DNA from: Botryllus schlosseri
Taxonomy: Eukaryota
Direction of reading: 5' to 3'
Assembly: GCA_051294905.1 (NCBI GenBank)
Contig: CM119383.1
Span: 7,874,001-7,938,000 of the forward strand
Length of the DNA stretch: 64,000 bases
Numbering within the stretch: position 1 is the stretch's first letter; the number at the start of each line of letters is the position of its first letter. The notes beneath the pieces were generated by a model, which did no database searches, had not been told where the DNA came from, and saw nothing but the letters and a program-made list of their open reading frames with translations. The translations under genes and the position numbers were made by a program. Below are positions 1 through 64,000 of the stretch, in pieces.

Positions 1-3000
1 GTTTGCGAAACGGACAAATTGTGCTTGTTCGACCCAATGATTATTGGATGGTCAATGCACAAGCGCATGAAAGCGAGGTTCGATTCTTGAAAGTCGTTTC
101 GGATGCCATGCCAATCGAAGGTGCGTGAATACATATGTTTTAGTAAAGCAATTTTGCCATGAAGATTAGGGCCCTTCAAAAATGACTTTTTTCTCAAATC
201 GTACTGGCTACTTGATAAAATTGTTAGGTTATCTAATTTAAGCCTACACACAAAACTTGGTTCAATTCTAGCCAGTAACCGCTTTGCTACAGGAGAAGTA
301 AGTTTCTATTTATTATATAAAAATAATTAATAAAAAATTTGAAAGTTTTCTGTTCACCCCATGAAAGTGTTAGGCTGTCTATAGAAACGATGCGCACCAA
401 ATTTGATTCAATTCCAAGTTCCAATCAGTGGAAGCGGAGTTATTGCCGTCGAAAAATTTGGATTTGAATAAAATAGTATTTACGGTGACCGATTCTTTGT
501 TTATTTATTACGGTTGTGCTCACCGTAAATACTATTTTATTCAAATAAAAAAATTCGACGGCAATACCTCCTCTTCCACTGGTTGGAATTGAACCAAATT
601 ATGTGTGTAGGCTTAAATTAGGTAACCTAACAATTTTATCAAGTAGCCAGTACGATTTGAGAAAAAAGTCATTTTTGAAGAGCCCTAATGTTCATATTGT
701 AATCCATGCGATTTGGGTGTTGACTACTGTGCAACTTTTTTAAGGGGTAATATCGGTAGTAAGTATGGTAACCCGTTTCGCACTCCACTCAATACCAATA
801 TACCGAGTCAGACGCCCAAAGCATTGCCATTCTGGCCCAGACCGTTATGGCGTAAGCTTCTATTCCTTTGCTAGTACTCGTCGAAGTTGTTTGCAAAGTC
901 GCGGAAGATATTGATTTTATGGGATTATTGTTACATTTGATTGCTCCAGTTGATACATTAAGTGACGTTTAAAAAACCAGCATGTATGTCAGCATTGTGG
1001 CATAATGTGACCTGAGACGCCGCTAGGTATCTTGTACATCACTTCACTGAAATGTAGGGTTTAAATTGGCAATATGACGTCACGCGACGTCATAGGTTCA
1101 CGTTCGCGTTCGCGTTCGCACAGAACCTTTCTAAAAGGTTCGCGTTCACACGAACCTGAACCTTTCAAGGGTTCGCACCATCCCTCTATTCAAGTAGGCC
1201 TATAAAAGTCGTAGTTCATCTATAAAATAGTGAATAGTCGTTTCTTTTTATAGCAATCTTGTGTTGATTTGAACTGATGAAAATTAATTAACGAATACGT
1301 GGCTCGTATTCGTATTCGTGAATATTGAAGGATGTTCAAAATCCCGTGACTTAAGCCGAATCTGATTGTTATAAATCTCAAGTTAAAATCCAAACCCATT
1401 CAACTATACCTAAGAGTTGCATCATCATCATTGGTTTATTAGCAATTTCGAACAAAAACCAAATATGAAACAAACATCTTTAAAACATGACTTTATTGTG
1501 TGAGCTTTTTAACCATTACGTCACCAATCCTCAATTGTGACGTACCATTTCGTACCATTGATCTATACCTTCATGCTATAATCCAGGGGCGGGCAACATA
1601 AGGCCCGTGACGGGATTTTGTCCGGCCCGCAGACAGTTTCCCGTCTTTCATGATAATGTGGCCTGCGGCCCCAGTCTGCCGAGATTTCCCACTATATACT
1701 TGCGCAAACGTCAAATTTTAGTGACTACTTGATAAAATTGCTAGGTTGCCTAATTTAAGGCTACACACCAATTTTGGTTCAATTCCAACCAGTAGCCGCA
1801 TTGCTACAGGAGAAAAAGTTTCTATTTATTATATAAAAATCAATAGAAAATATTTTCAAAATTTTCTGTTCACTCCATGAAAGTGTTAGGTTGTCTATAG
1901 AAAAGATGTTCTGCAAATTTCACCCAATTTCAACAGGTGGAAGCGGAGTTATTGCAGTCGAAAAATTTGGATTCGAATAAAATTGTATTCACGGCGGGCA
2001 CAACTACAATAAATGATTGAAGAATTGGTCACCGAAAATTAACTGCTATTTTATTAAATTCCAAATTTTTCGACGGCAGTAACTCGCTTCCACATGGTCG
2101 GAATTCAGTTAAATTTGGTGAACATCGTTTCTATAAACAACCTTACACTTTGATGGGGTGAACAGAAAATTTTGGATTTTTTTTCATTAGTTTTTATATA
2201 ATAAATAGAAACAACTTTCTTCTCCTGTAGCAATGCAGTTACTGGTTGGAATTGAACTAAATTTGGTGTGTATGCTTAAATTACGCAACCTAACAATTTT
2301 ATCAAGTAGCCAGTACAATTTAGGAAAAAAGTCATTTTTGAACAACCCTAATGTAATAACGTAGCTGCAGTCACCAAAATTTGACGTTTGCGCAAGTATA
2401 TAGTGGGGAATCTCGGCAGACTGGGGCCGCAGGCCACACTATCATTATTTATCAAGTAGTCAGTACAAATTGAGAAAAAAAAAGTCATTTTTGTGAACAC
2501 CCCTATATTACATACGTGTGTGTGGTGTGCTGTGCAGCGTGCGAGAGTAGAGCTTACGCGTAAGTTCTTCGTAGCGAGAAGGCTTGCATTATCGGCATTA
2601 CCATGTAGGGCTGTAGGCCTACTCAACCCTAATGAATTGATATATTGGTAAATTGTGGGTATCGGGCTCATCCAACGCCTGGATTGCACCGTGTGTTAAT
2701 TGATCAGAGAGAAGCAGAGATGACGGAGATTCTGTGACAATGATGTTCTGAAATCTACATTGTTTTCGTCGTTATCGACGAGAAATGGATTTGAAATGAC
2801 ATTGATGTCGTTAAAATACGATTTATTCCTTGTGTGGATAAATGAGCGAATAATGTATCGATTCAGCAATCCGGCCCGCCAAGTCCTTAATTTTCCTATA
2901 TGCGCCACCGACTGCGGAAGTTGCCCGCCCCTGCGATAATCAAATGTTGAACCGACGAGGATTTTTAGGGCTCCGGCCACTCCGCATCGTATATGTCGTC

Positions 3001-6000
3001 TAAATTGCGCGCGAATCGTCCGCCCGCAGGCTCATACTATATGTTTTTCATAAGTATTTGCACAATTGTGTCATAATTAACACATTTTAAAGGTGTTTTT
3101 GAAACACTGTTTAAACATGTTTTAAAGAAGGTGTTTCATAACACCATTTCTTTTAAATGCAGTCCTAACTATATATGCCCAGTATCAAACAACGTAATTA
3201 TGCCGATAGGCAACAATTTAAAATCCAGCATGCGTATATTTGTACAGAAGAAGACGACTACAGCTGCCGGGACATGCTATTCAGCGTCAGTTCCCACAGC
3301 GTCAGAGTGTGGCAGATCGTTGTGGGAGATCTCAGCGAACTACCGGAAGATAACAAGAACGCGCTTCACCACGGAAAAATAGCGACAAAGCTCTTTCAGC
3401 TACAGCCCTTGAACAAACTATTCTTGCCGGCGCAAGCACTTCGTCCGAAGCTTGTGGCGGTCCTCCACGACCGGGTTTGCGCAGTAGGAGAGGATGATCA
3501 TATCACTGTAGTAATAGCGGAAGACAGGCGACAGTCGCGGTATTACCGCTTTGCCGACGACCACTTCATGCAGAAGTTTCAGCACCTCGACGATGCTAAG
3601 GTAAGTTTTTAACCTGACATAATTGAAGGTTTTGAAACTTAAGAGGCCAAATCTAAGGCATAAAGTCATGTTGTGGAATAAGCACTTGGAACATCGCAAA
3701 GTATGTGTCGATCAGACTGGGTACAAAAATCAATCTCGTGATAGTTAGAGGTGGTTAGTATTCATCCTTGGTACTCAAGTACACAAAAAGAAGTATCATA
3801 CCATCAAAAGAAGTATCATACCATTCTGATGCCAACATTCAGTTACAATTCAACATGTAGTATTATCAGTTTACGCGCGGCCTCGATCAATTAGGGAGAT
3901 TCGTCAGTGCACGCGACGCGATCTCCCGCTGAGATCATTGTGAAATCAGGTTATTGACTGCCGAGCGCTCGGCATTCATCGCTGGACTAAGTGGTAACTT
4001 AGCGCAACAATTTTGGAACACGAAAGACAGACAAGAAGTATGATTACAAATGCGTGCGTCCAATCAGTAATTATCTCTTGCCGCCAACACAATGGGCTTT
4101 ACTTAGTATTGAGTAGCTCGCGTGACAATTGGTTGCTGATTGAAACATCGATTTTGACTGCATTGCTGCATTTACCGATTTACGTTCGCAAATCATAATT
4201 GAATTAATATTATGGGCACTGGAATAAATTCCAACCACCGAGCACACAAAATAAAACACTGTTCAACTTTGCGCTCAGAGAATATTTATCACAAAAATGG
4301 TTAACAGAATACTTTAAACGCGGCTTGCTGCCCTAATCGATGGCAATATCGCACTTTAATTTGTAAAAGGTGAAAGTATATTTGGTCGTCAAATCGCGAT
4401 AGGTGTTTCTCGGGGCGCGCGTTTCTAGCAATGAGGTCGACAATTTACATCTCATAACGATCGTTAGTTAGCTGAGATCAGTATGAGTACGCTGTGTGAA
4501 ATACATAATAGTGAACAATTTTATCGGACTGTTCAATCGGCCGGCAATTAAGGTTGCGCTGATACCGAAATTCAGACATGCCGCAAACCCGCAATAATTA
4601 CGATTACAGGGTGCGCGAGTCATACCTAAATACCCAGATTCGGCAATGGCAACGAGCACAATTTGATTCGGCGCGGGCATAAGTTTTAATCTAAAAGATA
4701 CATAAACACAAACAATATTACACAGTATTAAACAGTATTATTGTTACTACTTGGCGAAAGTGTTTCTGCGGACGGTATCAGGCCTGCGTACGGGCGCGCT
4801 AAATCAAATCACCGACGATAGTTCACATTAGATATAGACGACCCATTTCGCATACAAATGATTCTCGCTAATTTGCAGTACGCAGCATCGATAATACGAA
4901 TTGTGAATTGACATTTCAAAAGGACGAGATTTTTAGTTTTAAATGAGAAGCCCACTGGCTACACACGTAGTGCTTTAATACCGACAACGTGCTGGTGAAT
5001 ATCAGCCCGGGACCCACGGCCTACGCATGTCCCGATCAGTCAGTCGAATTTGATCGTGAAATGGCACGATTTTAATTATCAAGGTGTTATTGCAGCAAGA
5101 GCAATATGGGCGCATGCCGCAACCTTATTACTGGGAATACAAATCCAGATGGTTTGATATTCGATCCGCGATATGGTTGCGCCCGATAGAGTCCGTCCAG
5201 CAATGAAGTTTATTGGGACATAGAAGCTAGGTTCCCGCTCAAACTAATCGAATAAATTCAGAATTTTCGCCAAAGAGAATCTCTTGTTGCATCAATATTT
5301 GACAACGTAATTTAACGCCATGTACTGCACAATGCGCAGTATTAATAAAAAACAAACACTGAGATGGAATGACCGTGAATCGTGTAAATATAACTTATAA
5401 TTCCTCAACATAGGATACGCCGTAAATCTTTGTATATGTAGTATTCACTTGTGCAGTTATTGGTGGCGTAGCCAGGGGCGAAAGGCGCCTTGTACCTCCC
5501 TAATTTTAAGCATTGTGTTGTAAAGTTATCAAGCATTTTTATCCCAAAATTGCAAGCCGCCCCTTCCAGATTTTCATCGTGGCTACACCTATACGTTTAT
5601 TGTCATATGGCCGATATGAGATAGAATTCAAAATGTCACTGAAAGCCGTAATTGAGCAGAGAGCGAGTCTGAAAACGGAGCAGAGTCACTTCTTCTCGCA
5701 AAACCCTGAAGATCGCCACGCCGGGCTGATCATGGCGCTAACCAGCTCCCCCACTCTTCGTTTCTTCGCGAGCTCGGGCGACGACGGACTGGTCAAGATA
5801 TGGGACGAAAAAAATCGGTATATAATGCTCAGTCTAAATCGAATCTACGGAAAACCGCATCTCCACAAATTTCGATGTAGACTTTTACGGGAACTAAGCT
5901 TCCTGCCAAACTCAATAAAGGCCATCTGTTTCGTGAACGATCGCGATCTGTTGGTGTCTCTGGACGGAAGAATTATGGCGGTTGAATGCTCGACGTTCTT

Positions 6001-9000
6001 GACAAGACAAATCATCGTCGACAGAGGAATTTCCGATTTGTACTTCGACGAGCTGCCGTGCGAGGACGCGCATCCTTACGACGACAACGTGTCCGTTGTG
6101 TCCACGGTCGGACTTCTCGGGACTGCGCCGCTGTGCGCTAATCAGAGAACTCGCGTCGACGATGACACGATGATAAAGCGAGCAAGGTTAGGATTGAACA
6201 TCACATTTTACCCGTAGTCATCGTTGGTACTCACGTATTGTACTCGTTCTCATGTGGGTTATCGATGGTACTCGCGTATAGGTAAATTCGGCATTTGGCG
6301 GCCGCTTATCCCAATCCTAACCTATTCTCTACCCCAAACCTAACCTAACCCCAGCCCGAATACAACAACACGTACATACCAATAACTATAGGGTTGCATT
6401 TGAAACAAAAATCAATTTGAAACAAACATGTATAGAACAAGGCCGTTGTTTAAAACATGATTTTATTAAACCGTAGCGTCACGAATATTCAATTGTTACG
6501 GCATAGTGGAATATACGTATATACTATAGCTGTTGAAACGACTATTTTGAGGGTTCCAAACATCCCATATCGTATACGTCGCCTACATCGGGGGGGGGGG
6601 GCTAATCGTCCGTAGGCTCATACAACATGTTTTAAACAACCATTTGTTTCAAATTCAAATTCAACCCTACCAATAACCGCGTGTCGAATTCATTACGTAG
6701 AAGTCACCAATTGCCGTTTATCGGGGCGTTATGATGTATCCTAACGACTTTCTCTTAATATTATTCTGAAGGAAGTTAATAAGACGCCAGACGGACGAAA
6801 TCAGAAGAAGCTCGGAAGCTTTATCGAGAACCAGATCATCACACCTTGATCAATATATAAGAGGATTGGAAACGGCAATGAACGACAGTAGAAAGATGGC
6901 TACAGAACAAAGAGCATCGCGGGTAAGTTCCAAATATCCACATCTTGACATAAGAATCTAAATGTCGTTATCGTTACAGTTAGCAATAGTGGGCGAAGGA
7001 AGGAGAGAGGGTTACAAGAGAATGAGCTCTAAAATTCGAAGGAAATCGACCGCTTCGCTTTTTGATGAGGAAGAAGCGGCTAACACTATTATAAACCGCG
7101 AGAAAGTAACACAAGCGCCACATGATAGCGATCTTCCTCACTTTGAGGGTGGCGAAAAGGCTGCCAAATCGGATGCGAATACAACTGAGAAGGGCGACTC
7201 AAATCAAGGCAAACATGAAGACACCAAGCCAGCGGAAATATTGAGCAGTGGAGATCATATAAAACTAGCGACACAGCAAGCGAGATTCGTGATCCCATCT
7301 TACGGATACGTACCCAATTCGGTAGTGAGAAAGAAATCGAAACCGCCATCACCACCACCGGATGTTCAGGCGAAATGGTGGAAACCGCTTCCGGTAACAA
7401 CCGAACACTGGTTCAAGTGGGATAATTTCGATGACGACACAGTTTGGATGCCGGACCAGTACTCTTCCGATTCGGAATCCAGCCACTCTGAACACACCGG
7501 CATGATGACAGGATCTTTTGCGGAGGGCAGTAGCAATTACGCTTTGCTTCAACAATACTACGCGGAGCAGGAAGACGAATTGCTTACGGCCGAGCAAAAA
7601 CACGAGCGCGGTCGGTTTCGAGGCAGCACCGCTTACAGCATATCCTTCGACGAGGAAACGCCCGGTAAATACGCGGACGCTCTGAAAATGTTCCAGTCCA
7701 TGACGAAAAAGGAACGCGAACAGTACGAGAAGTACATGGAACAGAAAAAGGGTCATAGGTTGTCAGCCAAGCGGCTGTCCTTCCGTAAGCTCGGAAATAC
7801 GCTTCTAGGCAACGAACCTGCGGTCGTCACGAATCGCAGCCGAAAAGAGAGAGTTTTGAAATTCCGTCCGGTGGAAAGAGCCATCTACGGCGTGTCAGAT
7901 TACGAGAAAGGCAGCGTCGATCAGTCTGACGCGACATCTGAACTATCACCGTCTGCCTCCAAGTCCAACATTGAGGAGCGAGAGCCTGCCGCCGAGGTAC
8001 AAGCTAATCAAGAGCCGCCCAAACGTCCGCCTTTGCAGCTTACGAAGTCGGACATGAAAGCGAGACTGCTGCAGGAGAGGAGTGACGCGAAGTTGGCGCA
8101 GTCTAAACCCCAGACCGCGGCACATCCGCTGCTTCAGGTGACTATATTTCTGCTGTTTTGTGCATACCGTTAACATCAACTCTTATAGGAGAGAGAGAGG
8201 GATATTATGACATTGAATGCAATATAGCCTATTACAGAAAATACATAAACCAGTTTGGCCGCCCTTAACATAACATAACATAACATGGTTGGGTTATATT
8301 TTTATCTGAACAAGTCACACACAATGTACAATGCGATAAGACACAATGCGATGTGATGAACAGATAGGAGGATGTAGAACGACACGCATCAGTAGCGATC
8401 CTTTACTCTAACATCCACCTCGGCCTAGAGTGCCCGATGTCACAGTTCTTTTTCGATGTTGATCTCTTTGAAGCCGCGGCCCTTTCTACTAGTTCTTTTC
8501 CATTCATTGTGAGTGCTTTCTTTCGTCGGGTCTTTTTCTGGGCTTTTTTGTCGCCGTAAGAACGGCAACGGCAGGGGAAGAGGAGCCCAGATAAACCTCC
8601 GGCGGGAATCGAACGCGGTTCGCCTGCGCGCTGGGCGCTTATCGTAACCACTACACTATCTCCCCTTCCCGATTCGCATCAGTGGTTTTATCAAAATTCA
8701 GCTCGGTTGATTCAGGTCAATTGTGCTTTATATCAGTATTGCTGACAGCGCTGTCAACAAATATACTCGCTATCGCTCCGCCTTCCACAAACCCTTCCAG
8801 GACATGTACTTCGGAATGTAAACAGTTTCAGTCTGTTTTTTTTTAATAATCTATTTATACACGCCGAGTACGGTTTATTATATGCATGTATATTAGGGCT
8901 CTTCAAAAATGACTTTTTTTCTCAAATCGTACTGGCTACTTGATAAAATTGTTAGGTTACCTAATTTAAGCCTACACACAAATTTTGGTTCAATTCCAAC

Positions 9001-11116
9001 TAGTGGAAGCGGAGTTATTGCCGTCGAAAAATTTGGATTTGAATAAAATAGTATTTACGGAGACCGATTCTTTGTTTATTTATTGTAGTCGTGCTCACCG
9101 TAAATACTATTTTATTCAAATCCAAATTTTTCGACGGCAATAACTCCGCTTGCAATGGTTGGAATTGAACCAAATTTGGTGAGCATCGTTTCTATAGACA
9201 GCCTAACACTTTCATGGGGTAAACGGAAAATTTTCAAATTTTTTATTATTTATTTTTATATAATAACTAGAAACTTTCTTCTGTAGCAAAGCGGTTACTG
9301 ATTAGAATTGAACCAAATTTTGTGTGTGGGCTTAAATAAGGTAACGTAAAATTTTATCAAGTAGCCAGTACGATTTGAGAAAAAAAGTAATTTCTGAAGA
9401 GCCCTACTGTATATGGTCTTTCTCATAAATAATATATTAATTCTATTCTAAATGTTTTTCAAGATTATCATAGATTGAAAATATTAGTCAAATGTATCAT
9501 GAAGCTCTGTACCAGAGAGTCTGCTCAAATATTTTATTTTAGAAAATATCCACATCGCCATGGTTTCGAAGGAAACTCAGCACCGTGACTCCCCAGACGG
9601 TCGCCAACGCCCTGCTGGAAGTCGGAAACACCACCAGAACCGTGGGCCAGCAGAAAGCGTGCAACGATCTCACGACGCTAGTGCGCGAATTCAGCCCGCC
9701 GTGCGGCAAGACCGTGGCGGACCCCGGGGAATTTCTGAACCAGGAGACCATAGACCAAATCAACGTGTTCATCGCTTCTTATCTCAATCCGCGATACAGC
9801 TCTTCCGGGATATCGAGCGCGACGTCGATGGCGACAGAGCACGATGCCAAGAAGAATATTAACCGGGTTCAGTTGGCGCATAACGCCTTGGAGTGCGTCG
9901 AAAACGGTATCGGGATGTCAAAGGAAATCGAGTTGGGAATAATCAGGCTGGCTGCGGATGAGGACGTCGGGCTGCGCGAAAGGGCGATGAGGTATGCATA
10001 TCGACTCGACTTCGAGATGGTTTTACAAGTCGTATATAGGATGGCGCATACCGGATTTTTTATCGGCCAATAGCAAGCAACAACTTACGAAATTCGAGCC
10101 GTGACCCACATAGACAGATATAGCGTAGGGGTGCGTTCCGCACTACAAACTTACCACCTAAGTGTTGGATGTCTATGTCTATCTTTATAGGCTCCTCCTC
10201 GCCTTTCGATCGGCATAAGAGGCGTTTTACAAAAACCTAGAACCGGTAGTGGCCCGTGCTATACATGCCGGCAGCTCAGGAATTATAATAAAGCAATATT
10301 GGACTGATAGAATATGACCATGACCATGACCAGTGTAGTCGGACCGCCATGAACCTTAAAACAGCAACAAACAACCATACAGATTGAATCTTTTAATAAT
10401 ATGCGTAATTCAGGAACATGTATATTGTATAAGCCGAACGATTGTGACGATTTCACCTATCGTAGAAATTATGAAATTTTATCCTGAATCGAAATTTAGT
10501 TAGGTCGAAGTAATATGGATGATTGGCCTAATGGCCAATGGTCATGGTTCTGATCGGTGGATGTAGCTCGCGTCACAGAAATATCAAAATATAATCGGGT
10601 AGTTTGAAACGGCATTCGGAGTTGGTGACAGCATCAATATGATGACATTTATGTAGCTAAGCAATTCTAGCAATGGCAAGACGTCGCAGATGATTAGGGA
10701 CTTGACCGAGGTTTAAGTGATCCCACTATACTACAATTTACAATCGCGATAAACAGTGCCTTTAAATGTAATCAGCGTCATTAGTTTCGAGACGATATTT
10801 TACTGGAATACACGCAGCCTTCGCGACATACAATCGCAGGCTCACAAATTATCCATGTGACGAATACACTGCAGTTTGATCACCGTGCGCGTTAATAGAT
10901 ATCGATTGTTCGAATGTATGGTTCAGGTTATTGAAAGAGCGATTAAACATCAATTCCTTTGACGAACTTACGGAACGTCTTGAAGTTATTCTGGATCGTC
11001 CGCTCGTTCTACAGGTCGAGTCGTCCATCAAATTTGAGGGCGACGCACTGGGATATGCTCTGCAAAAAATAAAACAGGTGAAGTTAAATCTTGCTCACGT
11101 TTGGCGATTATTTTAG
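1..11116 (+). CDS. Large WD40-repeat protein, WDR97/WDR87-like (5' part outside the window; 3' end ambiguous)
   Basis: Phase-consistent GT-AG exons: <1-120, 3248-3600, ~5660-5817, 5881-6186, 6772-6922, 6980-8137, 9543-9991, 10927-11116 (or donor after 11077). Joining the first two exons completes a WD40 repeat (AHESEVRFLKVV...DMLFSVSSHSVRVWQI). The next repeat is HAGLIMALTSSPTLRFFASSGDDGLVKIWDEKNRLLREL. An acidic/low-complexity middle and a helical C-terminus (LRERAMRLLKERL) follow. AATAAA at 11523. The subfamily is from recall only. Confidence 0.7.
169..685. mobile_element. Foldback MITE family A, copy 1
   Basis: Termini GGGCCCTTCAAAAATGACTTTT / AAAAGTCATTTTTGAAGAGCCC flanked by TA on both sides. 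Long internal inverted repeats. Highly similar to 1727-2348 and 8896-9404. Confidence 0.85.
1584..2933. mobile_element. Non-autonomous hAT element containing a nested, rearranged MITE-A
   Basis: Perfect 14-bp TIR CAGGGGCGGGCAAC (1584-1597) / GTTGCCCGCCCCTG (2920-2933). Flanks ctataatc / cgataatc match 7 of 8 bp as a TSD. Subterminal cggcccgc motifs. Confidence 0.85.
1727..2348. mobile_element. MITE family A, copy 2 (left terminus missing; extra right-terminus copy at ~2446-2503)
   Basis: Same internal sequence as 169-685 (ctacttgataaaattg...aaagtcatttttgaacaaccc-TA). Confidence 0.8.
5463..5590. mobile_element. Small MITE remnant
   Basis: Degenerate inverted ends gtggcgtagcca ... tggctacacc. 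Confidence 0.4.
6389..6669. mobile_element. hAT-like MITE
   Basis: Inverted ends TAGGGTTGCATTTGAAACAAA / TTTGTTTCAAATTCAAATTCAACCCTA. The sequence ccaataac is present on both sides (offset by 2 nt on the left). Confidence 0.6.
8266..8670 (-). mobile_element. tRNA-derived SINE (~400 bp) with (TGTTA)n tail
   Basis: On the minus strand: A box TAGTGTAGTGG (8648-8658) and B box GTTCGATTCC (8605-8614) at tRNA-like spacing. A ~310-bp body follows with no T4 terminator. The tail is ATGTTATGTTATGTTATGTTA (8266-8286). Confidence 0.75.
8896..9404. mobile_element. Foldback MITE family A, copy 3
   Basis: TA-GGGCTCTTCAAAAATGACTTTT ... TTTCTGAAGAGCCC-TA. Near-identical to 169-685. Confidence 0.85.
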
Positions 11117-11704
11117 GCAACGTCACACTATGACTATATTTATGTAACGTAATTTTAATACGGAAATATTCGTTCTATATTACCTCTTTGTGGTTACGTC
11201 TAATCTGGGATGAAGCCATGGCTTCATTTGTTTGGGTGGCGAAGGTACCATATCGTATTGATCGCAGTGAACGCACTTAGGCAAGCATAAGCCTGCGAAC
11301 CTATATGCAAATGCAGTGTACCCGATCCCCATGCTGGTAAAATCCACATAAATATACTGTAACAAATGCACATCTTTAAAATCGTGAATGCGGGGCTCCG
11401 GTGTATAATGTATATGTATATCATCTGATTTCTAAATGATTTGAAAGGCCATACGGGCGTGTCTCTGTGTAACAAACCAACCTAGTTTCTCAACACTAAA
11501 GGAATGGCCGCATCCATATAGCAATAAATCTGAGCAACAAAGTATTTCACATTAGCCAACGCGCTCTGTGAGCGAGCTACAGCTTCTCCACTCCACACGA
11601 AATGAGCCGTTGTATATAGAAGTAAATCCGACAAATAGCAATCAATACTTAATAGTTCATTTCCTCGTTTTAAGGGTGCCTTCACGTTAGCCAACGCGCC
11701 TAAA

Positions 11705-14700
11705 ATGGCCGAACGTCTGAAAATCGTAATTACCAAGAGGCGCATTAGCGGCCAGGACGACCAACATAATACCGATAGCGAGATCGACGACTCCCCGCAT
11801 ACCGCACCTAATAGCTCGCCGGTGAAGAGCGAAGAAAATACATTCGAAGAAGCGGAAGACGACGGAAACGACCCGGACGAAACATCACCAAAACCGGACT
11901 CGGAGTGCAGCCAAAACGGCGAAGACTGGTCAGGAAGAACCACTGCTTCGAGAGACATTCTCACCGAAATCACAACAAACCGCAGCAGCGTAAACAGACT
12001 AAGCATCATCGAAAGCCCAGAACTAATGTTCGACGACACGAACCAGACAATGTCACCAAGTAACACCGACAACAACATTGACGTACAGGTCGAACCAAAA
12101 CGGTACGCAATTAGGCGTAAACTTATTGCGTAATAATCAAGTCTTCACGCGATAAACAAATCCGGTTCTAGGAAAGAATCCATTCCGCCCGCACCTAAAA
12201 AACTTTCGAAAATAAACTGGAAACGGGCTGTTCCCAACTCGAGCAAGCAAACGATCAGAACGATGCGCACTGTGCGGTTTGTCAACCGTCTCGCGAGGCT
12301 TCAAAGCATTGCGATGAGATCGCAGGATCGTCAGTCGTACAGCGACGACCCCACTTCTCATGAATGGAGAACATCAGGTATTGACGGAGTTGGTCAACGT
12401 ATAGTAAGGGAGGGAAAAGAGTGATTCGATTCCGAGTATATAGGCTTCGAGTCGAATCGAGTATTCGAGTATCTCTCAATATGATGTCATAACCGCATGG
12501 AAGGTGTGTACGAACATGTACCCCTTATACCAGTGATTCCCATCCGCGGCTCCGAGGTAGCCTGCTTGCGGCTCTAATTGACCTCTAGATATCCCACAAA
12601 ATATAATAGACGGCAGTTGCTATTTGTTTCTATAAATAGCTATAATCAATTTCTGTATATAATGCTAAAATATGGGATTACTTATATCTAAGGCCGTCCA
12701 AGGCGGCTTCTGAAAACCGGGGAAGAGAGTTTTGCAGACTAGCGTCAAAAACGCATGGATGAATATTGAATACCCATCAGACAAGGATATATCTTGAGTT
12801 CTGCTGGTCATAGACCTTTTTATATCGTCTCTATGAAGAGTAAATTTTGACACAACTTTACTAACATCAAGATAACACCTCATAGGCAAGGATAAATTGC
12901 AAAAAAAAAAATTCTTCACGTTTTTCCGTCAACCCCATGAAATTGTTGCGCTGTCTTCAAAAACGGTGCAAAACAAATTTGACTCAATTCCAACCCGTAG
13001 AAGCGGAATTATTTGAGTTTTTCGATGATAATCATAGGATTATGTCATGTCTTTAGTCCAGAAAGTTTCAAAGGTGGTATGCTAAAACAGGCCTAATGCT
13101 ATAAAAAAGTCAGAGTCCACTCTTCCAGATTAGGACACGCCATGGACTGCTAGATTACGATATAAGTAAATGCTAGATTGCGTAACATCAATTTCAAACG
13201 TTATGATGGGCCATAAACTGAGATGAAATATTTCATATGGGCGACAATGCGGTCTGAACGGAACCACGCAACCCGGTACCTAATGAAACCATCGGCTAAT
13301 ATAATTATACTCAACGATACTTTCGTGAAATCATAGGTCACTCCAAATCCACTGTTCGCGAAGCGCGACGACAATTTTCGGCGTTACTCAACTTTCATGA
13401 AAATTAAATGATGATACTCCGCGAAAACAGCCCTCTTCCGGCTATCTTCCTGATTGGAGGATCAAACTACTTAGTAGCGGAACACTACTTGAGTACTTCA
13501 AAAAAGTAGAAGTACGTCGCTACTGACCGCCTCTGTACTCAAGTAGAAGTAATGTCGTAAAATTCTACTCAGTTACAATAAGTAGCAGTAGCGATATCCA
13601 ACACATTCCAGTAGGACACTTCAAGTAGAACTATTTAATATAATGTCTGAAGAGTACTCAAGTAGTTTTGAGAAGTGGATTTAGGTCGAGGTGTCGCATA
13701 CATTCAGCAATAAATCAGTAGTAAATTGGAAATCAGTAGTAAATTGGAAATCAGTTACTGTCGCAGTTGCAAGATACATCTTCACCCAGTATGACAAACC
13801 ACTACGTTCTACTTTACAAAAAAGAAAGTGTATATTAAATGTTTATGTGTCAAAGCTGTTAAGATCTGTAAGCAGTCTGAAAATACCATCACTTCAGATG
13901 GTAGGCTGCTGCAAGTTGGTAAAACCTAATTAGGTACTCCGAAAATGTAAAAGTACTTTGTTACCGACTATTTCTGGGTATATGCCTAACTGTATTCCTA
14001 TATTCATACATAATTCCATTCGTTCTTACATTTAAATGTACATCGACGCATGGCAGCTACTGTTCCCGTTGGTGTTTCTTCCACAACACAAACACACGTC
14101 TTGCTGACATACCTACCTCTAATTGACGCACCGCAAATGATCGCGTCATACCTAACTGTGTTTTAAATATTGCTGCCCAGGCGACACGAAGTTCGGATCG
14201 ACCGCGGTGACCGATTCTGCGACACGGTAAGTTTTCGTAGAATTCAGACCGCCGGACATCGTATAACATCATGTTGTTTTAGGATTGATTCCGCAAGTGA
14301 CATGACAATCAGACCAAAATTCGGCGAAGCTGCACAAGAAAGTGGAAGCGAATGGAGATCAAAGTTGCAGATGCTAAAAGAATGCAGGGGAGGGAAACAA
14401 ATTGGAAGTAACACAACAGGTAAAACAAGTTATAGGCTATTCATTGACGACCATTATTACTACTTTACTACTGATTTTTATACCGCCCACTTGTCTTCGC
14501 AGATACCAATGATATAGTGCAAATTGATTCATCGGGAACAAGTCATTTAACCAGACAGTCCGTCAGCGACCCCATGATCGCTATGGATTACGAGAATCAT
14601 CAGTATCATTCGAAAGACCTCATTCATCCATGTACCAACAAAATCGGCGACAAAAGACCTAAAAACTACCCAAATCAGAAGAAAAGAAGCAACATTACTG

Positions 14701-15344
14701 CCAATTATCCCTTGTGGGAAATCGGAAAATTGCAAGGAAATCGACAAAGCGTGAAAACAAGGTAACATACGAGGTGCCAAATGGAACGGGGCTGATGGTT
14801 CGGGATTGGTTACCAGCTCAATTACCTCGTCAGCAGTAATTTAATATTTATGTGTTATTCCAGATTCATCAATACTGACAATACCTCTCAGCAATGGGAA
14901 AGAGATTTCAGTGGACTGAAACGATATCATCACAATCAACGACAACCTCAAGAGCACGTGATTCAGGAAGAAGAAGCAAAAAGCATCCAGAATTACCCCA
15001 TCAGCGTCAAACAAAGCCTGTCCCAAGATCAACAAAGCGTCATAAGAAATGGCGTGGATCTGAGTGTTCCAGCACCGCCACCTAGCGTAATGCACAAAAG
15101 TACTTACTGGGAAAGCCACTGGATCAGAAAATATATGTTTGAACAACGGCGCGCCAAATTGTCCCTTTATCAGATCAAAAGCAAATCGTTTAAAAAATTA
15201 ATCAGGAGTGCACAGAAACACTATAAAGAAATAAGGGAAATGCATCAGCAAAAGGAAGCTTCCGCCCAGGACACAACGTCGCTGTCAATTCGCTTGCCAT
15301 CGGTTGGCTCTTCCTTTTCTGGTTTACGCAAAGTATTCGAATAA
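11705..15344 (+). CDS. Uncharacterised ~508-aa low-complexity (S/T/D/Q-rich) protein; may instead be a C-terminal extension of the WD40 gene
   Basis: Phase-consistent exons 11705-12102, 12172-12377, 14181-14226, 14283-14419, 14503-14761, 14864-15344 total 1527 nt (509 codons). The stop TAA overlaps AATAAA at 15341-15346. A basic/aromatic motif YWESHWIRKYMFEQRRAKL lies near the C-terminus. Confidence 0.65.
13465..13960. repeat. Decayed MITE with AAGTA(G) subterminal repeats and an 18-bp tandem repeat
   Basis: Repeated aagtag/ctact motifs and a cgctactgaccgcctctg terminus resembling 34514-34913. Tandem aaatcagtagtaaattgg at 13712-13747. Confidence 0.45.
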
Positions 15345-16418
15345 AAGGAGTAGCATAAAACTTCGTCGCATGTCCATTTTATTGCAAATACGCAGCTGTG
15401 TGATCCTGAGGTGTATTCCGGACACCAAACAAGGCGCACTCGTGTAGGGTAGCTGAGTCCGACCTATAACATCCGTCCAATGACTAAATAGGCCTTTTCT
15501 GGGCACGACGAATTGGAAACCCAAGGAGCAGCCTGTACCTGTTACGCACCATTCGCCCTACATTGAGATTGCTTCGTATGATTGCGCCACCAATTCGGAC
15601 TCCCTAACATCTGTACCACACAACCACATTAGCTTCATCGCGACAGCTATCGGCTTTCTCACGATAAAAAGACAGACCACTGACCAATTATCACGGCAAG
15701 TAGCAACAATTCCTTTCACTCTTCGATTGTATTTCATCATAGGCAATCGTAACAAAACAACGAAAGCGAAGCAAAAAACAAGCAGCGACTGGTCTATAGC
15801 TAACAGTGATCAACAAAATCAGCAGCGAGCGGATTATACTATTTGTATGAGGATCCGTTAATGATCAGCATTGTGACCACGTTATAAAAAGCAGCAAACA
15901 CTTGAGCACCTTATTCGAAAGCTTTTTTTTTAATTTTGACTATAAATATAGCCTTAGTACAGAAGTAGTCTTCTCAATGTAATAAAGCAAAATTTTTCTT
16001 CCATCATATATGCACTCAAATCAGCCAAAGTAAGTCTTGGGGCTGTACTGTGTCAATCGGAAGGTTACCAGTACTTTTGTATTCATAACATCGTCAGGGT
16101 GGTATCGCTGGTTAATTCTACGAGATAGTGGCACATTAATCAGCTCTTGGAACGATCACAATCACATCACACTCTCACCAGGTAGCCGATGTTGATGTGC
16201 AATCCATATTAGTGCGGGTACAGCAAAGTGAGCAGTAACTAGAAAAATGGCATATGCGAAGTAATATTACACTTGTATAAACGAAAATTAACCTATTCTA
16301 CTAGCACACTAGAACATATTACTGAGACACAATAAAAAGTGTTGACGGGATTGCATTACATCTAAGCGTAGCATCATCTCAAAGCTTCAATCGTCAGGAA
16401 TTGTCAAAGGGTGAAAGT

Positions 16419-18399
16419 TTAATCGCGGAAACGACACTGCATAAACTTCTCTGCATCCTCAACGTACCCGAATTTTTGATAGAAATCGATATTTTCCACA
16501 GTGCATTCTAACGTCGTCTTATAGCAACCCAGCTTTTTACTCAGGGCTGTGACAACTGCGAGAATTCTGAAACAGAACGATCTTGATCATATCGTGTTGA
16601 ATAGTGTAGCCAAGAGCGCAATACTCACAAACAACCAAGCTTTCTGCCACGGTATGCTTTATCCACAACAACTTCTTCAACGCGTCCCCTCTAAAAAAAG
16701 TATTCCAGTTAACCACATACAGTTATTTAGGGGGAATTAACCTTCTGGTATATATACTCCTAACACTAGACAGTAGACATCAGCATGATCTTTCAAATTT
16801 ATTGAAACGAAAAGATGGTTTCACATCCGTGTAACTTTCAATTCATTTCGATAGCATGGCTCGTAATGAAATATGGTAGGCTATGGTGCACACGATATTG
16901 AACAGGAACTGAACTGCGACTACATTATGTGTTGGGTACTGCTCATAATTGATCAATATTTACATTGAGGTGTGCCCCGGAAAAGGTATATACCCGAAAG
17001 CAAACATCTCATCACGCTGTCAGACACTGCATCAATCAATAATTGCGTCAATATGGCCCAGGAATGTATCCGTTGAACGCAAACATACGAAACCATATCT
17101 GGCCTAAACCACCAGACAGATATCAGTAAAGAAGAATGGAGTAGGCCTGCTGTAACCATAGTAGATCATGCCAAATTTCGATACCATGACTTGAGACTTT
17201 CACTTACCGTTGCACAAGAATGAATAAACTTCTGCTCCACAATCATTGTACCAGTAGCAACGATTCTACCACGGCCAGAGTCCGCTTCAGTGTCTTCCAC
17301 TACCAGAGGATAATAGTCGCCCACCTTCTTCATGCAAGCGAAACGATCTGTAAAATAATCCACATCACTTACAAAACTGTAACAATGGTGCAGGTCCTAA
17401 ATTAGCATGAACGGAAGAGTAATGAAGTAACCGTATTTCATATATAACTGCAGGCATGTTTACAATGATCACCAATTCACCATCTCGACTCAATATACAC
17501 AATATCAGGATTAAAACAATTGCATTGTGACAGTGCATAGTAGGCCAACAAGGACAATTTTTGTCTATGTTCAGTCAATTACTAGCACAATCAAAATTCA
17601 CTAGATGAGATTACCTTCACAGCCTCATCTCTAGAAAATACAAACGCAAATACACTTCAAAATGCAGCATAGTGCGGTCCTCTGAACATGTACATAATGC
17701 AATTGGCATAAGGTAGTAAACAATATTCGATAAAATTTCAAAATGGTGGTACTTCACATTCTAAATCGTCAAGGCAGAGATTCAATTACACTACAAAATG
17801 AAGCATTGTGCCTCTGAAACTATGAATCCCAAAAATGGCAAAGACTACAGTCTTTAAAAAAGAAATATAGCCTACCATTTTCTATTTAAACCAACATCAG
17901 TAAATTACACACAAATTTTAACAAGTTAGTATACATTTGGCCTAGATTCGCAACAGAAGATTGGTGACATCAGCAAAAATCAAGGTGAGGTGAAAAATAA
18001 GGATCGGTGGGCCATACCTTGGTAAGATTCTTCCGTGACATCACCTGCGCGAGTTAACTGATTCAGAACATCAACCAGACCTGAAAACAATAGATGGTTG
18101 ATTGATGGCCAGTTGGTTGGCAATAATTGCTCAGGTTGACAAATGAATTACAGTCTACATTGTCACAGTGGAACCAAATGGTATTGGAAAACAAATATCA
18201 CAATCACACCACTATTTAATACAAGCAAACCTTTTTGGAAGTCTTTTGTAGACAGTGGTCGGAGAATTAAACCTTCATCTGGCCTGAGATAGGAAGAAGA
18301 GTCGTCTTTTGATATGGAAATTCCATATTGACCAACATCCAGATCTTTTAACAGAATGGCATCAAACATGCTCACAACACTATCATCACTAGAACTCAT
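16419..18399 (-). CDS. GNPNAT1: Glucosamine-6-phosphate N-acetyltransferase (GNAT family), 193 aa
   Basis: Exons 18399-18231, 18080-18018, 17347-17208, 16690-16629, 16566-16419 (582 nt). Motifs [69 protein letters not shown]. Confidence 0.96.
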
Positions 18400-19396
18400 T
18401 TTAAACTTCAAATTTGAGATATAACACCTGATAGCAAAATAAAAATGATAGAAATGTGTAAGTAGATATATTACTAGTACCAGAAACAACAACACAACAG
18501 TACAAGGCTTCATCACAGCATGTGATATAATGTTGCAGTCCACTGCTCACGTACAGTAGGCTGGACAAGAAATTGTCAAAATCTTATGTTGACGGATGGA
18601 ACAATTTCACAACTATATTGAACATAACTTTCAGCAGAAATGATATTCTTACATACTGTTTGAACTTTGAAATATTCTAACTTGCTAAAATATCATCCGA
18701 GAGCGGCTGGTAAATCGCAAAAACAGGTCATACAGGCACTGTACAGCTCTGAACTATCTAGCAAGCTAGTAGCTATCACTGGTCAGTGGTCACATACGTA
18801 TAGTAGCCAGTAGCCACACTGGTGCAGGCGTTCGCATTAGCATAGATTCAGCAAAATATCAAAATGATTTGTAATGGTCTGGATTTCGATTCATAGTGGC
18901 AATTGGCTATGCACCAAAATGTGTATAAAGCAGTCAAGAAAGCTTTCACATCCGACATATCTGTGATACAACACATGGACACTCGGTGAATCGAAGAATT
19001 CAGATTGATCAAGAATGATCGATTACAAATACTTTCATAATGAATCTATTCAATGTGAGATTCCACCAATCGATAAGCATATAATTCACAGTTTGTTCAG
19101 GCTAATAAATCCATTACAAGAGGTAATTTCCTGTTCTTGATTGACCTTGTATACATGCCAATGTAATTATCATCTAGGCGCCATTTATGCCCAAACATAA
19201 CAATCTTGAGACAACCATACTAAACAGGAAAAAATATGAGTAAAAGCTTAAAAGCATGGGGTTGTGAATGCATTTAAAATATATTCAATTAACTGCATAA
19301 TGATTCAACATTTACACGATAAAAACTTGCGCAAGTACACAAACAAACACCGATCATTAAAGCACAACTATTAGGCAGATTGTTACACAATAGAAG

Positions 19397-19909
19397 TTAT
19401 AAATTAGATCTTGTTTCATCCTCCTCCTCATTTATTGCATTGGAATGGTTGGATGTGAAAAAATCGTGATGTAAATAAGACTTAGACTCGGGAAGATCTA
19501 ACATCTTTTTTGCGAATTCGATATCACCCTCAATGGCAGACACCAACTCCTCTAGCGAGTTGAAGTTAAGTTCAGGACGAATATATCCAATAATCACTAC
19601 TGCTAGTTCTTGATCATAAAAGTCTGAATCGAATTCGTGAATCAAGTGCGTCTCCATCGATTTTTTCGTGTTGTTGTAGTAAGGGTTCCACCCGATACTC
19701 ATTACCATTTTGTAGATTGATCCACCATTGACTTGGCCGTAACCGTAGTATACTCCAGCCGATATATCAGAAGGGAGGTCTTCCACCACTGATTCTGGGT
19801 AGTTCGCAGTAGGAATACCCAACTCTTTGCTTCCTCTTCCGAAACCTTTCACTACCAATCCCCTGGTGAAGAATGGAAGAGATGCCACCTTCGTTGTACC
19901 ATTCATCAT
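19397..19909 (-). CDS. RFK: Riboflavin kinase, intronless, 170 aa
   Basis: LPFFTRGLVVKGFGRGSKELGIPTAN, GVYYGY, MVMSIGWNPYY, SMETHLIHEFDSDFY, GYIRPELNF are the signature motifs of the eukaryotic monofunctional flavokinase. Confidence 0.98.
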   Translation of the reverse strand: MMNGTTKVASLPFFTRGLVVKGFGRGSKELGIPTANYPESVVEDLPSDISAGVYYGYGQVNGGSIYKMVMSIGWNPYYNNTKKSMETHLIHEFDSDFYDQELAVVIIGYIRPELNFNSLEELVSAIEGDIEFAKKMLDLPESKSYLHHDFFTSNHSNAINEEEDETRSNL

Positions 19910-20478
19910 AATACGATGCGCTCGATAAAATTTTCCACTATAGTATGTACGTACACGAGCAAGTGCTTGTGAGTGCGTGCATTAAATAACGGCACCGCAA
20001 TCCCCAATCAATTCACGCGTTTTCTTGGTTCCGAGAACTGAACGATGTCGTGAATTAGAAATGTCCTCCTTGCCGTGTCATCATTACCCATTCTACCGGT
20101 AAGTCTGGTGTTGCGCAATCAGCTAGAATACGCGATCATGCGTCGCGTCAGATTTTAAAACATTTTCTCTCGATCTGGGCGTAACGTGGCTACGTTGTAA
20201 ATTGCTATGATCTGGGCTGCCGGCCTGGTCATCTAAAATCCGGCGCAAATAAGTAGAGATAAAGTTACCACCACCCGCATTAGCGCGTACCTCCTTACAA
20301 AACCTAGAACGAAAATTGGCGCTGCTACCAACTCAGCACTGGTGTAAAGTAACTGTCGGTGTCGAAACGTCAGGTAACCTTGCTGATAAGCACTCCTATG
20401 TATGCGTCGTTTGTTCGTTTATAGAAATATGAGCTCGGAACATCACACCAAAGACGCCTGGTACCTGCAGTGTACCAA

Positions 20479-20964
20479 TGACTCGAGTCACGATTTTCTG
20501 ATCACTCGACTTGACTCGAGTCATTTTTTTTCAAAATATGGAAATGACTCGAGTCATTGCGCATGACTTGAACAAAGTCATATGACTCGAGAGTCAGACG
20601 GCCAAGACCGACATTTCATTGTAATTTCGAAGAATAGTAAAGTAGCCACACTATTGGGATTTCGTCTATTGGTACTGGTACTTGAAAATCCGACCAGAAA
20701 CTGCTAAAAGTGAGGAAAATTGGTATATTATAAATGCGAAACATTCGAAATCACCAAACAGAGTTATAAAATGTCGGTTTAACAAGACTAACAGGAAATT
20801 GAGCAGTCAACACAATGACTTGAACTCGAGCCATATCACCATGACTCAGACTCGACCCTCTGACTTGGACTTGACTCAGTGGTGAATTGAAAATGACTCG
20901 AGTCAAAACTATAAAAGTGAGATTGGCTTGTGACTCGAAGCATTGTGACTTGGTTACAGCCCTG
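20479..20964 (+). mobile_element. hAT MITE family B (GACTCGAGTC-rich), left TIR deleted
   Basis: Right end GACTTGGTTACAGCCCTG followed by gtaccaag. The left flank gtaccaa (20472-20478) joins directly to internal tgactcgag. Homologous to 32704-33259 and 47685-48201. Confidence 0.85.
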
Positions 20965-21008
20965 GTACCAAGTCCACGAATTGGATTAATCATCGCCAGT
21001 GGGAGAGG

Positions 21009-21800
21009 ATGCTACTCTCATCAGACGGAAATGAGGAACTGCTAGCTACAAAAATTGATTCAGTCGTGAGAACAATAAAAGATGTTTATATCCATCTACC
21101 TTGGATTGGCCCCATTTCCACCCGTTTTGAAAAACAATTGATTTCTGCTGTCGGTAAATGTTACGATACAGTCAAAACCAATGTGATTTTTACAACAACA
21201 CAACTGCTCCCTTCAACACGCAAAGACGTGCTTCCTGCACTTCAACAAAGTAATGTAGTGTACGAATATAGGTGCCACTGTGATTGTGGCTACGTGGGAA
21301 GAACGTCAAGACGTCTGCAGGACCGCATAAACCAACATGTCCCCAGATTTATCAGAACACGTGCGTCACGCGATGTGAAAAGCTCACCCTTAACTCATCC
21401 ACTCAAGATTGATGCTGATCGATCAAAAGCCATTAATTCTGCCATCGGCAAACATCTGTTGGATAATCCGATTTGTGCGAATAATTATCGAGACGACCGA
21501 TTTCGAGTCGTAGGTCGAGGCCGTTCACAATTCCATTTGTGTGCCTTGGAATCAACTTTTATCAAAATACACCAACCAAAACTCTGTCAACAAAAGGAGT
21601 TCGTGTATCACCTAAAAATAGTACATTGAACGCTCTCTCATTCGAAATTTCATGCTGGTGACGTCATATTTTGTGATACGATTGTTGATAGACAATGTTC
21701 TTTCCAATTCTCTACTAGTTGCTGACGATTACCCCTGACGAGTGTCAGCCGAAAATATTCGGGTTCATTTCAATATGAATATACTATTTAATTGTATATT
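21009..21800 (+). mobile_element. Penelope-like retroelement 3' remnant: GIY-YIG endonuclease ORF (21009-21629) plus 3' UTR/pLTR
   Basis: IHLPWIGPIS..., SNVVYEYRCHCDCGYVGRTSRRLQDRINQH, SAIGKHL, LESTFIKIHQPKLCQQ match the PLE C-terminal GIY-YIG with its Cys-x-Cys/His motif. The RT domain is absent. Confidence 0.9.
21731..21764 (+). ncRNA. Minimal type-I hammerhead ribozyme motif (PLE-associated)
   Basis: ACCC-CUGACGA-G(UGUCAGC)C-GAAA-AUAU-UC-GGGU. Helix I is ACCC/GGGU, the core CUGANGA and GAAA are intact, loop III is the palindrome AUAU, and UC is the cleavage site. Helix II is reduced to one G-C pair. Confidence 0.6.
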
Positions 21801-22457
21801 GAAGTTCTGTACCTCCAAGAAGCTCTTCGTGAGAATGTGGTAACCAGGATTTACTTTTGTCGTTTACCTGAACTTTACCATCGAAATTATCAAAATGTCA
21901 GTCGGGTAGATCCACCCGCTGAATACCTATCACCAAGCAAATCACGTCATTTGGCCACGGACGCTGCACACCGAGTTCATTGGCCATTGTCACGTTCACC
22001 AGCGGCAGCTTCTGCCTCACTACATGCAAATATCTGGCTATATTTTCGTATTCGGCACTTTTGAATTACGAAGTCGTTTGAGTTTATAATGTCGGATGGA
22101 TCTTTGACGTCACGTCTCACGTCATTGCTCAAAATTGTCACACCTCGAATTCTCAACCAATATCCAATTTTCTGCAGTTAATGTTTATGGCTGAGAGACG
22201 ATCCGTTGATTATGACTCATGGAAACTAAAGATTTTTGGAGAAGGGAACAGTCATTTCAAATTGAAGTTTCACTCATATATTCGTGAATCTTTCCAAACA
22301 CCAATCAAACTATTGATTACTAAACCACGGTATGGGATTGATTTCAATCACGATTTCAAGCCAGTTTCGTGTTTATAACTGAAACAAACGGAACACTTCT
22401 TCCCACTGAACGATGTAATATATAATACTATTATTACTGCAATGAGAATATTTTTAT

Positions 22458-23717
22458 TCAAGGATGGGACAATTTATCTATCGCTTCATCATATTCGGCA
22501 GCTACTCTCTTCAAGGATTGATCCAAATGTTCATTCAACTTATTCAACATGTCTGTATGGCCACCAGGACTTGACAACTTCTCCAGATGCGATTCGTAAG
22601 TTTTGAAACTGCTGAGAAACTGCTTCAGGTTAACATCATGTTGGTTTTCCTTCAAATTCCTCCAAGATTGCATTAGTCCCGCGATGGGATTGCAAATGCC
22701 GTCAACAGCGCTTTCTTTCCATGCTTGATAATCAGTCCATACGTTGTGTGAAAACTGCAGCATGAACTGTAACTGGATCCGTTGCACAGCCTTGTTGTAT
22801 TCCAATTGCCTCCGCAACAGATTGATGTTGTCATTCTGACATTGAGTTACATGATCATGGGCGCGAATCATCTCCGTTATCTTTGAACGGATCACAGAGT
22901 TTTTTTGCAACGAAGATGGCAATGATTTTATGATTTTGTCGAACTTCAATGCTCCAAAATCATCTGCTATTCTCACCTTGGACCAAGGAGCAGATGGCTG
23001 TAAAAGGGACAAGGCAACTAGTTCGTCTGAGCAATGTTCCAATGCAGTGACACATTTCTCAGATTCTTCACCGAATTTTTTAACCCACGGACTGCATAAA
23101 TATTTGCTGATATCAGCATTATTTATATCAGTGTTGAATCCGTGCGACTGCATTAGCAGGTTCAACGATATCAATTGCTTGCGCAATTGCGAAAGTTCTT
23201 GTTCCAGGTAGGAAAGATACTTGGTGTTCAAATTTTCTGGTCTCATTTTGAAGAGATCCATACAGTCTAAAGGTGCATGAGATTTTAGAAATTTAGTGCC
23301 GCTCATGAGAGATGGTAAGCGCAGATTATCGGATGATTCCAGTTGAGATTGCTTGAACAAAGAATTTTTCATTTTTCGTAGACTACCCAAGTATGCCATG
23401 AGTTGTGATCTTTTGACAGACACGTCGGGACCAGGCTTCTTTTCGGCGATTAAAGACTGAAATATTGTTATTATCTGTTGTAATTGGCTTTCAATCTCTG
23501 TCAAAACGGAGGCTCGGTTTGATTGAGCTTGTGATAGCAACATGCATTGTCTTTCCAACTGATAATTTTGCGCTTTCAGCATGAACGATCTTCTCTGATC
23601 AGGATTTTCCATACCCGCTTCGCTGTTCAAGTTTTGAAATAAGTCCCTCAAAGTTTGCAATTCTTCCTCTAGAAACTTATTCTTTTCCACCAGTTCTTGC
23701 AATGTGGTTTCAGCCAT
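22458..23717 (-). CDS. Intronless 419-aa predicted coiled-coil protein of unknown function
   Basis: Long uninterrupted ORF with a good ATG context (atcATGG) and heptad-like Leu/Gln/Glu pattern (LKAQNYQLERQCMLLSQ). The stop TGA overlaps AATAAA (minus strand 22458-22453). Confidence 0.85.
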   Translation of the reverse strand: MAETTLQELVEKNKFLEEELQTLRDLFQNLNSEAGMENPDQRRSFMLKAQNYQLERQCMLLSQAQSNRASVLTEIESQLQQIITIFQSLIAEKKPGPDVSVKRSQLMAYLGSLRKMKNSLFKQSQLESSDNLRLPSLMSGTKFLKSHAPLDCMDLFKMRPENLNTKYLSYLEQELSQLRKQLISLNLLMQSHGFNTDINNADISKYLCSPWVKKFGEESEKCVTALEHCSDELVALSLLQPSAPWSKVRIADDFGALKFDKIIKSLPSSLQKNSVIRSKITEMIRAHDHVTQCQNDNINLLRRQLEYNKAVQRIQLQFMLQFSHNVWTDYQAWKESAVDGICNPIAGLMQSWRNLKENQHDVNLKQFLSSFKTYESHLEKLSSPGGHTDMLNKLNEHLDQSLKRVAAEYDEAIDKLSHP

Positions 23718-23726
23718 GATGTACAG

Positions 23727-25304
23727 CTATATAGTCCACTTTAAACACCTAGTCTCCTTGTGTGTGTTGAGACACTTCACACTGCAGTATCGTGCACCAC
23801 ATGAAATGCAGGTGTAATTTGATAACAGGCCGCAAACTGCACAGAAGCGGCGAATTGGAAATCTGAAGAAAAGTTTATTTTTCTTATTGATGCCACCACA
23901 TTTAAACTATTCTTGCATACTTAGACTGGGGAGCTACCGCACCAAAGTAATTTGGTTTTGTTTTATCCTTATCTTGCAAGCGAATTCTTTCTTCATCCAG
24001 TAAAGCCGAGAAGTTTTTTCGATATATTTGTTTTTGAAATTCGCCTCTTGTCTTCTTCTTTTTCTTTGTTACCTGTTTGAGAAAAAAGGAATACTTACAT
24101 ACCGTAGAATGTGCTATTAGTGAAATCACAATCACTTCAGATTTCAAAATTTGTATAATTTATATGAATAATTGTTATATACCGTACCGTTTCGCTATCC
24201 TCTATTTCATCATCTGAGGCAATACCAAACTTTGGTCGTTTCCTTTTGGAATCGGAGTATGCGGAGTGTGGATCTTCCTGTAATAATACGTATCACTGAT
24301 TATGTACTCGGAAATCACAGAAAGCATCAAGTTCGTTGCCATTGTAGTTGTACATCACACACTGGAACTGTAGAGTTTACTCTAAAACAGTGGTTCCAAA
24401 CCTTGAATTGAAACATAAAAATAGGCCTACTTATAACCAACATTTCAAAGCATGTAGCCATTGCAGCCTGCCTTAGGATCTCACCATCCGGCTAATTCAA
24501 AAGCATGCATATCAACTTCTATAGATTCCATATCGGTTATTTTACCGTTGATAGACACGAATTGGCAAATGCTAATACTCATTGAAACAAACGACTAGAG
24601 CGTATATATGCGATAAATATTCAGACATATAAGTTTGCAGGGGGGGATATACATTCATTTGTATGGGCATGTGCTCTTCAGTTTACAGAAATATTATATA
24701 AAGGTCTAAGACCAGTATAAATCAAGATATATTCGTCATGTGACATATATTTGTCATATACGGTAGCATGCTCGATGCTGCCCCTACTGGAATCTCGGTT
24801 CGTTTTGCCTGATATATCAGGTGAGCAGCGATGATTCTCCAAGTTGAAGTAATTTAATAAGAAATAATATAAAAATGAAACGTAGTGTGAGCACAGGACA
24901 CCGATTCCATACAGGGATGCTGCCAGCTCAGCTGGCCCAGCTGGAACTCTATTCCCGGTTTTCAGATGCGGCATTTGCTTGTAGAAAAATTGACGTGAAC
25001 TATAATATAGAAACAAACATCAACTGTCTATGACCATACACGGTATTCTTGCAGGATTTTCAGTGGTAAATGAGAGCCGTAAAACGGCTAGTTTGGAGCA
25101 GCACTGGTCGGGGTCGTAAAGGAAAACGTAATTTCGTAAACGTGAATTTCTCAGTTGAGTTACCTGGAAGTTATCTTTTTCCAGTGATTCTAACTGCCTG
25201 TTAAGGCGACGTATTCGTGTGGCACTATCTAATATCCGACGTGATCCGCCTTCTTGTAGCCTTGACGATTCTCGGCGAGTAACTCCCTCCACACCAGGCG
25301 CCAT
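23727..25304 (-). CDS. ZNHIT1: Zinc finger HIT domain protein 1 (Vps71/Swc6; SRCAP/SWR1 subunit), 172 aa
   Basis: Exons 25304-25164, 24277-24188, 24072-23921, 23862-23727 (519 nt). RRILD...RRLNRQLESLEKDNFQEDPH, KKKKKTRGE...RKNFSALLDEE, zf-HIT RRFCAVCGLLSNYTCISCGARYCSVKCLNTHKETRCLKWTI*. Confidence 0.97.
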
Positions 25305-25703
25305 CTGTATCAACAAACAAAATTGCCGCCGCAATGCCCATCCAACTCACTTTCCATATGCATAACATGTCGTCATTCAAGCGGTTCTTCCTAGTCAGTG
25401 GTTGGGGAATATTCTATTTACAAGAACCATAACTCATGTAATCATCAGTACAACAGTTCTGATAAATTTGCATAAATCTAATACTACGGCATTGCGCAAA
25501 GAAAGACAAAAGTAGACGATTTAAAACCATGCACATACTCGTAGTATTACAAAATACGATCGTCACGCGCCAATTACTTATGCAAGATCTCACGTCCATC
25601 GTCAACACGGAGATTCAAGCGAAGTTCTGTCAACGACTACGAGACGACGTTATAGGTTTAGTGTGGGGATTGCATTACGCGTTTAGCCTAACTGGGTGTA
25701 AAA
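25305..25703. promoter_or_regulatory. Putative bidirectional promoter shared by ZNHIT1 and GNPTAB
   Basis: The two ATGs are head-to-head and only 399 bp apart. No specific elements were identified. Confidence 0.6.
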
Positions 25704-28700
25704 ATGAGGAAGAGCATTTTCTTCAAGTTGTTGCAGAGGCATACGTATACCTGCTTGTCACACCAATATGGAATATATTTCGCTTTTGCTGGGATAGTCG
25801 TTGTTTTGTATTCGATGTTCCAGTTTGGGGAGGTGAGTCACTTGAATTATATACAATGCATTTCGTAGAACCGGTGTCAATATTACGGAGCTAAATGAAT
25901 GCATCGCTAGATTTATGTAAGTATTATATAGTATTGAGTTGACAATATCAAATTAAAGACTATAGGCTAACTATGTTAGCCCTATGTTAGAATGTACTTT
26001 TGGCGTTTTAAAATCTCGACGTCTATTAATTGCATCTGATTGTACCAAATACACAAGTAGAAGTAGCAATTTCCCAGACCTATCAAAACTACTTTTAGTG
26101 GAAGATGGAAATTAAGCTCGAAAAACTACTATTTTTAGAGTAATTAATTTCATAAAGTAGATTTGGTGGAGGGGTCAGTGGGGTCACATAATTTTAGCAG
26201 TCAATCGACCGTAGCAACTTTTGAAATTGCTAGATGCAAAATGGGATTTATGAAATTAGAAATAGCTGCGATATCCGAAAATTAATTCCGTTACAGCGGT
26301 AGGCTCGTAGGCATATCGTGATGTAACAATTAAAAAACTTGGTAGGCCTACTTTACAAAATCCAAAGTCTTCAAAGTAAGGTATCAACTTGACTACCGAA
26401 AGTAGTCTAAAATCATAATCACTTGAGTAAGTTGGCAAAACCTACTCAAGTAGCCTACTTGGAAAAAGTATCAGTTTTACTGACCACGTAGGGGTGCTAC
26501 ATTGTATGTTACATGTAACATTACAGTAGGACTAAGGCAGTGGTTCCCAACCTTTTTTCACCCACGTACCATTTCAAGGTTTTATGCACTGCTCGCGTAC
26601 CGCCTGCACAAGCTACACGCGCCGAAGGCGGTCAAAAATGTTTCCATTGTGTTGAGCTGCTGAACGCTGCGAAACAGAAAATAAACGGGCCATTTTAAGG
26701 CGTAGTATATGATTTCTGTTGTGGATCCATCTGGAATTCTTGTGGTCAAATATATTAAAACCGAATTTGGTTGGGTAAGAATCCCAATGCATTACGACTA
26801 GATCTCTTCTCCATATCCACGACGACAGCTTAAAAAACTCAAAATCAACCCCACCCGAACTAATAATTTCCTTCGGTCCAAAAAGAATCTACTCGCATAC
26901 CACAGGTTGGGAACCACTGGACTAAAAAGTAAAGGACATTTCCTCAAAATACCGATTTTTTGAATATTTCCCAGGAGCTGCTGGAATGGAGTCAAACTCA
27001 ATATGAATCCGTATTCAGTCTCTATCACGACAACATCGCGGGACGTACGTTTCAAGCGGCGATAGGCGCCCCAATTCCAATAGACATTGTCTACACTTGG
27101 GTCAACGGATCGGACCCTGTTTTAATGAAGCAATTGAATGAGCTGAAATTTGAACTGAATGCCAATAGCGAGGAAAGTGACTCAAAATCTCCGGAGATAT
27201 TTCCGCATTGCTCTCACCCGGATTGTTTTTCGTTGCCGTGTTTTGCCATGCATCCGAGCATGCAGTACAGTTTTACGGTTGAAAACGCGAAACAGAGTAT
27301 TGAAGAGCTTTCTGAGGCCCAATGGCTGGAACATATAAAAGTTTCCAAGGGATTTGTTGGAGATACCAGATCGAATGTAACGTTGTTTCGGTGAGTAGAT
27401 GGCTATAGTGAGTACTAATTCAGAATTGTATCTGCGATATGACTAGTAAATATTGCTGATACTGCAATTTACCATAATGTAATATATTTGATAACAATAA
27501 CAAGGTTGTTACCATCGAAATACAGACCTGAAACAATTGTCAAATCTTGATGTTTGACATTAAATTGCGGCCAGTAAGTGTTTATTATTGGACTTTTCCT
27601 TGTCCATGCACCTATTATTTTACTTTAATTTTAACATATTTCTCCTAGATTTAGGCCTACATCTAATAGAATTTTGTGTGGTGCATTTCTCTCTCTCCTT
27701 CTTCGGATTCTCCGATAACCATATAGAATCCTACCAAACTACTGCATTTTCACTCATTCATTCCTCTATCCCAGGTTTCAAGATAAAGAAAAGGTTTCAG
27801 AAGCGATAAAGTCTATGAGACAAAGACAAGACAATCATACCTTAATACCCACTTTCATAACGACAGCAAATTATGTTCGAAAGTCGTCGGCGCTGAAGAA
27901 AGCAATCGTTTTGAAAGGGATTCCTGACAAATTAGACTCGGACGATTTGAAAGAGAAGCTACCTGATAATATTAAATCTGCAACCGAATGGATTTATGTG
28001 GCTCCTGGCCAAAATCTTGCTCTCGTGTGGACCAGCGGTCAGTACTCAGTTGATTTATAGATAATTTGTAGATCAAATATTTTTATTCAGTCGTGTTTAC
28101 AAGTAATTGACACAAAATTTGGTGCACATAGGATGTAAATACTATATTATCGCAGTATTCTGAATGTATGAGGTTCATGGGTCAACACAGGATTTACAGC
28201 ATGTATAATTTGTTTAGATTCTGGACTGGTCGATAAGATTCTTGATCCTAAGGACAACACCACACTTTCATTTTTTGGAATTGGATCGAATATGGTGAAT
28301 GTGTTACCAGCTCGTATTGTGGTGAATCTGCCAGAGGAAGATCACGGAGATTTGGCCAGGAGTCGATTTGAAGATAATGAAGAATTGAGGTGTGTGTCAA
28401 ATTTTAATAGCACAGGTTTACACCGAGTTGCCAAGCGATTATTTTGAAGTGTGATATTAGGCCTATGTCGTTGCAGTTCTAAAGCTGGGTAGGCCTGTGT
28501 CTCCAAATATTCCGCAATATTTGTATCAACAAAATTAACAGATAGACCCAACAGCTATTTTAGATATGGTTTTCATTACTGCACAATAGAAAATGCAGGA
28601 AGTCATCATCACTTGGCATGTTGATCATGCTACACTACAAGCTATGATGTCTAGCACAGTGGTTCTCAACCTTTTTGTCTTCGCGGACCCCTTTCGGAAC

Positions 28701-31700
28701 GTCACAGACCCCGCGGACCCCCACGAAGTTTTACTTCAAATTTAGCTCAATCATTGTGCAATTGTCATCTCTGTCTTGTGTAAATGATTACTGTAGGCAT
28801 AGTGATAAACAGTAACAAAATGACTTTTCGTGCAAATAAGATCATACTATTCATGTGGAACTAGGGTTGACTTCTATTATCTCAAATTTCTGCAACTGCA
28901 TTTCTTGAAATATACGTGGTCGTGTCTTGAAAATCGGTGCCTTCTATTTGATGTGAACGAGTGCTGAAAATCCATTTTCACAAATATATGTGCTGGCGAA
29001 TGTAATAATAGCGCATAACGCTTCCGACGACGCATATGGGTATAATCGTAACAAATATAGCACCAAAATTGACAGATGAATATATAACATTAAGCCTGGT
29101 CTTTTCTATCTAGCATTCTAGCAGCTTATCTTGAAGTTATCATTGAAAAATGGTTATGTATATCACAGGAGAAAAACAATTTTTGTAAACATATGGAAGT
29201 CGCCGTGATTGACCTTACTCATCCAACTTTTTTTCACAATTCCCAAGATAACATTTCTAAACACCAAAATGTTTGTATCAGTAGGCTATTGGCAATTAAA
29301 ATGAGTCTGCACAGTGTAAGATATTTCATCTCAGATGGCCATTCTGTTAATATGAGCTCTGGAGTTTTACTAGTAATGAAGTGAAACTGCCTCGTGATCT
29401 TCTCAATTTAAAACAAAATTAGGTTATCAATTATTACCCCCTGAAAATGCTTCGCGGACCACCAGGGGTCCGCGGACCCCCGGTTGAGAACCGCTGGTCT
29501 AGCACATATCTGATTCCAGACTCTGTACTAACAGGATAGGCTAGTATTTGTGGCGTGCAAATGTGGAAATTGTGGAAATTGCTCAAAATGTCTCTATTTA
29601 TTATTTTTTGTACGACAGGTATTCGTTACGATCAGTTGAGAAATTTGCTCCTTGGGTACGAAAAGTATTCATTGTCACAAACGGGCAGATCCCCTACTGG
29701 CTGAATCTGGACAATCTGAGAATCAATGTGGTATGATGTACCAATTACTGCTATTCTTTTACTTGATGCTACTTTATGGATATGACTGTTGAAGCAATTG
29801 CTCCTTCCCATACTGGTAGCAGAATATGTGTCTTCCTCTCTATTTCAATCACGCTTACTTCAGCTGCCATGTATTCCAATTCTGTTGAACTATTCACAAT
29901 CACTATTCATCAAGTGGTGATCGAACCTCACAATGGTCACAAAGTGCTAAGAAATAGTCATTGCCCGTACATATTCTACTTTCAAAGTCATATCAATGAT
30001 ATAATAGGCGAGGCTCCAGTACTGCACTCCAGGGTTGTAATGACTCGACTCGAGTCACGATTTTCTAGTGACTCAACTTGACTCGGGTCATTTTTTCTAA
30101 TGTGTAAAATGACTCTACTCTAGTCAATTATTGTATTGACTCGACTTGTCCTCGAGTCATTGTGCATGACTCGAACCAAGTCAAGTGACTCGACACTAGG
30201 ACTCACTGACTTGGACTCGGACTTGACTCGGTGGTGAATTGAAAATGCCTCGACTTGACTCGATTCAAAACTATAAAAGTGAGATTGACTTGTGACTTGG
30301 TGACAACCCTGGCCCTATTTCTGAAATATTACTGTTCCACGGAGAATATAAATACTTTTGAGACTTGAAACTTGTATGGTAAGCGTATAGGGAATAAGAA
30401 CACATAGCAATATAATACTCTTTTAGGTAACGCACGACGACATATTCGTGAACAAAAGTCACCTGCCCACATTCAGCTCGCCAGCCATCGAATCTCATAT
30501 ACATAGGATACAAGGTTTGGCTCAAAAATTCATCTACATGAACGACGATGTGATGTTTGGTAGAGAGGTAAGGGACATGTGAAGGCTGCTTGTGGTGTTA
30601 TTTCATTGCTTGCAATCCGACAGGTGTGGCCTGACGATTTCTACACTCATAGTTTCGGGCAGAAGGTCTATCTCACTTGGCCGGTGCCTAATTGTGCAGA
30701 CGGATGCTCTCCGAGTTGGATTAAAGACGGATTTTGTGATTCGGCTTGTAACGTATCTCAGTGCAGCTGGGATGGCGGGGATTGTGTCGGTGAGAATTTC
30801 AAGTTGAAGGTTATTGATACAATTGTGCTGGTATTTCTTTATTGGTTCTGTCGATGGTACTTGAGTGTGTGAAAAAGTTGCACTGGTCAATCAAAAGTGC
30901 ATCTCAAGTCTGCGTTAAGAGCGTTCGATATGCGTCCTTTCGTTCAAGGATTGGGTTGTAGTGGCGTGCGGTCTAATTGAAATGTTAAAGAGTCTGTAAT
31001 CCTGTGTTAAGTGGGCTAATGCGGGTATGTTCTTTCAGGGGATAACGTTCGTCCAGGTGTGGGTGTTGCTGGAGGCGGGTACAGCTTCACTCCGTCACAG
31101 TATTGTTACAGTGGATGCGCAGACTCTTGGCTTTCTGATAAATTTTGTGATCAGGTTTGGTAGAGTCAATAATTTGTTTTTCCTGTAAATCACAATATCT
31201 CAATGCCTATTTCGCAGTCCTGCAATAAAATCGAGTGCGGATTCGACGCTGGAGATTGCGGCAGAAGCAATTTTGATCAAATCTACAAAATTCAGTTCAA
31301 GATGGTGAACGGATCTCTTTATAAGATACCTCCCGGAATAAAAAATGCGTACATTGACCTGTCAAAGGTTGGTGTTGTAATTCTGGTTTGTGAGATGCAG
31401 TTACGCTGTGCATTTGTGCTTCATGACTAAATGTAAATCTGGTTTTCTGAACGCAATATCATCTGTGTTGAAGACCCCTGTTGGTCATTATAAAATCATA
31501 TTCTGCAGTACTTGAGTTCTTAATACTTTGAGAAGCATACCAAAGCTCTATCAATTAGAAATTCAACACGAAATATACTGAGAATGTACTAAAAAGCAGT
31601 GTGGGTGTCTAGTCGATGCAAGATTTATAAACATTTTTCGACTAAAGCAATGCCAAATTTCAAATTTCGAAATTTCAATTTATCATTCAATTCAAGTTAG

Positions 31701-34700
31701 TTTGAAGTCGCTGGATATTTTCGGTTTGATTAGTGCACATGTTACTAGAAAAAGCTTGCCGCGAACTTCGACATCATTTTACAGCATTTCAAGAAAGTCA
31801 CAGCTGCCGAATACGAAAAAGACTCGTCTATTCGAACAGCGGCAGTGTCTAATAAATACAACGTGACGACCTTGGTGTATAAATGGAACGGAAATTTTTC
31901 ACACATCAAAGTGTCTCTTACGGGCCACCCTAGCTCGTCGTCGTCGCTGTTTAGAAAAGGAGAGACTGGGGACGACGAATTGATCACAATCTGGTTCAAC
32001 GTGACGGCTCATCCGTCCGCAAACGCCACCGTTAACGTGACGGAATTAAACGAGTCAAACGCCGAATCTGAAGTTAAACAACCTTTCAATGACATGGTGA
32101 AGCGAAAAAAAGAAGACGACGATTATTTCCGGATTCTTTCATTCCCGGAAGATATGAAGCGTCCCAAAATTCATCGGCAGATCACAGACAAAGTTAAGCC
32201 CGATTTCGATATTCTGAGATTGTTTGATGTGACGGTTTTGCCCGCGGAAGTCCAAAAGGAACTTCACGATTTGGATATGAAATTGAAGAATGATATAATC
32301 ACCCAATCTGGTTACAGCAAATTGAGGGCAAAGCTACTGACGCCCTACATTGACATAATCAAAGCGCAGCCGCTTCAATCGACCGTATTGAATGAAAAGA
32401 TTATCGCTCTAAAATTCAGCACGAACACACCACAGACACCCAAAAGTACGAGTACTGAAAAGATTTTGAACAATAAACAGCCGGCAGATGTCGCAAGCGA
32501 TTTGTCAGAGAACAGTCACCAACACAAGAAAGGCGACCCTGGAGAGAAAGCGCTTCCGCAACACGAAGATAAGCGGCATGAATTGCAAAGGTGGGTTTTG
32601 AATGGAATTGATTTGTTTGGAAGTGAGAACAGTAGCAGTGGTTACACACTCAGTCGAAACACACGACTGGGTGTGTCTGGTCACGAAAGAAGTAGCTCTA
32701 GTTCAGGGTTGTAATGACTCGAGTCAAGATTTTCTGATGACTTGACTTGACTCGAGTCATTTTCTCAAAACACGGAAACGACTTGACTCGACACGAGTCA
32801 ATCTGTGTATTGACTCGGCTTGGACTCTCGAGTCATTGCGCATGACTCCAACCAAGTCATATGACTCGAGCCTCAGACAGCCAAGACCGAAATTTCATTG
32901 TAATTTCGAAGAGAAGAAAATTAACCGCACTCTTGGGATTTCGTCTATTGGTACCGGTTCTTGAAAAAGCGACCAGAAACTGCTAAAAGTGAGGAAAATT
33001 AGTATATTATAAATTCGAACCATTCGATACCAGCAAACAGAGTTATAAAAAGTGGGTTTAACAAAACTTCAACTGGAAACTGAGCAGTCAACAAAATGAC
33101 TTGGACTCGGACTCGAGTCATAATACCATGACTTGGACTCGGCCCTCTGCTCGATGACTTGGATTTGGACTTGACTCGATGGTGAAGTGAAAATGACTCG
33201 ACTTGACTCGGGTCAAAACTATAAAAGTGAGATTGCCATGTGACTTGGTTACAACCCTGCTCTAGTTTTTTAAAGTACCCAAGTAGATTTTGCCTAGTTG
33301 TGCTACTTCCTAAAGTGTTTATGATTTTAAGCTACTTCCACAGTGTTCAGTGTTTTGTACAAACCTGAACCTAGAATACTTACTTGCCATCACTACTTCT
33401 ACTTTTGCTTAAGTAGAAATTTACATCATTGTTTTTACTTCTACTCGGTACCAACGGTATCTTGGTCACGTCTGCGCTACACTAACTACACTCTGGTTGA
33501 TGCGGCTCGCTACTATAACCACATTAATCGAGTGACTTGCCGGGCGGAATGAGCGCTAGCCTGCTTTGTTCCTGACAGGCTTTTGTCTATTTTAGGAAAC
33601 AAGACAAGGTTGGAAACGTCGACAATCCGTTTTATCGGTTTATAAAGAAAAAACAAAACAAGTCGCAGTCGATTAAAGAAGGTAAGGAGTGTTACTCCAC
33701 GTTGCTTGAATTACATTGGGCAATATAACCGACAGGATAGCGTAATGATGAAGGGTCCAGCTTCTCGATTAGTAAAACTGGTATCCATGACTTTTGGCGG
33801 TCAGCATATCCGGGACAGCATGAACGGGTGGTGCAAGACGTAAAAAGTCCTACAAAGTTATATCTGCACCTTACTTGTCCAGCGGCATATGCACATCATG
33901 TACTCGTGGTATGATCGTTACAGATCGTGTGTTTGTGTATGTATGTCATCAGTCGGTGTATATGCCGCAAAAACATTAAGGACAAAGATATCCTACTCTT
34001 ATATATACAACTGTAAATGGCTGGATTATGTTTTGAATCGAAAAAATACACGAGTCATTTAAAATGTAGGTTTCGAATCGCATCTGAATTCAAGTGTACA
34101 CGTCTTATTTGATCCTGTTTTGATCATCACGAAATTCTTTTTGTGAAGTCACGATACTTAATCGAATCTCCATGTCTCTGACAAACCTTCAATTTCGATC
34201 ACCTGAGTGTCCAATTATAGTGGGTCTAAGTTATTTGCTGAGTTCTCGTCGATACGTTCCTGAATTTCCGCAGGACTACCGCGAGGCTTATTCTGTTTCA
34301 TTCAGACAACTACAACGGTAGAAAGCTTCTTTGGCTCAAGAGCGACGAGACCGACGGCGTCGATGAGATATTGGCGAATCAACCGAAAAAATCGGAAGGA
34401 AATGCCGGGTTTCTTCCGTGGGAGCAACTTGGTCGGTTTGATGCTTTTGTGAAAGAAGTGGAAGAGACGGAGAAGCGGGAGCAACTCAAAATGCGGTGAG
34501 AATCCCTACATTACTGGAGGCGGTCAAAGTAGCCAGTGTTTGAAGTAGAAGTGACGGTGTAAAGTTCTACTCGTGTGCAAGTAGAACTAGCGATGTTCAA
34601 GACCTGTTAACACAGCTTTGAGTGGAAGTAGTAAGTGAAGATGTGAAAAGTACGGAAGGAAGTAGTTCAAAGATTTGGTCGCGGGGTGGCATTCTTTCAT

Positions 34701-37700
34701 CAGTGAATCTGAGGCGGCTACTCTCTAAATTTGCAAGGTCTTTGTGCCTAACGCAAAATGAATAATGACATGTTATGACATGACAATGAAGTTTTGCAAA
34801 ATCCAAAGTACGTTTACGGAAAAAATGGTTAAGTAAAATTTTAAATAGTTTAAAATGCACGGCGTGCTCACTGCTCTGAAACAGTAGAAGTACTTCGCTA
34901 CTGACCATCTCTGGTACCGATATGCACTTGTTCATTTACTATTTAACAGGTATCAAATTGATTCGCGGCACGCCGGGCAGAGACGTCTGTTAGACACATT
35001 CGCCGACTCGTTGCGGTTTGTCAGCAATCTCTACAACCGCGATTTTGGGTACACACAGCGTAAAGTACCGGCTCACATGCCCCATTTCATCGACAGGTAA
35101 TCGTTGAGGACTTTCATTGCGGTGCTTCAATAGCAGCGCTGTTTTGTTCAGAGATATCATGTACGAACTGCAAGCGAGATATCCCAGGGAATATGACGTG
35201 ACTTCGTCGCATAAGCTTCGACATTCGCAGGTAAGATGCCGCAACACATAGCAGGATTTTATATATGAGTCTTTTTAGTCATTAAGTTGTGGTTTGTTTA
35301 ATTGGCAAGAGTTAGATGCGGTGTGAGATATTGACCGGGTAGACACGCGAGTCTACCTTGGATGTAAGTTACACAATTTTGTGCGACATTCAGATCAAAC
35401 TAGTGATATACTCAAACCAATGTGTGGTCCAAGGTAAAAACAGTTGCAATCAACACTGCTGCAGATGTATTGACAATAACAAAGTTAACTACCTAATTCA
35501 TGTGTGATACGTGATTTTACCCGGATTTTTCTCAAGCCGCTCAATTGCACTTAAAAGTGATCGTCGGAGCATGCTGTTATCAATATGTTCATTGATTTCT
35601 GACTATGTTGGGATGATGCGACTCAAATTGGAGTCGTTTTTCGAATCACCCGACTCGAGTCACTTTTGAAAATTTGCGCAACTCGGCCTCCTAGAATCGC
35701 AAGAGGAAGTCGTTATAAGAAGTACCTTGAGACTGAGCGTCGCCAACTTTTTTGTAGTTAATCGCCGGGGGATCAGTGTTAATATTGTAAGATCAACTCA
35801 ACTGGGTACTTCATTACTGACCACCTCTTGACTTTTAGGACATGCAATTTGCTTTTTCCTACGACTATTACATGATGAGCGTCATGGAGCCGGTGAATGC
35901 CATCAACGTTTTTCGTACCATGGATACCGATGATTCCGGAGTGCTGTCGGATCGAGAATTAAGGTTAGCCACGTTGATGTAATGATGTAGCAGTATTGCA
36001 ATCTGTGATTATGGTTTGGTAGATATCCTAAGGCTTTCGTTTCGGCCAATATGTAGGCTCTAACTGTGCTGTGAGAATCATATACAAGGCTTTTGTACAA
36101 ATGGTGCATGGAGATTTTTTCACTGCATCTGGTCATCTGGCTTTTCATCTCTTTACACCTGTGTCTTTTTCAGGCTGTTTGCTACTCGTACTCATGTGTT
36201 GCCGCTCACTCTACAGGAATTGACCGAAATGGAGGACAAATTGAAAGAGTGCGCATGGGAGTTGTACGGCCCTAAGGAGGTACAAACTAACCATCACGGG
36301 CAGATCCGTGATTGTAGCATTATTAAGGCATACGTAGACCACAATATATTTATGTTATAGCCAGCCGCCAAGCTCACTAAATCCAGTCACACCATGATAT
36401 CCATTACTACACTCGTAATTAGCACTCGCGATAATGATACTAATAAGTCGGTATTTACTTGGAAAGCATCTGGAAACCAATGAAAACCATTGTTTAGTTT
36501 GAAAGTTATGTCCTTCGAGTAAATGTGTAATTTTATTGCTATGGTGATACAATAATAGTAAACTTTCAATTATTTTCCTTTCGATAAGTGCATGATGCTT
36601 GTTTTCGGAGAGCAATTAACAAGATACAGTAACATATTTCTTTAGCAAGGGCTTTAGTGTGAGAAATTACTATTTTACGTCGGTCGAAATGCTGAAAATT
36701 TGTATTTTAGAGTGATGGAACACCTAAGAACGGTAGTAGGATTTTATCAGAACTGGACCAACCCCTCAACGACATCAAACCGTGGGCGTTAGAGGAAGAA
36801 TATTATGACAAAGAAATGCCCTTTGTCACCGAAGATCTCGTCGTGAATTGTCCGTTTATCATGGAGTTGATCAACAAGTCGTTCACGCCTAAAAATAAAT
36901 ACAAACACGAGGTTCGTAAATTTTATTTTCAGTCTAATGACCTTGTTGCGACTCGTATTTGATTCGGAAGGTTATGCCGGAGGACGAAATCACGTTTAAG
37001 ATGATCAGAAGCAACGTTTCTGTCGTTGTTGGTCAGCTGGACGACATCAGAAAGAATCCAAAGAAATTTATTTGTCTTAACGACAATATCGATCACGGCC
37101 AAGAGAAGTAAGTGCATCTGTACCGAATTCAGCTCAATTAGTGAATTTCACCATAGTATAAGGTTACCATATGTCTGGAATTTTAGTGTTCTGGAGGAAA
37201 ATGCTACAATATGCTTGAATATCCTGAATTTTCATCAATTGAATGCAATCCGAGTTTTTCGAGGTTGCCAGTTACCGTTTCTCCAACTTTTTCTCAAGTA
37301 TTCTCCATCAGCTATTCTGCTAAATCAGTGGAGATCACATGGACTGAAAAGGTGTAAATATTTATGGGGGACCAGAGTGACTCGATTGTCAATCTAGTAT
37401 TAGTCTTCGTGTCCAGTCGAGTATCATTCCCGGTGAAGTCAAAATGGTACGAATGATGTGAAAAGTTTAGATATGTACCTGTAGTCTACATATTGTGCGG
37501 CAACAAAGAGTTGTCATTTCTCAATCCAATGATTGATTACATAAATTTTTCAGCCGTACCTATTTGGGTGTACTTCGTGACAATGCTCTGCGTTTTGATC
37601 ACTACTTCACAGACAAGTTATTGCCACTAACGTGTGTGGCTCTTTATACTACAATTTTCGTATGTAGCGATGCGACCTATCGAGGTGTACTGTACTGCCT

Positions 37701-39292
37701 TCCACTGGGAAAACAGTAACGAAACTATAATTCTCGTTTATAAATTAATTCTCAATAACAGAGAGAATATATAATTTCAGTAGTTGAAAAAATCATCTAC
37801 TACCCGACTCGAATGATTTTGTCTAGCCCGAATGGTAATATGTGCATTGTACAGCTACCAATATTATTGACGAAAGTCCGTAGTTCACCGTTACCTGTTT
37901 TGGCGCCTTCAAGAATGGCGTAGTCTATAGCGTACTTGGCTCGCGATACAGATATAGTTTGTGTGAGTTTTTCTGGAATGGAATGCAGAAAGGGGATTGT
38001 TGAAATGGCCTGTCATAGACGTTTTGCTGACCCAAGACCAACTTTTTGACAATGTATTGGAAAAGCGTTGCTAGTGTGACGTCATACTGACAGAAGATGT
38101 GTTCATACCAGGAAAATATGGTAACCCTAAAATTGTGTCATAATAGTATGACGTGGCTAAGACATGCATTTTCAATCGCTCTGCTCATTGTTACAAATAT
38201 AGATGATGGATCTGCAATCAACTAGTTCAAGCCAATGTTTTCATGGTTTTGCTTCAGATGTGTGTGTTGAGTTAATCCCTTCACGACTCAGCACTCTAAC
38301 ACTGATGGGACTTGAGCTTGAAGTGGTCGGGGGATGTTTCTGATGTTACCAGTGAATTTGGCACATTAACCTAAATCCTGACGTACGCCTACCCTAACTT
38401 GAATACATACATCCCAAGTGCCGTATCACAATTCACGCTCGTATTCAGGGAAGCATTTATCTTTCAATTCATTAATATAATATTTATGCATCATTTTCAT
38501 AATAGGTAAGCTATTACATTTCCATTGTCAAATTCACCGACGGGGACCACTGGTCATTTGTCAAAACAACATATTTTAGGTGCATATGGTAGTTGAAATA
38601 CTAAATTTGTTTCAGTATGCTATAATAAGCAAATGTGAAACATTGACGATGCTGGGGTTTGAATGAAGTGAACAACGGGTTAAAATAAAGCTTTTCTTGA
38701 GGACTTATGTACCATAGTGACCAAAGATGCCATCGCATCCTTACACTGAGCCTTTGCTTTGCTCCAAAATCTGCTGAATTCGAACAACCTCCACTCAGCA
38801 CTTTGAAGAAATGTTATGTCATCCATGCAAATGGAATTACATTTCACTGACACGCTCAGCACACAATTAGCTGCAATCAATCGCATCAACTGGCCCCTTA
38901 CTCAATCTGGCTAAGTGCAACCAGCCTAGTTTGAGTTATTGCTGGTATTTCAACGTCTTCTCCTTTTTCACAGGGAAGTGAAAATGGTGAAAGCAGTATT
39001 GCGAGATTTCTACGAGACATTTTTCCCGACTGAGTCGCAATTCGAGTTGCCACAAGACTACCGCAATCGATTCCTAGACGTGAAGACCCTCAATGAATGG
39101 AGGACTCACCGAGAGAGAGTCACTTGGTGGCTGAGATTTGCGCTTGTGGTACTGCTGCTTCTCACTGTGTTAACGTCATTGTGGGAGAGGTATTCTCTAA
39201 ATTGGAGGTTGTTGAGAAACTTGTTAAAAAGGAGAATTTTGTCCTTGTTTGGCTCTGGCGATACGGGATCTGGAAGAGAAACCACTGTGTAG
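25704..39292 (+). CDS. GNPTAB: N-acetylglucosamine-1-phosphotransferase alpha/beta precursor (Stealth family), 19 exons
   Basis: Exons 25704-25832, 26975-27390, 27775-28037, 28218-28389, 29619-29730, 30427-30567, 30624-30789, 31039-31154, 31218-31367, 31785-32590, 33596-33681, 34306-34495, 34950-35096, 35152-35230, 35839-35963, 36174-36279, 36711-36911, 36971-37107, 38974-39292, all phase-consistent. Motifs: [51 protein letters not shown], two Notch/LNR repeats, a DMAP-like region, [16 protein letters not shown], an EF-hand ([12 protein letters not shown]), [10 protein letters not shown], and a C-terminal TM. Confidence 0.98.
26538..26919. mobile_element. hAT MITE
   Basis: TIR CAGTGGTTCCCAACC / GGTTGGGAACCACTG. 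Flanks gactaagg / gactaaaa match 6 of 8 bp. Confidence 0.85.
28657..29496. mobile_element. Non-autonomous hAT element (840 bp)
   Basis: TIR CAGTGGTTCTCAACC / GGTTGAGAACCGCTG, perfect 8-bp TSD gtctagca, and repeated subterminal cgcggaccc. Confidence 0.92.
30030..30311 (+). mobile_element. hAT MITE family B, internally deleted copy
   Basis: CAGGGTTGTAATGACTCGACTCGAGTC ... GACTTGGTGACAACCCTG. No matching TSD was found. Confidence 0.8.
32704..33259 (+). mobile_element. hAT MITE family B, full length
   Basis: TIR CAGGGTTGTAA / TTACAACCCTG with perfect TSD ctctagtt and many GACTCGAGTC/GACTTG subterminal repeats. Confidence 0.93.
34514..34913. mobile_element. Decayed MITE with AAGTA(G) repeats
   Basis: Right end tacttcgctactgaccatctctg; degenerate left end ggaggcggtcaaagtagc. 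Related to ~13465-13960. Confidence 0.5.
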
Positions 39293-39899
39293 CCGAATGA
39301 CATCAGACCACCCTGGAATAATAATTGTGACAGGGCAGTAATGTGTGTGAATCTGATGTCAGCATAAACCCAGACCTCCACTGTAGGCACGCAGTCAGTC
39401 CCTGTGTCCACACTGTCAATTGCATACCACTAAAATCTACATCCAAGCTCGTGCCTCCTTGGTATGTGAATCTATGCATTTTGTGGTGCTCATGTCTAAA
39501 AGGCAAGCCTGACTGCATCTTGTTTCAATACTGATGTGATCGACAGACATTGTACTGTACAAATGTGGCTGTGGACACGCCCAATCTAGTATTGTAGCAA
39601 CAGTTTTGTCGGTACCCTTGTGCAGTAGCTACACACCATGCGAATATAGTATATATTTATGTGTAGCTGGACACCAAGTGAACATAATATATATTTACTT
39701 ACTTTCCTGATCTGGTACAAATCTCATTGCTACCTGTGCTCGTGATGTCTGATCAAATCCGATTTTTTGTGCCTGCAGCACCACTAATTGATGTAGACTA
39801 TGAATGTTTTCGTATCTTTGTGATTGAAGCCTTGTAACTCAATTTATTGCAACCACTTTTTCATCTGAGTGATTGAAAGTGCCAAAAACTGCTGATTTC

Positions 39900-40690
39900 T
39901 ATTATTCTTACTTTTTTATATCTCATCAAAACAGTGCAATAAAAGACAAGGTAACCAACAGTTTGTACTCTGTTGTCAATGGGATACAACACAGATATTA
40001 CAGTTATGTGAGCTGAAACGGGATGCCTAGATTCGCCGCTGTAGTCAAGTGATTGCGGTGTGTTGAATAGCGTTTGCAATCAATTAAAAAGTGCTCAACC
40101 ATCTCATCGACATCGCATAAACCCGTGTCGTGGCATCCGATGCTGCGAAGATGCGTGTGGAGTCTACAGTGGCCTGTTTGCAATCTTATCAGAACTGATG
40201 ATATTATTCGCGAGGATATGCTGCAGCTTGGCATGATTGTTTGCAAGTGAAACTCTCGCGATACTGCGAATTATCATCGATTCCTTGAATTCATCATTCC
40301 GGCTTTCCTCAGTTTGGCGATTTGCGATCTCAGTTCCTTGACGAACAGTGAGATTTGTTCGACCTCACGATCTGGGGTCGGGCATGCTGCACTCCTGGCT
40401 AGCTGATATGCTGCTCGTTTTGACCCACTCCTTCGTGTCCAGGAATCCATATCAGACGAGAGTAGTTACGTTGCTCCGCGACATATTTCTGGTCTCGAGA
40501 CGAGACAGGTCTTGATTAGACAGTTCTGCTAGAGAAAACAATGGACATGAAATACAATTTACGGCAAACAGTGTGGCAATACTCACAGCCATGAAGTATC
40601 CGACTTGATCTCTTACGGAGTGGGTAGAATCACTTTGTCTCATCCTGTCGCATCTATGATCACCTGGCAAAACATAAATACCAGTAACAA
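39900..40690 (-). mobile_element. 5'-truncated non-LTR retrotransposon remnant (RNase H plus C-terminal CCHC region; I/R1/Loa-like)
   Basis: Frameshifted RLIWIPGHEGVGQNE (~40410-40455) matches RNase H WIPGH..NE. IRLQTGHCRLHTHLRSIG...VEHFLIDCKRY..HR (40004-40246) matches the C-terminal zinc-binding motif. Confidence 0.85.
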
Positions 40691-41273
40691 AACGGAACCT
40701 AGATCAACTGATGCTACGCAAGTTGACAGTGCGCCGGATTGAAATTAATCATGCGGGTACGTTTCTCGTTCGTATCAATGCGTGCGTTTAACGCCCGTGC
40801 GCGCAGAAACCCGGTTTATTAATTCACAAGTAGGCATTAAATTAAGATGCCAGTAGTAGCGCCGGATCATTCGAATGACCAATTACGGATTATGTAGATT
40901 CAACCGTGCATGTTGACATGACAGACGCTGCAGCGTTGAGTCTCGCTCACCACTGTGACCCGGGACAAGTTGGCAATGGGGAAAACGGAAAGAAAACTTT
41001 CACCTTCCGAAAATACCGAAGTCGTACGATCTTCGCGACACGCTTCGCAGTAACATCCTTCGCTTTGCCGCAGACGGTTTCGTAGGTAGATACTCTTTGC
41101 GATTTGCCCGTAACGCTTCCGCGCAGCCGTTGCGACAAAATCTCGTGCATCATAACACAAAAGCGATCGCGTTTCATTGAAAAAACACCGCAAAATCTAA
41201 CTACCTTATCAGCAAGTAACTCTGAACCAGTGTTGGCCAACCCGTGGCAGTGTGATAATTGCTGAAATGGCTT

Positions 41274-41349
41274 ATATTATTAAATTAACCGCCTGCATAA
41301 CTTATGGTGAAATATTATTAAATTAACCGCCTGCATAACTTATGGTGAA
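41274..41349. repeat. Exact 38-bp tandem duplication
   Basis: atattattaaattaaccgcctgcataacttatggtgaa occurs twice. Confidence 0.9.
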
Positions 41350-41828
41350 TTTGCGTTCCAAGAAAAGAAATTGGCATTTCGCCAGGGGTTACAAGCAAAA
41401 AATTGTGACAACCCTGAAGAAAAAACAATGCTACCAGTTATGACTAGTAGGCGGCCTGATTGTCATCTGCTAACTAACATCAACACTCAAGTGTCGCACA
41501 ATCATTTGTAAACCGCATGCGAACCAACGTACTTGCCTATTCTCCTACGTAAGACGAGACTCTAAAAATTATCCCATGTTTTAATCTCGACTACGAAATA
41601 TTCAACCAAGCCCTATCGTGTCCCATGTTAGAAACGCAACAAAACGATTAGTAGCAGCAATCGAATGATATTTTGGTCTAAAAGAATAGTGCGTTCACAA
41701 TGCCGGCAATCGCGCCCAGGCACGCGGTCGCAACACGCAAATTCACGATATTAGTCTCGGGCGGGGGTGGCGCGGTCGCACACCGTTAAAAAAGTACACT
41801 TCTACGTCCGCATCGCGACTGCTCCCGT

Positions 41829-44800
41829 TTAATATCCGCTCATCCCGCCGTACAGGTAATCGCTACTCGGACCGTGGCCAGTCTCGACTTCGCCATAACC
41901 GGCTATGCCCGCCGTAGATCTCAGTTTCTCCCTCGCGTTAGCGGCCACTGCCGCAGCACGCCTCGCTATCAAAGCCCGCTGTAGCGTTGACGTAGCTGCC
42001 CCGGGCTGGGCCGTCTGCGCCCGAGCACCTGCATTGGCCCCAGCCCCGGGTGGGACAGGCAACCGTGCTTTGACCATTGCCCGTTCCCGTAACAGACGTA
42101 GATACTCGGGTGGAGGCGGGGGTAGATTGAAAGGGTCAGGGCAGGCTATCAGTCTACGCTCGTACGGGTCTAGCGCTTCGAGACGCCTTCGCCTATTGAG
42201 TAAATCGAGTAGCTCCATTCTTCCTTCTGCTTGTGGAGGCAAGGCGGTTTCACCACCATAATTATCGCCATATCCATACCCGTAGTTTTCCTGCCCCTCG
42301 AAACCAAAGGACCTTCTTTGTACACCACCGGCGGACAAGCCGTGAAAATCACCGCGACCCCTCCCGCCTCTATCGGCAAAGCCGCCCCTCATTGACGCGC
42401 CCGCGACCGCCACGCTACTCGACTCGTTGTTTTGGTTTTTGGACATTTGCACTTTGAGCGGTACGCCCCTGAAGTCGCGCCCGTTTAAACCACGTATCGC
42501 AGCGTCGGCCGCCGCATTCTCGATGTGGACGAACGCAATCTGCCTGTCCTCCACCACGTCGCATTCGGCAACGTAGCCGTAGCGCTCGAAGAGCACGCGC
42601 AGGTCGTTAGACTTCATGCCCTCGGGCAGGCTGGCAACGTGCAATTTAGTGCAGCCTGCACGGCGCGCCGCTTTCGCCTGCGAGCTGTTATCGCTAAAAC
42701 CGCCGACGCCGCCGAGTCCGTTACCGCTGCGCATGTCATTCCTGTAAGAGTGTCACACAGCGTTACGGCGACAGAATCGGACCCCATTGTCCCTTGAAAG
42801 ACCCAGTCGGAAATGGACTCGTACCAAAACAAATGTATCGTATCGAAGTAGCCTGTCTGGATTCGAAATGGCAATGATCCGCAATTTATTGCACAGAACC
42901 AATCGTATGATCGACGATGATTTCAATTTGTAAGTGACTAGGTCTAGTAGAGAGAAACGATTGTGCAGGTTATTTTATCAACAAGAATTTTAGTTACGAT
43001 ACTTTCTCCTGGTCGTGGCAGCCTTAAAACCAAAACTTGTAGCACATTGGCGAAAGCGACATTTCTGTAAAAGGGCAAAGGACCCGTAGCATTGTCACAG
43101 ATATGGTGAAAAACACCAAATTACATTGAATGCAATTGGTAATACACACATAACTAGGAACTCGACGGAATACAGAAAGGTTTGGCGTAACACATCCCTG
43201 CTGTTCATGCTGCAGAAAATAATCCCAGAAGAACGAGCTTCCTTCAGGTTACAGCAATGGTTCATAACCTTGTCGCCATCGATGTGTGCAATGTTCCCGC
43301 AAATGCAGTGGTTACTATATTCATATAATATATACCATATATTATAAGGTTTTATGCTTCATGCGCGTACTTTAAGAGTGCAATGTCTGCCATCACTCCA
43401 GATAAGGGTTTTTCCGACAAAATCTTTCGAACTAGGTACTGTCCCTTGCAGCACACTGCGCATCGAAATTTGGAAACGTGGTTCTATTCCACTTACTTCA
43501 ATTAACATGCTTTGCGGCTTTATGGGCAAAACGATCAACCAAGTATCATTGCATTCAAGAGCTGCACGTTATATAATACCAGTTGCTTTGTTTTGAGTAC
43601 AAGCATGCTAAAGCTAGAGCTGGAACTGGGTGCGATATTCCTGCTTTATTACCAAAGAACCGCATATTCAATGGATTTACTAGTCACACAAAGCAATAAC
43701 GCTAATACCAACACAACAAGGGCGTGGAATCGGGATGTGTGCATTGGGCTCAAACCCGCTGTATGAGCCCATACCCAACGGTTGTTACAACTTGATTTGA
43801 TCCCGAAAATAGTACCGAGTCGAGTTGTTGCCGGGCTCGACTCAAAGCGCAAAATATTTCCAATAGTACAAACATGGCAAGACAGACCAGACTTCAATCA
43901 GTAGGTTGTCTTTAGTACAACTCTTAAAACATAAGGGGGGGGGGGTGCCAGGCCATGAAGATATCTGAAAAGGGGCGCTGGAAAAAAAAGTTCAAGAACC
44001 ATCGCGTTACAGTATCTTAATTCCAAGTTATTTTGTTCGCGGATCATTATTAATACCTTTCTCCAGTTTTCAAAAGCGTTACGGTAACTCTGAAATAATT
44101 TCATTTCACTTATACAGCTAAAATGCATTCAAAAAAGATAAGCTTGAAGGCGGTTTATACCTTCCGGCTCCTCCTCCTCCCATACCACCTCGTCCCGCAC
44201 TTTTGCTTCTTTCAACGTTGATATCTTGACCACGAATATTCGCCTTATCCAGATTCCTGGCAATAAACTTTCATTATAAATGGTGTGTCCGTTTTCAGCG
44301 TTTCGTATCGGTTATCAATCAAGTGTTCGAAAACAACAATAATCATACTCAAAACTGATTTCAAACGTCATCATTGCGTCTTGCCATCCATATACAACAG
44401 CTTCATATACAAACGCTTGACTTTGACTGATCCGTCTGATACCAGATTTTGAAACAACTGCGCAGGCATATAGCTCCGAGTCAGAGTCAACAGCTACGCA
44501 ATACACATGCAGCAGAGCGTGTTGAATAGTATGCAGTGGTATGATTATGGTATGTGTATTTCCTTATAAAGCCACGCTATATGAAATGCACAATGTGCCT
44601 TGTAAATTTGAATCACAACGCGAAGTCATTACCGCATATGCTCATTGCTCAAGGACTGTAAGGTTACTCTCAGTCTCATGCAGCCAGAGGCAGCGCATTA
44701 CAAGTCGGGTCAAAGGTTTACTCAATTGAAGGACTCCCTTACTGAACACCGATTGCATTTGATAATGAAGTTTCCACGCGCATCTACAAATGCTACTCAC

Positions 44801-44958
44801 TTTATTGCCTCCTCAGCTTCCGCGTCTGTGGACATGTGTACAAATGCGTAACTACCAAGAACGCTACATTCCGTGACAGTCCCGTGACTCGCGAAACGAT
44901 CTTTTAACTCCTCATCCGTGATTCCTTCTGCCAGATTCCCCACAAATAGCTTCACCAT
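41829..44958 (-). CDS. RBM4: RBM4/lark-like two-RRM RNA-binding protein without CCHC knuckle
   Basis: Exons 44958-44801, 44256-44161, 42741-41829 (phase 2 / phase 2). RRM1: MVKLFVGNL...ECSVLGSYAFVHM...INVERSK. RRM2: TKLHVASL...LFERYGYVAECDVVEDRQIAFVHI...IRGLNGRDFRG..LKVQMSK. The tail is G/P/A-rich with DPY and PPPPP. A probable 5'UTR intron spans 45337-44960. Confidence 0.8.
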
Positions 44959-47684
44959 CCTGGAATATCAGTTCGCAATTCTACAAGCTACTATCGTTAC
45001 TGCAATTTTACTTCCTGCCTCTGCAATAGGAACGGACTTTGCGATACCGGAAAAACGCGTTGCCGCTAGAGGCACTCGTGAGCTCTATTGAATGATATCG
45101 ATATTGGATGAAATCGATATATAGTGGTCTTATGTCCACCCGATCTGGATACCACAGCGGTTTAGTCCCAGCGCGTAGGCGTTCGGTATGGACGACGTAA
45201 GAACGACGAATGGAAAAGGGTTGGTACTTGGTAGCTCCGCACAGTTACCGGCAAAACGCTTCTCACAGCTCTAGCTCGTCCGTTGAGCCCAATGATTGAG
45301 CGCACTATCGTCCAGCGTAGGCCCATAGCCTACTTACCAAACCTAAACCATAGTCGTTTACAGCGGTAGACGACTATGCCTTAACCGCCATGCTTCGTAA
45401 GATATATTTCCTTCATAAAGCTACCTTGAGCTCGTCGAGAAATTGCAACAGTGCCACAGGTATTTCGCCGGCAATCCTTCTCTAGGCTACGCTGCAAATT
45501 GCTGTGATCCGACGGTCGTCGAGCATTCAAGTCGAAATGTAGTAGCAGATTCTTTAGCATATGACTGTGATGGAAATTTCTGGACTACGATCTGACATTA
45601 TTACGCCTATCGACACATGCCACTTCATTTTCATCGCTCGTCCTGCCATTTTATGATATCTTCATTTACATGATTCATTACAGAAGCTATACTGGTTCAG
45701 TGAGATCATTGAAATTTCTCCTTCATAGTATTTTGGATGCACGACTCTTTTGCATCGTGTGCCATTCGTACAATTATCGGTTTTCATCCGTTGACGATTG
45801 ATTTTATGAAACTCGGCACTGGACATGAACATTGAACAACAATTCATGCGTGACCTTAGCACTAGAAATGCTAGTGTGATTTGGGTCAAAACTTGTAACT
45901 GATTTTACCCGTTACTACAGTAAATCATGACAAGCTATATGGATAGTGAAGTGTGATATCAGTGCATAACTGAATAGTGCATGAATAATAGGAAATGTGT
46001 ATGCATTGGATAAAACCTCAGAGACTCGAACACCATCTCTCTCTCTCTATATATATATATATATTATTTCTATCTCGCGCCCTCCGTACACCCTGTCCGC
46101 GTATTTAGCGCGCAAGATAATGCTTGCAGACCAAGAGAGATCAAAATGTTCAACCATATTATCGTATATGGCGTGGACACAAGCAAATCTCACGGCTCAG
46201 TGAAATTGGTGTAAGTCACACTTTCCATTTGACTTAAGGCAATTTGACGTTAAGTTTTGACTGGCTTGCCGAGCATTAAATTTGATGAAACGGGTATCAA
46301 TCGAAAGCTACGGCGGTACTGATTGCGAAAATATATATTTTATTCTTCTCGTGGTTCGCTGGAACCCCTTAAAATCGGCCTCGAATGTTGCATTGTAACG
46401 GTGTTTGGTATTGTGACGCAACCATGTCGTCTGGAAGCAGCGCAAGCCGCAAGCGTACTGGCCATCGTTGCGCAATGTGCATGCGCATTGCGCAACCGAT
46501 CGAGCATTCACACTCTCACTCTGTGCGCACTTCTGAGCTGCTTAGATGGTCTCAGCCCCACAAATTTCAGCGACTATACTCACCTCGAAATCAAAATCGC
46601 ATAACTACAACACACGTAGCCTACATCCTTGAAGAACACTAACATATTTTCCTTTCCTGTATCAGTATCAGTTTATTAATATTTTCATCGTTTCAAAACA
46701 CCATAACTGCGATACAATGAAAGGATAGGAGGGTGTCGAAACGACTTGGAGTATAGTCTTTGAAATCAGACACCCACTTTGGCCTACGCGAAGTGGAGAA
46801 GAGGCATGCACAGTAAACACTGAATGAAAATAGCATAGAATATAAAGGGCAAGCGACACAATGAAGTGGCATATGTGGCGGAAGGTCGCAGATCGATATG
46901 TTAGGTCGTGGTCCGGTTATCCTGAAGGCTGACTAGTATTCGCGTTTAGAAGAAATTGCTTGTATTTCTAGTTGAATACGGACATGCTCGACGACTGTCG
47001 AATAGCCGACGAGATACTGTTCCACACACTTGATAGAGCAATGCGTTTTCCTGTATTACGTCCTGATTATATGGTATTTGTTCTTCGTTGACGCCGAATA
47101 CAAGGAAATGCAAAATTATTTGATGTAATAATGATGATTATGACATCACCTAGGCCCAGGTGGTGATTTCAAAGACTACCGCAAGTGACTTCAACACCAT
47201 GCTATTTTTCATTGTATCGCAATCTTGCGGTGCATTTATTCGATAATAGACACTTACGTGACCTTTGACACGGACCAATCAGGTTGCAGCAGGATGTAAA
47301 CAAAGATCAAGCCCGGGCAAACTTACAATGAGCTCTTATGGAGAAAGGTTAAAAAATGAAGATATTTGGCAAAATGACATTGAAATTGGGATAGCTGGCT
47401 TTGATGAATGGTAATAACGTATAGCTAGTATGTATTTACAGTGTTCTAACCCAGAATAATCATGAATGGTGGCAAGCACGCATAAGCATGGCATGTCCAA
47501 ATTAATGGATTTCTAACAACGCTAGGATGAAGCAACTATTGCTGTATTATCCTTAGTCGTATGCAATACTATAAGATTTTCGTACCGAATAGCATGTATT
47601 AGAGGAATCTTGAGACAGGATAGGTGGGGTATTCATTATGTGTGCTCGGTGTTATATGTGTTCTATTTATAGAATCGTATATGG

Positions 47685-48201
47685 CAGGGTTGTAATGACT
47701 CGACTCGAGTCAGTCTCGAGTCACGATATTCTGAGGACTCGAGTCATTTTCTCAAAATACGGAAATGGCTCGACTCGAGTTATTGCGCATGACTCGAACC
47801 AAAGTCATATGACTCAAGACTCAGACGGCCAAGACCGACATTTCATTGCGATTTCGAAGAATAGTAAAGGAACCAACCTATTGGGATTCGGTCGATTGGT
47901 ACTATAGTACTTGAAAATGCGACCAGAAACTGTTAAAAGTGAGGAAAATTAGTATATTATAAATGGAAACCATTCGATATCACCAAACAGAGGTATAAAA
48001 GTGGGTTTAACAAGACTTTAACTGGAAACTGAGCAGTCAGCACAATGACTTGGACTCGAGTCATAATACCATGACTCGGACTCGAACCTCTGTTCGATGA
48101 CTTGGACTTGACTCGGTGGTGAATTGAAAATGACTCGAGTCAAAACTATAAAAGTGAGATTGACTTCTGACTCAGAGCCTTGTGACTTGGTTACAACCCT
48201 G
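47685..48201 (+). mobile_element. hAT MITE family B, full length, nested in the PHIS element
   Basis: TIR CAGGGTTGTAA / TTACAACCCTG with perfect TSD gtatatgg. Confidence 0.93.
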
Positions 48202-48355
48202 GTATATGGTATAGTCCAGTCTGTATCATTATCTAGCATTATCTGCATATTCAATAATCAACATATTAATATAATATATGTTAGGGAACATGATCCGTTC
48301 CCAGCTGAAATCGTCATTTTCTGCTCTAGCTCGTGTATTGAATCAATCAGGTTAA

Positions 48356-49700
48356 ATGCCGCATAAACACTGTGCTAATAGCCTGTGTAACTTGGAGATT
48401 GCTACCCAGACCGTTCCTGGTGTGCGCTTGTACCTTTCCTAGAGCCGATAACATGCACGGAAGAATGTAAAATCTGGATAAAGGCATGTGGACTTTCTAT
48501 AGCCATCTGAATTCTCATTTTATTAATAAAATGATGTATGCATTATTGTACCAAAAATATTGAATCGTCACATTTAGACACAATTTTGCGTTTCAAAATG
48601 AGTCCAAACTGAAACTAGGTGTGTGTCATATTATTCCACTCCAGTGCTTGATGGTGTGCAATGGATTGAAATTGTTGAAAGCAATATATTCAATAATGAG
48701 ATGGATAGTTGATGACATTGGTAGAGGTCGACATGAATCGGATGAGTACGCCTTGATAGGTGCCTGCACAGCAGTGTTGCTCTGTAAAATAAACAATAAA
48801 CATATTATATATTTTGTGCAGGCTTGATGGATATCTTCTATGAAGCTGCAGAAAGAGGAAGTTGATGGATAAAACGCAAGAAAATCAAATTTCTGGAAGA
48901 AGTATAGAAGCACAAAACAGGAAACTCGTCCAAGAAAATTACAAATTGACGGACAATTATTGCTAGTGAAGTTCAGCTCTCATAGCACCATAGTGTCAAA
49001 AGATGTGGAGAAGCTGATGAAATTACTTACTGGACTACATTAAATTCTTTCTGAATTGCCCGAATTATCCTACTGAAGTCAAATTTCTATCATTGTAGTA
49101 AGCATAGTGTTAAACCATTGGGTGAACTGTATGTAACTGCTTCATGAAATTTCGATTTGGCTATGTAACGATGTGGTTCTTAAAAATGCACCATTTGCAT
49201 TCATTCGTGAATTCTCAAATCTAGAATGATTATTGACTGTAATGAACTGATTAAGAAAAAAACGCCCTGCTCATTGCGATTACATTCACAATAAAATTAC
49301 ATACAACTTTAAAAGGATTGATGGATTGTGATGCACTAACTTTTGTGCGAGAACTATTCACATGGAGCTATGGTGCACCAAGAGATGCTACCATGGCAGA
49401 AAAGGGATTTGCCATTGAGTCTGAAATCAAGAAATTAAATCTAGATTTTAATATTCCTGCACATGATTGCCACACACCGTCAAATGTCACGGCCAAACTG
49501 TTCCACAACAAGAAAGATGGCGAGACATCGTATTCATATTAAACAACTGATCGGAAGAATCAAGGAGTATAAAATTTTGTCCGTTGTCATATTATGCAAC
49601 ATTGTGTATCAACTATGGACTAATTGGCTTACTCTAATTCAAGATTAAAAATTAAAAATGAATGACGCAACATATTTGGCAATTGTGCAAATTCAGTTCC
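48356..49700 (+). pseudogene. THAP-DDE_Tnp_4 transposase pseudogene
   Basis: Frameshifted MPHKHCANSLCN...VPFLEPITCTEECKIWIKACG (THAP). Later MAEKGFAI...NIP and TRKMARHRIHIKQLIGRIKEYKIL match MADKGF...RIHVERxIGRIKxFKIL of Harbinger/ISL2EU DDE cores. Confidence 0.82.
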
Positions 49701-50090
49701 ATTGCGAATATTGTAATGCCTAATAGCATGCTACAGATCCTAATTGCGCGGTTCCATGGTCAGTGTGTACCAACAGTGCATGTCTATTCATTCCAGTGGT
49801 GTGCATTGAATCTCATTTAGATGCCCAATTTGTTGAATGAACATTTTTCCAGGTGCAGATGTTGTAGGATTATTTGTGTGGGTGAAATGTTATGAACCCG
49901 AAGACACTAGATACACCAAAATCTACCTTGAGGCAGGAGTTGATGGGTAGCGAGTACGGTCGAGAGATGGCTTGGCAATCACGATGGAGCTCGCTGATGA
50001 TGATGCAAATCACAATGTATGTCTTTCAGCCCTTGTAGCTTCAGGTGTTGGAGCGTCTTAATCCATGCATATACATGAGAGCATATATCA

Positions 50091-50430
50091 TAGGGTTACC
50101 ATATTTTGGAAATCTGAAAAGAGGACACTTTTTCAGACTTGCAAAACCGGATGAGAATTCTCAAAAATGGTAAATTTTTCCTACTTTGTGGGCGGTTGAC
50201 CAAAAAAAATGTCAATTTTCTCGCCAGCGACCAAAATACTGTTTTTTCCTTCACTTGAGCAGGTGCATGGCATCTCAGTCGAATTTGCTATGAATATGAC
50301 CAAAATTCTCAAAAACGGGGACAAAATCTCAAAAGAAGAGGACAAAAGGGCGTCCTCCGAGGACACTTTCAAAAAAGTCAAAAGAGGACAAATCCTCTTA
50401 AAAGAGGACGTATGTCGTATGGTAACCATA
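50091..50430. mobile_element. hAT MITE nested in the PHIS element
   Basis: TIR TAGGGTTACCATA / TATGGTAACCATA, perfect TSD atatatca, and repeated aggac(a) subterminal motifs. Confidence 0.9.
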
Positions 50431-53400
50431 ATATATCAGAACCTATAATCTGAAAATAAATCATGGTTACAATATCTACTGCATCATCGCAGTCTCTGAG
50501 GAAATGTCTGTTTCCTTACTTACCCTGACTACCAAGTACAAGGTGAATCAATACTACATTTTCTGAGATATTTCCATTGGGTGTGGTATCTCACTTTTCT
50601 GCAAATTGTGATAACATTGGCTGTTCACAATAGAATATTGCTTCCACAATAAGAGAGGATTGTCTCCTCAATCTTTATCCCTCGTGTACGTAGCCTTCCA
50701 TCAAATACTTCGTAGATTTCTCCGCGGAGGTAAAATAAAATACTGTTCCACTCAAATCCAAAAATCCGATAGATTCTCCATGTAGCTTTCAATCAATATC
50801 ATCATCATATCATCAATATACGCCAAAATTGTGCTGTGTGGCAGCAGCTATATTTTTCTACCATATATTTCTGAACACGAGATAAGCTTGAAAATTTTGC
50901 TCGTGACTTGAGCCTATGAAATCGTCAAAATACGCATTACCACAATCTTGTAGTATAGTATACAACAATCGTTGCTTATAATCCGAAAAATTGTCAAAAC
51001 TCCATGCATTTGGACACACCATGCTGATGCGTGCTTGCCACCATTCAAGTTTATTCTAGGTTAGAACACTGTAAAAACATACTAGCTATGCGTTATTACC
51101 ATTCATCAAAGCCAGCTATCCCCAATTCAATGTCATTTTGCTAAAAATCTTCATTTTTCACCCTTTCTCCATAAGAGCTCATTGTAAGTTTGCCCGGGCT
51201 TGATCTTTGTTGACATCCTGCTGCAACCTGATTGGTCCGTGTCAAAGGTCACGTAAGTGTCTATTGGATATTATTCAATTGCATCTTGAATGTACGATCG
51301 AAACATCCGGGAGTTCTACGTATGTTGACATGGCATTTTCCGCTTGCGTGACTACGTCAGTCACCGGCATACGCAAACATTCCGTGACGTGTTACGTACA
51401 GCCGAGACGTGTCTAGCTAGTCTCTGGCACGGAATGTTCGCCTTGGCCTCAGGTTGTATTTGCATTAGGCTTCTGTCCTTACTCTCCGTGTTTGTCTGCC
51501 CAAATTGACCGCGTGGCGCTTTTCTTGGATCATTTTCAGTTATTACTACCCTTTTTTCTGTTGAGCTACTCGTTCGGAAGGGCAGGACAGCTTGTAATGT
51601 TCAAGTGATGAGGCATGCGTTTTTTGCTGAAAAATTGAAACGAAAAGCAAAATCTATATCAAGTTTCGGCAGAAGTATTAATTGATGTATTTTGACAGTG
51701 AGCGTTAATCAATATACCTTAACTGATCCAAGAACCAGATTTTATTGATATGGTATGTTCCATATCAATGAGAAAGTTCTCCTTCGATTCAAGTGCTGTA
51801 GAACACTTTCTATATACCTCTTGGGCACTTATTAGGTTGTTACTTACCATACCAGATAGTCAGATACCAGTTTAGGATCTTGGTACCTTTATGTAATGAA
51901 TTGCTTGAGGTGGGATGACTCCTCGTGTGCCAATGTATAATTTGTGGCAACGTCACCTTCAATTTTCAATGTGCAACCCCTATGGAATCTCGGTTTATTT
52001 TTCAAAATGAATACTGCGTGATAAGAGCTTTTCTGCATAGAATAATTAGGTGATTAATCAGGAAGTTCTGCGTGACGTTACCACCAATAATTCCACTCTG
52101 GTATGCAAGAAACCCTTATTATTGGCGAAAACGACCATTTTTTGTATAGTCAGGCCCGAGTGACAATCTGAACAATTTTGGAATACCTGGTTAGTGGTTA
52201 GTACCGGTAAGTCACAAGTAAGCCGATCATCTGAAAAGAAATCATCTTTACAAGACAAATTTGTCATAAGATGGTGCATTTTTGGTAGATCCGGCTGTTT
52301 GCCTGTATGGAACCGGTGACCTGTGCTCACACAATTCCCTGTGATCATCATACTTACGTTAACTTGGGGAAGGATCGCTCTGCACCTTTTATATTCTGGC
52401 AGAACGTATTTCGGGTCGCGGTTGTGTGCAGGGACGATACCCTGGCGGTTGGCGGATGCACATGCGACACATAAGATACTGGCAAATATAGCCTATAACA
52501 TGTGTGTATAGGTAGTTTTACAGGATATACTCCTGATGAACATAGCAATGCTGTCAAAGCAAGACTTGCGAACAGAAGACATAAAATATTACTGTCAGTA
52601 ACAGCTTAGCATTTGAACAACCTTAATTTTCAGCTGGTGTTAGATGTTAACTTGCTGACTAGTATGACATTGGTGTCCATGGCATGCACAATCCAAAACT
52701 TTTCGACTAATATTGCACTGTAAATAAAATGTAAATAAGTCGTCGGGCCACTGCAACTGCAATGAATTGATTTTGGCTCAAGTCAGCATTCGGCACACTC
52801 CAATTTTTCCCTAGCCTTTATGTGACTTTTTAGTGCACGATGGGTGGAGCCCCAGTATGGAATCGGTGTCCAAGGCACGCAGGATCACGCCGACTTGGTC
52901 GCCAGTTGCACGTGGTCACGCCGTCACGGGTCGTTGATTTCATTTAAAAAAATTGAAAAAAAATTGAAAAAAGGTCAATGTTCTCAGCCACCCCAAATGC
53001 TATATTCCAGTTAGTATGTGGTATATAATGTTTTGACCTAATCCTCAAGCCAGGATCTGTTGATTACCTGTCTGTTGGTAAAGTACTTGCACCTTACCAG
53101 TTGCTAACCGTTAGCATCTGATCTCCTGTGACTGGCTTAACACAGTCATTTCATTCATTTGAAGTCAGTAACCTTGCTTGTCACGCCGCAAAGTTGGCTC
53201 TGTCACGCGAAAAAAGCTTCTATCACGCAGGATTTATTTCAAAAAAAGGACGGAGATTCCAATCAGGGGTGGAGGTGAAGTATATACATTGAAATAGCAC
53301 TGCAAAGTTTCGCCAACTATTGTGTTTATGGTCTGTCTATATAAAAATTCTGACAGAGTTCACCTGCATTTTGGAGAGCCCTCCGTAAAATAAGACGAGA

Positions 53401-54959
53401 GCTGTCACACTGTCCCTAAATTAAATCTGACACACGAGGAAACTCGTATCACGCGCAATTGATTGCAGAAAAGGTAGGCCTGGCTTGATTCGACCCCTTG
53501 ATAGTCATTCTTGTGAAATGGCAATCTTCAATACCAAATTTAAACCATGCTGTTGAGAATAATTTGAATGTTTGCTGTGTGTATCAAAACTATGTAACGT
53601 TACAAAACAAATATATAAAAGCATTTTGATCCTGGTTTGTTAGCATCCTCAAATATCGTGAAATATGTGGCAAAGCATGTATATTGCAATTGAATGTAAT
53701 GAAATGTAATCTAGGTTTATATCATTGGCAGCTAGTGTTTCGTAATATTGCTTTGTTTAAAATGGTATAACCTAAACACTTTAATACAGTAGGAAACTTA
53801 TACTATTCAATGAGAAATTTGCTGGCATATCATATTGCTATATATATGGAGACCAAACGTTGTGCTTTCGTTTCAGCCACTGCATGTGGCTATCGACATC
53901 GCCACCAGTCGAGTATTTGGTTCTGTTTGCTGCCTATTATGACAACTTGCGCAAAAACGCTATTTATAGGCTCGTCAACTTGGTTCTTGTAATATATAAT
54001 CCTATTGTTTCGTTTTGGTCATGAATACATTAATACTTTTGTTGAATTTTCTGGAATATAGATAGGGCACATGAATATATTTCGTGTCATGCAGGCTATG
54101 CTACTACATAGTAATTGACCTTTATCTAATTCTACATGATATGTTAGCCTTCCATTCCAAGTTGGTTTACTGCTGTTCATTCTTGAATTCAAGGTTTTAT
54201 TTCAACATGTTTTACATGTATTTCAAATCTATTTCCATGTTTATTTTCTCTTTTTTTCTGCAAATTGGATCCTATGTTACTGAAGTTGAAGATGTTAGTT
54301 GTATTGAATTATATAAACGACAGCAAGCCTCATATAGCTGTATAAATGAAAGAGTGGCCTGTTTTTGAATGAAATGAAAATATTTTTGTTATTGTAATGA
54401 ATGGATCGTAAAGAAGAGAAATACTGGAAATTGATAACTGAAAATTGCAAATTGATACACATTGAAAGCAAAAACTAAACAATGCTGATACGGTACCAGT
54501 TCATTCATTTCCATCGTTAATGATTGAAAGATTCAAGGCTATCTAATCTTTAAATATCGAGTCCAAGTACTGGCACTCAAGTTAGCATGTCCAAACTTGT
54601 ATCAAAACCGTCACGTTTTGATTTCGATATATCGTGTCTCAAAAATTGAACGCCATTATGTTGAAGTTACATCCTGGTTATTGCCTCCTACATTATTCAA
54701 ACTATGTAAAGATCCTGACCTATATTTTAGCCAACCTCTGTCATTTTCCATATTTCAGTTTGCTCAAGGCCAGCCTTTGTGTTTTGTTCTTTACACTTGA
54801 CAGCAATCTTGTTTTGTTAGCTCGCGGGCTGTCAAGTTGGGATTATCAATTCGGATATCATTTGTCATTCTCAGACTAGACAATCTCTCTCGGTAGGCGT
54901 GAGATTTATTTTTGGTGATTCCTCTGTCTGAGTTGGGGAAGGAAGCACGTTTGCGGAGT

Positions 54960-57900
54960 ATGATGGATTCCAGTTCCATGTCGTTGCTCGCTTTTGGCGG
55001 CGTCGTTGTAGTCGGTGCAGTCGTTATGTACCTCGTCTCTCTATTCAGGTATGGGGAACACTCTCATTTTTTCTGTCCCCGCGCTCACTCGACAGGATAT
55101 CCTGACTTTGTTTCAGCATGAAAGAGACGAGCTTCGAAGACGTGCTGGAGGAGCAACGCAAGAAAAAGGCCAAGGAAGACAAAGAGAGGTCACTCCAAAA
55201 TAAGCAGAAACGGGAACAGTACAAGAAAAAATTTGATCACAAGAAAAAGAAAAGTGAGAATATTTTTGGTGATTACTGCCATTATATTTCGGCACCCTCA
55301 ATTCCAACCATATTGCGGTGTCTTAGTCTTTTCTATAAATTTGTTTCTTGAATATCCGCAGCCACGATAGGTAATGGAAAAGTGGAAAAGGCTGATAACG
55401 CCGTGCCGGTGGAGGACGAACAAGCTAAAGAAGTTGCTGATGTGGTGGACGCGCCTGCTCCGGAAGTGAAGAAACAGCCCAAAGCGAAAGCACCCAAAGC
55501 CCCCAAAAAACAGGAGGCTCCCGTGCAGCAGGCTGTCGAAGCGAAGAAAGACAGCCCGAAGCCGTCTCATCCTATAATCAAGCAGCCGGAAAAGGCGAAA
55601 GAGACGAAGCCGGCTAAAGCTGCAGCTGCGTTGGACGTCAAGGCCGAAGTAAAGGCCGAGAAGGCGAATTCGAGCCGTGTACGCACGGTGAGTTTAGCAG
55701 TTGATCTGTTTTCCATATTTTTCTTGTAGCTCCGTTTAGTGTCTGTGTTAGTACATTGGCTTCTATGACCCGTAGTGTCTTCTGCCCGCATAATGCTTAC
55801 GACTCGAGTCTAGTGTTTATTCAGTGTTGTGAGTTTATTGAAAAAATTTCATTCAAATCAAATACTAGGTTGGCGTGCTTGCAATGCTGTGAATTAAAGA
55901 AGTAGTTTATTGCAGCTGTGCATTTACCACATTGTTGATTTGCTCTAATTTAAAGACAGTGGTTTTAAATAAGCTAAACCAGGTCGTATCTTGATTCCTG
56001 ACTTCACCCCTTTTGAATACGGGATTGTGGTCAATGATCTAGCTAATGTTCCTTGGTAGACTGCAGTGTTTTCTTGATATTGACTATAATTAAAGCATCT
56101 TTGTGCAGTAGCGGAATTGGAAGTAACAAATTCGTTTATGATTTATATGTTATGTTTCATCCTGCGTAGAGTGTTGTTGAAACAATCTGTAGTCGCATAA
56201 ATACTAGCAGGCATATATGCGATATTTTCAACTATTTCTTATTGTGATATCTGAAGGCGATTTCGGTTTTGCATGAAGTGTTGATGGGAATGCGGTTTCT
56301 ATGTCATAAGCATATAATAACATCATATTACATCGGGTATCGGCCACATTGCCCGAAGGCTATGGAAATTACTCGTCTATTTGGTGCATTAATTCTGCAT
56401 AAATTCTGTATAATGCTTTCGGTATAAACTGCATGATCCAGTCTATTAGAATTGAAACTGACCAGCGTTGACCTGAGTTATGGATTAGCCTCAGGAATGA
56501 CATGTCTGCTTTCATTTTTAGCATTCTTGTTTATCTCCCTTTAAGGGCATTAATCATTCTCGCGTCATGGTAGAATCACCCGTGTCATACTATAGTAGTA
56601 GTGGTGGTGATATTTTTAAACAGCTGATCTTATTTTCAACTGGTCGTTCGAAACCTCAAGTATCATATTTCAAAAGATTTTTGTTCGGGAGCAAGAAACA
56701 ATAATAATTGCGTCTAGTAAGTGATTGGGAATTTGTAATTGAAGAGAAATTCCTTTCTTGGCAGGACTTGCTATTGAAATCATGTTACTGATTGAAGGTT
56801 CCATTAAGCATACCCTCAACTTCCTGTTGCATATTTTTGCCAGCTGGCTGATTAATCTTTGCATGTAAGCGATTCTCAGTGTCTATATTTAGAATTTGAA
56901 TTCCGTCAGAACTGATTTTGACGTTTGTCATCCGAATTAGTGTAGCCCTCATTTTAAAGGACGCCGGTTGAAGCCAGATAATTACAGTCGAAAAGTTACG
57001 AATTTCATTTTATTCAGGTCTCTTTCAATGATGATGTCCAGTCGAAGGACAGAAGTGACACGGAACTAGAGAAGGTAAAGAAAAAAAAGACAAAGGATCC
57101 CGAAGGTAAGCTAATGTGATGATAGTTCTCATGAAGATGTTTTTGGCTGTGAAGCGTCGGCAATGTTTTTTTATTCGAAGTGCCGTCGCCATTTTTCCGC
57201 TTTATACTGCTTCTTCCCAAAATCCAAAATCTCTCTCGGAAGCGTAGGCTATTATAGCCATTGCTCCATTTTATCGAAACGCCACTATAATTTATGACAG
57301 CCAAATTATGATACTTTAGTAGATACTTCAATATTTTTCGACTGAATCATTTGCTATATCACATCCAAATGCTCCTTTTTATTACATGATCGACTTACTA
57401 TTCGTCTGCGATAAAATTCACTTTAGTTCATCTTTCTTCCGTTAGGGGCTCAACAAACGGCAACGTTGGCAATTTATTTTGGCAAATATACTTAATTGGA
57501 TTTCATACTATGCAGTAACAATTGCGAGTGTTGAAAATCCTTCTTCAGACAATTTCCTATCATCTACTATGTGATTTTGGTCTATCGTCTGTCGAGTGTT
57601 TGTAGAAGTTTGACTTCACAGACCATTCTTCGTATTTTATGCCTTTGGTGGTGTTCTTTATCAAAGCAAATTCTGGTTTCAGTCGAGAATGAGATTGTCG
57701 GTAAGCTGAAGGATACTTCCTTGTCCGAACGTGACGTGCAAAACATTTTGACGATGGTGAGGCAGAAATATCGCATCGACGTCGGTGGTGGCTCTAAGGT
57801 ATGGAAAGTAATTGAAGCAATCCCAAATCATTGATTATTGTGCGTTCTTACTGCTGTGAGTTTGACTTCGTTCCATCATGCTCGTTGTAATGGATGTTAT

Positions 57901-60900
57901 TTACTTTTGTGGTGTAGGATATTTGCTTAAACTTATAACTATTAACTTGACTGTTAATAAATACTGTACGGGTCTTTGTTGTTTTGTTGGATTTCGTTTT
58001 CATTCACACTACGTAGCAACAGCCGCGAAGTCAATTGTCAGTCACAATCAAAGATAATAGTTCCGTATTGTCCAAATATTGACTGCTATCGCCCTATTAG
58101 TCGATGACAGAAACATGTCTTGTGATTTTGCTTGCAAGTCTTGATCTTTTCGCATCGAGAAATGTCGAGGGCCCAATTCCCACTGTTTGTATTTTGCAAA
58201 CTGCTCGTGCAATTCTTGTCTGTTTTCACCTTATAAAACCATTCTCACTTGTTCAATTCCCGTGTGCCTGTAGATGAACTTGAACTTCCTGATTTTTGCA
58301 TTGTCAACTGTAATAAATAATGTAATAAACTCTGCTTGTGATCAACCTTCACTATGGTCGTGCCTCGTGCCTCAATGCGGTTTTGCTCGAGTTACTTTTG
58401 TAATTAATGATACTCTTCCTGGGTATGGCACGTGTATCGACTCCATTGTTTAGTCCGTGATGGTATTTTTTGGGGAATTTGGACTGTGGTTATCGATGAG
58501 GAAATTCCTGGAATTTGAGAATGGCTGACTTGTTAAGTAGGAAACCACAGGACGTATCACTTCATGGGATATGAACTCTTAGCGAATACTTTGAACCTAC
58601 TAAAGATGATAGCTAGACTAGTGATTACGTATCTGACGGCAATATAAAATTGGATTTAACTTTGGAAAATTCAAAGCCACTTGTACATTCAAACAACTTG
58701 AGTTTCGGAAGTGTGAACAATATAAATCCTGTTATAATTTGGCCTAAATGTTTCTCTTTGCTTATATTATCTTACCTGAATTCAAGGTTGTCTCTGATTG
58801 CGATTATTTGTAAACACTGTTCTGTTCGCCTGTGTTCTGTTGGGAGTCGTGTTTATTTGAACTACTTGTTTCTTACTTTTAGATCAAAGATCTTCATCAG
58901 CAATTGGAGGATTCACAAAAGCTAGTAACCCAACAGGAAGCCGACTTGAAGAATTATGTAAGCAGGTGCATGGGTGCGGAAGGAAAAATTGAAAAACTGA
59001 AGCAGGTAAGACTTTGAAAGCACTTTTGGGTCATGCGAGTTAACCTTCCTTTGCGTGCTGTAATTTTTGTTTGCAAGGGACATGATAGGAGGTGTTTTGT
59101 TATGACTCACTGTGTAGCGATGTTGGTATAGAAATAGCTTTGCAAGCGCCATACTCCTTCCTGACGACTAACATTATTTTTAGGTAAATGTTTTGAATGT
59201 GGCTGATGCCCAAAATATATGTCGGATATGTTCTGGATCTTGGCTGCTCTTTGAAAGGATTGATTTCCGCTAGACTAGCAATGAATTGACTCCGTCCCAG
59301 TAATTAGGTCTCCTTAATTGTGGAGCCATCGTACCGCATCATTGAAATCTTCCAATTTGGTACTTTTGTGAGCTAATTGTATGCCTTTTGTGACCATCAT
59401 ACGGCATATAACCGGGATCACTGTGACTGCGAATGTAATAAGATGTCTGAATATGTGCGTAGGCCTATTTGTGGAGCTTAAGTTGGTGTTTTAATATTGA
59501 CCCGATCAATCTTGTTCTTTGGGGTTGTATATATAATCTCGCAGTCTGTTTGTTCTGCCTTAGGGGAAATATCAGTTTCATAGATAAATTTACATTGAAC
59601 AGTTGCTCCTTATTTGTTTCGTTTCCTTTACTTCACTGTCAAGCATGTTCAGCGATAGCGCTTCATGACTTTATTTTTTAGATCAGTGCTCATGAAATGA
59701 AGTGATTTTTGTTGTGTGCGTAGCCTAAATTCTGTGCTGAATTTGTAAAACGCGAGTGAGGCAACAAACATGTACATATTATAACACGTTCAGCATTTTG
59801 CTGACCGTGCCATCCCGCGGCCGGCTCGTGCCGTATGAATTTCAAAGGTATTTGGTAATAGCTCATTTACTTTTGACGTGTTCTATTTCTTCGGCGTTGC
59901 ATCCATGTACCCTATGGCATTTTCCGTTTTAAGCACCTCGCTATTTTCTATTTTGCCCGAAGGTTTAGTGTTGGTCTGATGTTTGATATCTTTTTTCGAG
60001 TGTGCTCGGAATACTTGAGTTCTTAATAACTGCGGATCTTAATCACCAGCGCCAACTTTCATATTCATTCACAAACGCCAATGTGACTTATTGACTTGGG
60101 CAACTGATCGGCTAAAGCTTGCAGTGTTCATTGCAAGTTATTTGGTGGTGTTAGAATTTACACAATTGCATGTGTGTTTGCACTCGATGCGGTAACCATA
60201 GAATATATTTACATAACCAAGCTTTATGCAATTCAAATCTTGGTGGCGTGCACTCTGGCTGACATCTGATATTGTAAGATTTTCGTCACTGGCTTTTGGA
60301 TGTGATGAATTTACCAGGATCAGAATTACGTGAATTGTTCATTCTTTCGTCTGTCAACTGGATAGCATCAAATGGACTACTTGGTTTCTACCTACCCTTA
60401 GTCATGAATCTCATGCCTCCAACGTTTGCAAACAAACTTTTTATTTGTATGCCGACGCCGGGCCTTGCGAGCTCTTGTGTAATTTGTACCTGCCGCATGT
60501 TTTTTAGGAAATAATGGTCGAAAAGACGAAGGTTACCTCGCTGGAAAAGGCGGTGGAAGACGCAGAAAATCAGAAGAAGACCGAAGTTTCCGGTATGAAA
60601 AGTCACCACGCCGCCGAGATGAAGCAGATCCAGGAGAAAATCGCGAAGGCTAAAGATTACGAGGAGCTCAGTAAAAGTGTTGTCAACTTGAAGACGGAAA
60701 ACGGAGTTTTACGAAATGAAGTACAGAAGAATGCACTTGCGTGAGTACATTCACGTTTGTGGCGATATGCGATTCTTGTAAAACATTTGTACATAATGCG
60801 ATAGCCAAATGGATAGTTCTTTTTATACTACGACGAGGGGCCGTGTTAACCCTCCACCTGTATACAGCAAGCTGTAACCAATTACGCGGACATATGTATT

Positions 60901-63900
60901 AAATCCACTCATGCGCAATGTATTACGCATAGAGCCACCATTCAGAATGTATGGGCATTTGTTAAGATATATCACCAGGATATTTGCGATAAGATTAGAC
61001 TAGACATAATATACATGAAAAAAGTGCACAATATGCCGGAGTACAATGCATATATAGCATTAGCAGTACATATTTTTATACATTACACAACAAAATATGT
61101 ATTTTTTATGTAATATAGTATATACCATACGCATTATACGCACAGACATAAAGGGTTTGTACGGTAATATTCAACAACAGTACTCGTCTAGTAGATGTTA
61201 AGATTTTTTGTTACTGTGGCATGCTGGCAGCAGTGAATCTAATGCTTTGCCTGTTCTAAAACCCGAGCCTTCTTGCAGTATGTCGGAAAAGCAAAGGCTC
61301 GCCACGGACTTGAATCTTGCCAAGAGCCAGCTGCAAGAAGCCAACAAAAAATGTTCGGAGCTGGAGCAGAAACTGGAAAAATCCGACAGCGCCCAACAGA
61401 ATCAGGTGATGACGGCATTCTCTGAATTTCTGTGTCGCATGCAAATCTAGCAAGGATAAGGTGTCGCGCTAGTTTCCCAGGCTAGAGATCGCGTAGCTCA
61501 CAATGACAGTGTCGTTGACGGAATTTATGACTCTACATTTGCAATCGTAAAAGCTCCATACTGGGTTATAGTTACAATAAAAGTTTGTGACCGCTGTGTT
61601 ACTTGTTGAACTGTTAGCTTTGGCTGTCTTTCATGTTTTGACTTTTATGGCGGTGGAAGAGTTTTTGTTGAGGTTAACGTGAATAATTAGTATCCAGTCA
61701 AGCGGTAATTTACTTGAATGTTTACGGTGCTCCCGTGCATTGATCTAACACAAGTTTGGCAAATATATAGGCCTACTTATGATTGGGGGAGAGGGTAAGA
61801 ATCATAAGATTTGGTTTGTCTAGCAAATTTTTGTTTCCATGCATGTGGTGCAATGTCCATTAGTGGACGCAACTATCATACTTCGCTGTCATTCCAAACG
61901 CGTTGCTAACACTATTTTTTGTTGAGGATGTGAATTGATATAGTAGATAGATGTGATTGTTTATGTTCTGTAAGCTCCGGGATTTTCACCCCAACCCAGT
62001 AATCGCTTTTGTCGAAATAGATAAGTTGCGTACTCGTACAGCTCGCTGGTGGTGGTACTGGGTAGTCTTTTCCTACTTTTGGTTTGCATGCTCTGTAATC
62101 TGTCTGGCGTGTAGCGGCTGTTTGGTGACTGGCTTCTTTCCTGATGGTGCCATTAGGGTGAACAAGAGAAACAGTTCGCAGAGAAATTGCGACAGCAAGC
62201 TAGCCGAGTTCGCGAAATGGAACAGAATCGAGATGCGCTCGAGGCGGAACTGCGGAACGTGAAATCGATGCTTGACGTGACGCAGGTGGGCCGAGTGTCG
62301 AAGGTGGTAAACGATGTGTTAACCGGGTTCTATTGAACTGACGTTATAATGCAACGAGGCCGCGTCATCTCATTCATAAAATAGAAACGTTACTCATTCA
62401 CGCATGCACGGTACGCCGTCGGTAACGTCAGTTTAATGTATTATTTGACACCGTCATCCTGATGTGTTGTTCATTCATCAAAAAGTCGACGATGCCAGCA
62501 ACAGGAAACCAATTTGTTTGTATCGCTATATGTGACTTGGTGTGGGCATGCCCTGTAGACTACCATTTGAGGAATACGCGTTTCTTTGATGCATGCTGAT
62601 ATTCTGTCTCTGCGCGATTATTGATCCGTGTGTGTATTTTTCAAATCGGTAGACCGCGAAAACAGACTGTAAACACAGTCTGGCTTGTTACCTTGATCTA
62701 ATTGGTGCGGAGAAAAGGGATTTTTGGTGTCCGGCTTGAAATTTTTTCTTGCTATACTCGAGCAAAGTTGTAGACGAACACACTGTTGTGAAGGTTTCGT
62801 TCTGCTGTTTTTGAATGTCTTCACGCGAACGTCGCTGTCTTCAGAGTAATTCGGCGAAGCTGCTTGATCAAGTGACATCTCTCAACGATGACGTCGAAGC
62901 GAAGGCCTCCGCGCAGAAAGCTCTCGAGCAGCGTTTGGAGGAAAGTAAAAAAGATATTGCAGATCGAGACTCCAAAATAAAAGTGAGTCACGAGGTTACG
63001 GTGCCATTGGCAATTTGTTGTGTCTGTGTTACCCTACAAGCAATGTTCCCTCCAAGCTGCGCAAATGCGCAGTGCTGACACGGACGGTGTCAGCGCACAG
63101 AACATCTAAGTTGTGCACAAAAAGTCCGAAGTGATGACCTTTTTTTAGTCTGCGCAGTAAGTTGGTGAGTGTGCGCAGACAAGTCAAAAATTAGAGGGAA
63201 CATTGCCTACAAGCTGTGTGTCAAAGTTCATTTTCACCTCGAGTACACGCACTTCCAATCTGATTGACATCATAATTTGATTCATGCCAGGTTTATTTTG
63301 ATGCGATAGAATTATCTTGGAGATTCTCGCACATTCTGTCGAGTTGATAGGCGATTCATGACTTTTTTCCCTGTATCAAGTCAGAATTCGGTATCAAACG
63401 CTGGTGCTGTAAATCATTAAATATTCGGTGGGCAATGTTCCCTCCAATTTTTGACGAGTCTGCGCACACTCACCAACTCACTGCGCAGAACCTCGTACAA
63501 CAGTGCGTAACGACTAAAAAAAAAAGGTCATCGCTTCGGATTTTTTTGTGCGCAACTTGGGTTTTCTGTGCGCAGAGACTGTGTTAGAGGGAACATTGTT
63601 GGCGGACCTAATTGTGATTTGCCCACTTTACTGTTATTTCTACCTGTTTTCATGGACAGTGTGTCAGCTGTTGGATTTTTTAAACGACAAATTAATCTTT
63701 TAATGTAGGCGTTTCTGTCATTGCTTTTACGAGAGATTTCTTCTTAGCCTGCTGTGAACGTTCGATCCATTGTTTTGCAGAGTTTGAAGAAGAAAAATAC
63801 CGACCTGTCCGCTCAGGTAAAGAATCTCGAGCAACAGATTGCGCAGTTAAATTCGCAAGTTGTTAAAATCGAACAGGTGTGTAAATAGAGTCGGTGTCGC

Positions 63901-63981
63901 TGACGCGTCGTCTGGCTAACGCCTAACTTATTTCGTTTTCCTATAGGAGACTAAAAATAAAAAGGCTGCAGACACGGAGGC
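54960..63981 (+). CDS. RRBP1: Ribosome-binding protein 1 / kinectin family ER membrane coiled-coil protein (3' part outside the window)
   Basis: Exons 54960-55048, 55117-55253, 55362(or 55371)-55687, 57018-57105, 57683-57798, 58883-58957, 60508-60740, 61279-61405, 62157-62285, 62845-62982, 63781-63876, 63947-63981. N-terminal TM plus FSMKETSFEDVLEEQRK (human p180 has FSMKETSYEEAL..QRK), a Lys-rich stretch, a K/A/P/E linker and a long coiled coil. Additional small exons may have been missed. Confidence 0.88.
63041..63205. mobile_element. 165-bp hAT-like MITE
   Basis: TIR CAATGTTCCCTC / GAGGGAACATTG with perfect TSD cctacaag. Confidence 0.9.
63433..63598. mobile_element. Second copy of the 165-bp MITE, in opposite orientation
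   Basis: Same TIRs; the internal sequence is the reverse complement of 63041-63205. TSD degenerate (5 of 8 bp). Confidence 0.85.
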
Positions 63982-64000
63982 GTGAGTTGATTTGTTCTGT

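Follow-up and report, generated by a model that had tools for sequence, protein, structure and literature searches.

The window analysed here, a 64,000-nt stretch of Botryllus schlosseri DNA, carries on its minus strand the gene for ZNHIT1, a zf-HIT protein of the SRCAP/SWR1-type complex with a role in H2A.Z deposition, and directly behind it a long open reading frame that we call gene X. The features of the locus are as follows.

25164 to 25324, minus strand: ZNHIT1 exon 1, with the ATG at 25304-25302 (located by tblastn with the ZNHIT1 of relatives and a spliced-translation check)
24188 to 24277, minus strand: ZNHIT1 exon 2 (tblastn and spliced-translation check)
23921 to 24072, minus strand: ZNHIT1 exon 3, which begins with a lysine-rich A-tract (tblastn, X1 contig 7 and spliced-translation check)
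23727 to 23862, minus strand: ZNHIT1 exon 4, encoding the zf-HIT domain and the ...CLKWTI end, with the TAG stop at 23729-23727
23718 to 23726, minus strand: the 9-nt spacer ctgtacatc, near which the TAG stop supplies the sole AG
22458 to 23717, minus strand: gene X, an intronless ORF of 419 codons that occurs once in the genome and encodes a coiled-coil protein, all-helical throughout
22453 to 22458, minus strand: an AATAAA overlapping the gene X stop; the poly(A) site used by both genes follows a few tens of nt downstream

Splicing of the four ZNHIT1 exons yields a 172-aa product that aligns with the ZNHIT1 of relatives over its whole length, ends in CLKWTI as in all of them and contains the zf-HIT domain in exon 4 (PF04438, E 1.5e-10 in a Pfam search). 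The minus-strand letters at the junction are ...AAG TGG ACT ATA TAG ctgtacatc ATG GCT GAA, and the ATG of gene X (23717-23715) lies 9 nt past the ZNHIT1 stop in the same frame, which confirms the adjacency described in an earlier reading of the letters alone (the sequence-only reading). That reading also considered the stop unlikely to be an error. This is borne out by the CLKWTI end and by RNA: all sampled junction words were present in two small assemblies of RNA-like character, both of them from a 2015 study, and no variants were found at 23715-23729 at a 5% threshold in bulk RNA reads (depth around 12), so the junction is not an assembly slip. As was also proposed, there is no space between the ORFs for a ZNHIT1 3'UTR or a promoter, and both ORFs form one transcription unit. 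Within 22300-24100 the minus strand has just two AATAAA motifs, at 23879 in ZNHIT1 intron 3 and at 22458 at the gene X stop, and it has no ATTAAA there.

Gene X had been labelled an orphan, which is wrong. A profile search returned 282 matches, with named members in a choanoflagellate, sponge, Trichoplax, corals, molluscs, an annelid, a brachiopod, a nemertean, a sea star, amphioxus, fishes, amphibians, reptiles and marsupials; there was no placental mammal or bird among the matches listed. Gene X thus belongs to an ancient, widespread family of animal proteins that lacks a name, a Pfam domain and a studied member. The alignment of 13 ascidian sequences has 48 invariant columns, indicating constraint at the protein level. 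A Pfam search gave no domain above cut-off, and ESM Atlas features returned generic coiled-coil neighbours and nothing more. The AlphaFold2 model built from 13 sequences was all-helical (pLDDT 70, pTM 0.26); Foldseek of this model against Swiss-Prot models gave a best E of 0.13, and a profile search of the PDB gave no match. Because gene X is present in a single copy, it must be expressed from the ZNHIT1 locus.

Expression of the locus was examined with reads sampled at 3-6% of each run, giving depths of around 10, with samples that differ between libraries. X1 contig 7 runs from gene X (23661) across the junction and through ZNHIT1 exons 4, 3 and 2 with the introns spliced out. It contains the splice joint of 23862 to 23921, and the joint of 24069/24072 to 24185/24188 was present in X22 reads and in one X1 contig. 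In the bulk RNA of X22, depth was around 12 in the junction bin, compared with 5-12 across gene X and roughly 2-7 across the ZNHIT1 exons; the junction was evenly covered and depth did not drop upstream of it. At this sampling (depth around 10, 3-6% of each run), neither read starts nor read ends were reported to cluster at the junction, and none of the loose ends listed lies at 23726, although reads with a spliced leader at that position could have escaped such a sample.

The 3' end of the unit is visible in X20, a single library of single-cell reads whose 3'-tag nature was deduced from its read pattern. A strong peak at 22435-22815 (depth 64-148) gives way to a depth of 5 at 22308-22434, whereas depth is 0-0.5 over ZNHIT1 exons 4 and 3, with no ZNHIT1 3' end at its stop. 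A poly(A) end at the ZNHIT1 TAG, which the sequence-only reading had suggested looking for, is thus not supported by this library. ZNHIT1 RNA is present in X20, with a depth of 8.6 over exon 1, and internal priming at the A-tract of exon 3 is the best explanation of this signal.

At the other end of the unit, four X24 reads stop at 25324 and then run into the reverse complement of an oligo tail, followed by adaptor. Since the tail is presumably that of the template-switch oligo, these reads point to a conventional transcription start 20 nt before the ZNHIT1 ATG and not to a spliced-leader (SL) junction. X24 covers ZNHIT1 exons 1-2 alone, a pattern probably explained by short cDNAs primed on the exon-3 A-tract. 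The idea that this coverage proves the lack of a second 5' end for gene X was considered and dropped; due to library bias, X24 holds almost no gene X reads of any form, and its silence on gene X is uninformative.

A bicistronic RNA is supported by the start around 25324, the single 3' end near 22430 and the continuous coverage in between, pieced together from short reads and contigs and not from one long molecule. Because the spliced RNA carries both ORFs, ZNHIT1 shows no 3' end of its own and the junction is evenly covered, a bicistronic mRNA appears to be the form in which ZNHIT1 is expressed.

The order of ZNHIT1 followed by gene X is conserved across ascidians. Eight taxa, B. schlosseri and seven relatives, have spacers of 8-28 nt (9, 15, 15, 12, 19, 8, 9 and 28 nt), and in two distant taxa the gap is about 400-510 nt, with a strong pyrimidine-tract and CAG acceptor located 55-90 nt upstream of the start codon of gene X. 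In RNA contigs of relatives (L003-L005, L006, L007/L008, L010, L011 and L013) the spliced ZNHIT1 ORF is directly followed by the gene X ORF, and all nine cross the junction into upstream ZNHIT1 exons, assembled contigs being unable to reveal SL tips. L006 and L007/L008 have no AG from the ZNHIT1 stop to the gene X ATG. ZNHIT1 and gene X are a conserved two-gene unit, not a fusion protein.

With a shared spliced RNA, no ZNHIT1 3' end, and conservation of both the pair and its short spacer, we infer that gene X is translated from the shared ZNHIT1 mRNA by termination-reinitiation. This reading is tentative (probability roughly 0.4), and we favour it over resolution of the RNA by SL trans-splicing. 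Transcription of the unit would start at a conventional capped site some 20 nt upstream of the ZNHIT1 ATG, all three introns of ZNHIT1 would be removed, and a single polyadenylation would occur just past gene X. The mature mRNA would then be bicistronic, with 172 codons of ZNHIT1, 9 nt, and 419 codons of gene X. ZNHIT1 would be translated by ordinary scanning, and ribosomes finishing it would restart 9 nt on at the gene X ATG. Such coupling would explain why a stop-to-start distance of 8-28 nt is kept while the sequence, length and frame of the spacer drift. Leaky scanning to gene X is unlikely because the ZNHIT1 coding region contains 3-5 out-of-frame ATGs. The sequence-only reading had offered a dicistronic mRNA translated by reinitiation as one of three outcomes. 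The spliced dicistronic RNA was indeed seen, in B. schlosseri and at least five relatives, and reinitiation is the step that would fit these data best.

Reinitiation after an ORF of 172 codons is normally inefficient. A TURBS-like UGGGA is absent from the last 120 nt of ZNHIT1 in every taxon, and there is no excess of synonymous conservation at the ZNHIT1 3' end (0.42-0.45 vs. 0.41 overall) or, likewise, at the gene X 5' end. As for conserved RNA structure across the junction, a weak consensus fold was all that was obtained (-10 kcal/mol, one compensatory pair), and single-sequence junction folds had z-scores of -0.5 to -2.4.

A real, if less probable, possibility is that the unit is an operon resolved by SL trans-splicing, in which the dicistronic RNA would be a precursor or by-product and gene X would be translated from a trans-spliced monocistronic mRNA. 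The acceptor could be the AG of the ZNHIT1 TAG, as in Ciona, or the invariant AAG/TGG in the ZNHIT1 coding end; with the latter, ZNHIT1 and gene X mRNAs would be mutually exclusive, like those of C. elegans SL1-type operons. Many ascidian gene pairs are resolved by SL trans-splicing, so that the prior favours this explanation (PMC1488885; PMC2760879). Around 20% of Ciona genes are in operons without intercistronic DNA, where the G of the acceptor AG receives the poly(A), AATAAA is mostly missing from upstream cistrons and single-exon genes are enriched (38% vs. 15%) (PMC1488885; PMC2760879). The B. schlosseri pair fits this anatomy, with both genes on the same strand, no AATAAA before the ZNHIT1 stop and an intronless downstream gene. 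The strong acceptor in the 400-510 nt gap of the two distant ascidians suggests an ancestral SL operon, and a step in X1 depth from 8.8 to 4.7 near the gene X start is compatible with an SL operon and also fits an extra monocistronic gene X RNA.

Several observations are difficult to reconcile with SL resolution. The 3'-tag reads show no 3' ends at the ZNHIT1 stop, X22 shows neither a drop in depth upstream of the junction nor a heap of read ends there, and the RNA contigs of relatives, all nine, are continuous through the junction. The two relatives whose spacers lack an AG argue against a standard Ciona-type SL-resolved operon in those species. The pyrimidine context of candidate AGs is weak (0.28-0.61), and in most cases the base in front of them is a purine, but the pyrimidine-tract score is a poor discriminator, as one true cis acceptor scores equally low. 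In the 495-Mb genome, the Ciona leader followed by GT gave one 1-mismatch match vs. an estimated 0.8 or so expected by chance, a count that carries no information on the leader of B. schlosseri. The proposal that the AG in the TAG serves as acceptor and also receives the poly(A) gains no support from the 3'-tag data and cannot hold for all relatives.

A separate 5' end for gene X within ZNHIT1 is unlikely, whether it arose from an intron-3 or exon-4 promoter or from SL addition at the exon-4 acceptor; the ZNHIT1 mRNA would then carry a long 3'UTR over gene X. X22 depth is around 12 over exon 4 vs. about 2-7 over exons 3 to 1, which would fit such an arrangement, but depth over short exons is an unreliable estimate. 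The exon 4 of relatives is also poor in ATGs, with none in five of the seven taxa. On the other hand, no read-start cluster for gene X was reported, there is no conserved non-coding block to host a promoter, and the contigs of relatives all extend into upstream ZNHIT1 exons. Stop-codon readthrough to a functional ZNHIT1-gene X fusion of about 595 aa, also raised by the sequence-only reading, deserves almost no credence and is refuted as a conserved function: the B. schlosseri spacer is in frame without a further stop and follows a UAG-C context, and spacers are divisible by 3 in five of eight taxa (binomial P around 0.09, not significant, with taxa that are not independent), but three of eight are out of frame (8, 19 and 28 nt), so that a multiple of 3 is not kept in relatives, the L001 spacer has an extra in-frame TAG, and the ZNHIT1 stop differs between taxa (TAG, TAA, TGA) with no conservation of the nucleotides 3' of it.

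Termination-reinitiation can also be put in a stronger form, i.e., that in stolidobranch-type ascidians, for which SL trans-splicing would have been an available means of resolving the pair, gene X is made solely by restart after the 172-codon ZNHIT1, that the coupling is kept as the two proteins act together, and that this pan-holozoan coiled-coil protein is a partner of ZNHIT1 and of the H2A.Z-exchange machinery. We consider this combination improbable. The proposed tie of gene X to H2A.Z deposition amounts to co-expression only.

Operons are well known in ascidians, and a tight ZNHIT1-gene X pair is unsurprising as such. What goes beyond the textbook operon is the apparent lack of a ZNHIT1 3' end, the 8-28 nt spacer across many species and the acceptor-free spacers in some of them. 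If gene X is indeed translated from the bicistronic mRNA, the pair would represent a conserved cellular chordate case of restart after a long ORF. The fixed ascidian linkage to ZNHIT1 is a first functional hint for the gene X family.

The locus can be compared with four known systems. Ciona-type SL operons resemble it in being ascidian pairs on the same strand, less than 100 bp apart and with practically no DNA in between, with detectable dicistronic RNA, an upstream gene without AATAAA, a single-exon downstream gene and conservation of the pair across ascidians (Satou et al., 2006, PMC1488885; Satou et al., 2008, PMC2760879). The locus differs from them in that ZNHIT1 showed no poly(A) end at the boundary (X20), an AG acceptor is missing from the stop-to-ATG interval of two relatives, the gap of only 8-28 nt leaves no space for a 3'UTR, and no leader-bearing reads were among the loose ends listed (depth around 10).

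For C. elegans SL1-type operons a polyadenylated upstream mRNA is expected, whereas no polyadenylated ZNHIT1-only mRNA was seen in the 3'-tag reads. These operons share with the pair the absence of intercistronic DNA, and their upstream 3'-end formation competes with downstream trans-splicing (cited in PMC1488885). Unlike ZNHIT1, which has no AATAAA, the upstream gene has this signal in all three of the fully characterised cases (PMC1488885).

RNAs known to use termination-reinitiation resemble the proposed ZNHIT1-gene X mRNA in carrying two long ORFs on one capped, polyadenylated molecule, with restart a few to a few tens of nt from the stop. Examples are calicivirus TURBS, influenza B M1/BM2 and human LINE-1 ORF1/ORF2. 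The pair differs in that no TURBS-like UGGGA motif, conserved structure or synonymous constraint was found. Induced 80S reinitiation has been reported in yeast (PMC11952965).

The fourth system, fuhc-sec/fuhc-tm, is from B. schlosseri itself. It differs in its 227-nt spacer, in the rarity of the linked RNA and in the two separate major mRNAs seen on northern blots (PMC3691228), whereas for ZNHIT1, the upstream gene here, no separate 3' end was seen. The fuhc locus, too, is one of a colonial ascidian in which a capped, polyadenylated RNA joins two fully spliced genes, and its downstream message was found to carry no spliced leader (PMC3691228).

ZNHIT1 and gene X, the coiled-coil ORF directly downstream of it, form a real, conserved two-gene unit. 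The minus strand, read directly, runs ...AAG TGG ACT ATA TAG ctgtacatc ATG GCT GAA, which confirms that the ZNHIT1 stop lies 9 nt before the ATG of gene X. The proposal that this junction is no sequence error was borne out as well: all sampled junction words occur in RNA-like assemblies of an independent 2015 study, and bulk RNA reads showed no variants at the stop, spacer or start. The four ZNHIT1 exons, when joined, give a product of 172 aa with the C-terminus CLKWTI, and RNA joints back two of the three introns.

Features of the locus (window positions)
25304-25164, 24277-24188, 24072-23921, 23862-23727, minus strand: the four ZNHIT1 exons
23729-23727, minus strand: ZNHIT1 stop TAG, closing the exon with the zf-HIT domain (PF04438, E 1.5e-10)
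23717 to 22458, minus strand: gene X ORF, ATG at 23717-23715, 419 codons, intronless

The sequence-only reading held that the only nearby AATAAA overlaps the stop of gene X. That site, at 22458, is present, but a second one lies at 23879 in intron 3; these are the only two near the junction.

Every ascidian locus that could be read has ZNHIT1 and then gene X on one strand, with stops and spacers as listed.

Stop codon and spacer between ZNHIT1 and gene X in the window and in contigs of related ascidians
Window: TAG, ctgtacatc, 9 nt
L001 (genomic): TAA, 15 nt, with a second, in-frame TAG within the spacer
L003-L005: TAA, 15 nt
L006: TGA, 12 nt, without AG
L007/L008: TGA, 19 nt, without AG
L010: TAA, 8 nt
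L011: TAA, 9 nt
L013: TAA, 28 nt

ZNHIT1 also remains the upstream neighbor of gene X in two ascidian assemblies at greater distance (31-33% identity), where the gaps are about 400 and 510 nt and a strong pyrimidine tract plus CAG stands 55-90 nt upstream of the gene X ATG. In Clavelina the two are neighbors as well, since a gene model there fuses exons 1-3 of ZNHIT1 with gene X. Because the pair is kept in these lineages, the linkage is old in ascidians, and in one ascidian clade the gap has shrunk to 8-28 nt. The Clavelina lepadiformis protein, P0312 (590 aa, versus 455 aa for the homologue P0017), lacks the zf-HIT exon in the deposited model and carries exons 1-3 in frame with the gene X start via four extra codons; either the predictor mis-fused an operon-type pair or the chimera is real and cis-spliced. 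Two different ZNHIT1-gene X pairs (gene X proteins P0005 and P0009) came from one RNA run, SRR3402057 (L008 and L010); either two species were mixed in that sample or the animal has two pairs.

Shared transcription of the two genes, as had been proposed, is supported by RNA. A contig from Botryllus data set X1 reaches from gene X over the junction into exons 4, 3 and 2 of ZNHIT1. Contigs L003-L008, L010, L011 and L013, which are RNA-derived since the ZNHIT1 introns are missing, each pass from ZNHIT1 directly into gene X; such contigs are unable to display a short leader. Bulk RNA (X22) had a depth of about 12x in the junction bin, 5-12x over gene X and about 2-7x over ZNHIT1 exons, in samples that differ between runs, cover 3-6% of each run and are of low depth. 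The single-cell reads of X20 behave like 3' tags, and they covered the final 350 nt of gene X at depths of 64-148 on the expected strand. The suggested poly(A) end at the ZNHIT1 stop did not appear in these data, with essentially no reads over exons 4 and 3. X20 did contain ZNHIT1 RNA: exon 1 was covered at 8.6x, at a distance that fits the lysine-codon A-tract in exon 3 as the priming site. Since poly(A) at the TAG would far outpile an internal A-tract, a separate 3' end for ZNHIT1 is absent from this library. At the other end, four X24 reads stop at 25324 and run into an extra tail, which we take to be a template-switch-oligo tail, which puts a capped 5' end 20 nt upstream of the ZNHIT1 ATG. 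Further upstream, in 25356-25482, X24 depth was 1.5, but the four tagged reads begin at about 25324. Within 25305-25352 (minus strand), gatacAG immediately precedes the ZNHIT1 ATG and GTGAGT lies about 46 nt upstream, which may mark a mini-intron or the outron of transcripts starting further upstream.

We tentatively favor, with a probability of about 0.42, a single spliced bicistronic mRNA from which gene X would be translated by restart after ZNHIT1 termination. This would account for why the RNA has one 3' end, why coverage is even and why the spacer has stayed so short. Reinitiation following an ORF of 172 codons is usually weak, and the search for a helper element gave no UGGGA motif, no excess synonymous conservation and no conserved fold. 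Resolution by a spliced leader, including a mutually exclusive variant, is possible but less probable. Ciona-type operons give it a high prior for an ascidian pair (PMC1488885, PMC2760879), and the anatomy matches, with no intercistronic DNA, an upstream gene lacking AATAAA and a single-exon downstream gene. However, no poly(A) was seen on the G of an acceptor AG, the hallmark of this type, and L006 and L007/L008 have no AG at all from stop to ATG. The sole invariant AG, in AAG|TGG, belongs to the coding end of ZNHIT1, and splicing to it would leave no intact ZNHIT1 message. Gene X is unlikely to have an internal 5' end of its own; no read-end cluster was present at the junction among the loose ends listed (3-6% of each run, low depths). 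Functional readthrough into a ZNHIT1-gene X fusion is very improbable and fails as a conserved function, because three of the eight spacers break the frame, an in-frame one (L001) contains a second stop, the stop codon differs between taxa, as does its context, and five in-frame spacers of eight give a binomial P of about 0.09 with taxa treated as independent. Leaky scanning was also considered and is unlikely given 3-5 out-of-frame ATGs within ZNHIT1.

Gene X had been called an orphan, a label that does not hold. Among named homologues the closest belongs to the ascidian Styela clava (40% identity), and gene X is single copy in this genome (assembly of 495 Mb, 219 contigs). An end-to-end alignment of thirteen ascidian sequences has 48 invariant columns, with an RRSFMLKAQ.YQLERQCMLL block among them, and the profile built from these sequences matched 282 proteins. 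Named members come from a choanoflagellate, sponge, Trichoplax, corals, molluscs, an annelid, a brachiopod, a nemertean and a sea star, and among chordates from amphioxus, Ciona, Clavelina, sharks, ray-finned fishes, coelacanth, lungfish, amphibians, reptiles and marsupials; none of the matches listed is from placental mammals or birds. Nearly all are labelled 'uncharacterized'. No Pfam domain was found, the AlphaFold2 model is all-helical, and structure and PDB searches gave no match. Gene X is a member of an ancient coiled-coil family that has neither a name nor a Pfam domain and that includes P0015, P0017, P0020-P0078 and P0194-P0308; its non-tunicate members are longer (550-780 aa).

Several features surround the pair. 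In ZNHIT1 intron 1, RNA depth at 24721-24974 far exceeds the flanks on both strands in each of the four runs, and many of the loose read ends there disagree with one another; the pattern resembles a dispersed repeat with expression from many loci. About 1.6 kb from its start, ZNHIT1 has a head-to-head neighbor, a GNPTAB-like gene recognized by a Stealth_CR1 exon (26960-27394, plus strand, E 7.5e-11), which is also the neighbor in L001 and the P0003 contig; the two genes may have a common bidirectional promoter region. Immediately downstream of gene X, on the opposite strand, a 206-aa ORF (21009-21629, plus strand) without Pfam match recalls, by eye, a GIY-YIG-type nuclease of a mobile element. 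RNA contig L007 extends about 900 nt beyond gene X into a same-strand MRP-S31 ORF (L007:1634-2545), which has a textbook pyrimidine-tract acceptor 7 nt upstream of its ATG, whereas the ZNHIT1/gene X junction is acceptor-less. MRP-S31 is absent from the window.

An operon as such is expected in a tunicate, and on that count the pair is unsurprising; the interest lies in the translation route of gene X and the unnamed ancient family behind it. Viral and LINE-1 style termination-reinitiation resembles the pair in geometry only. At the level of transcription the locus is like ascidian operons, but one defining feature of the Ciona type, polyadenylation of the upstream gene where the two ORFs meet, was not seen for ZNHIT1, and for a second feature of that type, a leader on the downstream mRNA, no junction read-end cluster was among those listed, at low depth. 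The Botryllus fuhc pair, for which no leader was found, is similar in its linked, fully spliced RNA and differs in that two separate mRNAs predominate there (PMC3691228).
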